Part shown: positions 1-64,000 of the stretch, one piece after another
Layout of the letters: every line of letters begins with the position of its first letter
Numbering within the stretch: the stretch's first letter is position 1
From: Entomortierella parvispora E1425
Taxonomy: Eukaryota > Fungi > Mortierellomycota
DNA length: 64,000 nt
Direction of reading: 5' to 3'
NCBI GenBank assembly: GCA_020891255.1
Contig: BQFW01000011.1
Location: 310,001 to 374,000, forward strand
Translations under genes and position numbers: made by a program
Notes under the pieces: generated by a model
Databases searched by the model: none
What the model was told of the DNA's origin: nothing
Seen by the model: the letters and a program-made list of their open reading frames with translations, nothing else

Positions 1-1107
1 GAACAGGGATGCTGGAAAAGATTGAACACGAAGAGACATTTCTCAAGGCAGTGCCTGCCAAGGAAGACATCTCCATCACCACAGTGGTAATGCTCCGACA
101 TGCATGATCTAAATCCCCATTCCAAGTTTTCTAGCTTGGATTCACTTGATTGATCCTTGGTTGTCGGTCTGTCCATCTCGTTGCCATAGGTACCGTTCAT
201 ATACCCAGCTTCGCTCAAGGAAGCCAAGGCACAGGAGCAGGTTCGCCAGCTATTGGCACATCGGATACCTTACCATCGCAAATACATGATCTACTCGGCG
301 CTTTGGGTCCCTGTCACTTCCCTGTTCACAATCGTGCCCTTGGTGCCCAACATCCCGTTCTTCTACAACGCATTTCGGCTCTGGAGTCACTGGAAAGGTA
401 AGGCGGGACCCTTTTTGTTCTGGAAGGCTTGGCGCGCTCTTTTCCCGCTCATCTATACATTTCCACCAAGACCACCTCCCAAGGAAACCAAAGCCAGACA
501 CTAACAATCTTTTTTCGTCAAATCCTTTTGAACCATCACAGCGTACAGCGGCGCCAAGCATTTGGAGTTCTTGGTGAAGAACGGAACCATGACGTTCGAA
601 CCTAGCCCAGTTTTGGACCAAGGATTACAGCACGACCCCCAATTCGCCGTTTTCTTTAACGGATCATACCACCTCTCCAACACACGGCGATCGGCTTGGA
701 TGCGAAAGACCGAATTGAGCGATGTGATCTTGGCGGAATCTTCGGGGGAAATCACTCCGACGCTGTCTTCGTCATCGCCAACCCCACCAACATCGTCCTC
801 TACGTCGTCGCAGGCAACATTGTCTTCGACTAATAATACAGAAAGGCATAGATCCACGGGATCCTCGACACCACGAAAATCAGAGAAGCCAGCAAAGCCA
901 AAGCCAATGCCCACAAGTGTCGATGATCCGTTGACAATGACAGACCATGTCGTGCGAGAGGGCTTCTTGACCGATGCTGAGATTCAAAGTATATGTATTG
1001 CGTTTGATCGGCCGCCGATGATGACCCGTGAGATTCAACGCGCGCGATTTCAAGAGGCAGAGAAAGTGGTGAAGCGGCTACTGAGTGCCCCACAGGAAAC
1101 AGAATAG
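1..1107 (+). CDS. Mitochondrial K+/H+ exchange-related (Mit_KHE1-like) protein, 3' part; 5' end lies outside the window
   Basis: Exons <1-86, 190-397 and 542-1107 are joined in frame by GT-AG introns 87-189 and 398-541. The segment HRIPYHRKYMIYSALWVPVTSLFTIVPLVPNIPFFYNAFRLWSHWKAYSGAKHL resembles the Mit_KHE1 family (recognition from memory). Confidence 0.7.
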
Positions 1108-1290
1108 ACATCCTATAAACGTGCGGACGGATAGTGGCGCAACCTTTTAGACACATATTTCGACACCACGAAACTGGTGCGAACACCAGCCTTTCTGCCG
1201 ACGTTGTTTGTTGAAAAATGACAAAAGAATGATAGACCCACAAAAGATGGTGCATCAAATGTATTTATTGATAAGCTCAAAATCTAAACA

Positions 1291-4200
1291 CTACTGCCTC
1301 AACGCCGAATCAACTGTGAAGAGACGAGGAGCAATCGACATTGACATCAACTCTTGAACAAGCAACTTCATAGAATAGGGGATGTGGATCTGAGAAATCT
1401 GTGTCGTGTTCTTGCACGATCGACACTCAAAACTGTTCTTGGACAGGGATGCAATCGCCATCAGTCCACAAAGGTCGCAGACATGCACCCGATAAGCATC
1501 CGACGCATCAAACAAACGTTCCTTCAGGAACTGAGCCACTCCGTGAGAGATCATACTATATAGATCAAAGAATATCCTCCAAAGGTTAGCAGGCAAAAAA
1601 AAAACTCTAGCGAGATGTCAGAGAAATAATCGACAAACAAAATAAAACATACCAATCACGTTCCATCTCTCCGAAACGAAGACCTCCGTCACGACTCCTT
1701 CCTTCCACAGGCTGACGGGTAAGGATCTGCACGGGTCCTCTAGCACGCGAATGAATCTTGTCATCCACCATATGCTTCAAACGCTGGTAGTAAGTGGGTC
1801 CCAAGAACACCTGGGCAGCCAATTTGCGTCCGGTGTGCCCGTTGTACATAACCTCAAATCCACGCTGCTGGTAGTTGTGCTTCTTCAGAGCTTCCGAGAT
1901 AGCCTCCACAGTCACGTCCGTAAATGGTGTGGCATCACCCTCACTTCCCTCCAACGTCGATACCTTGGACAGTAGACACTCGACCAAATGCCCGATGGTC
2001 ATACGAGATGGAATGGCGTGAGGATTGATGATGATATCCGGCGTAATACCCTCGGATGTGAAGGGCATATCTTCTTGACGGTATGTAATACCAATTGTTC
2101 CCTTTTGACCGTGACGAGACGCGAATTTGTCTCCCATCTGAGGGACACGAGTGGAGCGAACGCGAACCTTCACAAATTTGACACCTTCGTGATTGGTCGT
2201 CAACATGACTTGGTCCACAATTCCAGTTTCCGTCGATCTCAGTGGCGTCGAGGCATCCAATTTGGAATGAGCTCCTGTGCGCTGACCCATCTCTGTGGAA
2301 TCCTCGGGAATTGGCTTGGTCTTGCCAATGATAATGTCGTCTCCAGAGACACGAGTTCCTGGCGCAATCAAACCATCATCGTCCAACTTTTCGTATGTTC
2401 CATGACGCAGACGCAGGACATGCTCCCGTGTTGGTCGCTCAAACTCTTCCATGGTCGTCATTCCAATCTTCTTTTCCTGATCCATATAGGTGCGGAAGTA
2501 AATACTCCGGAAGAGTCCACGATCAATCGAGGACTGGTTCATAATAACAGAATCTTCCTGGTTGTAACCAGAGTAGCAAAGAATAGCCACGACCGCGTTT
2601 TGTCCTGCTGGAAGTTCACGGAAGCGAAGATATTCCATAGAGCGCGTAGTTGCCAGGGGTTTCTGAGGGTAGTACAAGATATTGGCCAGAGTGTCCATGC
2701 GAACTTGATAATTGGTGACGTAAATTCCCATGGCCTGCTTACCCATAGCAGACTGGTAAGTATTACGTGGAGACTATAATGAAAGACAAATGAACCATTA
2801 GATACAGAAGAGACAAGGTACATACACAATCCATCTTTTGCATGAAAATGCCATCTTACCTGGTTGTGATCGGGGAAAGGAATAATACTAGCACAAATGC
2901 CAAGAATCATACTGGGGTGAATCTCGCAATGGGTCCAGGTGTGAAGAGATGCAGATGAAGTACCCTTAACACGGCCAGACGAGTCTCTGGGCTGGGCCAC
3001 ATGGTCCACACGACGCGATTCTGCCAAATCATCCGGAGTCATACAGATCATAATGGTCTCCTCTTCTTCAGCGTCCACAAACTCCACAATACCGTTGCTC
3101 AAAAGATCGTTCCAACCCCATGGTTCCTATAACAAAAGAGAGCAAATAACAGAAACAGTGAGCAAAGGAGATCATCAGATCCAGAAAAAAAACAGAGTAA
3201 TAAAGCGCTCACTTACCACCGTCTTGCCCTCATCATTCAGGTACATCATCTTTTGGAGCTCATCCACATGCTCCTTCTGCAGCAACAACTTCTGGTCCTC
3301 AACAATAAAAAGAGGGCGCAAACAACGTCCTGCATCCGTGTACATTCTCAACTCCTTCTCGCGAATATCCTTGACGATCGAGACCTCGGGATTGATGTCC
3401 ATGTTTCGCCTCAAACGCTTCAAGGTCTGGACAAGACTGCTGGGATCGCGATGAACACCTGCCCATACACCGTTCACAAAGACCTTTGTTGCATTCGAAA
3501 TGTTGTTTGCGGTCAATTCCTCCAAGTTCTCCATTCCCCACTCTTCCAAGAACTCGAGGATAGGAGCGGATGGAGATCCCACAGAGATTGCCGTCATCAA
3601 AGCCAAGTTTTTGACAAGACCGCAAGCCTGACCCTCGGGCGTCTCTGCAGGGCAGACCATACCCCAATGAGTATTATGAAGCTGACGAGGCTTGGCCAGC
3701 TTTCCGTCACGTCCAATAGGGGTATTGCAACGACGCAAATGGGACAGGGTCGAGGCAAAGGTATATCTGTTCAATACCTGGGAGACACCAGCTCTGGACT
3801 GCATGGCTTTCAGCTGCTCTCCCCAGTTTCCGGTGGCCAACGAATACTTGAGTCCGTTTGTGATGGTGTTGGATTTCACGGCAACAGACAAGACAAAGTC
3901 CTTGTTCGAATCAATGCACTAATGTTTATAAAATTAACATTAAAAACTTGGATTCACCAGCGAGAAGTTTTTCAGTCCAAAAAAATTAATATTTTTCGCC
4001 TTACCTTGCGCAAGTACTTGCTAACATCCTTGGTCAACTTTGTAAACAGCATCTTGAACAGACCTCCCAGGAGGGGTCCCGCCAGATCCATGCGTTTCTT
4101 TCCATAGTGATCACGATCATCAACATCCCGACGAGCCAGAGCAGCGAGGAGAAGACGGTGGATCATGTAGCCAAAGAAGTAGGCCTTCCTGGTCTGGTTA

Positions 4201-5636
4201 TGAGACTGTGTACCAACATGAGGCAGGAACTCTTTCTGCAGAATCTCAGTGGCATATTTTGTACGCTTCTCCTTTGTCACACCCACAGTGGTTCCTCTCT
4301 TGCCGATATAGTCCAGAGCGACCTCCTTATCCTGGATCACAAAAGCCTGCTCGATACAAGGCTTCAGCATCTCCAACATTTGGTAGTCATTGCGATCGTA
4401 GCAGATGTGCTCCAAGACGTCACGATCGGCCACCAAACCCAGGGCACGGAACACTACCACCACGGGAATGCCATCGCGAATATAAGGGAGTGTGGCCTCG
4501 ATAGTCTGTCCGGTTCCCGCGCGTTCCGCTGACCGAGAAAGCAACTTTACCCAAACGGGGGACGCATTCTTGGAACCGCGCTCGACCGAACTTCTGATTT
4601 CTGCTGTAAAAGAGTACTTGTGTCCCTGTGGTTTGTTGAAGACGTAGACGGTATTTGTAGCCATGCGCTCCTGAGCAATAAGAACCTTTTCTGATCCGTT
4701 AATGACGAAGTAACCACCCTATAAAGAAAATCAAACGGTTGTTAAAAAGAAGAGCCCAACCAACATGAGCCTTGATATGATCAGTAGTGGAGTCGGTGCC
4801 TTTACCTGATCGTATTGACACTCGTTCATCTTTTGCAGCTCATTGTCATCTAATCCAGTCAACATGCAGTATGTCGACTTTAACATGATGGGCACCATGC
4901 CGATAAAGATCTTGTTCATGTCTCCGCCATCTTCGTTGTCTTCAGCCTCCATGAACATGTCGTGTGGGTTCGTCTTGCCCTTGTTCTTTTCATGATGGGG
5001 GTTGGCGACCTTGACAGTCTTTCGCATGTCCACGTAAAGAGGCGCAGCATATCTAGTGATGAAGAACAAGAACCAAGAACATGGTCAGCCCTCTGCCTAT
5101 GGATGAGGGCTCTAGGTCTGCCAGTCCAGAAAAGAAGATGTCGCCTCTATCCTTACGTCAAACTACGCAGACGCGCTTCGTGAGGGTACATGGGTTGTGT
5201 GCTTCCGTCTGATTCTGTCATACTTGGTCGCGACAAGTAGATCTGTCCAAAGTTGATCTCGTAACGTTTCTAATGGAAGCAAAGCAGATCAAACACAGTC
5301 AGGTTGATGCGATGCAGACCAGACGATGCCAGCCAATCTGTCAAAAAGACGAGATTCACTGCAAAACAGACAAAGAGCAACATTAAGAACACAAAGACGC
5401 ACTGTCAAATCGCCCTCGGCACCTGTGTGCTGGCTCGAGGTCTGGAGGATCATGTCCGAGTTTTCATCGACAAGCTCCTGCATTGTGTTTTGGATGAACT
5501 CGTCAAAGGAGTCGAGCTGCTGACGCACAAGGCCCTTGTCTTCGAAAAACGACGAGATCACGGCCCAGCAGTCCTCCTGGGTGATGGCCTCCTGGTCCAA
5601 GTCCTCGTCGAGATAGTATGCGCTGTCGTCTGCCAT
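1291..5636 (-). CDS. RPB2: DNA-directed RNA polymerase II second-largest subunit, multi-exon
   Basis: Hallmark motifs [61 protein letters not shown](C) and the C-terminal zinc module CDLC..CRSC. ATG (MADDSAYY) at 5636, TAG at 1291. Confidence 0.98.
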
Positions 5637-6135
5637 GGCCGTAGTCGTAGGGGTGGGAGTGGGGATGGGAGCAGTAGCAAGCAAGCAAACGCGCAAGGAT
5701 CAAAAGAGATGCAGAGAAGTGCAATGACAATGACAGCAGATGGAGATCAGATGAGATCAGACGAGATCCGAGGCAGACAGAACAAGGCGTGATGGGTCCA
5801 CCACGAACAAGAAAAGATGGACGAGTGCGGGCAAAGAAAGCAAAGAGAGAAGAAGAAGAAGAAAGAGGAACGAAAAGGGGAACGAAGCACAATGAAGAGA
5901 AGAAAAGAAAAGGACACTGCGAAGAGCAAACGAAGGAACGAAAGGAATGCTGCGCTGCAGATAAAGAAGAGAGACAGACAATGCACACCGCAGGGGGGAA
6001 GGACGAGTGAAGGGGCGTTGGTTCGCCTTTCCTCGTCCTTCCCCCCCGCCGGTCACTCGCTACATCACGTCACCGGAGAGACGATCGCATGGCTAGCACA
6101 GCTACATACTCTGGATCGCAAGTGCTGCCTGCCTT

Positions 6136-6443
6136 TGTTGATGGCCAGGTCGGTACGATACACCCTTAAGTAGAACCACTATATGTAGTTGCTCGCACGG
6201 CGTGGCCCTCTGCTCTGTATCCGTCTTATTCCACATTGATCGATACTGACAGAGGCCAGCACGGCGACACTTAGGTAGAGCAGCCCTCTCATTATTTATT
6301 ATTATCAATACATGATCCGTCTTATTCCACATTGATCGATACTGACAGAGGCCAGCACGGCGACACTTAGTCTGATTCTCACTCGTCACCTAGGATTGCC
6401 ATATCCCGCACAGCGCCCCTCAAGCCTGCCCCCGTACGCAACA
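6136..6443 (+). repeat. 5' LTR containing an internal 56-bp direct repeat (6219-6274 and 6315-6370)
   Basis: Base-by-base identical to 11513-11820; TG...CA ends. Confidence 0.97.
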
Positions 6444-6449
6444 GTCTTT

Positions 6450-6467
6450 TGGTGATCTACGCAGGGG
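6450..6467 (+). promoter_or_regulatory. Putative primer-binding site TGGTGATCTACGCAGGGG
   Basis: Begins with TGG (complement of tRNA CCA) 6 nt after the 5' LTR. The cognate tRNA would end ...CCTGCGTAGATCACCA; it is not one of the two tRNAs in this window. Confidence 0.5.
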
Positions 6468-6479
6468 GGGGAAGTGACG

Positions 6480-8336
6480 ATGGTGAAAACAGATTTGTTA
6501 AAGGCGTTGACCGATGAGATCCCGAGGTGGCCCATAGCCAACAAGAAGGGAACCGAAGCTTCCGCTCGAGCATGGATCCGCGAGCTAGGAGACTTTTGGG
6601 CCGACGAAGGATTTTCGTTCCAGCTGTATGTGGTTCGGAGTAAGTTAGACGACCCCACGAAGAGTTGGTTAGCATGGTGGAGACACGCTGTCCCCGAGAA
6701 TGAACAGAACTGGACCAAGTTAGTAAAGGATTTCGCGCAAGAACATGTCCAGGAACGTACCCCCGCCACGACCAAAGCAGAGATTATGAGAATGACCCAA
6801 GGTGACAAAGAGCCTTCGGACGACTACGTTAAACGGTTGGAGCTGAAGTTAGCAATGCTGCCGAAGGACGAGGATGGGAAATACAAACTGAGTCCAGATG
6901 AAGAGGAGATGATCGCCCTTCAGTTTTGTACCGGTCTCCATCGCGATCACAAGTTCAAGACGAGGAACACAGAGCCATCCAAGACTATTGCCGAAACGAT
7001 CAAGAATGTATCCAAGCTGGGAGAGATCAACCGCTGGGAGGACGTTCCCGACAGGCAGCGTGAGCTGAGAGATAGGAACTGGTCGGAAGAGACTCCAAGT
7101 CAAGGAGACAATATTTTGTTGGGTACCACGTCGGTATCGCGACCGCAGTTCGCTCGCTTCAAGAACGATTTCGGGAAAGAAGTTATCAACAATGCATCAG
7201 ATATTGACGACTTGGTCAAGTTGTTTGGGGCCTGGACAATCACTGACTTCACCGAAACCAAGCCAGAGAACCGAGTTACTGAAGCGATCAAGCGGCTCGA
7301 TGTCAACGTTGCCCGAAGAGTACTTCACAACACTTCGTTATCGAGGCATGTGTCGTTGGCGAACATCCCGCCGCCGCCCGCGCCTCCCATACAAGGAAAC
7401 CCGAACAGTGGAGCGGCTGTTGTCCCGGGGGGGTCTTATCCACCTTGCCCCGAATGCAACCAGATGGGACATGGGCGAGCCCGTTGCCCGCGAGCGGAAT
7501 GTCGCAATTGTGGCCAGCTGGGTCACATTTCGTACAATTGTCCAAATAACAGAGTGAACACAACGGTAGCACAAACTGAGCCGAATTCGAGAGCAGAGCA
7601 AGATTCGTCGAGGCGAGTTCGAGTTGTTAATGGAGACGGAGCCACTAGTGCTCTTGTGGCCACGAGAGCAATGGGTCGAACAGCGCCAGCCTCAGGGCCA
7701 CTGCAGAGAAATAGAGCAGATCGTAGCAGTGTGCCAACAGGGATAGGATCTCAGAGGAGAGCCGAGACCACAGGGATAGCACCACCAATTCGAAGGATGG
7801 ATGTTGAACCGGAGGCCGAACAAGAACAAACTCAGGAGGTACCCCAGCCACTGAGGAAGTTAAAGGTCAAGGAGATTGCCGCAATGAAGTTGAGGAAGGT
7901 TCGCATTCCTGTTGTGCCAGACCCCGAAATCATACGACAAGTCGAAGAGTTAGAATTCGACCCTGAGATCGTGGACAAGCACCGAGGAAGGATGGCCCCA
8001 CAATTAAAAGGCCGCCATAGGAGCGATTTGGACAGAGCGACGAGACAAACGCAAGGCTCCCAAGGAAAAGCGAGGAGTAACGTTCGCGAATCGCGCCAGT
8101 GTTCAACCGGGAGACCAGGTTACTGCATGGATAGGCAACCACCGGTTGGACAACTGCATCGTCGACCCAGGCAACGAGAAGACCATGATTTCAGAGCATG
8201 CTGCCAAGCAAGTCGGTCTGGAAGTGCGTGCCACCGTAAACCAGATCAGACAGGCCGACGGGGTACCCATTCCCTTGGTGGGCACTACTGGACAATTTAC
8301 GTTCTCGGTAGCTGGCACCGAGGTAGAGATGGGTAG
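6480..8336 (+). CDS. Retrotransposon Gag with two CCHC zinc knuckles
   Basis: ATG 6480; CPECNQMGHGRARC and CRNCGQLGHISYNC (CX2CX4HX4C). The meaningful reading probably shifts to the +1 frame near 8007. Confidence 0.85.
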   Translation: MVKTDLLKALTDEIPRWPIANKKGTEASARAWIRELGDFWADEGFSFQLYVVRSKLDDPTKSWLAWWRHAVPENEQNWTKLVKDFAQEHVQERTPATTKAEIMRMTQGDKEPSDDYVKRLELKLAMLPKDEDGKYKLSPDEEEMIALQFCTGLHRDHKFKTRNTEPSKTIAETIKNVSKLGEINRWEDVPDRQRELRDRNWSEETPSQGDNILLGTTSVSRPQFARFKNDFGKEVINNASDIDDLVKLFGAWTITDFTETKPENRVTEAIKRLDVNVARRVLHNTSLSRHVSLANIPPPPAPPIQGNPNSGAAVVPGGSYPPCPECNQMGHGRARCPRAECRNCGQLGHISYNCPNNRVNTTVAQTEPNSRAEQDSSRRVRVVNGDGATSALVATRAMGRTAPASGPLQRNRADRSSVPTGIGSQRRAETTGIAPPIRRMDVEPEAEQEQTQEVPQPLRKLKVKEIAAMKLRKVRIPVVPDPEIIRQVEELEFDPEIVDKHRGRMAPQLKGRHRSDLDRATRQTQGSQGKARSNVRESRQCSTGRPGYCMDRQPPVGQLHRRPRQREDHDFRACCQASRSGSACHRKPDQTGRRGTHSLGGHYWTIYVLGSWHRGRDG

Positions 8337-9321
8337 AGGAATGAACGTCATTGACTGCCAGCGATCGTACGATATGTTGCTTGGTGATGATTGGTTGAAA
8401 GCTGTCCGGGCGAAAGGGAAGTGGACCAGCAACGCTGTGGCCTACTACGTCACTCGGAATGGCAAGAAGGTCAAGCTAGGAATCGATCCCACTTTCGAGA
8501 GTAGCGATGACTCTATCACTGATGACTCCAGTAGCGAGGACGACGACAATATTTTTCCGGTCTTTGACGAAGACGACGAGGTCGAGCAGGCCCGCTCGTT
8601 TCGAGTCCAGGAAGTCCAAGTCGAGGGCAATGGAGAGATAGACGTCGTGAGGGACAATAAAGCCGCAACCGTTTCTCAGTACACCATTGGAGGGCACCCA
8701 ATCGATATCAACCCGGAGTTATCCCCTGAACAGCACAGTGAGGTTGTCGCACTATTAGAGCGCAACAAAGACCGATTCACGATGGATTTGAGCGAGTTGG
8801 AGGTCACCGACGTGCTCGAGCATGAGATTAATGTCAAGCCAGGAGCAAAACCAGTATATGTAGCCGGGTGCAGACGGTACGCGCCAAAAGAAAAAGAATA
8901 CCTGAAGAAGAATCTCGACGAGGAACTGAAGGCTGGCAAGATCATTCCTATGGAGTCGGAGTGGTGTGCACCCTTGTCCTTCGCACCAAAAGAAAGACGG
9001 CAACATTCGGAAGTGCGTCGCGTATATCGGATTGAACAAAGTGACAGAGCGAGAAAGCTGGCCACTACCCAATATCGAGGAGATCTTGGACGAGTTAGCC
9101 GGATTCAACTACTACACAGGGTTGGATGGATTTCAAGGGTACTACGTCATCGGCATCAAAAAGGACCACGTCAAGTACCTAGGATTCAGGACACCGTTTG
9201 GGACATACGCCTACAAAGTGCTTCCGTTCGGGTTGAAGAACGCTCCGCACACGTTCAGCAGATTCGTAGCCAAAGTGTATGCGGACTTAATTGGCCGGGT
9301 CATGAATGCTTATATGGATGA
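8008..9321 (+). CDS. Retrotransposon aspartic protease plus the N-terminal part of RT (+1 frame relative to gag)
   Basis: Frame open from 8008 (after TAA 8005). Protease-like CIVDPGNEKTMIS and YDMLLGDDWL; RT start HEINVKPGAKPV...SEWCAPLSFAPK to about 8991. Confidence 0.8.
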   Translation, partial: KAAIGAIWTERRDKRKAPKEKRGVTFANRASVQPGDQVTAWIGNHRLDNCIVDPGNEKTMISEHAAKQVGLEVRATVNQIRQADGVPIPLVGTTGQFTFSVAGTEVEMGRGMNVIDCQRSYDMLLGDDWLKAVRAKGKWTSNAVAYYVTRNGKKVKLGIDPTFESSDDSITDDSSSEDDDNIFPVFDEDDEVEQARSFRVQEVQVEGNGEIDVVRDNKAATVSQYTIGGHPIDINPELSPEQHSEVVALLERNKDRFTMDLSELEVTDVLEHEINVKPGAKPVYVAGCRRYAPKEKEYLKKNLDEELKAGKIIPMESEWCAPLSFAPKERRQHSEVRRVYRIEQSDRARKLATTQYRGDLGRVSRIQLLHRVGWISRVLRHRHQKGPRQVPRIQDTVWDIRLQSASVRVEERSAHVQQIRSQSVCGLNWPGHECLYG

Positions 9322-11479
9322 CGTGTGTGCGCGGACCAAAACGTGGGCCGAGCACCTCGACGCTTTGGAGTCTGTGTTTGCAGCTGCTCGTAAGGCTGGA
9401 GTCAAGTATAAGACCAGCAAGGCGCACATCGGTTACCCCAAGGTTACGTTCACTGGACACGTTGTTGGAGCAGGAGGGATCGAAGTCATGGCTGAGAAGG
9501 TCGACAAAATCCTGAATTTCGAACCGTTGGATAGCAAGGAAGCCGTCCGATCGTTTCTAGGGCTGACAGGGTATTATCGACGATTCGTAGAGAACTACGC
9601 CATGGTCGCCGAGCCACTCACGAAATTGCTGCGGAAGACCGCCAAATTCGTGTGGGAAGCAACACAGCAGGCTGCCATGCGGGAGTTACAGAAGAGACTG
9701 ACCGAAGCACCGTTACTGAAGCAGCCAGAGTTCGAGAAGGATTGGTTCGTATTCGTAGACGCTTGTGTTTACGCCATCGGAGGTGCGCTCGAACAGCGAG
9801 ACGGAGATGGACAGCTGCGACCTGTTTATTTCTACAGCAAGACCCTACAAGGAGCCGAGAGGAACTACGGTACATTCGAGCAAGAGTGTCTGGCCATTGT
9901 GTACTGCGTTAAGAAGTTCAGACCATACATTTTGGGCCGACAGACCACTGTGTATTCCGACCACGCTCCTCTGGCATGGTTATTCTCGAAAAGCGATCTG
10001 ACTGGAAGACCCGCTCGATGGCAGATGATTCTATCCGAGTTTGATCTGGTTGTAAAGACGCGACCAGGGGCGAAGAACGGCAACGCAGACGGAATGAGTC
10101 GAGTCCGGGTGCGTCCCGGAAAAGATAGCGACGACATCGACGATGAAATCCCGGACCCTTTTTGTTTTCGAGTCGTTGTGGTGGAAGACAAGTGGGCCGT
10201 GAGTCCATGGTACCGCAACACCTATACGTATCTGGCGACTGGTACACTCGTGTTAGAAGACGCTGCGGAAGCGAGAAGAGTGAAGCGCAACGCCTACCGC
10301 TATCGGATTGATGACGCCGGACGGTTGTTGTATCGAGATGCAGACCATGTGGACAAGCAGTGTGCACTTGCGGACGATATCGACGACATTCTCGCCAGGG
10401 CTCATGATATCGGAGGGCACTACGGCGCTGAAGCGACGCTTGCAACCATTCGGACTAACACATGGTGGCCAACGATGAGGGCGGACGTATTCCATTGGGT
10501 CAAGTCGTGCAAACAGTGCCAGCGATTTGGAACGAGAGCGAAGAACAATGAGCTGCGACCGACTGAGGCTGAGTTTCCGTTCGAAGTGATTTTCATCGAT
10601 TTGATCGAGGAATTGCCTATCACTGATCGAGGGATGACGGCCGTTGTTGTAGTGGTGGACTCATTCACCAAGTGGGTTGAAGCATGGCCCATCAGAGATA
10701 AGACGGCTGGGAGTGTTACCACGATTTTGTTCCAGCGCATCCTTTGCAGATTTGGTATGCCTGTCGCGATCCGAACAGATGGTGGTCCAGCGTTCAGGAC
10801 CGGGTTCAAAACGATGTGTGAGATGTTTGACATCCAACACTTGGTTGGATCCACAAGACACCCGCAGAGTCAGGGGCAGGTGGAAGCGATGAATAAGCAG
10901 CTGGAAGAGAGGCTGAGACGCGCACTGATCCCAGGAGTACCGCAGAACCAGTGGGATCAATATTTGCCAAAGGCTGTGTCCGACATCAATAACCATGTTG
11001 TGGCCGCAACAGGAATGTCCCCGATGCAAGCGCTGATGGGATACATTGGGCAGTCGGCATTGAAACGACACCTGGCGCAACAATGGCAAGAGGCAGCTCC
11101 CATTGCTGAGCAGTTGACTGAAGAGCAAGAGGTGATGGCCCGATTTGTCTGTCAACGAGAAGGCATCCGAGAACACGCGTATCAGAACCGTCTCAAGGCT
11201 AACGAGCGGATGAAGAGGTACTACGACCTAAAGGTTCGACCTGTTTCCTTTGAGGTTGGAGAACAAGTATGGGTGTATAACCTATCTGTCATCTCGGGAA
11301 TTGGCCGCAAGTTGACACCACGTTGGTTGGGGCCATTCGAGGTGGCATGGGTAGGCAAGAAAGGGTCCTACGGCGTGCGCACAGGAAGACAGCATTATGG
11401 TACTATTAATGGTGTTGAAAAATTGAATGGAGATATGTTAAAGAAGGTGGTGGAAAGAAGAGCGCCTTGGAAGATGTGA
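8990..11479 (+). CDS. Retrotransposon Pol: RT, RNase H, integrase (+1 frame relative to the protease ORF)
   Basis: RT LDGFQGY, LPFGLKNAP, YMDD; RNase H FVDAC, EQECLAI, YSDHAPL; integrase H-H-C-C zinc finger, FIDL / TDGG / QVE catalytic triad, WLGPF. Confidence 0.95.
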   Translation, partial: KKDGNIRKCVAYIGLNKVTERESWPLPNIEEILDELAGFNYYTGLDGFQGYYVIGIKKDHVKYLGFRTPFGTYAYKVLPFGLKNAPHTFSRFVAKVYADLIGRVMNAYMDDVCARTKTWAEHLDALESVFAAARKAGVKYKTSKAHIGYPKVTFTGHVVGAGGIEVMAEKVDKILNFEPLDSKEAVRSFLGLTGYYRRFVENYAMVAEPLTKLLRKTAKFVWEATQQAAMRELQKRLTEAPLLKQPEFEKDWFVFVDACVYAIGGALEQRDGDGQLRPVYFYSKTLQGAERNYGTFEQECLAIVYCVKKFRPYILGRQTTVYSDHAPLAWLFSKSDLTGRPARWQMILSEFDLVVKTRPGAKNGNADGMSRVRVRPGKDSDDIDDEIPDPFCFRVVVVEDKWAVSPWYRNTYTYLATGTLVLEDAAEARRVKRNAYRYRIDDAGRLLYRDADHVDKQCALADDIDDILARAHDIGGHYGAEATLATIRTNTWWPTMRADVFHWVKSCKQCQRFGTRAKNNELRPTEAEFPFEVIFIDLIEELPITDRGMTAVVVVVDSFTKWVEAWPIRDKTAGSVTTILFQRILCRFGMPVAIRTDGGPAFRTGFKTMCEMFDIQHLVGSTRHPQSQGQVEAMNKQLEERLRRALIPGVPQNQWDQYLPKAVSDINNHVVAATGMSPMQALMGYIGQSALKRHLAQQWQEAAPIAEQLTEEQEVMARFVCQREGIREHAYQNRLKANERMKRYYDLKVRPVSFEVGEQVWVYNLSVISGIGRKLTPRWLGPFEVAWVGKKGSYGVRTGRQHYGTINGVEKLNGDMLKKVVERRAPWKM

Positions 11480-11505
11480 CCTGCCAGAGGCCGGGTTCAC
11501 ATCTC

Positions 11506-11512
11506 GGGGGGG
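11506..11512 (+). promoter_or_regulatory. Putative polypurine tract (G7) abutting the 3' LTR
   Basis: GGGGGGG immediately before TGTTG at 11513. Confidence 0.5.
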
Positions 11513-11820
11513 TGTTGATGGCCAGGTCGGTACGATACACCCTTAAGTAGAACCACTATATGTAGTTGCTCGCACGGCGTGGCCCTCTGCTCTGTATCCG
11601 TCTTATTCCACATTGATCGATACTGACAGAGGCCAGCACGGCGACACTTAGGTAGAGCAGCCCTCTCATTATTTATTATTATCAATACATGATCCGTCTT
11701 ATTCCACATTGATCGATACTGACAGAGGCCAGCACGGCGACACTTAGTCTGATTCTCACTCGTCACCTAGGATTGCCATATCCCGCACAGCGCCCCTCAA
11801 GCCTGCCCCCGTACGCAACA
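11513..11820 (+). repeat. 3' LTR
   Basis: Identical to 6136-6443. Confidence 0.97.
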
Positions 11821-11980
11821 CCTTTTTGTCTCTGCACGTGACCTCGGAATCTGCGCCTTCGCTCGCATCCCACATCCCGAACAATGGCACCGATTGGCCT
11901 TCATTCAGATCACACGTCCCATTCCTTCCTTCCTTCCTTCCCTCCAACAATCCACCCTCACCCTCCACAGCTGCTGCACC

Positions 11981-12606
11981 ATGCCCGTCAAGTCCAACAA
12001 CGCCACTGCGGCCAACAAGTTTGCTCGCCTCGGATACAACACCATCGTCAAGCGCAACTCGATCTTCCTCACCACCATCTTTGTCACCGCCTTTGCCGCC
12101 GAGATGGCCTTTGACTCGGTCTCGGACCGCATCTGGGACAACATCAACAAGGGTGTACGTTCTCTTCAGCCTGTTCCTCCTTCCCCCCTCCTTTCTTTGC
12201 TTCTCATCCTAGACCGCATGAAGGATGAATCCCTGGATCATGGAATGACAGAGATTAGACGTTGCAGCAGTACACAACAAATGGAGCCCCCACTCCTCCC
12301 TTGCCTTGCGAAACGCTGATCTTGACCTGACACTTGTTGACCCAATAACTCAAGCGATGGCCTGCAGGAGTTGACCTTTTCCTTATCGCCACTGGATGCG
12401 GATCTACAGAACTTCAATCTCTGCTATCCCTTGTCTTGCGTAACAACGCGTCAGGGCATTAGCCAAAAAACAGGGACACCCGCTGTGATCTCCTGGCTTA
12501 CAAGCTCAATTGTATCATCCAACTAACTCTCCTTTCACTGCATGTTCTTTCCTCTCATTTATAGCGCCAGTGGAAGGACATTGCCCACAAGTACGAAGAT
12601 AACTAA
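11981..12606 (+). CDS. QCR9: Cytochrome b-c1 complex subunit 9
   Basis: Exon 11981-12154 (YNTIVKRNSIFLTTIFVTAFAAEMAFDSVSDRIWDNINKG), GT-AG intron 12155-12564, exon 12565-12606 (RQWKDIAHKYEDN*), giving the NKGRQWKDI signature. Confidence 0.9.
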
Positions 12607-13864
12607 ATGCCTTTTAGGCTACTATCGACCATTCATTCACTCTCCACGACTTGGTATTCAATAAAATAATCTCCTAAATCAAAAAAACTCCCTCGTTGCC
12701 TCAAGGCAATATCCTTATTGGATAATACAGTTGCGTGGACTAGCATAGAAGAATCTGGTAAATCTTCCTCCGCATGCAGAAGGATACTATAATACTATAC
12801 CCACCAACTTGAATATGCTTCTGCTTCAGGTTCTCAATCGATAGGCGAAGCTCTTGTGGCTTGAAGTGGACTGCGATTTCTTCTAGTGAGGGTCTTGGAT
12901 ATGGCCGTTGCACAGGGTACTCTTTCCTGATTTTGGCAGGATATTCCGTTTGGTGACAGGTTACCCCACCTTGGCCTTATGCGTCGCGTTGGACCTGCAG
13001 TTATTTCATAATCAAGTAGGGCCAAGGACAGTGGGTACATGACACATTTGGAAGAGGGCTACTTCTTTCACAGAGGACTCGCCTTCTGTTGTTATATAAA
13101 TCTAGTGTTTGTTATTTGACTGCAACCGCGGAACTAGAGAAAATGATGTCTATAGCAATCTTCTTAAGCCCAATTCAGACTGATGCCGAATCTTCAGGCT
13201 GGAGGCTGAACAAGGAAAGCGTCAAGGTAACCGGTTCTTTGATATTGTCCAAGGTTCAAAAGAAACGGATGACCACAGAAGTCTTTTATTGGTTCTGGAA
13301 TCACGGTAAAGACTTTAACCTGTTTAGTTGAGTATTACGGAGCTCTTATACAAGTTCCAAATAGCTACTTGAAGCGCACATCTCCACAAACACTCCTGTA
13401 AAATTCAAATTCAAAAAAACCTGTTCAACACGCGACCATTTCTTTTTGGGGGGTCGGACAAAAGTGTGCCGCCGTCGGGGGGATCTTCCCTCTTTTTGCA
13501 AATAACGTTGGAGGCAGAAGTCAACAAAAACCTGTTGGAAAGCAACAACGGTTGATCTTTTTTTTTTTTTTTTTGTCTCCACATTGAAAACCCATTGTTG
13601 ACCTGAACTTTAGCAGCGACCGGTATTCAAACAGATACCTCTCAGACCATTCCATGACCCTCAGTTGTTGCTCTTCTCCTCATAACTATCTATCCCTCCC
13701 CACTTTTCATTTTTTCGCCCAGCACAATCCTTCATCCCCTCCCTTGTCCTCTCTCTTCTTCTCTTCCCTTTTCCAACTATCTTCACCTCTCCACTCTTCA
13801 CGTCTTCATCTGTCTTTTCTACTCTCTTTCTCTTCCCGCGACTTTCTTTGTTGCCACCCCTGAA

Positions 13865-15759
13865 ATGTAAGCGTCAAAGAATACGTCGTAGAAACTACAC
13901 TAACGGCCAGAGAATCAACTGTCTCATGCATTTTTCCCCTTTCCCCCAAAAGGATCATTCAACGGACCCGACACGCGCTTTTGTCACACAGGCCAACCAC
14001 GCCTCTTCTCCAGTCATCCTCGATCAGCAAAGCTTATGGTCTCCCCTTCAACCTCCGCGCCGTCACCCGTGCCGCCCAGACTCTGGCGGCCAGGGCCGAA
14101 AAACAGCACTCTAATGAATTTGACGTCGTGATCGTCGGTTCTGGAGCTGCAGGCATGACGGCCGCCTTGGCCGCCAAGAAGCGGGGTCTTAACGTCGTGG
14201 TCATTGAAAAGTCCCGGTATTTTGGTGGCTCGACCGCTCGCTCCGGAGGCGCGATCTGGGTGCCCAACAACTCTGTTATCTTGGGAGCTGGTGTCCCAGA
14301 TTCGGCCGAACAGGCCGCAACCTACCTATCTAACGTGGTCGGACCAGAGATCCCCAAGGACCGTCAGCAGGCTTTTCTTGAGCATGGACCCAAGATGATT
14401 GACTTTATCATGGACAATACTCCGTTGCGTTTCCAATTCTTGGAAAACTACAGTGACTACTACCCTCACTTTCCTGGTGGCCTTGATATTGGTCGCTCGA
14501 TCGAGGCTATTCAAGTTGATGCCAATCTCCTGGGTGCTGAAAAGGAAAGGCTCAACCCGCCCTACATGCCCATGCCCCCCGGCATCGTTATGTACAGTGC
14601 TGACTACAAGTGGGTCAACTTGGCTGGGGTCAACGTAAAGGGTCTTGCCACCGGCATCAAGTGTATGTTGGCTGGTCTTAGAGCCATGGCTCTCCGTCAG
14701 AACCCCCAGACCATGGGTGCAGGTCTTGCAGTTGGTCTTCGTCTCGGTCTAATGGACGCCAAAATCCCTGTCTGGCACAACACTCCCTTGCTCGACCTGG
14801 TCCAAGATGGTGATGCCATATCTGGCGTGGTCGTCGAAATGCACGGCGTTCGCACCACGATCCGCGCCAAGAAAGGTGTCGTTATTGGTTCAGGTGGATT
14901 CGAACAAAATGCAGAGATGCGCAACAAGTATCAGCAGCAGCCTATCAACACAAAGTGGACTGTTGGATCCAAGGACAACACTGGTGATGGTATCTGGGCT
15001 AGCGAGAAGGTTGGTGCCGCTCTCGATCTAATGGACGATTCCTGGTGGGGTCCTACCGTCCCTGTCCCTGGTCAGCCCTACTTTTGTCTCTCGGAACGTG
15101 CTCTTCCCGGAGGATTGTTTGTGAACAAGCACGGCAAGCGCTTCGTTAATGAGGCGGGGCCATACTGTGAAGTGGTCCATGTTATGTATGAGCAGGACAA
15201 GAGTGATGATGGCAGTGAGATCCCTACGTGGATGATTGTTGATCAAAGATTCCGCAACAGATATCTCTTCAAGGACGTGCCTGGCAGGTTCCCCATCCCC
15301 AAGTTCTGGTATGAGTCCGGCGTGGTCAAGAAAGCCAAGACCCTGCATGAACTAGCCAAAGATATCAATGTCCCAGCAGATGCTCTGCAAGCCACCGTGA
15401 CACGATTCAACGGACAAGCCAAGAAGGGCGTCGACGAGGACTTTGGCCGCGGTAACAACATGTATGACAGATTCTATACCGATCCTGCAGTCAAGCCCAA
15501 CCCATGCTTGGCTCCTCTTGAACAGGGCCCATTTTACGCGTTCAAGATTGCCCCGGGTGACCTTGGTACCAAAGGTGGTATTGTAACCGATGCTAGGGCC
15601 AGGGCCTTGCGCTCTGATGGCACGGTGATCAAGGGTCTATGGGCTGCAGGAAACGCAAGTGCTGCAGTCATGGGTAACAGCTACGCCGGCGCCGGATCTA
15701 CAATTGGACCTGCCATGACCTTTGGTTACATTGCCGCGAATGATCTCGCAGATTTGTAA
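13865..15759 (+). CDS. kstD: FAD-dependent 3-ketosteroid-delta1-dehydrogenase-like flavoprotein of bacterial type, with an N-terminal extension
   Basis: Rossmann motif DVVIVGSGAAG, GGSTARSGGAIWVPNN, YSDYYP, SWWGP, FVNEAGPY, PGDLGTKGG, SYAGAGSTIGPAMTFG. Modelled as AT(13865-66), intron 13867-13991, G(13992)...TAA 15759, 589 aa. Substrate not demonstrated. Confidence 0.8.
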
Positions 15760-17440
15760 AATAAACATTACTTCAAAATCAGCACGATTTGTCGTTCGTT
15801 TGTGGAGATACGAATTTATGACAAAGAAGATCCAAAAAAAAAAAAAAAAAAAAAAAGCCGCATGGCGAACCAAAGACTATAAAATGAGAGGCACCTGTTG
15901 CCACATTCCATCATCACTCCTTAGTCCTTATTACAAAGATTTCTCTCTGTGCTCTCACTCAGCCTTGAAGCCCTGCGTCATACTCGGCCCCGCTTCTCTG
16001 GTTCCAGCACATACACCTCTAGGCTCTGTCGAATAGGGGAAGTGGCCACGACATTAATGAGCATCTGTCTCTGGACCTAACACCGAACATTATCGATTTG
16101 AAACTGCTAACTACCTGCGCTCGATTCTTTGGTACAAAATGTTTGCGAGAGAGCAGTTACGCTGGGCGTAGGAAAAGGTCTTTGGAGATGAACATGTTGC
16201 GATCGAAAACTTTCGTCATAGAGCTCAAAGTGATAGACAGATAGTTGGCAACAGATACCTGGGCAGCACTACATGTCTAAAAAGAAATGCGTGAGCGCCG
16301 ACGAGTAAAGCTGCAGGAATCTTTCGGTGTATTTCAAGCGCACCATGCGGATACCTTTTGGTCAGAAGGATGTCTTTTAAAGTCAACTAATGGCGCAGCA
16401 TTGGATTTACAGGCAGCAGCAGCAGCATCCCAGTCACGGAAAGGATATTCTAAACTGTCTTGGAAGAGCATTGTTTATCGAGATAGTGTGCCTATTTCTG
16501 AAGGAATATCTGTCGCCAAGGGCTTGGGACGAAATCCTAGAACGCAACGCATGTTACTGGTCTCTACATAACTTTTCAGAGGGCTGAATAGTGTTGTCCT
16601 TATTGAAGGCTAGGTGGGTTCTTCATATGAGGCTACTGCCCATCTTTAAAGGGAAGAGACAGAGAGAGCAAAGGATACAAAGGAGTGCATTTGGAAAATG
16701 GCGAATTTCGCACTCAGGCCCAGAAATAACTCTGAATTTTTTTTTATTCTTCGAGTCTTCGATCTCTTGGTTCTGTAAAGATGATGGGGGTGCCCTGCCC
16801 TGAAGCCAAGATTCATCTTGCGCAAATAACGCATAACGGTGATAGTAGAACTCCAGAGGTCCCAGGCCTTCTAATCTAGTTGGTGCTTACAGGATGGCAT
16901 CCTCCACGGTCGTCATGATTGAGTCGGTAGATATCATTAATCTAGTCTTTCCTAGTCAGATCCCGTTCCCTCGGTGTAATCGTTCGTCTCTTTGCTGTGA
17001 TGTTTCTGCCCAACATGGTCGTACTTCTACTCCCTTTCTTCTGGCTGGGATCAGGCCATCCGAAGGTGTGAAGTCCGCTGGAGCTTGTGGAGCTCGTCAC
17101 TTCGTGGGACTGATGTTCCTCCCTTCTTCTTCCTCAGTCATGAATTCTGGAATCTCGTTGAGACGACTGGCTTCTGAAACGCTTGCTCTTCCTCTTTGTC
17201 AAATGTTTGCATCATGGCGCCTCAACGGCCTTCGAACTACTTGTTAGTGAAGGCTGTCGTGAATCTTTTCTATCAGTTGCACAAAAGTTTTGAAGACGGA
17301 GAAACCATCGGGTGAGTCCTTGCTTACACACCTACTGATATACCGAGAGCGAAAGGGCGTTTTTTTTTTCTCGCCCTAGAGGCCTCACTTGCGCGTCCAA
17401 AAGCTGCATTGAGGCAAAAGAAAAAAAAATAAAAATAGAA

Positions 17441-17465
17441 TGCGACCTGTGTGGATTGAACACAC

Positions 17466-17506
<41 letters not shown>

Positions 17507-17513
17507 AGGTCGC
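17441..17513 (-). tRNA. tRNA-Phe(GAA), intronless
   Basis: GCGACCT/AGGTCGC acceptor stem, GCTC/GAGC D stem, TCAGA-CTGAAGA-TCTGA anticodon arm, GTGTG-TTCAATC-CACAC T arm; T-rich run downstream. Confidence 0.96.
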
Positions 17514-18096
17514 AGATAGAGAATAAGAATTGCAGATCAGTATTATGTCACAAAACACCAAATCACGTGACTCGACTTTCACGTGATATAATGTATGTAT
17601 TTGGTGGCGCAACGCAGCATGAACCTTGCCAAAAAAAGCCCAGCTTTTCCTGTCGTTCTGTTTTTATGATAATTGTTGGCGTTGATGGCGGAGGACAAAA
17701 AGGCACAGAAGTCTCATTGAGCCCCTCGTTTGCCCGTTCGCCCACCCTTGGCTCCGTCGCGCCTTTGCCCGGGATAACTATTCTTAGAGGATTGCTTTGC
17801 GCCCGGAACTCACACGACCCGACAGACTGCTGCTTTTTCCATGTGTTCGTCCCTCTTGACACACACGACCAATTGCTCCACACAACTCAGCAGCAAAACA
17901 GCCACGACTGCTCCAGCAAACATAAAAACCCCTGCTTGCACCCTCCTCCTCCATTCGTCTCCCTCATCCTCGTCTTCATCCTCATCCTCATCCTTCATTT
18001 CGCCCCCTCTTTCACCTCGTTCTTTCTTCACTCTTTTAATCCTCTTCAATCGCTTAATGACCCATATCAGTCAAGAATAATTCGCCAAAACCCATA

Positions 18097-20148
18097 ATGA
18101 AATTCGTTTGCATACTCGCCCTGGCAGCTGTCGCCCAAGCAGCCCAGATTACCTTTCGCGTTGTCGCGCCTGGCGCCACTTCGGTCAGCGTCCTGGTCAA
18201 TGGCCAGCAAACTGCTCTGTCTGCCGCAGATCCCACTGTCCCTTACTTCACTGGTGTCGCGGAGACAGGTTCTGATTCCAAATACAAGTACCAGGCTGGA
18301 GGCGTGGCCGAAACCTTTGATCGTCCTTTGCCTGCAGGCCGTACAAGTACTCTGAACGACTTCATCAACCGTCCCGTTACCTATGCAGATATCCCCGAGC
18401 TGCCCTGGCCCATCGAAAAGGATGTAAGTGAACTTGGCGACGACAAGAAGCAGAAACCAAAAAAATCAAGGGGGAGGCAGCTTTCGCTGGACAACGGTGG
18501 GTCGTGGCCCCGCAATATGCTAACAAAGCCTTCTCTCCTTCCATCTCCTGCGGTTCTCTCCTTCCATCTCCTGCTGTTCTCTCCTTTTCTTTTTACTCTT
18601 CCTCAGCCCCAATGGACTCGCTCGGGGCCCAAGCAGCCCTTGTTTGATACAAACTACATCCCTACGATTTTCGTCAACGGTGATGTGAGCCAATTGGATG
18701 CCCTCATTGCTAACCCTGTCAAGACTAAGTACCCTGTTACTCTGACTTATATCCTGGCTGACGAGACAAAGACTTTCACTGTGAGTTTCAGACCGAGTAT
18801 CACTGACTGCCAACTCCTGTCCAGCAGCTAACCCTCGCCCCCTTTTTTTGGTTTTGTTAATTGATCCCCTTAGAACGTTAGCTTTGGTATCCACGGAGCT
18901 GGCAAGAAAAAAAACAACTCTAAGCAAAGCTGGAACTGGCAGCTCAACGCCGGCGACACCTACCAGGAGCGCAGTTTCTTCAAGATTCGGCACCAAGAAG
19001 AGGATCCAACCCAAATCCGCGAAAAACTCTATGCCGATATTAGTCGAGCCATGGGCACCTACGCCAATGAGGCAGTCATGGTCCGCTTGTTCATTAACGG
19101 CGATGGGTTTGGAACTTTCAACCTCTTGGATGATGTTACCCAATACTCCTATCCATCGGCAATGTTCTATGCCGGCAAGCCTCCAGCTCAAATGGGTGGT
19201 CTCTTTGATGGCGCTTCCGGTGCGAGCTTCCAATACTCGGCTACGGGCGACTACTATTCGTGGATCCAGAACCCTGCAAGTCCTGACGAACCCTCAGCTA
19301 TTGGACCTTTCTGCGAGCTTTGGAGCAAGACTGACAAGACCAATGATGCAGCCATCGCGACTGTTAACCAGCAGTTGGATTTGGATTCATTTGTGCGTTT
19401 CATGGTTCTCGAATACCTGACTGGTAACTGGGACGGTTACTGGGAGGGTCAGACTAACGATGGTCTTTACCGAGACACCACTCAAAACAACAAGTGGTAC
19501 TACCTTGCCCAAGATTTCGATGCCACTTTTGGCGTCAACTTGCCCTCCGAGGACCCCACATTTGTAACTTGGTCTTATACCAAGTTCCCTGCCGCGTACC
19601 CAGGTGCCGTCTTGATCAACGGTCTCTTGCAGAACCCAACCTACCAAAAGACCTTTGAATCGTACCTCAAGAATACTGTTCAAGTCTTGTTCAACAACGT
19701 TACGCTCTCCAACCGAATCCTCAAGTACCACGAGTTTATCTTGCCAGATCTCGCATGGGATCGCAACATTACCCAGAGATCTCCTGGTATTGACTTCCAT
19801 TGGACTCTTGCTCAAGCGACTGCGAACCTCTACGAGGGTGTTGTCGCTGGAGGTACGGCCCCTGGCGGCGCCGGTTTCGGTCTGCTTGAATGGATCAGCA
19901 AGAAAGCTGATGCTGTTGCCAAAGAGTTTTCAATCACTATTACCTCAACCCCTGTCGGCCCCCCCTCAGTTGCTAACGGAAATAAGCCTTCAGCCTCAGC
20001 CACTGGACCAACTACGCCAACTGCTACTGGACCTGGTAGCGGTGGTCGCGGTGACACGGTTGCTAACGCCGCAGTGTTGCTGTCCCCAGGTGCATTGACC
20101 TCGATCGTCTTGGTCGGTGCTTCCATTGGTGTTTCTTTGATGATGTAA
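18097..20148 (+). CDS. cotH: CotH-family secreted kinase/invasin-like protein with signal peptide and GPI-type tail
   Basis: Exons 18097-18423, 18607-18780 and 18874-20148 are in frame. Signal peptide MKFVCILALAAVAQA; FGIHGAGKKKNN..KQSW, FFKIRH.EEDPTQIREKLY, NWDGYW, GQTNDG; S/T/G/P-rich stalk and hydrophobic C-terminus. Confidence 0.9.
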
Positions 20149-20391
20149 AAGAGTTATCTATTATGAATAAAGAGCATTCACTTTCATAGAGACCCAGCCT
20201 TCTAGCAAACAAGGATATCAGGATCTCCCCCCCCCCCCCCCCAAAAAAAAAGAGAAGTCCCAGCTTTCTGTCTTCTCAAAGAGGAATAAATATATTTTCA
20301 GTAGTTATCATAAGCAGGTTTGCGCAGCGCATGGGTTTCGAAACAATGAGATGAATATATTTACAAGTTATTTTGGTACAAAAATGGTGGT

Positions 20392-22710
20392 TCAATGCAA
20401 CGACCCGTATTTCTCTTGGAATCGGATAAGGTCCCCTGTCAGCTTATCCATTATCTCCAAGCTGCTCATAGACCGCGAGGCGTCTGCCTTGGGAGCATCA
20501 GAGGAAGAGCTTCCTACGGCGAAAGGCCCCACAGCTAGGTGAGGGGGCGTCAATGGTTCATGATCATGTGAGACTATTGGCTCGGTAGCACTTCCACTGG
20601 GTCCATATGCTTGCTCCTGTCTGTGGTGGCCCGAAGAGCGATCATGATTTGAAAGGGGAGGCGTTGAAAGCACAGGCGACGAAGTGCCGTCCTTTGCCAT
20701 AGGCTCGACTTTGATTGGCATAGGTCTTGGGGCGCCTACATGCGAATGGTCAGAATGAATGTCATGAAGCAGGGCACTCTCCATACTCGTCCGTGATAGG
20801 TCTGGGACTCGGCCATCGTCTTGATGGTCGTGGCAGTCATGATCTTGTAGTCCGGGTTGCACTGTAGATGTCATAGCCACCGCTGTAGGAGGCAACATAG
20901 AGGTCCATTGAATGCCTGAGGTCTTCTCGGTGGAGTTTGTTGAAGTTGTAACTGTTGGTGCGGTGGTTCCTGATGTGACGGCATGCGACAATGTGGCACC
21001 AGTGCCCGATTTGGATGGCTGATCGGCAGGGAAGAAGCAACCCTTGTTTTTACGATCAGCCATGTCAATCTGGATCCGAGAGATGTAGTCCAACAGCTGT
21101 CGTGCACGTTTCGCCATCTCATGGATCGTCATTTTGGCAGATGGGTATCGAACTACGGCCGGCGCAGCAGGCTCCATGGGCTGAGGGGTTCCATCTTCGA
21201 TATTGCTATTAAGTGCTGGGGTAGAGTGTCGAGACGACGACTGCCTTTGAGAATTTCTTTCAGCTCCGCGCCTGGGAACTGCCTTTTTGACACCTGCGGT
21301 AGGTGAGGCAACACGAAATCCCTGCCTAATGTTACCGCGCTTCAATTTCCCCAGCGGCTCCTCCAAAGGACTTTTGGCTGCGATGTTGCTTTGAACGTTG
21401 TTGGTGTCATTATCCTTAGGCGACAAGGCTACGACCACAGATTTTTAAAGAGTTTCAGTTAGCACGGTCACTATAACATAAATCAGTCCATCACAGCATG
21501 CAAGAGGAGTTGTACCCTTTCCCGTATGATCTAGCGTGTCCGGCAACCCCTCGTCTTCCTTTGAAGTGCTCTTTCCCGTTTTTCGCCTTTTTGAAGCCAA
21601 GGTTGATTCCTGACGATTGCCGTCGGCGCTTGATATTGGACGCTCTTCCTCCTCTGGAGTATCTGTAGGGACACCATCGGGGACGGTATTTGTGTTGGGT
21701 GAGTTTGACCGCGAGTTTGTCTTGAGCACTGTCTTGTTTTTCAATGTTTGGCCGCTCTCGTCTTGTGCTTTTGTTGGACTGGAAGGAGACATCTGTTCGA
21801 CGTCCTTGCTGTGGAGGTCATATTCATTCTTGATGTCGACTTGTGGCCTGGCAACAGGATCCTTTTCCTTTGTCTGGTCGCTTGAATACCCATCGTCTTC
21901 AGCATCCGTTGCGCTCCCATTCTTTTTCCGTTTTTTAGTCGACAATCGCGATATGATGTCGTCGTCGAGAATTTCGTCCATGTGCTCGTCATTCCACTTT
22001 TGTTGCGCCAACATAAGATCCATAGGAATAGATGCTTCTTTAGAGTTCATGGTGTTGCGCTTCTTTGGAGGGTTGGTCTTTGAGGAGTAGGACATTGTGG
22101 AGGATGCAGGAGAAACACGGGTAGCGGGTGTTGTTGGAGGTGACTGATGTGGAACCTTTTTTAAGTTTGACGTTCTATTATAGAGGCAGAGTCAGTTAAT
22201 GTAACAAGAAGACAATAATCAAAGGCGAGCAGGCACTTACAGAGTTCCGTTTATAACACTATATGGATGATTCTGTGGTCGACAGGATTCGCAGAAGTAC
22301 TTGTCAGGGGTCACCTCGCCATTGCCGAGTCCGACACATGAGCAGTGCTGCCAGACCTTGCAGGTCTCACACTGTATCATGACTCCTTCATGGTCTATGT
22401 AATGGGGGAATAAACACAATTCACAGTAAGGATCAGTCGCAATGTTATAGTATAGGTAACGTGCACATAATTATTCATAAAAAAACGGCGTACGTTGCTG
22501 GTTGCAGACACAACGGGTTAGGTCGCCGCTGTTGTCAACGCCGTCTTTCTTGCGGTTGCCTTTGGTATGCCCGCCACGATTGCTTCGACGGGAGGCTGCA
22601 AAGGGAACAGAGGCCGATACAGGGAGGAAGGGTGAGTAAAGTAAATGGAAAGGTTGACAGTCTTCGTTCACATGGTCAATCGAATCATTGTTCTATTTCA
22701 ACTCACTCAT
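20392..22710 (-). CDS. PHD-finger protein, Cti6-like (Rpd3L-associated)
   Basis: 4-nt first exon ATGA (22710-22707). TRCVCNQQ..MIQCETCKVWQHCSCVG..YFCESCRP is a PHD finger; C-terminal KMTIHEMAKRARQLLDYISRIQIDM resembles the Cti6 C-terminal helix. Confidence 0.8.
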
Positions 22711-23257
22711 GTCGTAGTCAGTAAAGAGGCGGGATTCTCGAGGGAACTTGAGGATATGAATCGCAAATTGGGAGAGGATGTTGGCTTTGACAAGTTATGC
22801 CTGAAGTTGCTCTGGCCAAGGTTGTTGCCGCTGAACGATTGAGAGGGAAATGAGGGAATGAGGCAGGAAAGGTCACTTGACGAGTGCCAAGCTTGACTAA
22901 ATCTACTTAGCGATCGCAAGATCCAACTGTCTGTGAAGGTGTAAGAGGTGGTAGAAGTTTGTCTCCACCTTGAGGGCGCTGCAGTGGATCCGAAGGAGGG
23001 GGTTTGCAAGTGATCGAGAGGATGAATGAATGACGGATGTGTAAAGACGCAGAACGGCGCGGTTGTGTGTCAAAAGAGAGGGAAAAAAAAAAAAAAAAAA
23101 AAACACGTGATATGCGCCACCAAAACGTGTGAGCCGCAGTCCGCATCACGTGCTCGGAGGCTGAGTTCACAATTCTGTATTATACATGTGATGCACCTCT
23201 TCCATTCAACCTTCTTCTCTACCTACACTACCTACCAACCTACACACTCCACACATC

Positions 23258-24346
<1,089 letters not shown>

Positions 24347-24805
24347 AAGCCTGGAATAAATGACTCTGTACGTAACCACGTGATGATTAGTAATGTAGTT
24401 CTGGCAGCACTTGCGTTGCACACGGGTTCTTTTTTTTTTCCCTTTTTTTTTTTTGAGAAGAGAAGAGACATTGTTCGTCCTTAACTTTTTCATATCATCA
24501 TCATTGTCGTCGTTGTTGTAGCCGTTGTTTCTTCCTCATCATCATTTCAAAATCTGTCATCATCATCACTTGCAACCCCTCTTTCTTTCTTTCCTGTTCT
24601 CTCTTCTTTTGAGATTCTACTGGCTGACCAACAGACTTGCAGGCAGACAGACAGATAGTCAGACAGTCATACAACCTACTAGAAAGACAGACAGACAGCC
24701 CCAGACAGATTCGCCTCTCCTTGTTTTTGTCCGACATCCCCACCCTCACCCTCAACCTGACCCTCACCCTTACCGCAGCAAATTATACACCTTCTGAGCC
24801 TCACA

Positions 24806-27160
24806 ATGTCCTTACAACAGCAGCACAGTGACGTCTATCCCGTTGCTCTCAACGACAGCGACTGGGCACAGATACTGAACAGCAACAGAGAGGCGCAGGA
24901 TTTGTTGTCCAAAGCTATTGCCCACCACGAGCAATACAGAGAGGATGATCCCATGAAGCGCAAAGGGGCCATCTCAGAGGCGCATCAACATCAACAAGGT
25001 GCGGCAAATTGACTGTCTGTCTGTCTCTCTGACAGACCAATTGGTTGACTGTCAGCAGTTTGCATGAGCAATTGACCTGTAGACTAACTGGGTGAGCTGA
25101 ACTAATTGTAACCTCTAGCCGAACGCAAGGCAGCAGCTGCGGCAGCGGCGGCGGCTGGTGGGGACCCTTTTGACGAAAATGGCGGTGGCCAGCAGCGGTA
25201 CTCCGAGAACGACAACAGCTCAGGTGAGTGTGTGTTCGCTTATTCGCCAGGTTGCACATTGGTCCTCTCTGTCGTCCAGTCTCCCGTTCTCTATTTCTAC
25301 CTCTGTCTTCCTTATCTCCCGTCTCCCTGCATTGATTCACGTACACTCGCATGCCCCATGTGCGGCGCTTTGGTTTTTGTTGTTATTTTTATCCTTTGTT
25401 GCTCGATTTGCTGCTCACCTGGCGGCACGTCATGGACATCAATTGCATCGAGATATTCGCTGTTCAGCAGGGGACGTTCGTTAACCTTTGATATATCTAT
25501 TCATATTCAGATGAGGGTCACTCTCCAGGCGACGGAAAGCCTGCTCCCAAGAAGGCTGGTCGTAAGCCCCTGACCACCGAGCCCACCAATAAGCGCAAGG
25601 TAAGTTCTTGGTAGCAAAATGCTTTTTTTTTGTTGCGTCAAAAGCTGGTGCTCATCCATTGTATCTTCTCAAAATCAGGCCCAAAATAGGGCTGCGCAGA
25701 GGGCATTCCGAGACAGGAAGGAGCGGTATGTTAAGTCACTGGAGGAGCGTATCAAAGAACTGGAGGAGATGAACCCGGGCAAGTCAGACTCGAAGTTAGC
25801 GGAAGAGAACTTGAACCTGAAGGTGCTTGTCCAAAAGCTGGAGACGGAGAACTACTTCCTCAAAGAGCAGTCCTTCACATTCGACTTTCCTATCTCTCAG
25901 CCTGGGATGTACAATGTCACCAAGGCCAACAACATCCGGGAGGTGCCTCTCCTCCCGGCCTCAAGCCTAAACAGTTCCAACTCGGCAAAGTCGTCACCAA
26001 GCCCTGCGCTCACCACGATGGACCATTCCAGCAGCTCCAATTCAAGTATCGCAAGTTCAACCCCACTCTCAAATGTTCACAGCAGGCTTCCCAACAACAC
26101 CAGTGCCGCCAAAGCCCCGACAAATGAACAGCTCCCTTGGTCGCCGCCTTCATCGGCAGGTGATAGCGTACCCAATTCTCCTTTGGATAATGACTTGCCC
26201 ACGCCTGAGCACGACTTGGTATCACACAACACTTATTCTGAAAATGCAGGGGTGGTTCCTCGGTTTAGGAATAGCACACCGGAGGAAATTTCGCTCTTCT
26301 CGTCGCTTCTAGATGGTACCGGCAATACCTATGCGCCCCATTCTGTGCCGCAAACAACTCATCAACAACCTCACGCCCCTATTCAAGTCAACGGTTCCTC
26401 AAATCCTTACAATGACTACAGCCGGCAACAGCCACTGCAGCAATCTACTCCTGATGTCAGTGTCGCAAATCATACCCCTGTATCCACTCTCTCGAACCTG
26501 TCAGAACACACGCCTGCGTCTACATTAGAAGAGCTAGTGAGTGGCCCATTGTTTGGAACCCCTGGTACGGCAGACAGTAGTGGCCTCTTGAACTTCTCCA
26601 ATTCTGGTATGCCAATCATTACACCCATGACATTTGAGCAGACGCAAGCAGCCCTCTTCACTGACTATCGCGACCCCTCGGATCCGCGTGGCTTCTTTAC
26701 TGGATTTGATGACCCCGTCGAGACTACCACGTTTGGTGACGATACGATCGGAGGACTCTTTAACGATCAGCTACTGGATTACACACATGCTTTCGCGAGT
26801 GTCACTGCTGGTGTACCGTCCCCTCCAGCCATGGCAGCGGCAGCAGCAGTGGCAGCAGGCGCTCAATTCGGCCTGGGCAGCAGCACGCAATCCTCAAACA
26901 GCCAGGCCCAGGACCAGCCGTTCGCCGGTAAAGTCGAAGAGTCCAACAAGAAGTTTACGCTACCTCCCTTGGAAGAGAACGAGAAGGCTATACCTTGCCC
27001 GCAGGCCTGGGAGCACATTGCTAAGCACCCCAATTTTGACGATGTGGACATTGATGATCTTTGCAAGGAACTCAAGTCTAAGGCAAAATGTTCAGGACAT
27101 GGTCCAATGATCGCGCTCTCTGATGTTGATAAACTCATGAGCAGACTGAATCAAGAGTAG
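24806..27160 (+). CDS. AP-1-like (Yap1/Pap1) bZIP transcription factor
   Basis: GRKPLTTEPTNKRK|AQNRAAQRAFRDRKE basic region plus leucine zipper; C-terminal cysteine-rich domain IPCPQAWEHI...DLCKELKSKAKCS. Confidence 0.9.
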
Positions 27161-28044
27161 AAGCATATGAAAATAAATGAGTATTTGGTTTCAAGCATGC
27201 GAAACGATACATCGAGGGGAGCTTGTTCACACCGTTGATCCCACAATCCTCAGCATCCTGCGGGTGAGGGTGAGGGCAGTAATTCATAAAGAAGAATATA
27301 TTTTTTTTAAAAAGAAGGAATTGAAGTTGATACTGGAGATGCCTCCTTTTGCGCGCTTTGGCGCCTCATCTACACCTTTGTTCGGCCAGGGTGACTACAT
27401 ACTGCTGCCTTCACCAAGATGTGAGATTTAGGGTGAAGCCCAACTAGATGAACAATTGGAGTTTTCCCCTCCTGTTTTCTGTTTGAGCGACCGTTGTGCG
27501 GTTAGTGTCATTGCACTCTGACACTTGGTTCGATCGAGAACATAAGCCCCAGTTTCTCCTTTTTTTTTCCCACCCGTGTTCATTTCCTTGATTTGCATGT
27601 GACTTGAAAAAAAACTGGCATTCAGGCTGGGGTGCCTTACACTTGTTTTAGTTTGGCTGAGCTGCTCTTTCAGTGAAGTACCTACTTGACATTCTTCTCT
27701 GAACCCCCTCTTCAAGTAACTAGCTAGCTTACTCCTTTTCCCCGATCCGCTGTAGCTTTTGCCACTTTTTTTTATATTCCTTTTAGCAGATCTCCTTCCT
27801 GCCTTTTCTTCGACCCCTTCCTTGCCTCATTGGTGATCTTCGCTCACCAACGTTTACTGGCGAGAAAACATTCAGCAAGCTCTTGGAACTGTACATCCTT
27901 CATCCATCACGCTGCTCAAAGTCCTATCGCTATAAAGAGTCCGTCGGATGCACTACTATACACTCACTCACCCACAAAACACGAGCACATCCAGGTTCTT
28001 TCATTCCATTTCTCATCTACTGGCCTCAGCTCTAGCTATCTGTC

Positions 28045-29123
28045 ATGTTACCCCAGCCAGCCGTTCCTGCTAAAGAAGGCAACCCATCAGGCTTTGGACA
28101 AGTCCTACAGATTTCGCTCATTAACTCATGACCCTTCGTGCTGTCTATGTGTCTATGTAACGTATTGTTTTGAACGCGCGCTCTTGCGATTGTATGCTCC
28201 ACAGCGATAGTCTCGCTGTTCTTCTCGTTGGTTATGGTCTCTTGCATGTCGTTATTGTTTGGGCTCAAGACCTCGGCCACCAACTGGGCCAACATTAACT
28301 ACGCCCGTGAACTTGCCTTGGGTTTTTATATATCATCTTGGACGTTTACGACTATTGCTGCCATCTTGACATCAACCAACGCCAACGGCCTGGCTTCCTG
28401 CACTTTCTACGCATTCTCGAAATTCTTCATATACCTATTTTTGATCAAGAAGGTCTACATCGTTAGTGCAGTGACAACCCGTAGGCGACATACCAGGGCG
28501 AGTGTTTTCCGAGAACAGAAAGAAAGAGGGTAATGATGGATCTTCTTTTCTAGCGGTAACTGAGCCTTATTGCAACAGCTGTACCGTAACAAATGTGCTC
28601 TTGTTGTCTCTGTACGTTGTCATCTTGGTCATCACCATATTGAATCGGGTCGCAATACTGAGTCCCGACGGAGACGGTCAATGTTATATTGGCTTAAAGC
28701 TCTGGCATCGGTGATCCTCATAGTTTATGATATCTTAGTCTCGACATGGTCACATTCTTATTCATCCGTCCTTTGATGTCGACTACATCGGTTCTTTAGG
28801 GACCTTCCAAAGGCAAGCTCAGAAAGGTGGCGCAACGAACATTTGCCGGCTCAGTGTTGGCCATGGTCTTCAGTGCCTGCAATGTGGTGTATCTCCGTGG
28901 ATACGAGAATTCAGTACTGTGCCTAATGAGTTGAATGCTGGATGTGACCTTGAGCGCGTGCACTATCCACTGGGTGACCTCAAGACAGAGAACAGGGCCC
29001 TTCATCGACTGCAAAACCTCACTCAAGCGAGTGGCATGCCTATCAGTGGAAGTAGCAGCGGAAACAAGCGGTCGTTCAACTCAGCAAATATCTAATAAAA
29101 AATCTTTATTAATTAATATTTAG
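28045..29123 (+). pseudogene. Degenerate multi-pass (GPCR-like 7TM) membrane protein gene
   Basis: Successive hydrophobic segments (YARELALGFYISSWTF, FSKFFIYLFLIKKV, CYIGL, ASVILIVYD, TFLFIRPL, LRKVAQRT, CLMS*MLDV..IHWVT) lie in different frames. Frameshifts near 28696-28698 and 28741-28746; in-frame TGA at 28932-28934. Confidence 0.7.
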
Positions 29124-29273
29124 TATGATAATTGTGTGACTGTGCTCATTCCCTTTTTCAGCAGGAAAAGAGCCAACCCAGTTTGCTCCTCCTTTTCTTT
29201 TTGCCCACGACATTGCGGTGTCCACAAAGACGAATCTCTCCACCGCAGCAACTTACGAACGAACAAACACTCA

Positions 29274-30940
29274 ATGGGAAAGGCCGGTAAGGATCGCAAG
29301 CGCAGGCGCCTCTTGGCTGAGGTATCTGTCGGAGGGGCCACTGCAGCCTCAACGGTGCATCATGTGCATGCTCTCAAAGATTTGGACGACGATCAAGAAA
29401 ACCAAGGCCACCCTGCCCATAGCAAAACCTATGGCGGAGTTGTCTCGGACGAAGACATGGCAGTAACCTTGCGCACACTTCTGGCCCTCGAGCAACACAC
29501 GGATGTCTTTCGCTCCAAGGCCTGCAAGGCCCTCCGAGCAGTCGTGCATCAGCTGCAGCAGACCGCCACTGCAACAACTGGCATGGGTATGTCAAAAGGG
29601 TTTGCATTCTGGCTCTTTGTTGCTTGTGAAATTAACGCTGTTCGTCTGTATTATTTTCTGTATTATTTCCCCCCCCCCCCTTCTCACTTTCAGGACAAAC
29701 ACCCATTGGCCGTATCTCAGACGCCTTGGTGGACGGACGGTGGAGCGATGCTATGACTGCCTTAGAGGAGATGAGGACTCGCGGTCAAGTACCCAAGCTC
29801 GGAGCTCTGCAACGTTGGGTGCGTGATTGTGATGCGGCTTCTGCTAAAAATGGTGCTTTCGGTGACCCGGTGGTACTAAGAGTCTTGGATTCGATGCTAC
29901 GAACGGTGGATCCTTCCATGGTCCCCTCTAAGAGAAGCTCTACTAAGGAAGAGCATCCTGTAAGAACGCACCCTATGTGGGAGGCTTTTCCTCGTGTTGA
30001 GGACAACCTTCAAAAGTATGAGGCTGCTTTGGCCGGTGAATTGTTCAGTAAGTTCTCCCTCGTTTTTAAGCCGCTTTGTTGTTGTCAAATGTTTTATTTT
30101 ACTTACTGTCTTCATTCATTACTAGCCGAAGAAGAAGCCGAGAGATACAGATCTTCTTTCAGGGTCGTGTCACACCAGAAGGGACCTCTTCGCCGGACCC
30201 CCAACCTTCACGACTTCACTCTTTATCTCTCTAACCCTGGAACAGTCCGTCTCTCTTTTGCCGACAATCTGCTCGCTCAACCTCCTGTGGAACGTATTGA
30301 AATGCCCAATGTGCCAGGTGCGTTCCTGCTGAAGGATGTATTGACACGGGATGAATGCCACCAAATGATGTCTGCAGCCGAGGCAGTTGGGTTCACACCT
30401 GATGTGCCTATGGTCGGCTCTGCAGCCGAGTCCATCTCGGTGCTAGCGCACAACTTTTTTTGGATGGCGGATGATCAACTTCTGGGTCATATCTTCGATC
30501 GATGCAAGTCGCATTTCCCTGAGACAAGCGGCGATGGAAAAGGCGCTGTTGGTATCAATTCCAGGTGGCGAGTTTACAGATATGTCCCAGGCGCCATCTA
30601 CAGAATCCATGTGGATGGACAGTGGCCAGGCAGTGGACTAGACCCCGAAACGGGTGAATATCTCTACGACGCATATGGAAGCACACGGTGGTCCAGGCTG
30701 ACTTTCTTGGTGTATTTGAATGATGAGTTTGAAGGTGGTGGAACAACTTTTTTCACGCCGTCTGCAGATGTTGGCTTTATGGATGCGAGAGCTGCGTCTC
30801 CCAGAGCTGGAAGTGTGCTTTGTTTCCCCCATGGTGAGGCTGCTGGGTCTCTGTTGCATGAGGGGTCGCCGGTCATTAAAGGTGCAAAGTATATCATCCG
30901 TGCCGATGTACTCTACGAAGTGCCGGTCCTGAAAAAATAA
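29274..30940 (+). CDS. 2OG-Fe(II) dioxygenase (prolyl 4-hydroxylase-like)
   Basis: RIHVDG (HxD), LTFLVYLNDEFEGGGTTFF, distal LLHEG and KYIIRADVLY; two introns; basic N-terminus MGKAGKDRKRRR. Confidence 0.85.
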
Positions 30941-31255
30941 CATCTAGGACAGCTTGGCGCAGAATAAACATACACCTCCTAAACCATGACTTCTTGACTC
31001 TTCTCTTGCTAACCGTTAAACGCGAATCCCTGTGGAAATAATCTAAGCCACCACCTGGATATTTAGGTTGACCTGAAGGCGGTGCTCCAAACGAGAAGTA
31101 AGAGAGATGTCGCAACCTTTTGTTGCTCCATCCTTTTTGCCTCTCAAAGACCACGACAACTACTTGCACCATTCACAACGAACGCGCGTTTACGACCGAA
31201 AAGACTGCACTCCTTCTATCCACACATCTACCGCGCGCACACGTACACAACTACA

Positions 31256-32147
<892 letters not shown>

Positions 32148-32215
32148 TCGACGCTACAACTAAAGTCGGTGCGTATGAGCGACGATATGGGAATAAAGTA
32201 CTTCCAGAAGCTTTA

Positions 32216-33646
32216 CTACACAAATAGTTCGCGCATTTTGCTGCTTTCGGCACCAATGATGGTCGCAGATGGCAGTGACGATGACGAGGCGGGCTGTGTA
32301 GAAGCCTTGTCCCTGGCTTTGTTCTTGCGGTTCAATTTTTGGTTCTTTTTGGCCAACTCTTTTTTTTCCCTGGATGTCATCCTTTTTTTAGGCATGGAGG
32401 TATTTGTTAGTTCCACGGATTGCTGTTCGTTTTTATCGGACTTGTGTACCGACTCTTGTGTTGACCCTGACACCTTGACGATATTAGTATGAATAGCGGC
32501 AGATCTCATTGTGATATTTTCAGTTTCTGAGGGCGTCGGAGAGGTAGATGTCTGAACAACTACTGGTGTCTGTTCTTCCTGGTCACTTGAGTCCAGTACT
32601 CTGGATTGTTCATCGCCTACGTGAAAGCTTTCTGAGAGTGGCTGCGGGGACGAGGGTGATGTTTGTCCTTGCTGGAGAGGGCCTTGATCCTCCGTTATTT
32701 CTTGTTCAGTAGAATAGGTTGTTTCTTCAGCGAGTTGGTGCTCCCATTCCGCCAACTCATTGAAAACCCCATTGAGATCCCCTTGATATCTCTCCATTAC
32801 CTCGCGAACCTTTTGCAAATCCCTGATCCCGGTAGTCTTCATAATCTCCTTTTCAATTGCTCGAGGTGGATCCTTGTCCGTCAGTTTTCTCAACGGCCCC
32901 TGTCCTACAATTCTGGGGTTGATCTCAGGTAGGCCATCATGAGGACCCTCAATGTTGCGGATTGAAGAGTAGTGCTCCCAAGAATGATAGCTATATAGAT
33001 AATGATGAGATATGAGATACATAATGTTTGGCATCGATCTGACCTCAACAAGAAAGGAACTAGACGAAAGGTTCTGAACTCACGCAACGTGCAAGGTTGG
33101 TCGTTGTCCTACGGCAAGGCCACCTTTTTTGCTATGGATACCCTCGATAACGTAGATGAACCCTGGTTGGTAGACCTTGACGTCGACCTTTTTTAGCCTA
33201 GCAATGGCTACTAATTCGACATTGCCGCCATATGTTCCATTCTTGCGCATGTGAGCCACATGAGCCTCAACTGTCTCATCGTCCAAGAACGACTTGAAGT
33301 GGTCTGCATTTTCTTCGAGATAGAGGCAGACCTCCTGGCGCAAGAGTCCATGGTCCTTGTCCGACCCCATAAGCTGGTCAGCACAGGCACGGAAGAGACA
33401 GTTGCCGTCGCCAATTGTGTCCTTGAGCATGAGATTCATGCCAGCGAGCTGATGCTTGAGCTCACGCATGCCGTAAAAGTCGTCGCCATCCTGGCTATCC
33501 TTAAGGCTGGCTTTGTCGGCTTGCTTTGTCTTTTTCTTATTGCTGCCGGAGGTGTTGCCGCGGCCGGAGCCTCGATCAGCGGCGGAGGCACGCGTCTTGA
33601 CAGGCGACATTGTACGAGAGGAGGATCCATGTGAATGTGTTGACAT
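32216..33646 (-). CDS. OTU-domain deubiquitinase (OTU3/OTUD3-like)
   Basis: GDGNCLFRA (catalytic D..C), YGGNVELVA, HVA|YHSWEHYSS (catalytic His); one intron of about 100 bp near 32990-33090. Confidence 0.9.
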
Positions 33647-33994
33647 GCAACGTGGGTGTCCTTACCCAGCCCACTCGAAGTGAGCACGTGATAACTACCA
33701 ATGAGACGTTTCCGGACACACAGGAGCCTTCCCCATTCACCATTCACGCTCCACTTTTGCCTCATTGTGTTCCTCATCCATTATTTCGACTTTCCCTCAT
33801 CGATCGCCTTCGTCGTAACTGCTCGCAGTCATTGTAGCACACTACTCTCACCTTTTTCTCTGGCTTGCGGCTCAAGGTATAGTATTTTTGCTTTTTGCAA
33901 ATAGCGGTCGCGATGCGTAGTTACTCTTTATCTCTCTTCCCTTAACCTCCAATTTCTTTCCATCACAACACCCAGTTATATAACCTGCAAGGCC

Positions 33995-34405
33995 ATGCAA
34001 GAACTCAACGCTGAACTCATTAAAAATGTGGTGGACATTTCCATCAAGCTTCAAGATACAGCATATTGGCCGGATGATAACGATGTCGATATAATAAGAC
34101 AACTATTCGAGGCGAAAGCTCCCAGAATGGATGTGATAGCAAATATCGTATTTTCCAAATATCTCCAAAGCGACGACAGGTGGAGGGCGGCCGACTTTTA
34201 TGAATCGATATGGAGGGGGGACAGGTCTCTGTTTGATGACACGCGCATGGACGACATGCGCCTTGAGGCTATTGTGGCTTTTTTCAGATTACTTTCGCTT
34301 GATAAAACGCCCAAAAAATCGTTGGACGACTTGGCGCTACAAATGCCGAATAGTGCCATGTTGAAAATGCGAACTCACAAGGAAAAATTGCAACAGTTTT
34401 CCTAG
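33995..34405 (+). CDS. Orphan intronless ORF, 136 aa
   Basis: GCCATGC start context and a normal globular-looking composition; no recognisable motif. Confidence 0.4.
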   Translation: MQELNAELIKNVVDISIKLQDTAYWPDDNDVDIIRQLFEAKAPRMDVIANIVFSKYLQSDDRWRAADFYESIWRGDRSLFDDTRMDDMRLEAIVAFFRLLSLDKTPKKSLDDLALQMPNSAMLKMRTHKEKLQQFS

Positions 34406-35640
34406 CATTTTTAGGTCTATAATAGTCATAGTAGAGTTACAGTAGTATTAAAGTGCGTATAGGGTGCAGTAGAGCCGCACAAATACGTCAATCATCTGAG
34501 ATTAAGCCATTTTGTACATATTTGTCCTTATGAACAACATTTTTTCATTGACTGAATGCGATTTACTTTGCCCAAAAATAATGATCTCCAGTGTGCGTGG
34601 ACCTCAAGCTCGACATCACCGCACTGGACTTGTCGTAGAAGTGACACTTACATACAAGAACTAGAGGTCATAATGTCTATCAATATTCATCTTTTACTGT
34701 GAGCGTTCAAGAAAACGTACCATGGCATCACGGTCGAAAGGTTAAAGGCCTACTATCCTCCTAGGGTGATGGGAGACCGCATGAAAAGCGATCTTAAATA
34801 TAGAGAAGTGTTCTCTTCATGCGTTGCACTTGGCCATGCCACTATTCATGCACCCTCCATCTTCGCGACGCCTCCCATCACCTTTGCCATCGTTCACTCC
34901 TCCATCGTCGCCTTTGCCTTTATACTCAGTCCCTTCGCATCTTCATCCATTTCTTTCCTCGTCTGTCTTTATGCACCCAGATTTGTCTAGGGAGCTTCAA
35001 CAGGAGGAGCAAAACTAGAGGTGGACTGTCTTGTTGGTTCACCTGAACAACCCTAGCTCTTGCATCCACCTCCCAAGAGGCTACACAAAATCTGTCCACC
35101 GACGTAATGTTGCCCTTTATCCGAGTTTTGGGCCGCAGGAGGACGCCGTCCAAAGAGTGATATTAACTCAGTCCTCCCAGGTGAAGGAGATGATGCTGAC
35201 CAACTGTGCAGGCCAAACACGGGTTCCCGAGGCTTTCCAAAGTGGTTAACCGGGGAAAAAAACCTAACAATCGACGCAATGTTGCCCTTTTTACAGAGTG
35301 GAGCAGAGCGTTTCCTTGGGAGGAAAGAACTCTGTCCTCTAAGGTGAAGAGGATCGCGACCCCCCCCCCCCCGCCTTCCGGAGGGATAGTAGTAGAATAC
35401 ATTGAAAGACTTGGTGAATTAAGAGTGGGGTGAGGGGTTGGGGATGGTTAGGGTTACGGTTGGGGTCAGGGTCAGCAGTATAACAGAGCAAGTGGAGGGA
35501 GCCGGTGCGCTTCGGCCTCTGCTTCTTCGCCTCTTCTCTCCTGTTTGTCCTGATTCTATGGCTGATGCACCTGCAGGGAGGGGGAGAATGGCCTCGAGCC
35601 ATAGTACTGTACAGTACATGTCTGCGACTTAAGTTCCTAG

Positions 35641-35694
35641 TGCCGGAGGTGTTGCCGCAGCCAGAGCCTCGATCGGCGGCAGAGGCACGCGTCT
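35641..35694 (-). repeat. 54-bp copy of OTU gene 5' coding sequence (33544-33597)
   Basis: 50/54 identical, all four differences are transitions, same orientation as the source. Confidence 0.9.
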
Positions 35695-35850
35695 GCAAGG
35701 TCGTCTCGTCACGTGCCTTGCTTATACCACACATGCATGTCACACACATAGTGTGCATCTCTCTCATCCGTCCATTCATCTGCCCCATCCATCCTTCCGT
35801 CTTTTGTTCTCGGATCTCCCCCCCTTCTCTCCCATCTTTTCGCCGCTTTC

Positions 35851-35899
35851 CTTGCCCTCCTTTGCCCTCCCTTGCCCTCCCTTGCCCTCCCTTGCCCTC
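35851..35899. repeat. (CTTGCCCTCC)x5 minisatellite upstream of the ankyrin gene ATG
   Basis: Direct reading; one unit is TTTGCCCTCC. Confidence 0.9.
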
Positions 35900-35915
35900 G
35901 AATCACAGCAGCGCA

Positions 35916-38900
35916 ATGTCGCCCTCTCCTCTTCCTCCTCCGCCTTCTCCATCCACCCCATCGTCAGCGCGTCCCGTCATCCCCCAGACATTCATCACTC
36001 TGTCCGCGCCTGGAATGGACGAGGAGGAGGAAGAGGACTGCACCAGCGACAGTGATCTGCCCGCTGCGTCTTCGTCCTCGCCTCCCTTGTCTGCGACCTC
36101 ACGCAAGCGCACCATCACTGATACTAATGAACGCAACATGCACAATCCTTACCTTGCCTCTGCTGGTACATCTGTTGGCATCCGCTCGCTGTCTACGCCC
36201 AATCTGCATGCCAACGACACCTCTGCTGCCTTGTTGACCTCACCCATGCCCTCACCGACCCAGTCACCCGCGAGCAGTCCACCTATATCGCCGAGTCTGC
36301 CACCGTTCTCGCAAACCCTGGGCAGCAGCGTCGCAGCTGCAGCAGGAACAGATCTCTCGGCCATCGATACGATGGCCCCCCTCACCCTGCCCTTACTTGA
36401 CCATGGCCATGGCCACAGCGGCAACAACAACGACGGAGACACTCCTCAAAGACACCACAGTGACAACACCGCAGGTGCCTCTGACCGTCTTGTTCTAACT
36501 CTTTCTCCAATGGCATCCCCGCTATCTTCGCCTCGACTTGCTCCGCGGCTGCCTTCAGTCCTGTCCTCTTCCTCACCTGCCTCGACTCTACCCTCATCAG
36601 CATTGCCACCACTTAATGGGCGATCCATACTCTCAGAAACGGCTCCAAGCCGCTCCAAGGCCACCTCTACTTTATCCGGAGCAGGTGCCACGGCCGACTC
36701 GCGAAAGACTCTCAAATCGACCAAGAACAAGACCGTCAACCGCAACTCTGTCATCTCCCTCTTTGATACAACGACGTCGTCCATGACTCTACCTACCAAC
36801 TTTGCTCGGAAAGGATCCCTGCCTCAGGATACAGCAAACGGTGCTCAGGGTCAACGACTTGCTGGACTCTTTGCCGCACAGCAGGCGCCGGATCTGACCG
36901 GTACCCCGTTCAGCATGACACTCGCAGAGTTCAGACTCAATGACATCTATCCCAAGCGGCAACGTCGACTGCTCACGGTACTTCATCGCATGGATAACCG
37001 TCTGCGAAAGGAGGGCGTTATTCGAAAACTAACAAAGGAGCAGCTCAAGGGCAAGCCAGGTACATTGAGCGACATGCAAAATAATTTTGACGAGTAGCAA
37101 GGAATTGGGAAGAGAGCGGCTCTGCTTCGCTTATTGTTACACTCTTCTTTTGGAATCTCTCCGACTTATTCATCTCCACCATGCTCACTGGTCAATGTTC
37201 ACCTCATAATCCACTAGATAAAGAAATCCTGAAGCCTGACCGCAAATCGCTCAACAAGGACTATGCCAAGAAAGGTGGCCAGGGCGGATTTATGGCTCAG
37301 CGTATTCCCGCCTTTCTAAGGTCCAAGAAATTGAAGAAGCGAACTAGACCAGGTAAATACAATCCTTGACCGGCAGAGGGAAATTTATAACAAGTAGCAT
37401 CTGGTTAGATGTTTCTCAACTAACAGTGGGTGGGGATATGCTCTGAAACGTTCTACCACCATAGTTATCCTGCACAACATTGAGATGGCCATCCGGGACA
37501 AAAAACCAGAGCTGGCGCTGCAGTACATCAGTTTACTGCCTTCGAATGCACTCAAAAAGAAGAAGAAGAAGTCGCACTCGGATCTCAACCACTGCATGTT
37601 GCTAGCCATGATTTATCGGATGGAGCAGGTGGCCATCGAGCTCGTTGACCGAGGGTTCCCCATTGATGTCAATTATCCCATCATTGGCAGGGCTCGTGAC
37701 GAATATAAGACCAAGCCTGGTAGGACAGGTCCGTTTGAATACCCTAGTTACTTTATCGTTGCCGTCGGTCTAGGCATGCATAATCTTGTCAGGGCTATGA
37801 TCAAGGTATAATTGTCGGGTTATGAGCGAAATGTTGTAGTAGATGATAGGAGACCTAACTCACCGTTGGCATTGCTATCTATTCTTTGTACCATCACGTC
37901 CAGAATGCAAACTTGAACCAGTCCTGGTGCGGACTGACTCCTCTGCTCCTGGCTGTTACTTTGAACGAATGTACCAATGCGACCTGCCCACCGCCAACAC
38001 TTCCACCTGCTAGGCTCGCTAGTATGCTTTCGAGAGGCGAACACTTGCATCTGGATATTGCATCGCAGACATTGATCAACCAACTACCATCGTCATTCAA
38101 CAAATCTACAGCCACGCCTTTCCGCATACCCAATTACACCCCGACCAGTCCCAACAGCATCGTCACTACATTACTCCAATATGGTGCCGACCCCAACCTT
38201 GGGATCACTCTGCAACAATACCTTTGGGCCAACAAACTTAAAGGGATGGGGGCGATGCATCGTCGTCGGAAGGCTGCGGACTTTCATGGCACACCGGATG
38301 AAAATCCGATTGAGTTTTATATTGCAGCACGGCGTCATGAGAGCGGTCGACAGTGGCTAAGTCATGATGAGATCAAAGCGCGAAAAGCTACAAAATTACT
38401 CCTGAGAAAGACTATGACCACTTCTTTGAACACTGGAGGCAAGACGAAAATCTCTACCGAGATGCAAACGTTTTGGAAGGGAAAGTCAATCCTGCCAGTG
38501 GAAATGGCAATTGCAGCTGGCAACTTGGACTGTGCTCGAACGATCCTCCAAAGATTGGGACCCAATTCTTTATCCGGATCATCTTTTGGATTACTGCTCC
38601 AGAATGACGTGATGCTGACGCTGTCGTTAATCAAATCTGGAAGTCCTGTCTCTCAACATGACTTGCATGGGTGTACACCTTTACATCTAGCAGCAAGGCG
38701 CGGACATCTGGAGATGGTTATGGTCTTGGTTCAACTGGGTGGCAATGTGAATTCACGTGGAGAGCGCGGATGGACACCATTGCACGAGTCGATTAGCCAG
38801 AATCATGCGCAAATATCGTCCTTGCTTCTGCTTTGTGGTGCTGACCTGGAAGCCAGGAATGACGCAGGCGAAACTCCAGAGGAACTCGGATATCGGTGTG

Positions 38901-39601
38901 GCCTGGATTCCGCTGTCCTTGCGCACCATCTTGGTAAAGATCATTGATTTTAAGTATTGCCTGTGTTGTGAGACTGGTCCAATTAACTTTGCTACCTATT
39001 TTCATTAGACACCTCAGTAGCTGCGAGTTCGCATGCAGGGCTAGTACACTCGTTTGCAAGCCATCTACCGAATCATTTGTCAACGGCCGATGGAGATGCA
39101 GGAAATCGGTCATCGGTGTCCTCTCGAAGAGCGAGTCATGAGCAACTGACGGCGAGCACTCTAAAGTCTATGATGAAGATGAGCAACAACGGAGGCGCCA
39201 GCGGGACAGCCAGCGAAAGGAATAGTGTGGTCGTTGATCTTTCGAGGCTGTCGCAACACTATCCCAGTATTAATGGGGGCGGTGATACTCACCAGAATGG
39301 TATCGGTGTGAACAACGGTCATGACAATGGCATAGGCGGTGGATACAGATCCTCACTGATCGCGTCTCAAGAACCCTTATCCCAACACCAATATCGGGTT
39401 GGTAATGGAGGTGATATAATTCAGCAGAGTGGCGACGGTGTCGGGAGCCATATTGGTGGACATGGAAGTAGCAGTAGCAGTAGCAACAGCATGACACTGA
39501 CCCCTTCCTCAAGCTCATCTAGCCTCACTGGCAGTAGAAGCAGCAGCAGCGAGAAGAAAGGCAAAAAGGTGCGCGGGTTCTTGAAAAAAATATTTAATTA
39601 G
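35916..39601 (+). CDS. Ankyrin-repeat protein with a long S/P-rich N-terminus, multi-exon
   Basis: HGCTPLHLAARRGHLEMV, RGWTPLHESISQNH, GADLEARNDAGETP. ATG 35916; last exon ends KIFN* at 39601. Internal exon borders are approximate. Confidence 0.8.
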
Positions 39602-39635
39602 GACCAAGTGCGCCTCGTTCTCTTCAAGCGCAAAG

Positions 39636-42632
39636 CTAGCTGTGGCCCTCATTTTTCAATAAAGGGATAGTGTCAAACCTAGCCGACTCTACTTCAGGAA
39701 GGTGCCAAGTTTCCAATTCGCTCTCTGCGTCGAAGGCTATCCCAGGTATTTGACTCGTGCTGGTACTGTCAGTATCTAAGCCTGACGATTCACCACCAAG
39801 ATCTTCGTCTTCATCTGATGGCAATCTCTGTCCTACTGCCATCCCTTCATCGGTCTCATTCTCCGTAGCGCCAATTGGAGTTACTGGTGCAGTGGCAACG
39901 GTGGCGATTAGAGGAGTTGAAGTGGTGGGCGTCGCAGCAGGGTCCGTAGCTATAACACCTTCGATCACGAATCGAACTACCATGGAGCTCTCCACCTCCT
40001 GATCAGGAAGACTGGTCACATAGACTTTATTGCCTTCTTGCCGGAACCGACCCCTGGAAGAGGTTCGAACAGTCTGACCTGGTTTGACATCAAACGACAC
40101 CCTCCAGAGGGGAGAAATCGCCTTGTCGTTCGTGCGAATCCTTACTTGCGTCCTGAAAGGAGTAATGCTAGGTGCCTGTGACGCTACATCCTTGTCTTCC
40201 TCCTCGTCACCGCTATTTTCCCCATTGGAAGGTTGCTTCTTTTCAGGGCTGAGCGAGAAACTGATAAACTCCTGACTTGCGTCTAGTTTCACAAAGTCGA
40301 TCAAGAAGGGCTGGGAGTCCTGCTGTTGAGATTGGGGGTGCGTTACCAATGACGAGTTTGCATCCTTGATGCCGGCCAATGAGACTGGCACTACGAAAGA
40401 TTTTTGTATATCTTCAGCAGTTGAATCCATGGCATCATCCGGTCCCTCATTCACCATGTCTCTAGCAATGTTCCAATCCTCTTGATTGGAGCTTGGTTCA
40501 AGGCCTAGGTACTTCTCCCACGTTGCGTCCACAAATTCGGCAGTCCAATTCCACATCCGATCCAGGGTATCTCGCATCAAGTAAGGCCCAGCATTGGCGT
40601 CCGCAAGAGTCCTGGCCTCATGCTCCTGCTCCAGTTCCAAGCAAGACTTGACTTTTTTGGACGGATCAATGAAATCGCATCCGGAAGGTGTACAGCGTGT
40701 TCCCGGAGCGCACGATTGCATGACCCATCTGTTGTTATCACAGATCGCGAATTGGTACCCATCGCAAGTAAGCCCTTGGCCCGCAGAAGGTTTCTCACAT
40801 GGGCCGCCTTGCACGGGACATTGGCTACTCGACATTTGCGTGCCGTGGGGTTTAGGCTTGGGATGCTTCTCGGCTGGCACCGGATCAGGTGCTGGAGAGA
40901 GAGATGCCGCTGCCGGTGCCACCATCGGAGCTTGAGGAGCTGCGATGGGAGGTACTTTGTTTCCTCCAGTAGGTGAGGGGACAACGGAGGATGCCAGTGC
41001 AGTTGTCGGTTTTGGCTCTGGCTCTGGCTTACCGCCACAGATAAGATGTTTAGGTCTCCTCAGATGCTGTGCTGCAGCGACGTTGTATTTGAGTCCGGTC
41101 ACTGAATCCATATTTCCATAGGCTTGAGAGAGATCCCACATCATAATGCCTCCAAAAGATGAGTATTTGCATCGGACTGCATCCATGATCTCCCTCAGTC
41201 GGTCGATGGTCACGTATCCTGCGTTCGCTGCAGTGACAGAGGCTGGAACGCCCAAAAAGACTTTGACATTCTTGTTAACCGAGATCGTCTTGGCCCACTG
41301 ATCCCACTGCTCAAAATTGAAGTTGAAGGACCCGTAGGCCTGAGTGCCGCAATAATTGTTGTAATACTGTACAAAAACCATATCAACCCAAGCCGACTGC
41401 AAGGTTGCTCCAAGGTAGGCGTCTATCCAAATAGAGTATATCCCTCTTTTAGCGCTGCTATGGTTTCAAGACGGCAATGGTGAAAGCTAGAAATACTCCA
41501 TTTTTTTACCTGGGAAGGGGCATTGAGGGGCAGCTGTGATGTAGTATTTCTTCTTCGCATCTGTAGCAAACAATGATCTCAATTCTGCTATGAATGCTGG
41601 ATATCCAACAGACGATCCTCCTTCAATACTAATGTACAATATAGGGAAGCATGTTAATAAGGTAGTTCTCTTGAATAGTTATCAGAACTAAGCCGAGACT
41701 TCAGAATAGCATATGGACGTTACTCCAGATCAACTCCGTCGAGAATAGCGTCATCCAAAGGCCGCATCGACGAAGTTCCACCGAGGAAGAGGTTCCAAAT
41801 CATGTGCGCGAAATCCCTTGCCTCTGCGTCGTCTGAGAATCCATATGCACCTGCGGCACCACCAAGGGAGAGGATAATGGCTTTCCCTTTGGACTGGCAC
41901 AGTTTCACTCCCGCAGATGTCTCGGGACAATGCAAAAGACCTGTTCCTGGACTAAAAAGACAGCCAAACACGATAAGAGTTAACAATGAAAGAATGGTGC
42001 AACTCCAGAAACAATACCAAAAAAAGGGGGTGACAGGCCGCATTCCTGTATCCACGAAGTCTACATTCCTTGGTTGTGTTGGCAGTGAAAGAAAGGTAGG
42101 GACCGAAGGAGACTTACAAAGCTGAACTTGGCTCACATTGGTTCGACAGATCCATGCGAGGAAGCTGTCGTGAAGCGCTGTTGAAGACATGCAAGAAAGC
42201 CAGGACAATGACATCTTCGGCCTCTGAGTTTTGACAATAGTCTCCCAGAGGTTTTTGCCTAACAAAGAGATCGGTTATCAGAATAGCAGCAGAGGGCCAA
42301 TGGACACCGACTGAACAAAGAAATCTTTACCACAGTTGTGCATCTCCTCCTGCAGCGCCATAGGAACTACGTGAATCGATTCGTCAACCAATTGATCAGG
42401 GAAAGAAAGAGATATTAGCCTGTGGTGCCAGTGACGGTCGCGTTTTGAGAAGGGAACTTCCGTACTTTTGCCCCCAGTAGTTGACAAGGTTGTTGTCTGC
42501 GCCTGGGTTGAAGGCATCGACGAAAAAAGACCCATTGCGCAAAGTGGCGAGGAAGGAAGCTGTGAGGATGAGAAAGATGAGGACAGCAGGACGCGTCTGT
42601 CTCTGGTTGGACGGACGCGAGTGGGACGGCAT
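39636..42632 (-). CDS. GH18 class III chitinase with C-terminal carbohydrate-binding-like modules
   Basis: NLVNYWGQ, ILSLGGAAG, DGVDL|DIEGG (intact DxDxE, split by an intron), YITAAPQCP, VFVQYYNNYCG, FGGIMMWD; Cys-rich CDGYQFAICDNNRWVMQSCAPGTRC module. Confidence 0.92.
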
Positions 42633-43074
42633 GCTCCTTGTCAATTGAAGCGAGCAGACGGAAGGTGGGGAGGAGAGAGAGGAAGAACGCCCGCGCACCT
42701 TGTAGAGTGGAACCAAAGGCGATGGACGCTATTAAAAGGAAAGAGAGGTGGAGAGGACGAAGGAAAGAGGGAGAGAGAGAAGGAGAGAAGGACGATGATG
42801 ACGGCGATTCCCCGCTCTGTCGGCAGCACAGCCTGCGTGCCCTGCATGCCCTGCATGTCCACGAAGTGTTGCTTTGTGTGTGTTGTGTCGGGTTGTGCCG
42901 TGCCAACTGCGCTTGCGGTGCTTGGAGGTACCATGTGCGTCGTCTGCTCTCTCTCCTTCTTGTCTTCTCTTCTTGGCACCCTCTTCGTCCTCTCCTTGCG
43001 TCTCGCTGTTGCTCCTCTTCCCTCCCTCCCGCTCTTCTCTCCTTTTTTCATCGCATCCTCTCACTCGTCGCATC

Positions 43075-45569
43075 ATGACATCCATCGTCATCGACCCTGT
43101 AGACCCGCTTGCACTCCACAAGCTGGTCTTCCTCAATAAGTCCCATACCTTGAAGATGTTACTTGCGCCGTTTGCAGCCAGCCAAGCCCATCGTCAGAGT
43201 GACAATGCTAACCTCAAGGAGCAGCCCCCCGCACATTCGATCCATCCTGCCATCAATGCCCTGGATCATCATCATCTTGCGCCAATCCATCTAGCCGTCA
43301 TGCTTGGCAGGAAAGACATGGTCAGCATCCTGCTTATGGCTGGAGCCAACCCCTTGACTCGTTCGGGCTCTGGCTGGACCGCAAAGGAGGAGGCAATTAG
43401 TCTAGGTGACAGAGACCTGATCGAGCTCCTGGCTCGGCACCAGCGGAAAGCCCTTGCCGGTTCCTTCAAAGACAAGGCCATGCACTTGGTCAAGCAGCTG
43501 TCTGAGGCAAGTGTTCGTGGGTACGATTGTTGCTAAAAACGTGGCTAAGTGCTTACGTATTATCTTTGCTTTTTCTGCGTCGATGGTTTAAACCTGAACA
43601 GGACCTTGAGCAGTTCTACTTCCAACTGCAATGGTAAGTAACTAATCGCTAGCGTCTTCAAGACCCTACCGACTGCAAACTCCTTGGTGTCTGATCATGT
43701 CCCTTTTTCTTCGCTATCCATTCCTCGATCCATAGGGAGTTTCAAAGTTGGGGTAAGGAGATACGTTCACTCGCAATTCACGAGCGACATGAAGGGCAGT
43801 ATCTACAGTTAAAACTAACGCCTGGATAACCTGGACAACATTCTCTTCTCATGGCAGTGCCCTTTGTCAGCGGACTTTGCCCGAAGGATACATATCACAT
43901 TTGGAAGAGGGGCAACTCAGTGCGCATGGACACATCCCTTGGTAAAAAAAACCAGGTCCTCATGTCCTTCAATGACTTCCTTGACTTCTAACCGCAGTAA
44001 TTTTCTCGCTAATAGTTGGTTTTGAGAACATGAAATGGATCCGAGGTCATATATCGATCATCTTTCGCGTGGATCCTAACACAGGTTCGTACTAGTGGAT
44101 CAACTGAGCATGCCATGTAGTATTTTCTTTTGCTGATTACCTCTTAGGCCCTGAACTGGTTATCATCGACCGCGTGAAAAAGATTACACAGAAACTCACA
44201 TCGGCTGTAGATGACGACCCGGAAAAAAAAGAAGCAGACGAGCCGTCAGATGAAGAGATCGAGAATGAAGTCTCCAGATGCTTCAATTCAGATATTGTAT
44301 GCATATGATCAGAAAGATCGCTGTGTGCTTTTGCGCTCTCTTTTCCAGACTTTAACCATGTCGACATACCACTTGCTTTAGATCTCCAACAATATCCCCA
44401 CCTCGGCTATTAAATTCCAAAGAGCCAAGCAAGGAATGTGGGGCTACAGAACAGACAAGTTTGAAAAGGTCGGCGAATTTGAGTGTGCCGTCTGGAAGTT
44501 GGATGGCGTTGAGTTCAGGACCCGCATCCGAACGGAGCATTTAAAAGATGAAGACGGCAAGCCCATTACACCAAAAAAAAAATCCGTGAACGGTGAAACT
44601 GGAGGTCGGCTGCATAGTAATCCAAGACGCGCCCGTAAATTCGGTCAAGGGACAACCGGAAGTCCTAGTGGACGCGAAAAAAATTCCTCGGCTCTTCAAA
44701 TCGGCACGGGAATTGGGTCGTCATCGTCTGTGGATGAAATCCGAGGGCCTAAGGACATTCAGCACAGAAGACCTCAGCCACTCTTTGCACCCTTTGCCGA
44801 GCCCAAGGACACTTCGTTAGAAGACTGTACAACGACTGTGAATGGATTGCGTTTGAGAAGCGAAAGCCCAGCGACCTTGGGACCTGAGGTCAGTTCGGAG
44901 CATTCACAGGAAGGTGTAGTGACCACCAACGGCTTTCTCAAAAAGCATGCCCGCAGCACAGGCACCATATCAGATGATGCATTTTTTGAGACAGCACTGG
45001 AGGAGATGGAAGAGGAGATGGAAGAGGAGATGGAAGAGGATATGGAAGAGGATATGGAGGAAAAGCTGTTTTTCAGAGCGTCGCTCCCTCCCCCGCCACC
45101 TCCAACTATGACCTTCGACGAGTATTTTGATACCTCCAAGACAGGTGAGATTCACCTCGGTCGGCCCTTGGAACAAAAGGAGTCGCACAAATCCTTTGGT
45201 GCCACTCTGTGGATGTATGAGAACCCGACTGTGACATCAACGGGAGCCATGGGTACAGCGTCAACCACGGCGGCAACAGCGCCACATTTTCCGTTGACAA
45301 TTGACAAAATTCTGCCACTGTTGGAGGTCATTGGCATGGACAACAATCGACTCGTGGGAAAACTCAAGGAGTTTCTTCAGTTCAAGCTACCGCCCGGGTT
45401 TCCTGTCCGAGTGAACATCCCTGTGTATGCGTCAATCTCGGCCGACGTTACATTTGTAAACTATGATGCCAAGAGGGAGATGGAGGCGGATTTGTTTGAT
45501 ATTCCTGGAGAAACAGAAGGATACCAAGAGGGCCATGTGATCCGGCCTGACGCGATAAAATCATCTTAA
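43075..45569 (+). CDS. ANKRD13-like protein (ankyrin repeats plus GPCR-chaperone-type domain)
   Basis: APIHLAVMLG, GWTAKEEAIS, WEFQSWVP, IWKRGNSVRMDTSL, WGYRTDK, FKLPPGFPV; (E/D)ME repeat encoded at about 45001-45060. Confidence 0.85.
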
Positions 45570-45678
45570 CCATGAAGACGACATGAACTGATTCTTTCCA
45601 TTCATTCATCTCTTCTCGTGATTCCTTTATTTTCTGTTTCCTTCATTCAACTGTCTGTTCAGAGATACCTCTTTCGAA

Positions 45679-48600
45679 ATGACCGTCCTTTCGCTACTCA
45701 TTACCATCGTGTCTTTGACCATGCTCTCCTCTGTTGACGCGAACCTTAAAGACAATGACGACCCAAGCTGTTCGCATCTCTGGGCACGGCATGAGTGTGG
45801 CTATCTGGGTATTAATCAGGAACTTTGTCTCCAGCGCCAGTGCTGCTGGAGCCCTGCTCTTGCTCCAGTCCCTTGGTGCTTTGAGAAGAAGGTAAACATG
45901 TGCTAAGCATGTCAGGTCAACTATGGTGATATGCTATCCGCGTGTATTAAACTGCAGCTCTGCCTTCTGTCTTGTTCTTTATTGATGCCTTGCTTTCAGA
46001 ACGAAGAGTATGCTTGCAAAGCAGAGGTCGTGACCAGACGAGACTGTGGATGGACCGGCATTAGTGCCAAGGAATGGTAAGGCTCTGCTTCAACTATCAT
46101 TACACTGCACCTTTTATCTGACCGCCTTTTCTGCTTTCCTCGGCGTAAAAGCTACGACAGGAACTGCTGCTGGGACTCGACACCCAATAGCCTTAACTCT
46201 CCCTTCTGCTTCCTGCGCCAGCAAAGTTGCAAAGGATATGCTGTTGATTTTTCTGAGCAGTCCAAGACTGGTCTTATTCTCTACCTCAAGCTGCAAGGGA
46301 CATGCCAACGCTATGGGGAAGACAGTCCTCGGCTCAGTGTTCACGTGGACTTCGAAACGGAACACCGAATCCGCATCCGCATCATTGACCCTGAGAGCAA
46401 TCGATATGAGATTCCATCCAGCGTTCTCCCAAATCCAAAATTGTCGGCCAAACTGGGGTTTGGATATCTGGAAAACCTCGCCTACCGCTTCGATTACACC
46501 AAGAACCCCTTCACGTTTTCTGTCATCCGAAACGAGACAGGCGAAAAGATCTTTGACTCCAACGTCATGGGAATGGATACTCTGGTCTACGAAAGCGACT
46601 ATTTAGAAATCTCTACAACTTTGCCCGAAGCCCCAGACGACACGCACCTTTACGGACTTGGAGAAGTCGCTACTGGCTTCAGAAGAGATACTCGGGGCAC
46701 AAGGCAGGCCATATGGGCCCGGGATGCAGCAACCCCGTTAGACGAAAATTTGTATGGATCTCACCCTTTCCATATGGAAATGCGACGCAGTACTTCGACT
46801 ACAGGTACCACAGTCCAGCCCTCGGTAGCCGCGCATGGCGTGTTTTTAAGAAGCAGCAATGGCATGGATGTGATTCTTTCTCCTGGAAAACTCACCTACA
46901 AAGTTATTGGTGGCATCTTGGATTTTTCTCTCTTTCTCGGACCCAGTCCAACTCAAGTTTTGGATCAGTACACAGAGTTGATTGGCCGACCGCATATGCC
47001 TCCTGCCTGGGCGTTAGGATTCCACCAGTCTCGATATGGATATAAGAACATAGAGGCAGTGGAAGATATGATACGACGGTACCACGACGAGAATTTACCT
47101 CTTGATGGCATCTGGCTGGATATTGACTACATGGAGCAGTACCGTGACTTTACATATGACGACCTACGATTTCCGAAGTCCAGGATCAAACAATTGGCGA
47201 CAGATTTGGCGAATATGAAGCAAAATATGATTCTAATCGTCGATCCTGGAATTGCGGTGGCACCTGGCTATGAGCCCTACGAGACTGGTATGAGAGAAAA
47301 AGTATTTTTAATGCGATCGGACCACAATGGCTATCCAATGCAGCCTGCTGAGGGTCGTGTCTGGCCAGGCCAGACCTATTTCCCCGACTTCTTGAATCAG
47401 AACGAGACTTGGCACTATTGGGAACATCATCTGAGTCAAATGAGAAAAGACCTCGGTGAGAATGTGTATCCCTGGATCGATATGAACGAACCGAGTAGCT
47501 TCTGCAGTGGTGAATGCACGAACGCCGTAAATACCAGGCCAGAATCGAACATGCAGCATCATGAAATGCAAACAAGGCGCATCCGCTACTCTATCAATAA
47601 TGCAGGGCGCGAGGCGCCGTTAGATGAACATACGTTGGATCAGTCTACAATTCACAAGAATGGAATTCCGTTTTCAAACACTCATAACCTTTATGGGCAT
47701 TTGGAAGCGATGGCGACACACCAGGCGCTATCCAACATAAAACCTGAGCAGCGACCTTTTATTCTAACGCGATCATCTTTTGCAGGAACAGGTAAAGAAC
47801 TAATAATAGGAGGGAAAGCGAAAGAAATACCAACTAATTACACATTGCCTCAACCCTTTCAAATACTAGGTGTATATGCTGCACACTGGACTGGCGACAA
47901 CTGGTCTGAATGGAATCATCTTCACCTCTCAATTTCCGGCACTCTCTCGTTCGGTCTCTTCGGCATCCCTTTTACCGGTGCTGACATTTGTGGTTTCAAT
48001 GGCAATACAACCGAAGAGCTCTGTTTGCGTTGGCATCAACTTGGAGCTCTGTACCCGTTCTCCCGTAATCATAACGACATTCATGCTAAAGATCAAGAAC
48101 CTTATAACTGGCCTCAAACAGTCCTTCCCGCTACAAGGCAGGCCCTCAACATTCGGTACTCGCTCTTGCCCTATTTTTATACTAAATTTGAATTAGCTCA
48201 TCGGACTGGTCAGCCCGTGTGGCAACCCCTGTTTTTCGAATACCCAGAAGATACGCTCTCATGGGATATCGATCGGCAATTTCTGCTGGGAGATGGAATT
48301 ATGGTCTCGCCTGCTCTCAATGCTGGGCAGATTCAGGTCAAGGCTTATTTTCCTGGTGATGGGCGGTGGTTTGATCTTTGGACGCACGAGTGTCTGATTG
48401 AGCACGAACGGCATCATCTTGGAAGGCTACACCGATCCTCGGAACATAGCGATAAAGACAGGCTGCATAGATACAGGTATTTGCCTGCCAACGCGAAAAG
48501 GGACCCAATCCCAATGAGTTTAGCCGGCGGACACGTAGTCCCTATACAGAAACCGCGGTTGACAGTAGCAGAGACTCGAATGCAGCCCATTTCGTTGATC

Positions 48601-49200
48601 ATTGGACTGGATCAAGATGGGAATGCGAAAGGTGAAATGTTTGTGGACGATGGAGAATCAGCTAGCAAAGTAGCTCCCTCGGTGAAGATCTCATGGGAAG
48701 TCAGGAGCGGAGCTATCTTGATTAGTCACGTCGTAGCAACGCCAGGCGCAGGACAGCTACGCCATGGTGACAGAATCGATAAAGTCACAATCTTGGGATT
48801 GAACTTTGACAGAATCGGAGGCGAGCAAGAGAATCTCCCCAGCGAGGATTTGGAGCGACTTAAGACACACATCCCAACTAGGCATAATAAGGATAACGCT
48901 AAGGAGCCCCTGATGGACACAACATCCTCTAGAGAGAGCCAACATCTTTTCAACCTGAACTCGTTCTCGATGACGCTGGTGCCTTCTGTATCTCAGCAAT
49001 ACGGACGCGCCAAGCGAAAGAGCATTGTTCGGTCCTTGAACGTCAATGGCATTGAAGTGCCAGTTTCTCCAGTGTCACTGCCCAAAGATTCTCTAAAAGG
49101 ACTGGCGTGGGAAGTTAACGAGGCTCTTGGATATATGACGTTAACAGGATTGAACCTGAGTTTAATCCGCCCTTGGGCTGTGCGGTGGACTCTGGAGTGA
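45679..49200 (+). CDS. Secreted GH31 alpha-glucosidase with two N-terminal trefoil (P-type) domains
   Basis: Signal peptide; CGYLGINQELCLQRQCCW..PWCF and CGWTGISAKEC|YDRNCCWDS..PFCF; GIWLDIDY, WIDMNEPS (nucleophile), HWTGDN (acid/base), FSRNHN. Confidence 0.93.
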
Positions 49201-49364
49201 TTATCTTCGGAGTAAATTTGGTCCTAGCCTAATTTACGCGGACAGCCCTTGACGTTGATGAGATGAAATAAAATGGCGGGCCATCTTCCTTTTCATCTTT
49301 TTTTTTTTTGTCGCTCATCTCCAACTCCATCTTATCCCTCACCCATCCACCATAAATAACAATT

Positions 49365-52300
49365 ATGGGCGACAATCTGCGTGACATCCCAGAGTTCATC
49401 GAACGTGAGCTTGGCGAATCCCTTCAAGCGAGAACTGATGCCCTCGGTAGGGATAGACGCGCATGCGGAAAGAACTGTGCTGCTGTGTCATTCACTCACC
49501 TCCCTTTCTATTTTAAATAGGTACTTTCAAAGAACTTGGCGCCCCCGACCTGTGCCACATCATCAAGGTCAACGTGAAGCCAGCCATCAAAGAGGTAGTA
49601 TCGATGAACAATGCCAAATGCAACAATGCCAGATGCAACAATGATGACAAGAGTGTCAAAACTCATCATCTGTGTCTTTCAATTCTGTCTAATAGACCAG
49701 TTCCTACCACTATGTCTCTGGAATCGATGCCTCGTCCTCGGCCAGTCTTGCAGCTTACCTCAACTCGTTGACGTATGCGATTGTACGTTCACCTCCTATG
49801 TTTCTTGTTGTCCCTGCCTTGTTCTTAGTTCAGATATAGAAGTGGACTCTTGTGCTTTTATCGCGTTTTGCCTGGACGTTGTCTTTTTCTCTTTCTTTAA
49901 AAGTTGCCGCCTTAAACCAATTGCGCTCTTTTTGATTTTTTATTCTATTTTCGGCTCCGCCCGTGCTTAACCAGAATTTAACTAACTATTCTTGGCTTCC
50001 TTCTAGGACGAGTCTCACGCTTGGTTCTCTAAAGGTGCAGCTTGGCGTATTCGATCAGGGGTTTACTGGCAAGTAGAATGGACGCAGGGCATGACGCGCA
50101 TTTGCCAGGTTATTCCCCTTCCCAAACTGACCAGAAGAATCTTTTTTTGTCCTTTCCTTATTGGCTTGTGGAAATGGTCTTTCGTGATTTTACAGCTGCT
50201 ACAATGCTTTCTCGAGAGTTGATGTCCGAGTTGAAGTCAAGATCCCCGGAGGGGTGGAAAGCTACGCAGTCAACGTCCGAGGAGAAAGGTACGCCCTCCA
50301 ATCAGATCGACCAGTCAAATAGATGATGCTAGAGTGGCTCAAATTATACGCTAACTCAATTTATGTTCTAAATGAATAGACAAGAGGCAACGGCTGAGAT
50401 TTGGCAGGAAACATACCTAACGGCCATGCTCAGGTCAATCCTCTATTCGGATGACCCTAACTACCGCATTCCCGGGTTCCGCAAGCTAGATCCGATTCCG
50501 GATGTTGCTGCTGAGGCTCGATTCTTTGAAGCAGCGGAACAAATGTTTTTCCGAGGCTGGCTCCTTGGAAGCAACCCCGAGATCCAGGTGCCCACCATTG
50601 TCAACAACCACCTGACTGCTGCCATCATGAAATACTGTCAAGAAAGCTTCCGATTTGACTTGGCTGTAAAGTTTTTTGAGCGGCTCTTTGTGCAAGAGCC
50701 TGAGGTTGCCTCTTTGCTTGCTCAGTCCTATATTGGAACAGGTAAATACACACTACGTGAATTATTTAGAGACCCTACTAGGCAACTATCGAGTGTTGTC
50801 TGATGATCTCTGTCAATTGATAGATGAGGAGTTAAAGGCGATCAATGTTTTGTATGAAGCTTTGAAGCAATTCCCTCAGAGCTATGCCCTGCTGCATGTC
50901 CAGGCTGACTTTTTACGTGGAAAAGGCAAGCTCGAAATGGCTCTTCGCCTGGCAAAGCAAGCTGTCAACTGTGCCCCCTCTGAGTTTATTACTTGGGCCA
51001 AATTGACCGAGGTTTATATTGATCTTGGTGATTATGAGAGTGTAAGCCTCTTGCTTGAGTCATGTGTATCTGGATGTTTAGAGCTCAATTCGCCCACTGA
51101 CATGACTTACCCCCATTTATGGCACACCTGTAGGCTCTTCTTACACTTAACTCTTGCCCCATGTTTACCTTCAACGAGCGAGATTTACAGAGGATGCCTA
51201 AGCCTGCCAAGGCTCACTTGCCAATCCGCAACGATATAGATCTCAGCCTGATTGACGATGAGACTGGACGTGAGCACGAGGTAACGCAGCTCCTTAAAAT
51301 TCCTGGATGGCTTTGGCGTTCAACTACGCTTACTAATCGTTGACAATCTGGAAAATTATAGGCGGATCCTGCGCTACTGCGACTACCTGCCCCTTCGTTG
51401 CGTGGCACATTCTCGAGTGCGTACAACATGCTTACGCGTTTGGTCTCCAAGATTGGCTGGGACGAGCTTTTACGATGCCGGTCGTTGGTGTTTGTCATGG
51501 AAGAAGAATACCGGATGCAGAAGGAGGCTGAGGAGAGCAACCGGAAAGGCAGCCATGGACCCAGGAGGGCATCTCAGCAACACGAAGTTATCGAAGGTCC
51601 GGCTAGAGACCAGCTGCTGTCTCCTAATGGAACCCCTATCCCCATTATCAAAATCTCGACTGAATCGGAACGCGAGCGTGAACAGGAGGTTGCCGATGAA
51701 GAAGCAAGAGCCAAGGCTGAAGAGGCTGAGGCCGAGATTGCTGCTGCCTCTGCTGCTAAAGCCTCTGACGATAATGCTGACCAATCACTCGAGGACATCA
51801 AGCTGGACGACATGTCCTTGAACAGCGATAAAGAGCATTGCGAGGAGGGCGCAGATGGTGCTACTAAGGACGATAATATCACCGACGCGACCAACTGTAT
51901 TGAAGTCGATCAGGGGTCTGTAAGCATTAAGAAGAAGATGATCGAGAAGCCCAGCCAGGCAGCAGCCTCTGAGGAAGATGAGAACGAGGAGGACGAGGTT
52001 GAGCTGTCCTTCTCGTTCAGCAACAAACGACTTTGCGACCGCTGGCTGGATAACCTCTTCATGGTTCTCTACGAGGATCTTCGTCAATACACCATCTGGC
52101 GAGCAGAGGTGCAACACTTCCGATCTGTGCAAGCGCCTTACCGTAAATCAGGCACGGATTGGGAGATTTATGGCGACCTCGCGACTCGCTTACATCATCG
52201 AGAAGAGGCAAAGGATGCATACCAGCGCTGTGCTGATCAAAAGTTCTCGGCCAAAGCTCTTGTGCGCCTCTTGGAAATTTATGCAGACGAAGGCAACCTG

Positions 52301-52637
52301 CATCGGGCCATGGAAGTGGCTATTAAGCTTTGCGTTTACCATGAACGCTGGTATCATGAGACGATTGTAATTCCTTCGCCTCTCATCTACGTTGCTGTCT
52401 TGATAAATGTAAGCGAATGAAGAGAAACACTTACCAATTCGTTTTCCTTTTTCTCTATGAATAATATAGTACCCAACCGCGATAGCATTCAATCTCAACA
52501 AGCTGATTCAATCGGATGGTCTAGCCAAGGTTGAGAACACTCTCTTGGCCCTGAACACGTCACCTGTCGTTCTCAAGTTGATGATGCGATATATGACTCG
52601 CGCAAAGAACTTCGGTGTTCCAGGTTTCAGCCGTTAG
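49365..52637 (+). CDS. ChAPs-family (Bch1/Bud7/Chs6-like) exomer cargo adaptor, multi-exon
   Basis: ELGAPDLCHI, YHYVSGIDASSSASLAAY, YC|CYNAFSRVD, WQETYLTAMLR, LNSCPMFTF, WDELLRCRS.VFVMEEEYR, KRLCDRWLDNLFMVLYEDLR. Confidence 0.9.
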
Positions 52638-52866
52638 GGATGGATTTTTTTGACGTAAGATAATTAAAAGATTTTTGAAATCAGGGATTATGTATTATCA
52701 AGACGCAAACTTGGCTGTTTGCGGCCACGATGTACCACCTCATATTCCCCCCATTCGACATTGCTGTGCACTTTGTCCTGCCAGTTCATGATCATCTTCG
52801 CTCGAATCCACAAAACTTCATCTCCAGCATTCAAAAGAAATAAAACACTCGGTGAAGTAAGCAAAA

Positions 52867-52939
52867 TGTTCCCGGCCGGGTTCGAACCAGCGATCTTCAC
52901 TTAGTAAGAGTGACGCGCTAACCACTACGCTACGAGAAC
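52867..52939 (-). tRNA. tRNA-Val(TAC), intronless, with atypical U37
   Basis: GTTCTCG/CGGGAAC acceptor stem, A73, TCACT-CTTACTA-AGTGA anticodon arm, GCTGG-TTCGAAC-CCGGC T arm; TTTT terminator directly after. Confidence 0.9.
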
Positions 52940-53288
52940 ACATCCATATCTTGAGTCAGAAAAGATATAATTTGTTGAACCTAACGGATTCTGATCACGT
53001 GATACTGATACCCGTGATCACGATTTGTGGTTAGGGTCAGGGCTGTCCACACGCCGAGGGTCAGGGCTGTCCACAAAGGACGGGGGACCAGGCCAGATAA
53101 TAAGCCCCGTACCCGAGGGACCTTTGACAAGAAAAAAAAAGGGGGCAGGTGGGACCGCTGTGGTAAGCCAATTGACGCGATACTGTATTCAGTCAGTTTC
53201 CTTTGACAGTGAAGAGAAAAAAAAAAAAAAAAAAAAAAAAGAGGTCACATGAGCAACGTGCGTGAGAGCATCTTTCTCCATCACATTA

Positions 53289-55764
53289 ATGTCAGTTCCA
53301 CCACCACTTCCCCAGCGAAGGCCCCTCTCTACGAACTCTTTGGGGTCAGAGACAGCGCAGGACAGACTACTCGTATGTACAAGTGTTCTCCAAAGGAGTG
53401 AGAATGAATGGTCACTGATTTTCTTCTTTCCATCCTGCGCGTGTAGAACTCACCCTCCATCACAACTGATGCATGTCATGAATCATCGAGTCTTGAAGGG
53501 ACAGAGCTAACTAGACCCTCACCAGTGCAGTCTGCACCTACGCTATTCCTAACTCCGGCGTCTTCTAGTGGTAGCAGCGTTATGAACGGCGCCTATCCAT
53601 CGGTGCAAGCACAACCTCACAGTGGGCTAGACTCAGCGTTTGCAACTCGAACTGCGCAAAGCCATCAGAATGCTCAATTAGCGCGGAATAAAGAGGAAGT
53701 CTCCTTTCAGTTCGACCGTCAGGTACAAGAGATTCGACGGAGAAGAACTGTTGCAAAAAAGACACCAAGACCAGATCGCGATAACTTCACAAGAATTGAG
53801 AGTGAGACTGGGAAGCGAGTCCTGGATGTTCAACTCTATATATGGGCGGTAAGTGCGTCAGTAACTCAATTAGGTATTGAGATTGTGGATACCTTCTCTG
53901 ATCGTTTTTTTTTCTTTTTACCTGCCGTTTAGTACTTTACGTACTTCGTTGAATCCTTGGCGCGCGATGACAAAGTCCAGAAGGCTGGACCACTCCAGTG
54001 GTCCAAGATCAGAGCGTTGCTCAGTCGACTTTATGATACATCCAGTCCCGCACAGTCCCTGGGGCTATATGTTGAACACATTATGTATTGGAAGAGTCCT
54101 CTACTGACAACTGCGTGGTGCACTGTAAGTGTCTCCTCTTTTCGTGATGTACCGTCAGCCTTGCTTCTGTCTAACACAGAATATTCATTTTCATGGTGAA
54201 AGCTATATTTCTCGCTCTGGTTCTACAAGCTGTGGTTGCCAGGATTTATTTCCTTGTTCCTACTGAAAATAATCAACAACAGATTCGGACTCTTGGACAA
54301 TTTCAAAGAAATCCTTCAAATACCAGATACAAGATCTCATTTGAATCAAAGTGACGGTACCAAAGGAAAAGAGCCAAGGAGAAGCACTAAGATGCATTCA
54401 CAATTACGAGAACTCATCCATTCCAAGGATCTCACGGATTGGATCTCACAGATGACCAAGATCTGGGGGCCTTATGGACAAGCGCTGCTGGACGAGAATA
54501 TTAGCTATCTGGAACGACTGAAGAAGTAAGCTTGTTTATATTCTAAGGCGGAGGCTAGAGCAAGTTTTTGACCAAAATACTGTATATTTTCTTGATAGTC
54601 TGATCCATTGGGAAAAGCCGGATCAAACATGGCGCGTGGTCACATTATTAGTGTTTTACATTTTCATCTCGACATTCTTTCAGTTCATGGTCGTGCCTGC
54701 TGTTGGTGAGTTCTTCCCACCCGGTCCATTTCTCCTTGCACAGTTTCAGAGAGGTCAAAATTTAACCTTAGCCTTTGTACATATGATAGGATTTTTTATT
54801 GGAGTCGAATTTTTCTTTCTTCTGCCACTACAAAAATTTTACCCTCGGTTTAGCCATGTCTTCTCTCCAGTGGAATGGATATTATGGGGTGTCCCCACCA
54901 ATGCTGAGCTTGTGGTTGAGCAAATGACTAGGCAACAAGAGGACCGGGAGCTTCGACAGCAAGCTGTTTTGTCTGAGAGTGATAGTCAGTACCCTTGCGG
55001 AGGTCCCTCTCCGTCCTCAGCAGCTTTTAGAAGCACCGCCGTCACTAATGCGATGATAGGGGCCACGGCAGGGGTGGCGTCTGCCGTTGCTAGTCAGTCA
55101 TCAGTGGAGGAGATTAAGAGAATGGAACAACGTCAGGAGTTTTCACCGTGGCACTTAGATGAAATACAGGACGACCGAGATACTAATCAGAAAGATTCAG
55201 CTTCGTTTATGGCGAGCTTGTCACCTGCATCCAAGATTAAATATGAGTACCAGAAACGAACACGGAGAGCTCGATCAGGATCGAACGTATCGTCAGGGTC
55301 TATGGATATAATGCACAGCCCAGAAGAGCCTCAAGAACGCTCTGGTAATTCGACGAACACACAGCACTCTATATCTGAAGCCATATTCTCATGTTTATCG
55401 CTCTAACATTCTTACTCTGTTTGTTCTACTCGTCCGCCACCTCCCCCTTTACTGTTTCGTACCCCATCTAGAATTTCACTGCATATTACGAGGAAAGCCC
55501 GGGAAATTGATTATAACTGAGGAGGCTCTCTTATTCAGATCCTCTAAACTATTGGGCCGTGAGACCGAATTGCAGATCCATTGGGAAGATATTGATACTA
55601 TCAGAAAATCGAAGTCGATGAACTTGGGGATATGGTCGATGCCTGGACTCGACGTCACCGATGTCGACGGCCGTGTCTTGGCATTCCAGAATGTAGTTCA
55701 TCGCGACGAAGCTTTCAGGAAGTTGGTCGTGACTTCTGGAAAGAAGTGGACGCATGTTGCATGA
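53289..55764 (+). CDS. Membrane protein with a C-terminal GRAM/PH-like domain, multi-exon
   Basis: ATG MSVPPPLPQRR; hydrophobic segments WKSPLLTTAW, WEKPDQTW, EWILWGVPTNAE; last exon GKLIITEEALLF..IHWEDIDTIRK..FQNVVHRDEAF. Start codon is tentative. Confidence 0.7.
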
Positions 55765-56147
55765 AAACTGAACTGAGTTTCCATATACATACAGTGAAGG
55801 ACAAAACTGTCTCATGTTTTCAAATTTTTCTATTACGCGTGAACGCTCCATCATAAACGCGTCAATTGCTCTATGCTTTTGAAATATGGATGATATATCA
55901 ATGAAGTAGATGTGTGCGAAGTTTGGGATCACAAATCTTCGTCACAAATTCTAATTGTAGTCGCAGACTACGAATAATAGTAGTAGTCATACATATATAC
56001 AGTTGCAGACTACACTCTTTAATTATAGTCTCCTGACTACATTCCATATCCATAGTTCGAAACTTCAGACAATGGCGACTTTTCCGTCAACTTGTGAATT
56101 TGGATAAACAACCAAACACTGGTGGGATCCATAGAATTAGTGATATT

Positions 56148-56258
56148 TGCAATAGGAGTATCGAGGGTGGAGTGGAGACAAGAAGTGAGTTTTATTATAT
56201 TGCAAGTTTCTAGCTTTTGTAGGTACACATCGCGTGATGTCACCGTATTCCTGTTACA
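56148..56258 (-). mobile_element. 111-bp LTR-like unit (TGTAAC...ATTGCA), copy 1
   Basis: 110/111 identical to 58165-58275 in inverted orientation; preceded on its own strand by TCCAC (56263-56259). Confidence 0.85.
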
Positions 56259-56731
56259 GTGGAGGAGATGAGGTTGTTGCCTCAGGAGGCGTGAGTTCAA
56301 TATAGCGAGGGTCATTTCCTTCATCAGAAGATGATCTTGAGACTTCTGAGGGTGTCCTCTCAGGCGAGGACTCTTCTGGTGTTTGATTCTTGGTCTCATT
56401 GGTTGAGTCTTCCGTGGGTGTATTCTCTGGCGAGGACTCTTCTAATATTTGATTCTTAATCTCATTGGGCGGTGCAACTGGAGGAAGAATGGTGTCAACT
56501 CCTCCAAGTTTCGCGTGTGAATCAGACTCTTTTTCGATTGGGGCACTGGCCTTTTTTTCGGCGGATCAATGGCTCATCCTCTTCCTCGTCCTCATCCTCC
56601 TCAATTGATGGTGAACGAGCTTTACGCTTGATTGTGCGCTTGATGGTAGGGGTGTCTGGAAGGGACACTAGGGAAGGATTAGGGCAATCCTGCCGTCGTG
56701 AGAGAATACGCTTTTTTGGAGGGCTGGGCAT
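56259..56731 (-). pseudogene. 5' piece (X) of a disrupted 446-aa ORF, now inverted
   Basis: ATG 56731 (MPSPPKKR); one extra A in the A7 run at 56552-56558; then open to the LTR junction; includes a 66-nt tandem duplication (56359 vs 56425). Confidence 0.75.
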
Positions 56732-57078
56732 TGTTTGGTTGGGGAGCAATATAAAGGATGGTTACAAAACACCCACGTCCTTTTTTTTCTGCCCTGCGAC
56801 AGTCATGTTTGAAACATTTTTCGGGGAGAATTCAGATTAGAGACTAAATAAGTCCGACTAGCGAATGTCAGAATAATTTTATTCTTCGGACAACTAAAAA
56901 AAAATTGTGTCATTTTATTTGAAAGGCACAATAGCATTTATTATTTTGTTTAGTTTCAGTTTTTTTTTTCTATAAAGAAGGGAGCAAAATCCATTTTGCT
57001 CCTGGTTGCCTTTTTCCCTTACGATTCCTACCAGTACACTTTTGTTGAACCCTTCAGAACACAAACATACATCCCCCT

Positions 57079-57161
57079 CTTCCTGCCCGATATCCCCTTT
57101 GCAGCAGCAGCAAGCTCGACGCCTTAATTCCGATTGCTGAGACTATTAGTAGCTAGTCTAA
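57079..57161. repeat. 83-bp core shared with the ~507-bp solo LTR family, inside a more diverged relative
   Basis: 82/83 identical to 62423-62505; flanks align only loosely. Confidence 0.85.
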
Positions 57162-58164
57162 ACCTCCTCCATATCACAGACCTATTGCGTTCTGTTGATC
57201 GACCTTGTATACTCACAAGTTACGATCTCCCCCGTCCTCGTCAAGTCCCGTCAAGAACCTCGGCCAACCACTTCTCCGTGTCCTTGCTCACTTACGAGGT
57301 ACCAACAATGTCTTGTCTCTTTTGAGTGGACTTGTACGATCTTGGCATCCCACCCTGAGGCCTTAACTGGCGCTTGGGCACCCTGAGACCGTAACTGGTG
57401 CTTGGGAACCTCCCTTATCTTCTCGTCGCCTTCCCTCGAGTCCCTCCTGAACCCTCAGTTAGGCGGCCTTGTCCCCTTTCCCTGATAGAATACTTCTAGC
57501 CTTGCTCTTACTGATTAGATCCCTTCAATCCTCCCTTGTTGTTGTTATTAGTTAGTATAGTACCTAGTGTTCGCCTCCGTAGTTGTTTATGTGCCGGATC
57601 AGGCCTCTGACCCTTAATTTTTAGTTGACGAAGATATATCAGCGCCTCCAGCGCTCTCTCATTAAAACAGATCTCTTCTTCCGTCTCGTCATTACTCGTA
57701 CCCATACTTACTCACGTTGACGGGGACCTCCTGCCCCGCACACTCATGAGCACGGGTGGCTGTTTGCGCTGCGATTGACCTAAATACCGCAACAACCCGA
57801 GACGGGAAAAGCCCCCGGCGATCAATAGCTGTCCAGGACCTGATCGTCGAAACCCCCTTCCTCCTCTGGACAAAGGGAGTGTCCCTTGAAAAGTATATGG
57901 CACACGGAGTCAGTGAGAATAAGAGAGGGATCTCTGTTTTATTGAACCGGTCAGGATATTATCCTGACCGTTGCCTCCGTGACTGTGCCTTGCTGCCAGC
58001 AGCATCATTTGCCGCTGCGCCACCAAATTATGCGACAGAACTTCCCCTCCCATGGAGAGCGAAGCGCGGGTTGACACTACTGGTCAGTGAGAGCCTCCTG
58101 GAATCCTGAATGTTATTCCAGATGCATTGTCCAGAGCATTTCCTGATGATCTATGGGAGGAAAG

Positions 58165-58275
58165 TGTAACAGGAATACGGTGACATCACGCGATCTGTAC
58201 CTACAAAAGCTAGAAACTTGCAATATAATAAAACTCACTTCTTGTCTCCACTCCACCCTCGATACTCCTATTGCA
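58165..58275 (+). mobile_element. 111-bp LTR-like unit, copy 2, with polypurine tract
   Basis: GGGAGGAAAG (58155-58164) precedes TGTAAC; followed by TCCAC (58276-58280); contains TATAATAAA. Confidence 0.85.
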
Positions 58276-58280
58276 TCCAC

Positions 58281-58732
58281 CCTCCCGTTCTCGCAAATCA
58301 ACTCCTGGGCGTCGTGATATCGAAGTTCCTGATGCCATTTCTATCCGGATTAACCTTTACTACGGCGCGCCACTCCAAAGGTGCCGAATTCGAAAGAGTT
58401 GGCCCGAACCTGTAGTCTGGAGTTTTAAATGGGAGGAAGATGACATCGACTCATTAGCTGCCAAGCTGCGTCGTCGCACAACCGCTCCTTCACTGAAAGA
58501 CTTTATATGGCCGCAGGATCAGGCGCTCCACGTTAAACCCACACACAATGCAGCACAGCAATACTATCAACCATTGGATATTGGCAATTATAAAGTGAAA
58601 CTCAAGCGTGCTTGGACTGCTGAGTCAAGGCGGTTGCCAAATGTCGATGACATAGTTGTGGACGTCTTCGCGTACTTGACAGATAATCGGCCTCAGGCAC
58701 TCGGTTCCGGGGGCAAGGATCAAATCAGAAGA
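58281..58732 (+). pseudogene. Middle piece (Y) of the disrupted 446-aa ORF
   Basis: Stop-free (PSRSRKSTPG...ALHVKPTHNAAQQ...GKDQIRR); joins X in frame across TCCAC and joins Z in frame across the Helitron. Confidence 0.75.
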
Positions 58733-59265
58733 TCCCCCAAACAAGAAGGCAACACGGATTTCGTGACCGTCTTTTTGGTGCAATTTGATTGGTTATCGCT
58801 AAGTCATGTGACCATCCCGTTGCAATCAAACAATCACACAAATGCAGCTTACTTACACCTCCGTCTTTTACACCTCCGTCTTTTTTTTATATATTATTTA
58901 TTACATATTCGTTATATAATATTTTCCTTGGCTCCTCATTCCTGAACTTCCTTATTATGCATGCATGCATGCTAATTAACAAGTACAGTGTACACCTCCG
59001 TCTTTTTTTTTATCAAGTTTAATATGTATAATATTCGTTTTATTAATATAAATGATTTAATTATTAAATTAAAAAGAAATTCGCGGGGGGGGTTTTTTTT
59101 TTCGTTTTTCTGTTACCCTGTTACCATTTCCGGCCATCTATTCTTCCTCACTCCCACTCTCACTCCCTCTCTCCGCCAGTATTTCCTCTTGCCTCTGCTC
59201 CTGTCTCCCTCTCTCACAGGCCCATGTCCTTTCTGTCTAGGCACCAAAGCCGGAGCGTTTGTAAG

Positions 59266-60160
59266 GGCAGATGACGGCCATGCCATGCCACCCAGATGAC
59301 GACCAGATTAGAGTCAGCCACTAGATGGCCACCAGATAATAACCCATACCAGCCAGATAATAGCCAGATGACGGTCAGCGCTGTGGTGTTGCTACAATGG
59401 GTTGGGGATCGGTCGTAGCTCAAGGAGAGAGGGGCTGGTCACAAGTGATCAAGGGAAAGGGGATTGCTTGCGAGGGGGAGGATAGACGTTGCAGGATCTC
59501 ACTGTCTAAACTGTGTGAACCAAGTATCAATAAAGATCTCAGTCGGGTGGAAGCTCAAGACTTGTACGAAGGCAAGCTTGATCGGCAGAACAGGGTCTGT
59601 GATATCCAAAGGTAAAGGGGGGGGAGGAGGTTAGACTAGCTACTAATAGTCTCAGCAATCGGAATTAAGGCGTCGATCTTGCTGCTGCTGCAAAGGGGAT
59701 ATCGGGCAGGAAGTGGGGGGGGGATGTGTATGTGTTCTGTAACGATCAAACAAAAGCAAACGAAAAAGTAGGGAAGGAAGCGACCCAGAGCAATTACTGC
59801 TCTGAACACGAAATTATATTAACGCAATCTTTTAAGGGTATCTAAACTGACTTCTACAAATGTGTGATCCGTATCTACTACACCACAGCGCCAGGCAGAT
59901 GGTCACCATCTGACCTGTGCCAGCAAGATGATGGCCCATTACAGCGAGATGGGGGGCAGATGACGGTTAGCGCCGGGTAGATGGCGACGAACAGACCTGT
60001 GCCAACAAGATGGCGACCCATGCCAACAAGATGGCGACAGATGGCGACGAACTGTCCTCTACCAGCAAGATGATTGACCTGCGTCGACCAGATGACGGTC
60101 AGCGCGCAGTTAGATGTCCTGTTATAACAAGTTGATTGACATGCGCCTCTCAGATGACCG
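59266..60160. repeat. Irregular AGATG-core minisatellite (e.g. CCAGATGACGGTCAGC), interrupted by solo LTR A
   Basis: About 16 AGATG cores counted; related units recur at about 60990-61110; (ACAAGG)n follows at about 60174-60197. Confidence 0.8.
59382..59887. mobile_element. Solo LTR A (506 bp)
   Basis: Termini TGTGGTGT...ACACCACA; 4-bp TSD GCGC (59378-81 and 59888-91); near-identical inverted copy of 62249-62756. Confidence 0.9.
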
Positions 60161-60906
60161 CAATGAGGGGGGACAAGGACAAGGACAAGGACAAGGACGA
60201 GGCAACTGTTAAGGTAACTAAGCGTCCTTCGCTGCCTTCCATCTCTACTCGATACCAGCCAGACAGCTTACATGTAACGGCTCTTTCCAATTGATTGTCA
60301 CTCTCAATGCTGCTGTCATATATCAGAATTACCTCAATAGACATGAAGATTCGACTTGAAGAGATAAGATAGGAGTGTGAAAACTACCGCTTTTTTCTCC
60401 ACCACTTATCACTTGCGTCTATTCAGCGTGGCACTAGCGGCAGATAGGGGCAAGGATAGGGAGGTACAGGAAGAAAGCAGAGGACGCGTATTACTTTGAA
60501 GAAAAGAAAGAGCAGGTAGGATTGATTTTTTGGAGAAAAAAAACAGCATGGAAGCACCGCGCGACTCGAGTGTTCCGGAATATCTCACATTCTTTTGTTT
60601 TTCCCTTTCCATAGTCCATCCTTCTTCACTCCTTCCCCTCTCCGGTGGAGTACCATCTCTCTCTGCCAGTGTTGCCTCCTGCCTCTGCTCCTATTTCCCT
60701 CTATCTGTTGGTGCTCAAGTAACTTTCTAAGAGCCACAGGCCCATGTCCTTCCTGTCTAGGCATCAAAGCTGCAGCGTTTATAATAGCAGCAATAGAGGT
60801 ATGTGCCTGGAATGGCAACGGTTCCTTATTTTTGCTGTTTCTCACTGTTGACCACTTGAAATTGTCGCGCGCACACTTTGCTCTGTCGGGGCAGCGGCAA
60901 TTAAAC

Positions 60907-60940
<34 letters not shown>

Positions 60941-61979
60941 GTTTAAGCGCTTTACCTGACGCTGACTTCTTTCCATCCATCATCCTTTCTACCAGATGTT
61001 CTGCAAATGACCTGCGTCGATCACATGGAAGCCAGATGGCGACCAACTATCCTGTGCCAGCGAGATGATTGACCTATGTCGACCAGATGACGGCCAGCCC
61101 TCAGCCAGATGTCCTGTTGTAATAAAACAATGAGAGGGGACAAGGACAAGGGCAACTAATAAGGTAACTAAAACGCCTTTCGCTGCCTTTCATCTCTACT
61201 CGATACCAGCCAGATAGCTTGCCCTGTCTAATTGTCAGGCACCAGGTGGTCAAATACTGTAATCTTTTCTGATGACCTTTTCTTTTTGTAATGGTTCTTT
61301 TCAATTGATAGGCAATGCCTCTGTCATTTACAAAGCTTCCATCGTTTATCAACATTTCCTCACTGGACATGAAAAATTCGACTTGAAGAGATAAGGATAG
61401 GAGTATGGAACTACCGCTTTTTTTTCTACTACTTATCACTTCCGTCTATTACTTGGTGGCGCTAGAGGTACTGTAAGTAGGGGCAAGGACGGGGGCACAG
61501 GAAGAAGGCAGAGGATGCGAATTATCAAAGGAAACGTAGTGGCTATTAAACTCGCCTTGATTCAAGGCTGGCATGCATTCGCCTTACTGTTGGTAGTAGA
61601 GCCACCAAAAGTGGGGCATTGTGCGGTATCCAATAATCTCCGCTTCGCATCATGTAGGTAAGTAACATGAAAGTGCCAGTAACCAAATGCCAAAGCAAAT
61701 GTTACAAGAGAGGTTGATTCTACTCATCGACAATATGAAATAAATCACAGTATAAATTTGAACAAGTATAATGTGGTGCCACGAAGACCCGTGGCGTGAC
61801 CCACGGGCACATGGCTACGCGTTAAATGTTTGCTTAAAATTAAAAAACTATAATAGCTGATTAGTCTAGGTTTATTAATAATATAATAATGATAAAATGA
61901 AGCCTTCAATAAAATATTATCGAAAATCAGATGCCATCGTCTTGATTGGGTGCCGCGGCGAAGCTGCGGGTGCCGCTAG

Positions 61980-62908
61980 TCATCAAAAAGCCGCATCCAA
62001 GCCTCTGCCGACCACATTCAAAAAGCAATCGGCGATGGCAGGTTGCAGCCATTGGGCGAGATAACAATGGCGCATTTTGCAAGGCACTTAGCAAAGAGGC
62101 CTCCCCCCTCTACAGACGATCCTCCGACATTACCTCAAACTGCAACATTTCGTCAAATGCAACACTTGGACAGACAGAAGGAAGCACTCGAGCAGCGTAC
62201 AGCAGCAGAGAATGAGGTGAGGCAAAATGAATATTTTTCATTCAACGCTGTGGTGTAGTAGATACAGATCACACATTTGTAGAAGTCAGTTTAGATACCC
62301 TTAAAAGATCGCGTTAATATAATTTCGTGTTCAGAGCAGTAATTGCTCTGGGTCGCTTCCTTCCCTACTTTTTCGTTTGCTTTTGTTTGATCGTTACAGA
62401 ACACATACACATCCCCCCCCCACTTCCTGCCCGATATCCCCTTTGCAGCAGCAGCAAGATCGACGCCTTAATTCCGATTGCTGAGACTATTAGTAGCTAG
62501 TCTAACCTCCTTCCCCCCCCTTTTACCTTTGGATATCACAGACCCTGTTCTGCCGATCAAGCTTGCCTTCGTACAAGTCTTGAGCTTCCACCGGACTGAG
62601 ATCTTTATTAATACTTGGTTCACACAGTTTAGACAGTGAGATCCTGCAACGTCTATCCTCCCCCTCGCAAGCAATCCCCTTTCCCTTGATCACTTGTGAC
62701 CCGCCCCTCTCTCCTTGAGCTACGACCGATCCCCAACCCATTGTAGCAACACCACAACGCCAAAATCCAAATCAAAAAATCAGAGCTACGACAAGCGCTC
62801 TCACTCCCTGACATGGACTTGGATGGGCTTGTGAACTTCAGACCTGGCGATATCGATCCTCCAGGAGAGGATATGAATGATGTTGACCATGAAGACGATG
62901 AACACTAG
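61980..62908 (+). pseudogene. 3' piece (Z) of the disrupted 446-aa ORF, split by solo LTR B
   Basis: 61980-62248 plus 62761-62908 read in frame: SSKSRIQASA...YFSFNA|KIQIKKSELRQALSLPD...DVDHEDDEH*. Confidence 0.75.
62249..62756. mobile_element. Solo LTR B (508 bp), opposite orientation to A
   Basis: Termini TGTGGTGT...ACACCACA; 4-bp TSD ACGC (62245-48 and 62757-60). Confidence 0.9.
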
Positions 62909-62915
62909 ATACGAT

Positions 62916-63290
62916 TTACTTGCTGAAGACCAACGAACGACGATCGTAGCCACAATGAGAAAATATATCTACTGCCAAATCCTCTCTACGTGAATATCGC
63001 ATGAATGCCAAGTCCAGAACAGGCTCTGGCAGGTGGTGGTAAGCAAGATAACCATCTTTCTGAATAAGTCGCTTGACCAAAGAAAACCCAGTTTCGATGG
63101 GGTTAAGATGGGGGGAGTAAGGTGGCAAAAAAAAAAGCAGTGCGCCTCGACTTTCCACTGCCTCCTCAAACTGCTTGTACATATGAATACGGGCGTTGTC
63201 AATTATAACAATCGAGTTTCGCATTGGGTACGGGTTAAGATTTGGTAAGATGGTTGAAACAAAAGCATCATGAAACGATTGTCGAGTATG
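62916..63290 (-). mobile_element. 5'-truncated Tc1/IS630-family (DDE_3-type) transposase remnant
   Basis: FVSTILPNLNPYPMRNSIVIIDNARIH and LFFLPPYSPHLNPIE (second D and the E of the triad); the first-D region and DNA-binding domain are missing. Confidence 0.85.
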
Positions 63291-63711
63291 TGCGGGGCAG
63301 GGGTGGGATATTTTGGGCTCTCACTTACAATATGACTATCGAGACAAGAAGGAGGATCTTTATGTTCTGCCCTCGCACTCCTTTGATAAGGGAGTGCGAG
63401 GGTGGCTTGCTACTAAACTAGGTTACTAAAATAAACATCCCTACATCCCTATTAATACACTTCAAGGCCCACGATATGCCACAGCTCTCTCCCATAGAAG
63501 AGGCTGAAAGCCGGGCTTCTTTGCATATCGTATCTGCTCCTGATTCATACAAGATGGCATCTTGTTTTGAGGTCAACATCCTCCCATGACTTTCTTCTTT
63601 GATGCCCTACAGGTATATACCAAACCTGATTGATGTAAAAACCCATTGGGATAAAAAAACCATCAATGCATCGCTCCAACACTTCGCCCAAATTCTCGTT
63701 GAGTATGGTGA

Positions 63712-64000
63712 TTAACGGCGGCTGCGTTTGATCGCTCGAACAGTCCTGTCGCTGCTGTCCTGGTCGCCACTAATTGTCTGCCTCTTTCTTGCAGACCTGG
63801 ACGAAGCAAGCGGTATTAACTCTTGCTCCAAAGGCTGTCCTCTTTTTGACCTCCTCCGATCCAACACCTTACTGGTAGTATCGTTCTTCTTCACCATGAT
63901 TGTCTGATCCTGGTTTATATACTGCTGAGTTGATTCTTGTCGCTTTCCAACTGTCTGCGCTTGACTCTTCGCCTGCCGACAAGGCTGCGTGGGGTCCTGT
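63712..64000 (-). CDS. Possible 3' end of a gene running off the window; low complexity, basic C-terminus
   Basis: One frame is open from the window edge to TAA 63712 (...TVRAIKRSRR*); no motif recognised. Confidence 0.35.
   Translation of the reverse strand, partial: QDPTQPCRQAKSQAQTVGKRQESTQQYINQDQTIMVKKNDTTSKVLDRRRSKRGQPLEQELIPLASSRSARKRQTISGDQDSSDRTVRAIKRSRR

What the first reader, a model, noticed from the sequence alone, without database searches (positions are those of the whole stretch)
13865..15759. Bacterial-type steroid delta1-dehydrogenase (KstD-like) gene apparently domesticated in a fungus
Seen: 1768 bp of intronless coding sequence among intron-rich neighbours, with host-like GC. 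Established: the motif set (GGSTARSGG..W.PNN, DYYP..PGG, WWGP, NE..PY, GDLGTKGG, Y.G.G.TIGPAMTFG) is that of actinobacterial 3-ketosteroid-delta1-dehydrogenases, and the Tyr residues expected to be catalytic appear retained (DYY, GPY, SYAGAG). Inference: an old horizontal transfer from Actinobacteria that may give a soil fungus steroid A-ring dehydrogenation for sterol catabolism or detoxification.
Basis: partly seen in the sequence, partly recalled or inferred. Interest (0 to 1): 0.75.

Follow-up and report, generated by a model that had tools for sequence, protein, structure and literature searches.

The report
Streptomyces-type steroid dehydrogenase gene in Mortierellaceae
A soil fungus of the Mortierella family carries an intact, host-adapted gene for a bacterial steroid ring-A desaturase (KstD). 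Its ancestors took it from Streptomyces-like bacteria, and the bacterial export signal has been replaced by a fungal, mitochondrion-like leader.

Summary
Window 13864-15759 (+) is one open frame of 631 codons. It scores 844.5 bits on NCBIfam's equivalog model for 3-oxosteroid 1-dehydrogenase (cut-off 788). It keeps the FAD loop GSGAAG and all four catalytic positions of Rhodococcus KstD1.

The gene sits in a fungal chromosome between QCR9 with a young Gypsy element and tRNA-Phe. It is single-copy in the 38.9-Mb assembly, and its GC3 is 0.59, against 0.48-0.58 in host genes and 0.94 in actinomycete homologues.

Horizontal transfer is supported and can be stated more precisely:
- Orthologues at 65-80% identity occur across Mortierellaceae genera and form one clade (100/100).
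- That clade lies inside a clade of actinomycete KstDs (Streptomyces, Lentzea, Nonomuraea) at 61-67% identity. All of these carry a twin-arginine export signal.
- An AU test does not quite reject plain sister placement (p 0.086).
- No other eukaryote appeared among close relatives.

So the transfer is old and family-wide, not specific to this genome.

The fungal gene replaced the Tat signal with a basic, acid-free N-extension. It probably starts at an ATG split by an 86-nt intron.

Enzyme activity, substrate and location are inferred. I found no paper on this transfer. Other reports of this scan describe further bacterial imports in the same genome.

The parts
13660..13860 (+). Pyrimidine-rich (CT) tract upstream of the first ATG; presumed core promoter / 5' leader
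   Evidence: Read directly. The only upstream ATG (13654) opens a frame that stops at 13861. No bacterial promoter signal above chance.
13865..13866 (+). Last two bases (AT) of exon 1: first two bases of a start codon split by an intron (predicted)
   Evidence: ATG at 13865-67 is followed by TAA if unspliced. The G at 13867 begins GTAAGC, a standard fungal 5' splice site.
13867..13952 (+). Predicted 86-nt spliceosomal intron: GTAAGC ... CTAAC (13900-13904) ... T5C4T3C5 tract (13931-13947) ... AAAAG
   Evidence: Splicing joins AT to G13953 in the KstD frame and gives M-IIQRTRHALL. This is the same start position as the Podila verticillata orthologue, MNLPRTRHAF. Its length and 5' site resemble an RPB2 intron in this window. 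No RNA evidence. An alternative acceptor at 13990-91 (a 125-nt intron) is also in frame.
13953..15759 (+). Exon 2: G of the start codon, 601 codons and TAA. Predicted product 602 aa
   Evidence: AATAAA follows the stop directly at 15760-15765.
13953..14115 (+). N-terminal extension (about 55 residues) in place of the bacterial Tat signal: basic, Ser/Thr/Ala-rich, no acidic residue in the first 48, net charge +7; mitochondrial-presequence-like
   Evidence: The conserved core LP(L/F)xFRxxRxAQxLA is shared with other Mortierellaceae orthologues. The close bacterial homologues have SRRxVLAG-type twin-arginine signals instead.
14116..15756 (+). KstD catalytic body (FAD_binding_2), intronless
   Evidence: NF005882 matches residues 46-589 of the ORF over profile positions 1-547 of 547. 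Full-length alignment to AcmB (PDB 7P18), 426 bits.
14137..14154 (+). Dinucleotide-binding loop GSGAAG (FAD)
   Evidence: Invariant in alignment A1. The existing public gene call (P0001, 534 aa) starts after this loop and is therefore truncated.
14458..14460 (+). Tyr aligned with KstD1 Y119
15163..15165 (+). Tyr aligned with KstD1 Y318 (the catalytic base in KstD1)
15682..15684 (+). Tyr aligned with KstD1 Y487
15694..15696 (+). Gly aligned with KstD1 G491

Best explanation
This is a functional nuclear gene for an FAD-dependent 3-ketosteroid delta1-dehydrogenase (KstD, EC 1.3.99.4).

Shown:
- An ancestor of the Mortierellaceae acquired it once from an actinomycete carrying the Tat-exported KstD subtype now found in Streptomyces, Lentzea and Nonomuraea. 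It has been inherited vertically since.
- It has been fully adapted to the host: host-like codon composition, fungal flanks, and loss of the twin-arginine signal.

Inferred:
- A new start is built from an intron-split ATG, followed by a basic, acid-free leader of about 55 residues.
- The enzyme removes the 1-alpha and 2-beta hydrogens of 3-keto steroids. The Tyr aligned with KstD1 Y318 acts as base, hydride goes to FAD, and the two other Tyr and the Gly backbone polarise the C3 carbonyl.
- The leader sends the protein to mitochondria, where reduced FAD could be re-oxidised through the quinone pool, as membrane-associated bacterial KstDs use the respiratory chain.
- It most likely modifies or detoxifies exogenous 3-keto steroids or steroidal plant and fungal compounds in soil. 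It is unlikely to feed a full ring-degradation pathway, for which I found no other parts.
For: Family membership:
- NF005882 equivalog, 844.5 bits against a cut-off of 788.
- FAD_binding_2 matched end to end.
- 426 bits full-length to AcmB (7P18), and all four KstD1 catalytic positions aligned.
- Those positions are kept in all full-length fungal orthologues apart from an alignment gap at the Y318-equivalent position in the 551-aa model P0014. They are missing in the degenerate copy P0123.
- The Atlas model has TM 0.99 to bacterial KstD clusters.

Origin:
- Hits after Mortierellaceae (65-80% identity) go straight to Streptomyces at 62-67%, and to Nonomuraea and Lentzea at 61-63%.
- The rest of the protein universe is at 52% or less.
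- Careful tree: fungi 100/100; fungi plus Streptomyces subclade A 100/100; the whole Tat-type clade 100/100 with a stem of 0.46.

Integration and age:
- Single copy on a 2.1-Mb contig of a 20-contig assembly.
- Flanked by QCR9, a Gypsy element with identical LTRs, and tRNA-Phe.
- GC3 0.587 against 0.94 in actinomycetes. RSCU correlation is 0.64 with host exons and 0.30 with the Nonomuraea homologue.

Purifying selection: 16 crown orthologues are intact, with 44% of columns invariant.

Signal swap: 88 of 101 bacterial top hits carry an RR motif and the rest are truncated gene calls. The fungal N-extension has net charge +7 and no acidic residue in its first 48 positions.
Against: - No enzyme assay, RNA or proteomic evidence exists.
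- The start-codon and intron model rests on sequence logic and one orthologue's annotated start.
- Most orthologue models start later (MGCF...), so the length of the leader is uncertain.
- The amphipathic-helix score of the leader is not above shuffles (13.5% of shuffles reach it), and no targeting predictor was available.
- The AU test does not reject fungi as plain sister of all Tat-type bacterial KstDs (p 0.086), so 'nested within Streptomyces' is not proven.
- The KstD superfamily includes enzymes for non-steroid cyclic ketones (for example the ChcC1/ChcC2 models, which score far below cut-off here).
- No partner genes for steroid uptake or further degradation were found. There is no VAO-type cholesterol oxidase domain, although that search had a silent control. 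Bergstrand et al. 2016 found no fungal steroid-nucleus degraders.
- The neighbourhood of the Nonomuraea homologue is not a steroid cluster.
Confidence: 0.72

Rival explanations
1. The gene is a real, conserved import, but the enzyme no longer acts on steroids, or never mainly did. It would desaturate another cyclic ketone or enone precursor in the fungus, for example a terpenoid or another alicyclic 3-oxo compound.
For: The KstD-like superfamily holds non-steroid desaturases, as the ChcC1/ChcC2 families show. The Tat-exported actinomycete subclade has no characterised member that I could find. Its Nonomuraea neighbourhood is not a steroid cluster. No other steroid-catabolic genes were seen in the fungus.
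Against: The score exceeds the curated equivalog cut-off for 3-oxosteroid 1-dehydrogenase, while the non-steroid family models score below half of their cut-offs. The full catalytic tetrad is kept. Characterised KstDs are broadly promiscuous for 3-ketosteroids (abstract of PMC8220720).
Confidence: 0.18
2. Bacterial contamination or a chimeric join in the assembly.
For: The coding body is intronless and is 62-67% identical to Streptomyces proteins.
Against: - GC3 is 0.587 against 0.94 in actinomycetes.
- The gene lies in the middle of a 2.1-Mb contig, between QCR9 with a Gypsy element and a tRNA.
- Orthologues occur in at least 15 independently assembled Mortierellaceae genomes.
- There is no in-frame ATG before the FAD loop, no Tat signal, and no bacterial promoter signal above chance.
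Confidence: 0.01
3. An ancient eukaryotic gene inherited vertically and lost in all other fungi, or a gene that passed from fungus to Streptomyces.
For: The fungal clade is monophyletic, and the AU test leaves room for it to be sister to, rather than inside, the Tat-type bacterial clade.
Against: Successive outgroups are all actinobacterial or other bacteria: Rhodococcus, Nocardioides, Immundisolibacter, Verrucomicrobia. No other eukaryote appears among hits at 62% identity or more, or among the named cluster representatives. 65% identity to Streptomyces is far too high for a divergence at the root of cellular life. Bootstrap support places the fungi inside Streptomyces.
Confidence: 0.03
4. 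A decaying relic with no present function in this species.
For: The ancestral start codon position reads AGG here (13951-53), where Podila verticillata has its Met. The existing gene call is truncated. A degenerate second copy exists in Podila clonocystis (P0123).
Against: 631 codons are open with no stop or frameshift. All catalytic and FAD-binding residues are intact, and the end branch is short at 0.10-0.11. A clean splice solution restores an ATG in frame.
Confidence: 0.06

Closest known systems
Tat-exported 3-oxosteroid 1-dehydrogenases of Streptomyces (S. subrutilus, S. goshikiensis, S. virginiae, S. erythrochromogenes group), Lentzea and Nonomuraea (annotated, uncharacterised)
   Same: 61-67% identity over the whole catalytic body, the same length, the same catalytic tetrad, and sister or nested position in the tree.
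   Different: The bacterial proteins begin with a twin-arginine signal peptide such as SRRSVLAG, NRRQVLAG or TRRNLLKG. The fungal protein has an unrelated basic leader, host codon usage and probably a 5' intron.
Characterised bacterial KstDs: R. erythropolis KstD1 (PDB 4C3X/4C3Y) and Sterolibacterium AcmB (PDB 7P18)
   Same: FAD_binding_2 architecture, and the aligned Tyr/Tyr/Tyr/Gly catalytic positions. AcmB aligns end to end at 426 bits.
   Different: Roughly 40-45% identity by my reading of the printed alignments; no figure was reported by the tool. KstD1 lacks the insertion of about 50 residues between the two aligned blocks. Both are cytoplasmic or membrane-associated bacterial enzymes within steroid catabolic pathways.
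HelE, the 3-ketosteroid delta1-dehydrogenase of the helvolic acid (fusidane) cluster of Aspergillus fumigatus (PMC5696383)
   Same: A fungal KstD-family enzyme shown to introduce the C1-C2 double bond into a 3-keto triterpenoid.
   Different: HelE is an ascomycete gene inside a nine-gene biosynthetic cluster. The gene here has no cluster partners. The Atlas lists a separate Ascomycota-rich cluster, away from the nearest bacterial clusters. A direct tree with HelE was not made, because no sequence was available by reference.
Other bacterium-to-Mortierellaceae transfers (Ciach et al. 2024, PMC11291939; bacterial-like NRPS of M. alpina; ice-nucleating proteins, PMC12978214)
   Same: The same recipient lineage and the same kind of event. 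Ciach et al. name soil Actinomycetia as the second main donor group for Mortierellomycota.
   Different: This gene is not mentioned in that paper or in its two held supplements. No paper in the searchable library links Mortierellaceae with a KstD gene.

Membership tests
3-ketosteroid delta1-dehydrogenase (KstD, EC 1.3.99.4; NCBIfam NF005882 / PRK07843) | Full-length match to the curated equivalog model above its cut-off | tested here: met
   844.5 bits against a cut-off of 788, profile positions 1-547 of 547
3-ketosteroid delta1-dehydrogenase (KstD, EC 1.3.99.4; NCBIfam NF005882 / PRK07843) | N-terminal FAD dinucleotide-binding motif GxGxxG within a FAD_binding_2 domain | tested here: met
   GSGAAG at 14137-14154; PF00890 positions 1-414 of 414, E 5e-83
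3-ketosteroid delta1-dehydrogenase (KstD, EC 1.3.99.4; NCBIfam NF005882 / PRK07843) | Catalytic residues equivalent to Y119, Y318, Y487 and G491 of R. erythropolis KstD1 | tested here: met
   Aligned to Tyr codons at 14458, 15163 and 15682 and the Gly codon at 15694. The residue roles come from established KstD1 literature, which I recalled and did not re-read.
3-ketosteroid delta1-dehydrogenase (KstD, EC 1.3.99.4; NCBIfam NF005882 / PRK07843) | Fold of solved KstDs | tested here: met
   End-to-end sequence alignment to 7P18. The Atlas's own model (pTM 0.94) has TM 0.96-0.99 to bacterial KstD clusters. I made no model of my own.
3-ketosteroid delta1-dehydrogenase (KstD, EC 1.3.99.4; NCBIfam NF005882 / PRK07843) | 1,2-dehydrogenation of 3-ketosteroids in vitro or in vivo | not testable with these tools
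   Needs expression and an assay
Tat-exported actinomycete KstD subclade | Phylogenetic placement inside or next to the clade | tested here: met
   The union of fungi and Tat-type bacteria is supported 100/100, with a stem of 0.46. Nesting has 97-100 bootstrap support, but the AU p is 0.086.
Tat-exported actinomycete KstD subclade | Twin-arginine signal peptide | tested here: not met
   There is no RR-x-[FLV]-L motif or hydrophobic core in the fungal N-extension. 88 of 101 bacterial relatives have one.
HelE-type KstD of fusidane biosynthetic clusters | Location in a cluster with an oxidosqualene cyclase, P450s, an SDR and acyltransferases | tested here: not met
   The neighbours are QCR9, a Gypsy element, tRNA-Phe, CotH, a bZIP protein and a 2OG oxygenase about 14 kb away
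Interkingdom horizontal gene transfer (bacterium to fungus) | Strongly supported grouping with bacteria to the exclusion of other eukaryotes | tested here: met
   Only Mortierellaceae appear among the named eukaryotic hits.
Interkingdom horizontal gene transfer (bacterium to fungus) | Physical integration in host chromosome and host-like composition | tested here: met
Interkingdom horizontal gene transfer (bacterium to fungus) | Conserved synteny of the insertion site among recipient species | not testable with these tools
The metagenome scan returned no fungal orthologue loci.

The most novel reading that the evidence does not exclude
Mortierellaceae turned a bacterial extracytoplasmic (Tat-exported) steroid desaturase into a mitochondrial enzyme. 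The Tat signal was exchanged for a presequence. In this species the start was rebuilt from a start codon split by an intron whose acceptor (AG|G) arose by mutation of the ancestral ATG. This would wire steroid ring-A desaturation to the fungal respiratory chain. It would give a whole fungal family an unrecognised capacity to transform, and together with a Rieske KshA-like gene elsewhere in the genome perhaps to open, steroid nuclei. Comparative genomics has so far assigned that capacity only to Actinobacteria and Proteobacteria.
Probability: 0.15. Interest if true: 0.75.

Novelty: new member of a known kind. Interest (0 to 1): 0.5.

Why it matters
KstD is the key enzyme of microbial steroid ring-A desaturation and an industrial biocatalyst used to make prednisolone-type drugs and androstadienedione.

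Comparative genomics found no steroid-nucleus degradation pathway in fungi (PMC4810484). The only well-studied fungal KstD is a biosynthetic enzyme in ascomycete fusidane clusters.

A KstD of recent actinomycete type, conserved across a whole family of common soil and rhizosphere fungi, gives three things:
- a clean, datable case of bacterium-to-fungus transfer with a visible change of targeting signal (Tat to a eukaryotic leader) and probable intron gain;
- a testable lead for steroid or saponin-aglycone transformation by Mortierellaceae in soil;
- a eukaryote-adapted KstD that may express well in fungal or yeast hosts.

It also points to an uncharacterised, apparently exported KstD subclass in Streptomyces, Lentzea and Nonomuraea.

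Tried and rejected
The single metagenome scan returned only bacterial-type relatives at 56% identity or less.
- A careful tree of 59 rows did not finish in two runs. I used its quick tree and then a careful tree of 32 rows.
- My first AU test call was uninformative, because Streptomyces against fungi is already a bipartition. The proper constraint gave p 0.086.
- I looked for a steroid-catabolic context around the Nonomuraea homologue and found thiolase, an ABC transporter, a methyltransferase and an epimerase. That is not a recognisable steroid cluster. No Streptomyces locus was fetched.
- I first considered an acceptor at 13991 (a 125-nt intron). I now rank it below the 13952 acceptor, which has a pure pyrimidine tract and reproduces the orthologue's start position.
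- I considered that ATG 13926 (another frame) is the true start, hidden by a homopolymer assembly error. None of 169 homopolymer runs in 17 kb of long open frames is broken, which bounds this at about 7%.
- The fungal leader and the Streptomyces Tat signal showed no convincing similarity in alignment A1.
- Own-genome search for a VAO-type cholesterol oxidase domain gave no hit, but the control genomes were silent too, so this says little.
- Literature searches for Mortierella 1-dehydrogenation, for Tat-exported KstD, and for this transfer in Ciach et al. and its supplements found nothing specific.
Exon 2 was always used by reference. Only was a Met prefixed inside a script, to count charge and hydrophobic moment.
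Full report
WHAT IS THERE

Window 13864-15759 (+) is a single open frame of 631 codons ending in TAA. From 14116 onward it encodes a complete FAD_binding_2 protein (Pfam E 5e-83, profile 1-414 of 414). It scores 844.5 bits on NCBIfam NF005882, the equivalog model for 3-oxosteroid 1-dehydrogenase, whose cut-off is 788, with the profile covered 1-547 of 547. Related models for other FAD-dependent desaturases all fall far below their cut-offs.

Against solved structures, the best match is the KstD AcmB of Sterolibacterium (7P18), at 426 bits end to end. R. erythropolis KstD1 (4C3X) follows. After allowing for the 20-residue tag offset of the 4C3X chain, KstD1 residues Y119, Y318, Y487 and G491 align with Tyr codons at 14458, 15163 and 15682 and a Gly codon at 15694. 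The FAD loop GSGAAG lies at 14137-14154.

THE GENE IS PART OF A FUNGAL CHROMOSOME

- The window is positions 310001-374000 of contig 11 of a 38.9-Mb, 20-contig assembly, and the gene is single-copy there.
- Upstream lie a QCR9 exon (11894-12319) and a Gypsy retrotransposon with two identical 300-nt LTRs (6136-6435 and 11513-11812).
- Downstream lie tRNA-Phe (17440-17514, minus strand), CotH, a PAP1-type bZIP gene, GH31 and others.
- GC3 of the gene is 0.587. Host open frames in the window have 0.48-0.58, and the Nonomuraea and Lentzea homologues have 0.94. Codon-usage correlation is 0.64 with host exons and 0.30 with the Nonomuraea gene.
- The genome's two other FAD_binding_2 loci, presumably SdhA and a fumarate reductase, are interrupted by stops (introns). 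This one is not.

Contamination is therefore excluded for practical purposes.

RELATIVES AND ORIGIN

The word-index search lists Mortierellaceae proteins first, at 65-80% identity: Podila, Mortierella, Linnemannia, Haplosporangium and Gryganskiella. NCBI names most of them 'hypothetical protein'. Streptomyces '3-oxosteroid 1-dehydrogenase' follows directly at 62-67%. No other eukaryote is in the top 120.

A scan of GTDB species genomes adds Nonomuraea, Lentzea and actinomycete MAGs at 61-63%. Nocardioides and Rhodococcus follow at 51-53%.

The exhaustive search of 50%-identity cluster representatives shows how isolated this group is. The best full-length representative is 52% identical, a Rhodococcus opacus/jostii/koreensis KstD, and all others are at 46% or less. 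The named ones are bacterial. Shorter representatives at about 60% identity include a second, degenerate Podila clonocystis copy. The ESM Atlas lists bacterial KstD clusters as nearest, and a separate Ascomycota-rich cluster further away.

PHYLOGENY

- A quick tree of 95 rows and one of 59 rows gave the same picture as a careful IQ-TREE run (LG+C20+F+G4 by PMSF, 32 rows, N-terminal leaders trimmed).
- The fungal sequences are one clade (100/100).
- They group with one Streptomyces subclade (100/100), then with a second Streptomyces subclade (97/94), then with Lentzea (98/99).
- All of this lies inside a clade of actinomycete KstDs (100/100, stem 0.46 substitutions per site) that excludes Rhodococcus and Nocardioides KstDs.
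- An AU test of the alternative 'all these bacterial sequences form one clade and fungi lie outside it' costs 26.5 log-likelihood units but gives p 0.086. Nesting within Streptomyces is therefore likely but not proven. Sister placement to the whole bacterial subclade remains possible.
- Either way, all successive outgroups are bacterial, so the direction is bacterium to fungus.
- Within fungi the tree is largely coherent by genus, which fits vertical descent after one acquisition.
- There are two fungal lineages. A crown group includes this gene. A deeper group comprises Gryganskiella P0018, an unnamed P0017 and the degenerate Podila clonocystis P0123. 'Podila epigama' P0023 branches between them. 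This genome has only the crown type.

The clade is limited to one family and itself sits among actinomycetes.

WHAT CHANGED ON THE WAY: THE N-TERMINUS

All close bacterial relatives begin with a twin-arginine (Tat) signal peptide, for example SRRSVLAGTGAGVLAA...ARADG in Streptomyces, NRRQVLAGAGLALA...ASAD in Lentzea and TRRNLLKGAAITGG in Nonomuraea. 88 of 101 listed hits have the RR motif, and the other 13 are gene calls that begin inside the signal. The more distant Nocardioides and Rhodococcus KstDs have none. The donor type was therefore an exported, extracytoplasmic KstD. I found no literature on this subclass.

The fungal proteins lack this signal. They have instead an extension with a conserved core LP(L/F)xFRxxRxAQxLA.

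In the window, the KstD frame is open upstream to 13864. Its translation (..IIQRTRHALLSHRPTTPLLQSSSISKAYGLPFNLRAVTRAAQTLAARAEKQ..) aligns with the long N-termini annotated in Podila verticillata (MNLPRTRHAFALHRAIAPLR...) and Linnemannia zychae. The window has no in-frame ATG before the FAD loop. This is why the existing public gene call (P0001, 534 aa) starts at an internal Met behind GSGAAG and must be wrong.

The sequence offers a clean solution:
- The first ATG after the CT-rich leader (13865-67) overlaps a GTAAGC donor at 13867.
- A CTAAC branch-point-like motif lies at 13900-04.
- A pure pyrimidine tract (13931-47) is followed by AAAAG|G.
- Removing 13867-13952 (86 nt) joins AT to G13953 in frame. 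The product is M-IIQRTRHALL..., 602 aa, with its Met at exactly the position of the Podila verticillata Met.
- The window's AGG at 13951-53 occupies the orthologue's start-codon position. A change of the ancestral start codon to AGG may therefore have made the acceptor. This is inference.
- An RPB2 intron in the same window is of similar size and begins with GTAAG.

Other models are possible:
- An acceptor at 13991 is also in frame, but it has a weaker tract and removes conserved residues.
- ATG 13926, in another frame, would need an assembly indel. None of 169 homopolymer runs in 17 kb of long open frames is broken, so I put that at 7% or less.

I rate the 86-nt split-start model at about 55%, the 125-nt variant at 15%, and other solutions at 30%. 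No RNA data were available.

The leader has net charge +7 and no acidic residue in its first 48 positions. It is rich in Ser, Thr, Ala, Leu and Arg, the composition of a mitochondrial presequence. It has no hydrophobic core as a signal peptide would, and no C-terminal PTS1. Its best 18-residue helical hydrophobic moment (0.55) is not significantly above shuffles, since 13.5% of shuffles reach it. Mitochondrial import is therefore a reasonable inference at about 50%, not a result.

MECHANISM

Shown here: membership of the KstD family by curated model, catalytic residues and fold, and conservation of these residues in all full-length Mortierellaceae orthologues (the 551-aa model P0014 has an alignment gap at the Y318-equivalent position).

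From established KstD1 and AcmB work (recalled, not re-read): the Tyr equivalent to Y318 abstracts the 2-beta proton, hydride from C1 goes to FAD N5, and the other two Tyr and the Gly amide polarise the 3-keto group.

Inferred: the fungal enzyme does the same on 3-keto-4-ene or 5-alpha-3-keto steroids, and reduced FAD is re-oxidised via quinones. This would make sense at the mitochondrial inner membrane.

I found no evidence for a full degradation pathway. Bergstrand et al. found none in fungi (PMC4810484). There is no biosynthetic cluster around the gene. The only other steroid-flavoured hit in the genome is a two-exon Rieske/KshA_C gene on contig 2, whose origin I did not resolve.

The most likely role is transformation or detoxification of exogenous steroids or steroidal plant metabolites. 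S. virginiae, whose KstD is in the sister group, includes strain IBL14, described as an effective degrader of steroidal compounds (abstract of PMC3599690). I did not check that this strain carries the gene.

COMPARISON AND NOVELTY

KstDs are well known. Fungal KstD activity and one fungal KstD gene (HelE of the helvolic acid cluster; PMC5696383) are known. Bacterial imports into Mortierellomycota are known as a class, with Actinomycetia named as the second main donor group (PMC11291939). This particular gene is not mentioned there or in its held supplements. Only four papers in the library contain both 'Mortierell' and 'ketosteroid', and by their titles and abstracts none concerns such a gene.

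Other reports of this scan describe further bacterial imports in the same genome (GH105, an ATP-grasp enzyme, an amidotransferase). One of them names the organism Entomortierella parvispora. I did not verify the species. My data show only that it is a member of the Mortierellaceae whose KstD is 80% identical to the nearest public orthologue.

I file the finding as a new member of a known kind: a KstD in a new host lineage, reached by a well-supported transfer. The Tat-to-leader exchange and the probable split start codon are its most instructive details.

VERDICT

Observation: confirmed. Interpretation: supported and refined.

Confidence:
- bacterial (Streptomyces-type) origin and family-wide vertical inheritance, about 0.9;
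- KstD activity on steroids, about 0.65;
- split-start intron model, about 0.55;
- mitochondrial targeting, about 0.5.

Interest: 0.5.

Noticed in passing
window 6136-11812: Young Gypsy-type LTR retrotransposon with gag, zinc knuckle, RT, RNase H and integrase. Its two 300-nt LTRs (6136-6435 and 11513-11812) are 100% identical. It ends about 2 kb upstream of the KstD start. Its gag-pol is spread over three frames.
   Followed up: partly
window 11894-12319 (+), 17440-17514 (-), 52866-52940 (-): The immediate eukaryotic neighbours of the import are a QCR9 (cytochrome bc1 subunit 9) exon upstream and tRNA-Phe(GAA) downstream. A tRNA-Val(TAC) lies further on.
   Followed up: partly
L002 = G000:C2:1928689-1931931 (exons about 424-1152 and 1219-1788, +): A two-exon gene with an N-terminal hydrophobic stretch, a Rieske [2Fe-2S] domain and a KshA_C domain (44 bits). 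It is either a relative of 3-ketosteroid 9-alpha-hydroxylase or a Neverland/DAF-36-like sterol desaturase. Its origin (bacterial or eukaryotic) and any link to the KstD are unresolved.
   Followed up: partly
window 14155-15756 (public gene call P0001, 534 aa): The existing gene call for this locus, which the ESM Atlas also holds, starts at an internal Met after the GSGAAG FAD loop. It is therefore N-terminally truncated. Most orthologue models in other species start at a later Met (MGCF...) than the conserved open frame suggests.
   Followed up: yes
L003-L008, L022, L027 and proteins P0019-P0120: An apparently undescribed subclass of actinomycete KstDs (Streptomyces, Lentzea, Nonomuraea, MAGs) carries twin-arginine signal peptides. 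This implies export of a folded FAD enzyme and steroid desaturation outside the cytoplasm. Nocardioides and Rhodococcus relatives lack the signal.
   Followed up: partly
P0123 (Podila clonocystis KAG0012763.1) with P0017 and P0018: There is a second, deeper fungal KstD lineage without the N-extension. The Podila clonocystis copy lacks about 100 residues, including the catalytic Tyr, and has a frameshifted C-terminus. It is a pseudogene or a poor gene model, and it sits beside an intact crown-type copy (P0005) in the same species.
   Followed up: partly
window 15760-15860: AATAAA follows directly after the TAA stop, and an A run of about 23 bases lies about 75 nt downstream of the stop.
   Followed up: no
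window 18097-20148 (+): CotH-kinase-family coding sequence (Pfam CotH, E 7e-21). Several ORFs in different frames suggest introns.
   Followed up: no

Follow-up and report, generated by a model that had tools for sequence, protein, structure and literature searches.

An open reading frame in four pieces in a repeat cluster of Entomortierella parvispora, probably the second gene of a Tc1-like transposon

Four separated coding stretches in the window (64,000 nt of Entomortierella parvispora E1425, contig BQFW01000011.1, positions 310,001 to 374,000 of the forward strand; coordinates below count from its first letter) are a single gene of ∼446 codons from this Mortierella-type soil fungus, split by textbook mobile-element insertions. 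We consider it probable (roughly 80%) that the rebuilt open reading frame (ORF) belongs, as its second gene, to a Tc1-like DNA transposon, that this transposon lies in a repeat-rich cluster, and that the ORF was later broken by the elements of that cluster. The pieces are as follows.

56259 to 56731, minus strand: piece 1, with the ATG at 56731 and ending in a TCCAC copy (56263-56259); the N-terminal part is basic/acidic and is followed by a linker rich in Ser/Pro/Glu that contains a 66-nt tandem repeat (repeat D5).
56552 to 56558, minus strand: A7 run (T7 on the plus strand), the likeliest site of a +1 frameshift.
58281 to 58732, plus strand: piece 2, the conserved domain of the family, modelled as a PB1-like beta-grasp.
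61980 to 62248, plus strand: piece 3, a three-helix region (model pLDDT 92), terminating in the first ACGC.
62761 to 62908, plus strand: piece 4, a conserved C-terminal motif and an acidic tail, with TAG at 62906-62908.

A sequence-only reading of this DNA had proposed that these pieces form one ORF free of internal stops, and both points were borne out when the open frames were examined by reference, each piece singly. Piece 1 is open in frame 1 from 56731 to 56561 (piece 1a) and in the shifted frame from 56550 to 56260 (piece 1b), both on the minus strand. On the plus strand, pieces 2 and 3 are open over 58283-58732 and 61980-62246, in the phases required by the arithmetic of that reading, and piece 4 is open over 62762-62908, where TAG terminates it. 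Neither of the codons split at joins is a stop. The lengths sum to 472 (473 minus one A) + 452 + 269 + 148 = 1341 nt, or 447 codons including TAG; by arithmetic, the chance that ∼446 random codons lack a stop is near 1e-9.

The same reading had named homologs that match one piece only, or that break colinearity, as evidence against a single gene; homologs from Linnemannia and Mortierella instead proved colinear over all three joins. Pieces 2, 3 and 4 lie in one ORF in the homologs P0001, P0002, P0004 and P0005 and in paralogs from the same genome. Across the Helitron and solo-LTR joins the homologs align without gaps, with zero residues gained or lost: they read DQIRR/SSK over the former (the slash marks the join) and have a single residue where the latter splits a codon. 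P0001 (Linnemannia hyalina) is 60% identical to piece 2, while P0005, a 412-aa protein of Mortierella antarctica, carries piece 1a at its N-terminus, with which residues 5-57 of piece 1 align at E 1e-6 (the piece 1a match covers P0005 residues 8-48). No homolog of the linker (piece 1b) was detected, so its frame is given solely by 97 open codons and phase continuity. The family is large, with 425 clusters at 50% identity and no annotation, and all of its named members come from the Mortierellaceae. One member of 570 aa is conserved in seven L. elongata strains. In another protein, P0085, the family is fused to a GDP-mannose dehydratase, most likely through a merged gene model.

Each join had been claimed to fall on the signature of a transposable element (TE). 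The TCCAC, A/TC...CTAG/T and ACGC boundaries were all verified, and the assignment of three disruptions to TEs holds against the rest of the genome. The inserted elements and the DNA displaced with piece 1 are listed here.

56148 to 56258, minus strand: left copy of a 111-nt LTR (TG..CA) of a Ty3/gypsy chromovirus; only the LTR matches, with no internal element adjoining.
56934 to 58164, no strand assigned: flanking cluster DNA moved by the inversion; a repeat fragment to 57590 (>40 copies) and a patchwork of other repeats.
58165 to 58280, plus strand: right copy of the 111-nt LTR (58165-58275) and TCCAC (58276-58280).
58733 to 61979, plus strand: non-autonomous Helitron (2738 nt belong to the element proper) with 5′ TC and a 3′ hairpin and CTAG, lying between A and T.
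59378 to 59890, minus strand: a solo LTR inside the Helitron, from the 508-nt family (LTR 59382-59886, GCGC on each side).
62249 to 62760, plus strand: 508-nt solo LTR (62249-62756, TG..CA) and the second ACGC (62757-62760).

The Helitron is present in three genomic copies (in the window and on contigs C4 and C12), whose termini are identical to the base and which all read A/TC...CTAG/T; apart from the bordering A and T their flanks are unrelated, and a target duplication is absent. The 3′ hairpin has a 7-bp GC-rich stem ending 10 nt before the terminus, its energy against shuffled sequences being not significant for so short a GC-rich stretch. Internal repeats and the nested LTR make up the interior, in which we found no long ORF that could encode a Rep/helicase, and the element is therefore non-autonomous. 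In its 5′ TC, its CTAG after a GC-rich hairpin, its A/T insertion site, the lack of duplication and its identical-ended copies it agrees with known Helitrons, and nothing notable sets it apart. The C4 copy represents the empty site for the nested solo LTR. The 508-nt LTR family has at least 50 copies (96-99% identical), and the member between pieces 3 and 4 has the properties of a solo LTR, with ACGC at 62245-62248 and 62757-62760. That the disruptions are recent, as also claimed, is compatible with the 96-100% similarity among the TE copies.

The first join involves an inversion. Its two 111-nt LTRs, both TG..CA, form an inverted pair that is 99% complementary, and GTGGA at 56259-56263 faces TCCAC at 58276-58280 as the target duplication. 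The left copy is 100% identical to the LTRs of a full element, L040, and in the genome this LTR (at least 41 matches, 99% identical) otherwise occurs as direct pairs ∼4955 nt apart. The full element is 5.07 kb long (LTRs at 501-611 and 5455-5565 of L040) and carries the Pfam domains RVT_1, RT_RNaseH, Integrase_H2C2, rve, SH3_Tf2-1 and Chromo between its paired direct LTRs, i.e. the order of reverse transcriptase, RNase H, integrase and chromodomain that makes it a chromovirus. It shares this order with the chromoviruses of repeat-rich or centromeric clusters in fungi, and has in common with them TG..CA LTRs, duplications of 4-5 bp, solo LTRs, nesting and copies that recombine with each other, but its LTRs are unusually short. 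Since a 1.9-kb segment is enclosed by inverted 111-nt arms, the pair might be taken for the terminal inverted repeat of a DNA transposon with piece 1 as cargo. This is extremely improbable, and we reject it: the arms are the LTRs found elsewhere around gag-pol with integrase and chromodomain, the outer flanks (ATATT/TCCAC) are no duplication, and the flank just inside the left arm is the exact reverse complement of the one just outside the right arm.

How the chromovirus LTRs brought about the inversion is less simple. The sequence-only reading had called all of the events reversible, which stands on paper only; at the second breakpoint of the inversion, however, a matching duplication is missing, as ATATT (56143-56147) is not the reverse complement of GAAAG (58160-58164). 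A simple inversion between two elements predicts a second matching pair, so an extra step is needed and no single clean event would suffice; clean two-element recombination was rejected for this reason. A one-step inversion within a single full element was likewise discarded, neither LTR adjoining internal chromovirus sequence. The copy of the left flank on contig C8 runs on into unrelated DNA.

Within piece 1, the +1 shift is confined to a 44-nt interval (56568-56524) that contains the A7 run and an A5 run. An intron in place of the frameshift was rejected, because no canonical or fungal-type donor yields the required phase. The fourth event of the sequence-only reading, an added A, may be a homopolymer miscount in the assembly rather than a mutation. 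In long-read assemblies, wrong homopolymer lengths are the most common error to remain, and the 1.9-kb inverted segment is flanked by near-identical inverted repeats between which it could have been mis-oriented. That assembly artefacts of these two kinds explain some of the damage is nevertheless rather unlikely in our view: long reads extend well beyond a 111-nt repeat, which makes mis-orientation unlikely, and the gene would be disrupted by the Helitron and the solo LTR in any case.

Two further features suggest that the ORF lies within a transposon.

56732 to 56933, minus strand: 5′ region of the Tc1-like transposon, 200 nt, with the left terminus TTGTGCC... at 56931 and the flanking TA at 56932-56933.
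62916 to 63308, minus strand: DDE_3 transposase remnant, the C-terminal ∼126 codons, convergent with the ORF (PF13358, 4.1e-14).

The stop codons of the ORF and of the transposase remnant are 7 nt apart, tail to tail. The remnant is cut at 63308, beyond which lie other repeat DNA and a Ty3/gypsy element (gypsy pol, L021 1715-3787). The terminus TA/TTGTGCCTTTCAA, located 200 nt upstream of the ORF, has the motif found at both ends of an intact 3.24-kb unit (L003/L070), although in the window copy TA/TTGTGC is seen at the left end only. The intact unit exists in three copies, 99.9-100% identical, with a paralogous ORF and an intact transposase (PF13358, 4.6e-27 in L003; HTH_32 weak); the copies have sharp ends, TA/TTGTGC...GCACAA/TA, in unrelated surroundings. 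Across the genome, a convergent DDE_3 gene lies directly behind the ORF at 11 of 19 family loci and at 5-8 kb from it at two more, and ORF and transposase diverge in parallel (32-54% versus 53-63% identity).

Membership of the IS630-Tc1-mariner superfamily is indicated by the DDE/D transposase of Tc1/IS630 type with an N-terminal HTH, and by the TA duplication and short terminal inverted repeats (TIRs). A survey of fungi lists DDE_3 among the Tc1/Mariner markers and reports Tc1/Mariner elements in Mortierellomycotina (PMC5751038). Classical members, in contrast, have a single ORF and measure 1.3-2.4 kb, whereas this unit, at 3.24 kb, is longer and encloses between its termini a second, conserved ORF (311-446 codons) that runs towards the transposase gene; the TIRs, TTGTGC plus a few bases (∼6-10 nt), are also very short. 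A literature search found no description of a two-ORF Tc1 element. A transposase together with a second, non-catalytic ORF is the layout of PIF/Harbinger elements, and this likeness suggests an accessory role for ORF2. The unit described here differs from them in having DDE_3 instead of DDE_4, a TA instead of a 3-bp TWA flank, and an ORF2 without Myb/SANT by Pfam or fold but with a beta-grasp and an unmatched helical region.

Alternatively, the ORF could be an ordinary, lineage-specific host gene at the cluster edge, and the adjacent transposase a separate insertion. Homologs in several Mortierellaceae genera would fit this, as would the paralogs (C1, C2, C12 and C4:279 kb) that lie among ordinary genes without a transposase, one of them beside prolyl-tRNA synthetase. 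We regard it as unlikely, because tail-to-tail pairing recurs at 11-13 of the 19 loci in lineages only 30-55% identical, the intact unit moves as a whole, its TA/TTGTGC ends enclosing both genes, and the ORF in the window has the same terminus. The pieces were rightly called one gene, but probably a TE-borne one, ORF2 of a Tc1-like transposon, rather than an ordinary host gene. As a transposon-borne ORF in a repeat cluster, it is a case of routine nesting of transposons, in which one element type is modestly new. From the stand-alone paralogs and the conserved 570-aa member, the family may be a host family captured by the transposon, or may include domesticated copies.

For the protein itself, Pfam searches of all five sub-pieces and of intact paralogs returned nothing but a sub-threshold DUF2188, and the ESM Atlas gave only unnamed clusters at chance-level recognition. 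The conserved domain of the family models as a PB1-like beta-grasp fold: residues 154-276 of the P0005 model matched a PB1 domain best (Z 8.1, rmsd 3.7 over 100 residues), the top matches were the PB1 domains of MKK5, NBR1, Cdc24 and Par6 (Z 7.2-8.1 over 81-100 residues), and all top rows were beta-grasp folds. Sequence identity in these matches is only 6-12%, Foldseek E is 0.014 or higher, and Z at this level possibly reflects only a common arrangement. The modelled fold is what the conserved N-terminal domain may share with PB1/ubiquitin-like beta-grasps; the low identity and the absent Pfam PB1 match set it apart from them. A Myb/HTH DNA-binding domain in the helical region was considered and dropped as unsupported (best Z 4.3). 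Our guess is that the ORF product serves the transposon as an accessory factor for protein interaction, with the PB1-like domain at its core. We also put forward, quite tentatively, an undescribed Mortierellaceae-only clade of two-gene Tc1/IS630-like transposons in which ORF2 would be an obligatory transposase partner, like the Myb-like protein of PIF/Harbinger, and which would have been domesticated repeatedly; its second protein would have a basic, NLS-like N-terminus and an acidic tail, with a PB1-like beta-grasp and a three-helix region between them.

We propose the following order of events. A two-gene IS630-Tc1-mariner unit with TA flanks and TTGTGC termini would have inserted into the repeat cluster on contig C11 of this Mortierellaceae fungus, its ∼446-codon ORF reading inwards from the left end and its DDE_3 transposase converging from the right. 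A 5.07-kb chromodomain Ty3/gypsy element would then have integrated at TCCAC within the ORF, and recombination with an opposite-oriented copy of its family would have inverted 1.9 kb comprising piece 1, the left end of the transposon and some flank, just the 111-nt solo LTRs remaining at both edges. The 2.74-kb non-autonomous Helitron presumably inserted between A and T and acquired its own solo LTR later, and a 508-nt LTR element probably inserted with a 4-bp ACGC duplication before collapsing to a solo LTR. The extra A in the A7 run would have shifted the frame, unless it is miscounted, and the 5′ two-thirds of the transposase gene would have been lost at 63308.

The LTR and repeat families form one 40-60-kb block per contig on C1-C15, and the locus lies at the edge of the single such cluster of C11 (∼364-405 kb), a centromere-like position. 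From this one-per-contig distribution only, we infer that the clusters are candidate centromeres. A literature search found no description of Mortierellaceae centromeres, and to our knowledge none have been described in Mortierellomycota.

As a teaching case of nested insertion the shattered gene is clean and completely resolved, with every boundary confirmed by independent copies; in itself it is unsurprising. The main gain is a by-product: a large unannotated Mortierellaceae family travels as the second gene with a Tc1-type transposase, and the 3.24-kb copy in this genome is apparently active. Pairing with a transposase gives context to hundreds of Mortierella and Linnemannia 'hypothetical proteins', and the distribution of LTRs in one cluster per contig marks candidate centromeres. 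Repeated domestication, if true, would explain why some copies stand alone among host genes, and why a 444-aa ORF in the region C11:1869400-1870900 apparently joins the transposase HTH to the beta-grasp domain. The two-gene unit also provides a way to test for an accessory protein in a superfamily that is mostly considered single-gene.

The sequence-only reading had proposed one ORF broken by an LTR with an inversion, a Helitron, a solo LTR and one added A. We translated its four pieces one by one, in the phases that this arithmetic demands; searches were run with individual pieces or with natural intact relatives. The window corresponds to G000:C11:310001-374000, in a genome that comprises 38.9 Mb in 20 contigs.

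Pieces of the window ORF and elements between and within them
56259-56731, minus strand: piece 1 (1a, N-terminal; 1b, linker)
58281-58732: piece 2
58733-61979: Helitron
59382-59886: nested solo LTR inside the Helitron, 505 nt, GCGC on both sides (59378-59890)
61980-62248: piece 3
62249-62756: solo LTR, TG..CA ends, ACGC on both sides
62761-62908: piece 4

In translation, frame 1 of piece 1 is open from an ATG at 56731 (minus strand) to the A7 run, and 56550 to 56260 is open once the frame is moved by one base; pieces 2 (58283-58732, 150 codons), 3 (61980-62246, 89 codons) and 4 (62762-62908, 48 codons and then TAG) are likewise open. The lengths (472 + 452 + 269 + 148) add up to 1341 nt or 447 codons, and no stop codon is read at the two codons split by joins; the four pieces are thus in frame with no internal stop, as proposed. 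The frameshift is confined to the interval from 56568 (the downstream frame's last stop) to 56524 (the upstream frame's first stop), within which the A7 run lies. An intron in its place was rejected, since no fungal-type donor can replace the shift. The extra A may be real or a homopolymer miscall.

Relatives establish that the four pieces are one gene. Paralogs from the same genome, among them L003 (324 aa, in an intact two-gene unit on contig C5), L006 (311 aa) and L009 (310 aa), have a single ORF that covers what corresponds to pieces 2, 3 and 4. A word search started from piece 2 yielded the Linnemannia hyalina protein P0001 (60% identity to piece 2), which as query led to P0002 of L. elongata, to the 412-aa P0005 of Mortierella antarctica, and to P0003 and P0004. 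Aligned homologs read DQIRR then SSK at the Helitron site, with zero residues gained or lost, and have exactly one residue at the codon split by the solo LTR. Piece 1a (57 aa) aligns with residues 8-48 of P0005 (40% identity, pairwise E 1e-6) and, less strongly, with P0003, which makes the inverted piece the N-terminus of the same gene. Homologs are therefore colinear over the three joins, and the reconstruction withstands the refuting test that the sequence-only reading had set for it. No conservation was found for the linker piece 1b (97 codons), and its frame rests on openness and phase. The closest paralog in this genome, at G000:C6:528706-529363, shares 56-76% identity with pieces 2 and 3; it is a decayed, frameshifted fragment, without N- and C-terminal parts and with no transposase beside it.

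The presumed Helitron has two other genomic copies, on C4 and C12, and homology begins and ends exactly at its two terminal bases. All three copies read TC...CTAG between a flanking A and T and otherwise have unrelated flanks, which confirms the assignment; the 3′ terminus has a 7-bp GC-rich hairpin ending 10 nt upstream. Its own sequence of 2738 nt holds no long ORF, so that the element is non-autonomous. Compared with the C4 copy, the window copy has 96.6% identity in its first 650 nt and 99.4% across 2.1 kb, and the C4 copy (C4:1250798-1253526) is an uninterrupted empty site for the nested 505-nt LTR. The interior also contains a run of about 38 T (60914-60940) adjoining internal 1-kb direct repeats (60038-60423 versus 61033-61450). 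The solo LTR between pieces 3 and 4 was likewise correctly recognized by its ends and its ACGC target-site duplication: a genome search revealed a 508-nt LTR family of at least 50 copies at 96-99% identity.

An element that is very abundant in this genome has the 111-nt sequence (TG..CA) at the inversion as its LTR. This sequence recurs throughout the genome in direct pairs ∼4955 nt apart (99% identity), and the full copy L040 (G000:C5:1489257-1494321) codes for a reverse transcriptase, an RNase H, an integrase and a chromodomain, which defines a 5.07-kb Ty3/gypsy chromovirus with unusually short LTRs. Given its abundance (at least 41 LTR matches besides L040) and the 99% identity of its copies, it looks recently or currently active. 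A further 111-nt LTR lies inside a different Ty3/gypsy element just past the window (L021, about 4333-4644). The window itself has only two such LTRs, in inverted orientation, and no chromovirus internal sequence was found beside them. On the ORF strand, TCCAC adjoins the 5′ end of the left LTR, after piece 1, and also the 3′ end of the right LTR, ahead of piece 2. Both junctions come from a single integration event and now face apart, and hence piece 1 has been turned round relative to piece 2, as the reading from sequence had it. The precision of all four LTR ends suggests that integrase made these junctions; the second flank pair, ATATT (56143-56147) versus GAAAG (58160-58164), shows no duplication. 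Most economically, the element inserted in the ORF would have recombined with an oppositely oriented copy ∼1.9 kb upstream whose original flanks were by then gone, and each of the two would have been reduced to a solo LTR.

The 508-nt LTR family and the repeat family at 56934-57590 (675 nt) are confined to one block per contig from C1 to C15, each of roughly 40-60 kb (e.g. C1 0.98-1.04 Mb, C2 2.19-2.23 Mb and C11 about 364-405 kb). Because unique sequence stops near window position 55939, these limits suggest that the locus sits at the edge of a centromere-like cluster of transposable elements; we know of no described centromeres in this phylum. The chromodomain integrase of other chromoviruses steers integration to heterochromatin, and such targeting would fit the accumulation of elements here.

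The broken gene is itself transposon-borne. A DDE_3 (PF13358) transposase gene on the opposite strand ends 7 nt past its stop; the last ∼126 codons remain, up to 63308, where different repeat DNA takes over, with a Ty3/gypsy pol beyond it. The same tail-to-tail pair is found at the C5 paralog (L003/L070, G000:C5:1378318-1381556) and twice on C13, and these copies are 99.9-100% identical across 3.24 kb. In this unit the ORF is intact and the transposase, which has one intron, seems complete; the unit ends sharply in unrelated surroundings as TTGTGC...GCACAA between two TA dinucleotides. Judged by sequence, it resembles a two-gene element of the Tc1/mariner superfamily that is still moving, the identity of the three copies and their TA flanks making continued mobility probable. 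The right terminus of the C5 copy has a 69-nt tandem duplication. In the window, the same terminus (TA followed by TTGTGCCTTTCAA) lies at 56931, 200 nt upstream of the ATG, and adjoins a repeat of > 40 copies. Genome-wide, convergent DDE_3 directly follows the ORF at 11 of 19 family loci and lies 5-8 kb off, inside repeat clusters, at two more; some members of this ORF2 family stand alone among host genes. Across four lineages the two genes diverged in parallel (transposases 53-63% identical, ORFs 32-54%). A published survey counts DDE_3 among Tc1/Mariner markers and reports the superfamily in Mortierellomycotina, with no mention of a second ORF (PMC5751038). Outside the window, a single 444-aa frame (G000:C11:1869569-1870633) matches DDE_3 transposase residues 8-103, the N-terminal HTH region, at 39% identity and continues in the same phase, 570 nt further, into the beta-grasp domain typical of the ORF2 family, which makes this frame a candidate for gene fusion or domestication.

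Neither the pieces nor their intact relatives matched any Pfam family. Among 1.84 billion representatives, a profile search returned 425 clusters at E ≤ 1e-3 (219 at E ≤ 1e-10), and the named members sampled were all hypothetical proteins of Mortierellaceae (Linnemannia, Mortierella, Gryganskiella and Actinomortierella). Judged by its mitochondrial-type prolyl-tRNA synthetase, the genome studied here lies nearest to Gryganskiella cystojenkinii (79% identity, versus about 67% to other genera), which places it in a lineage of soil saprotrophs and not of pathogens. The AlphaFold model of P0005 is confident at residues 151-400, and its first domain, corresponding to piece 2, is predicted to be a beta-grasp. 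Its top structural matches are all ubiquitin-like folds and the best are PB1 domains (Z 8.1, rmsd 3.7 Å, 100 residues aligned), although such a Z can reflect a common arrangement; Foldseek gave no match below E 0.014. Piece 3, modelled with 52 relatives, forms three helices (pLDDT 92), for which no structural match was found (best Z 4.3). As a tentative working guess, the family might supply the transposase with an accessory partner that binds proteins.

Collectively, with each piece open and each transposon join checked against genomic copies, the original observation and its element assignments were correct, and what they describe is transposon nesting of an ordinary kind within a repeat cluster. 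Modest novelty lies in the Tc1-like element with two genes and in the large, unannotated gene family that belongs to it, so far found only in Mortierellaceae.
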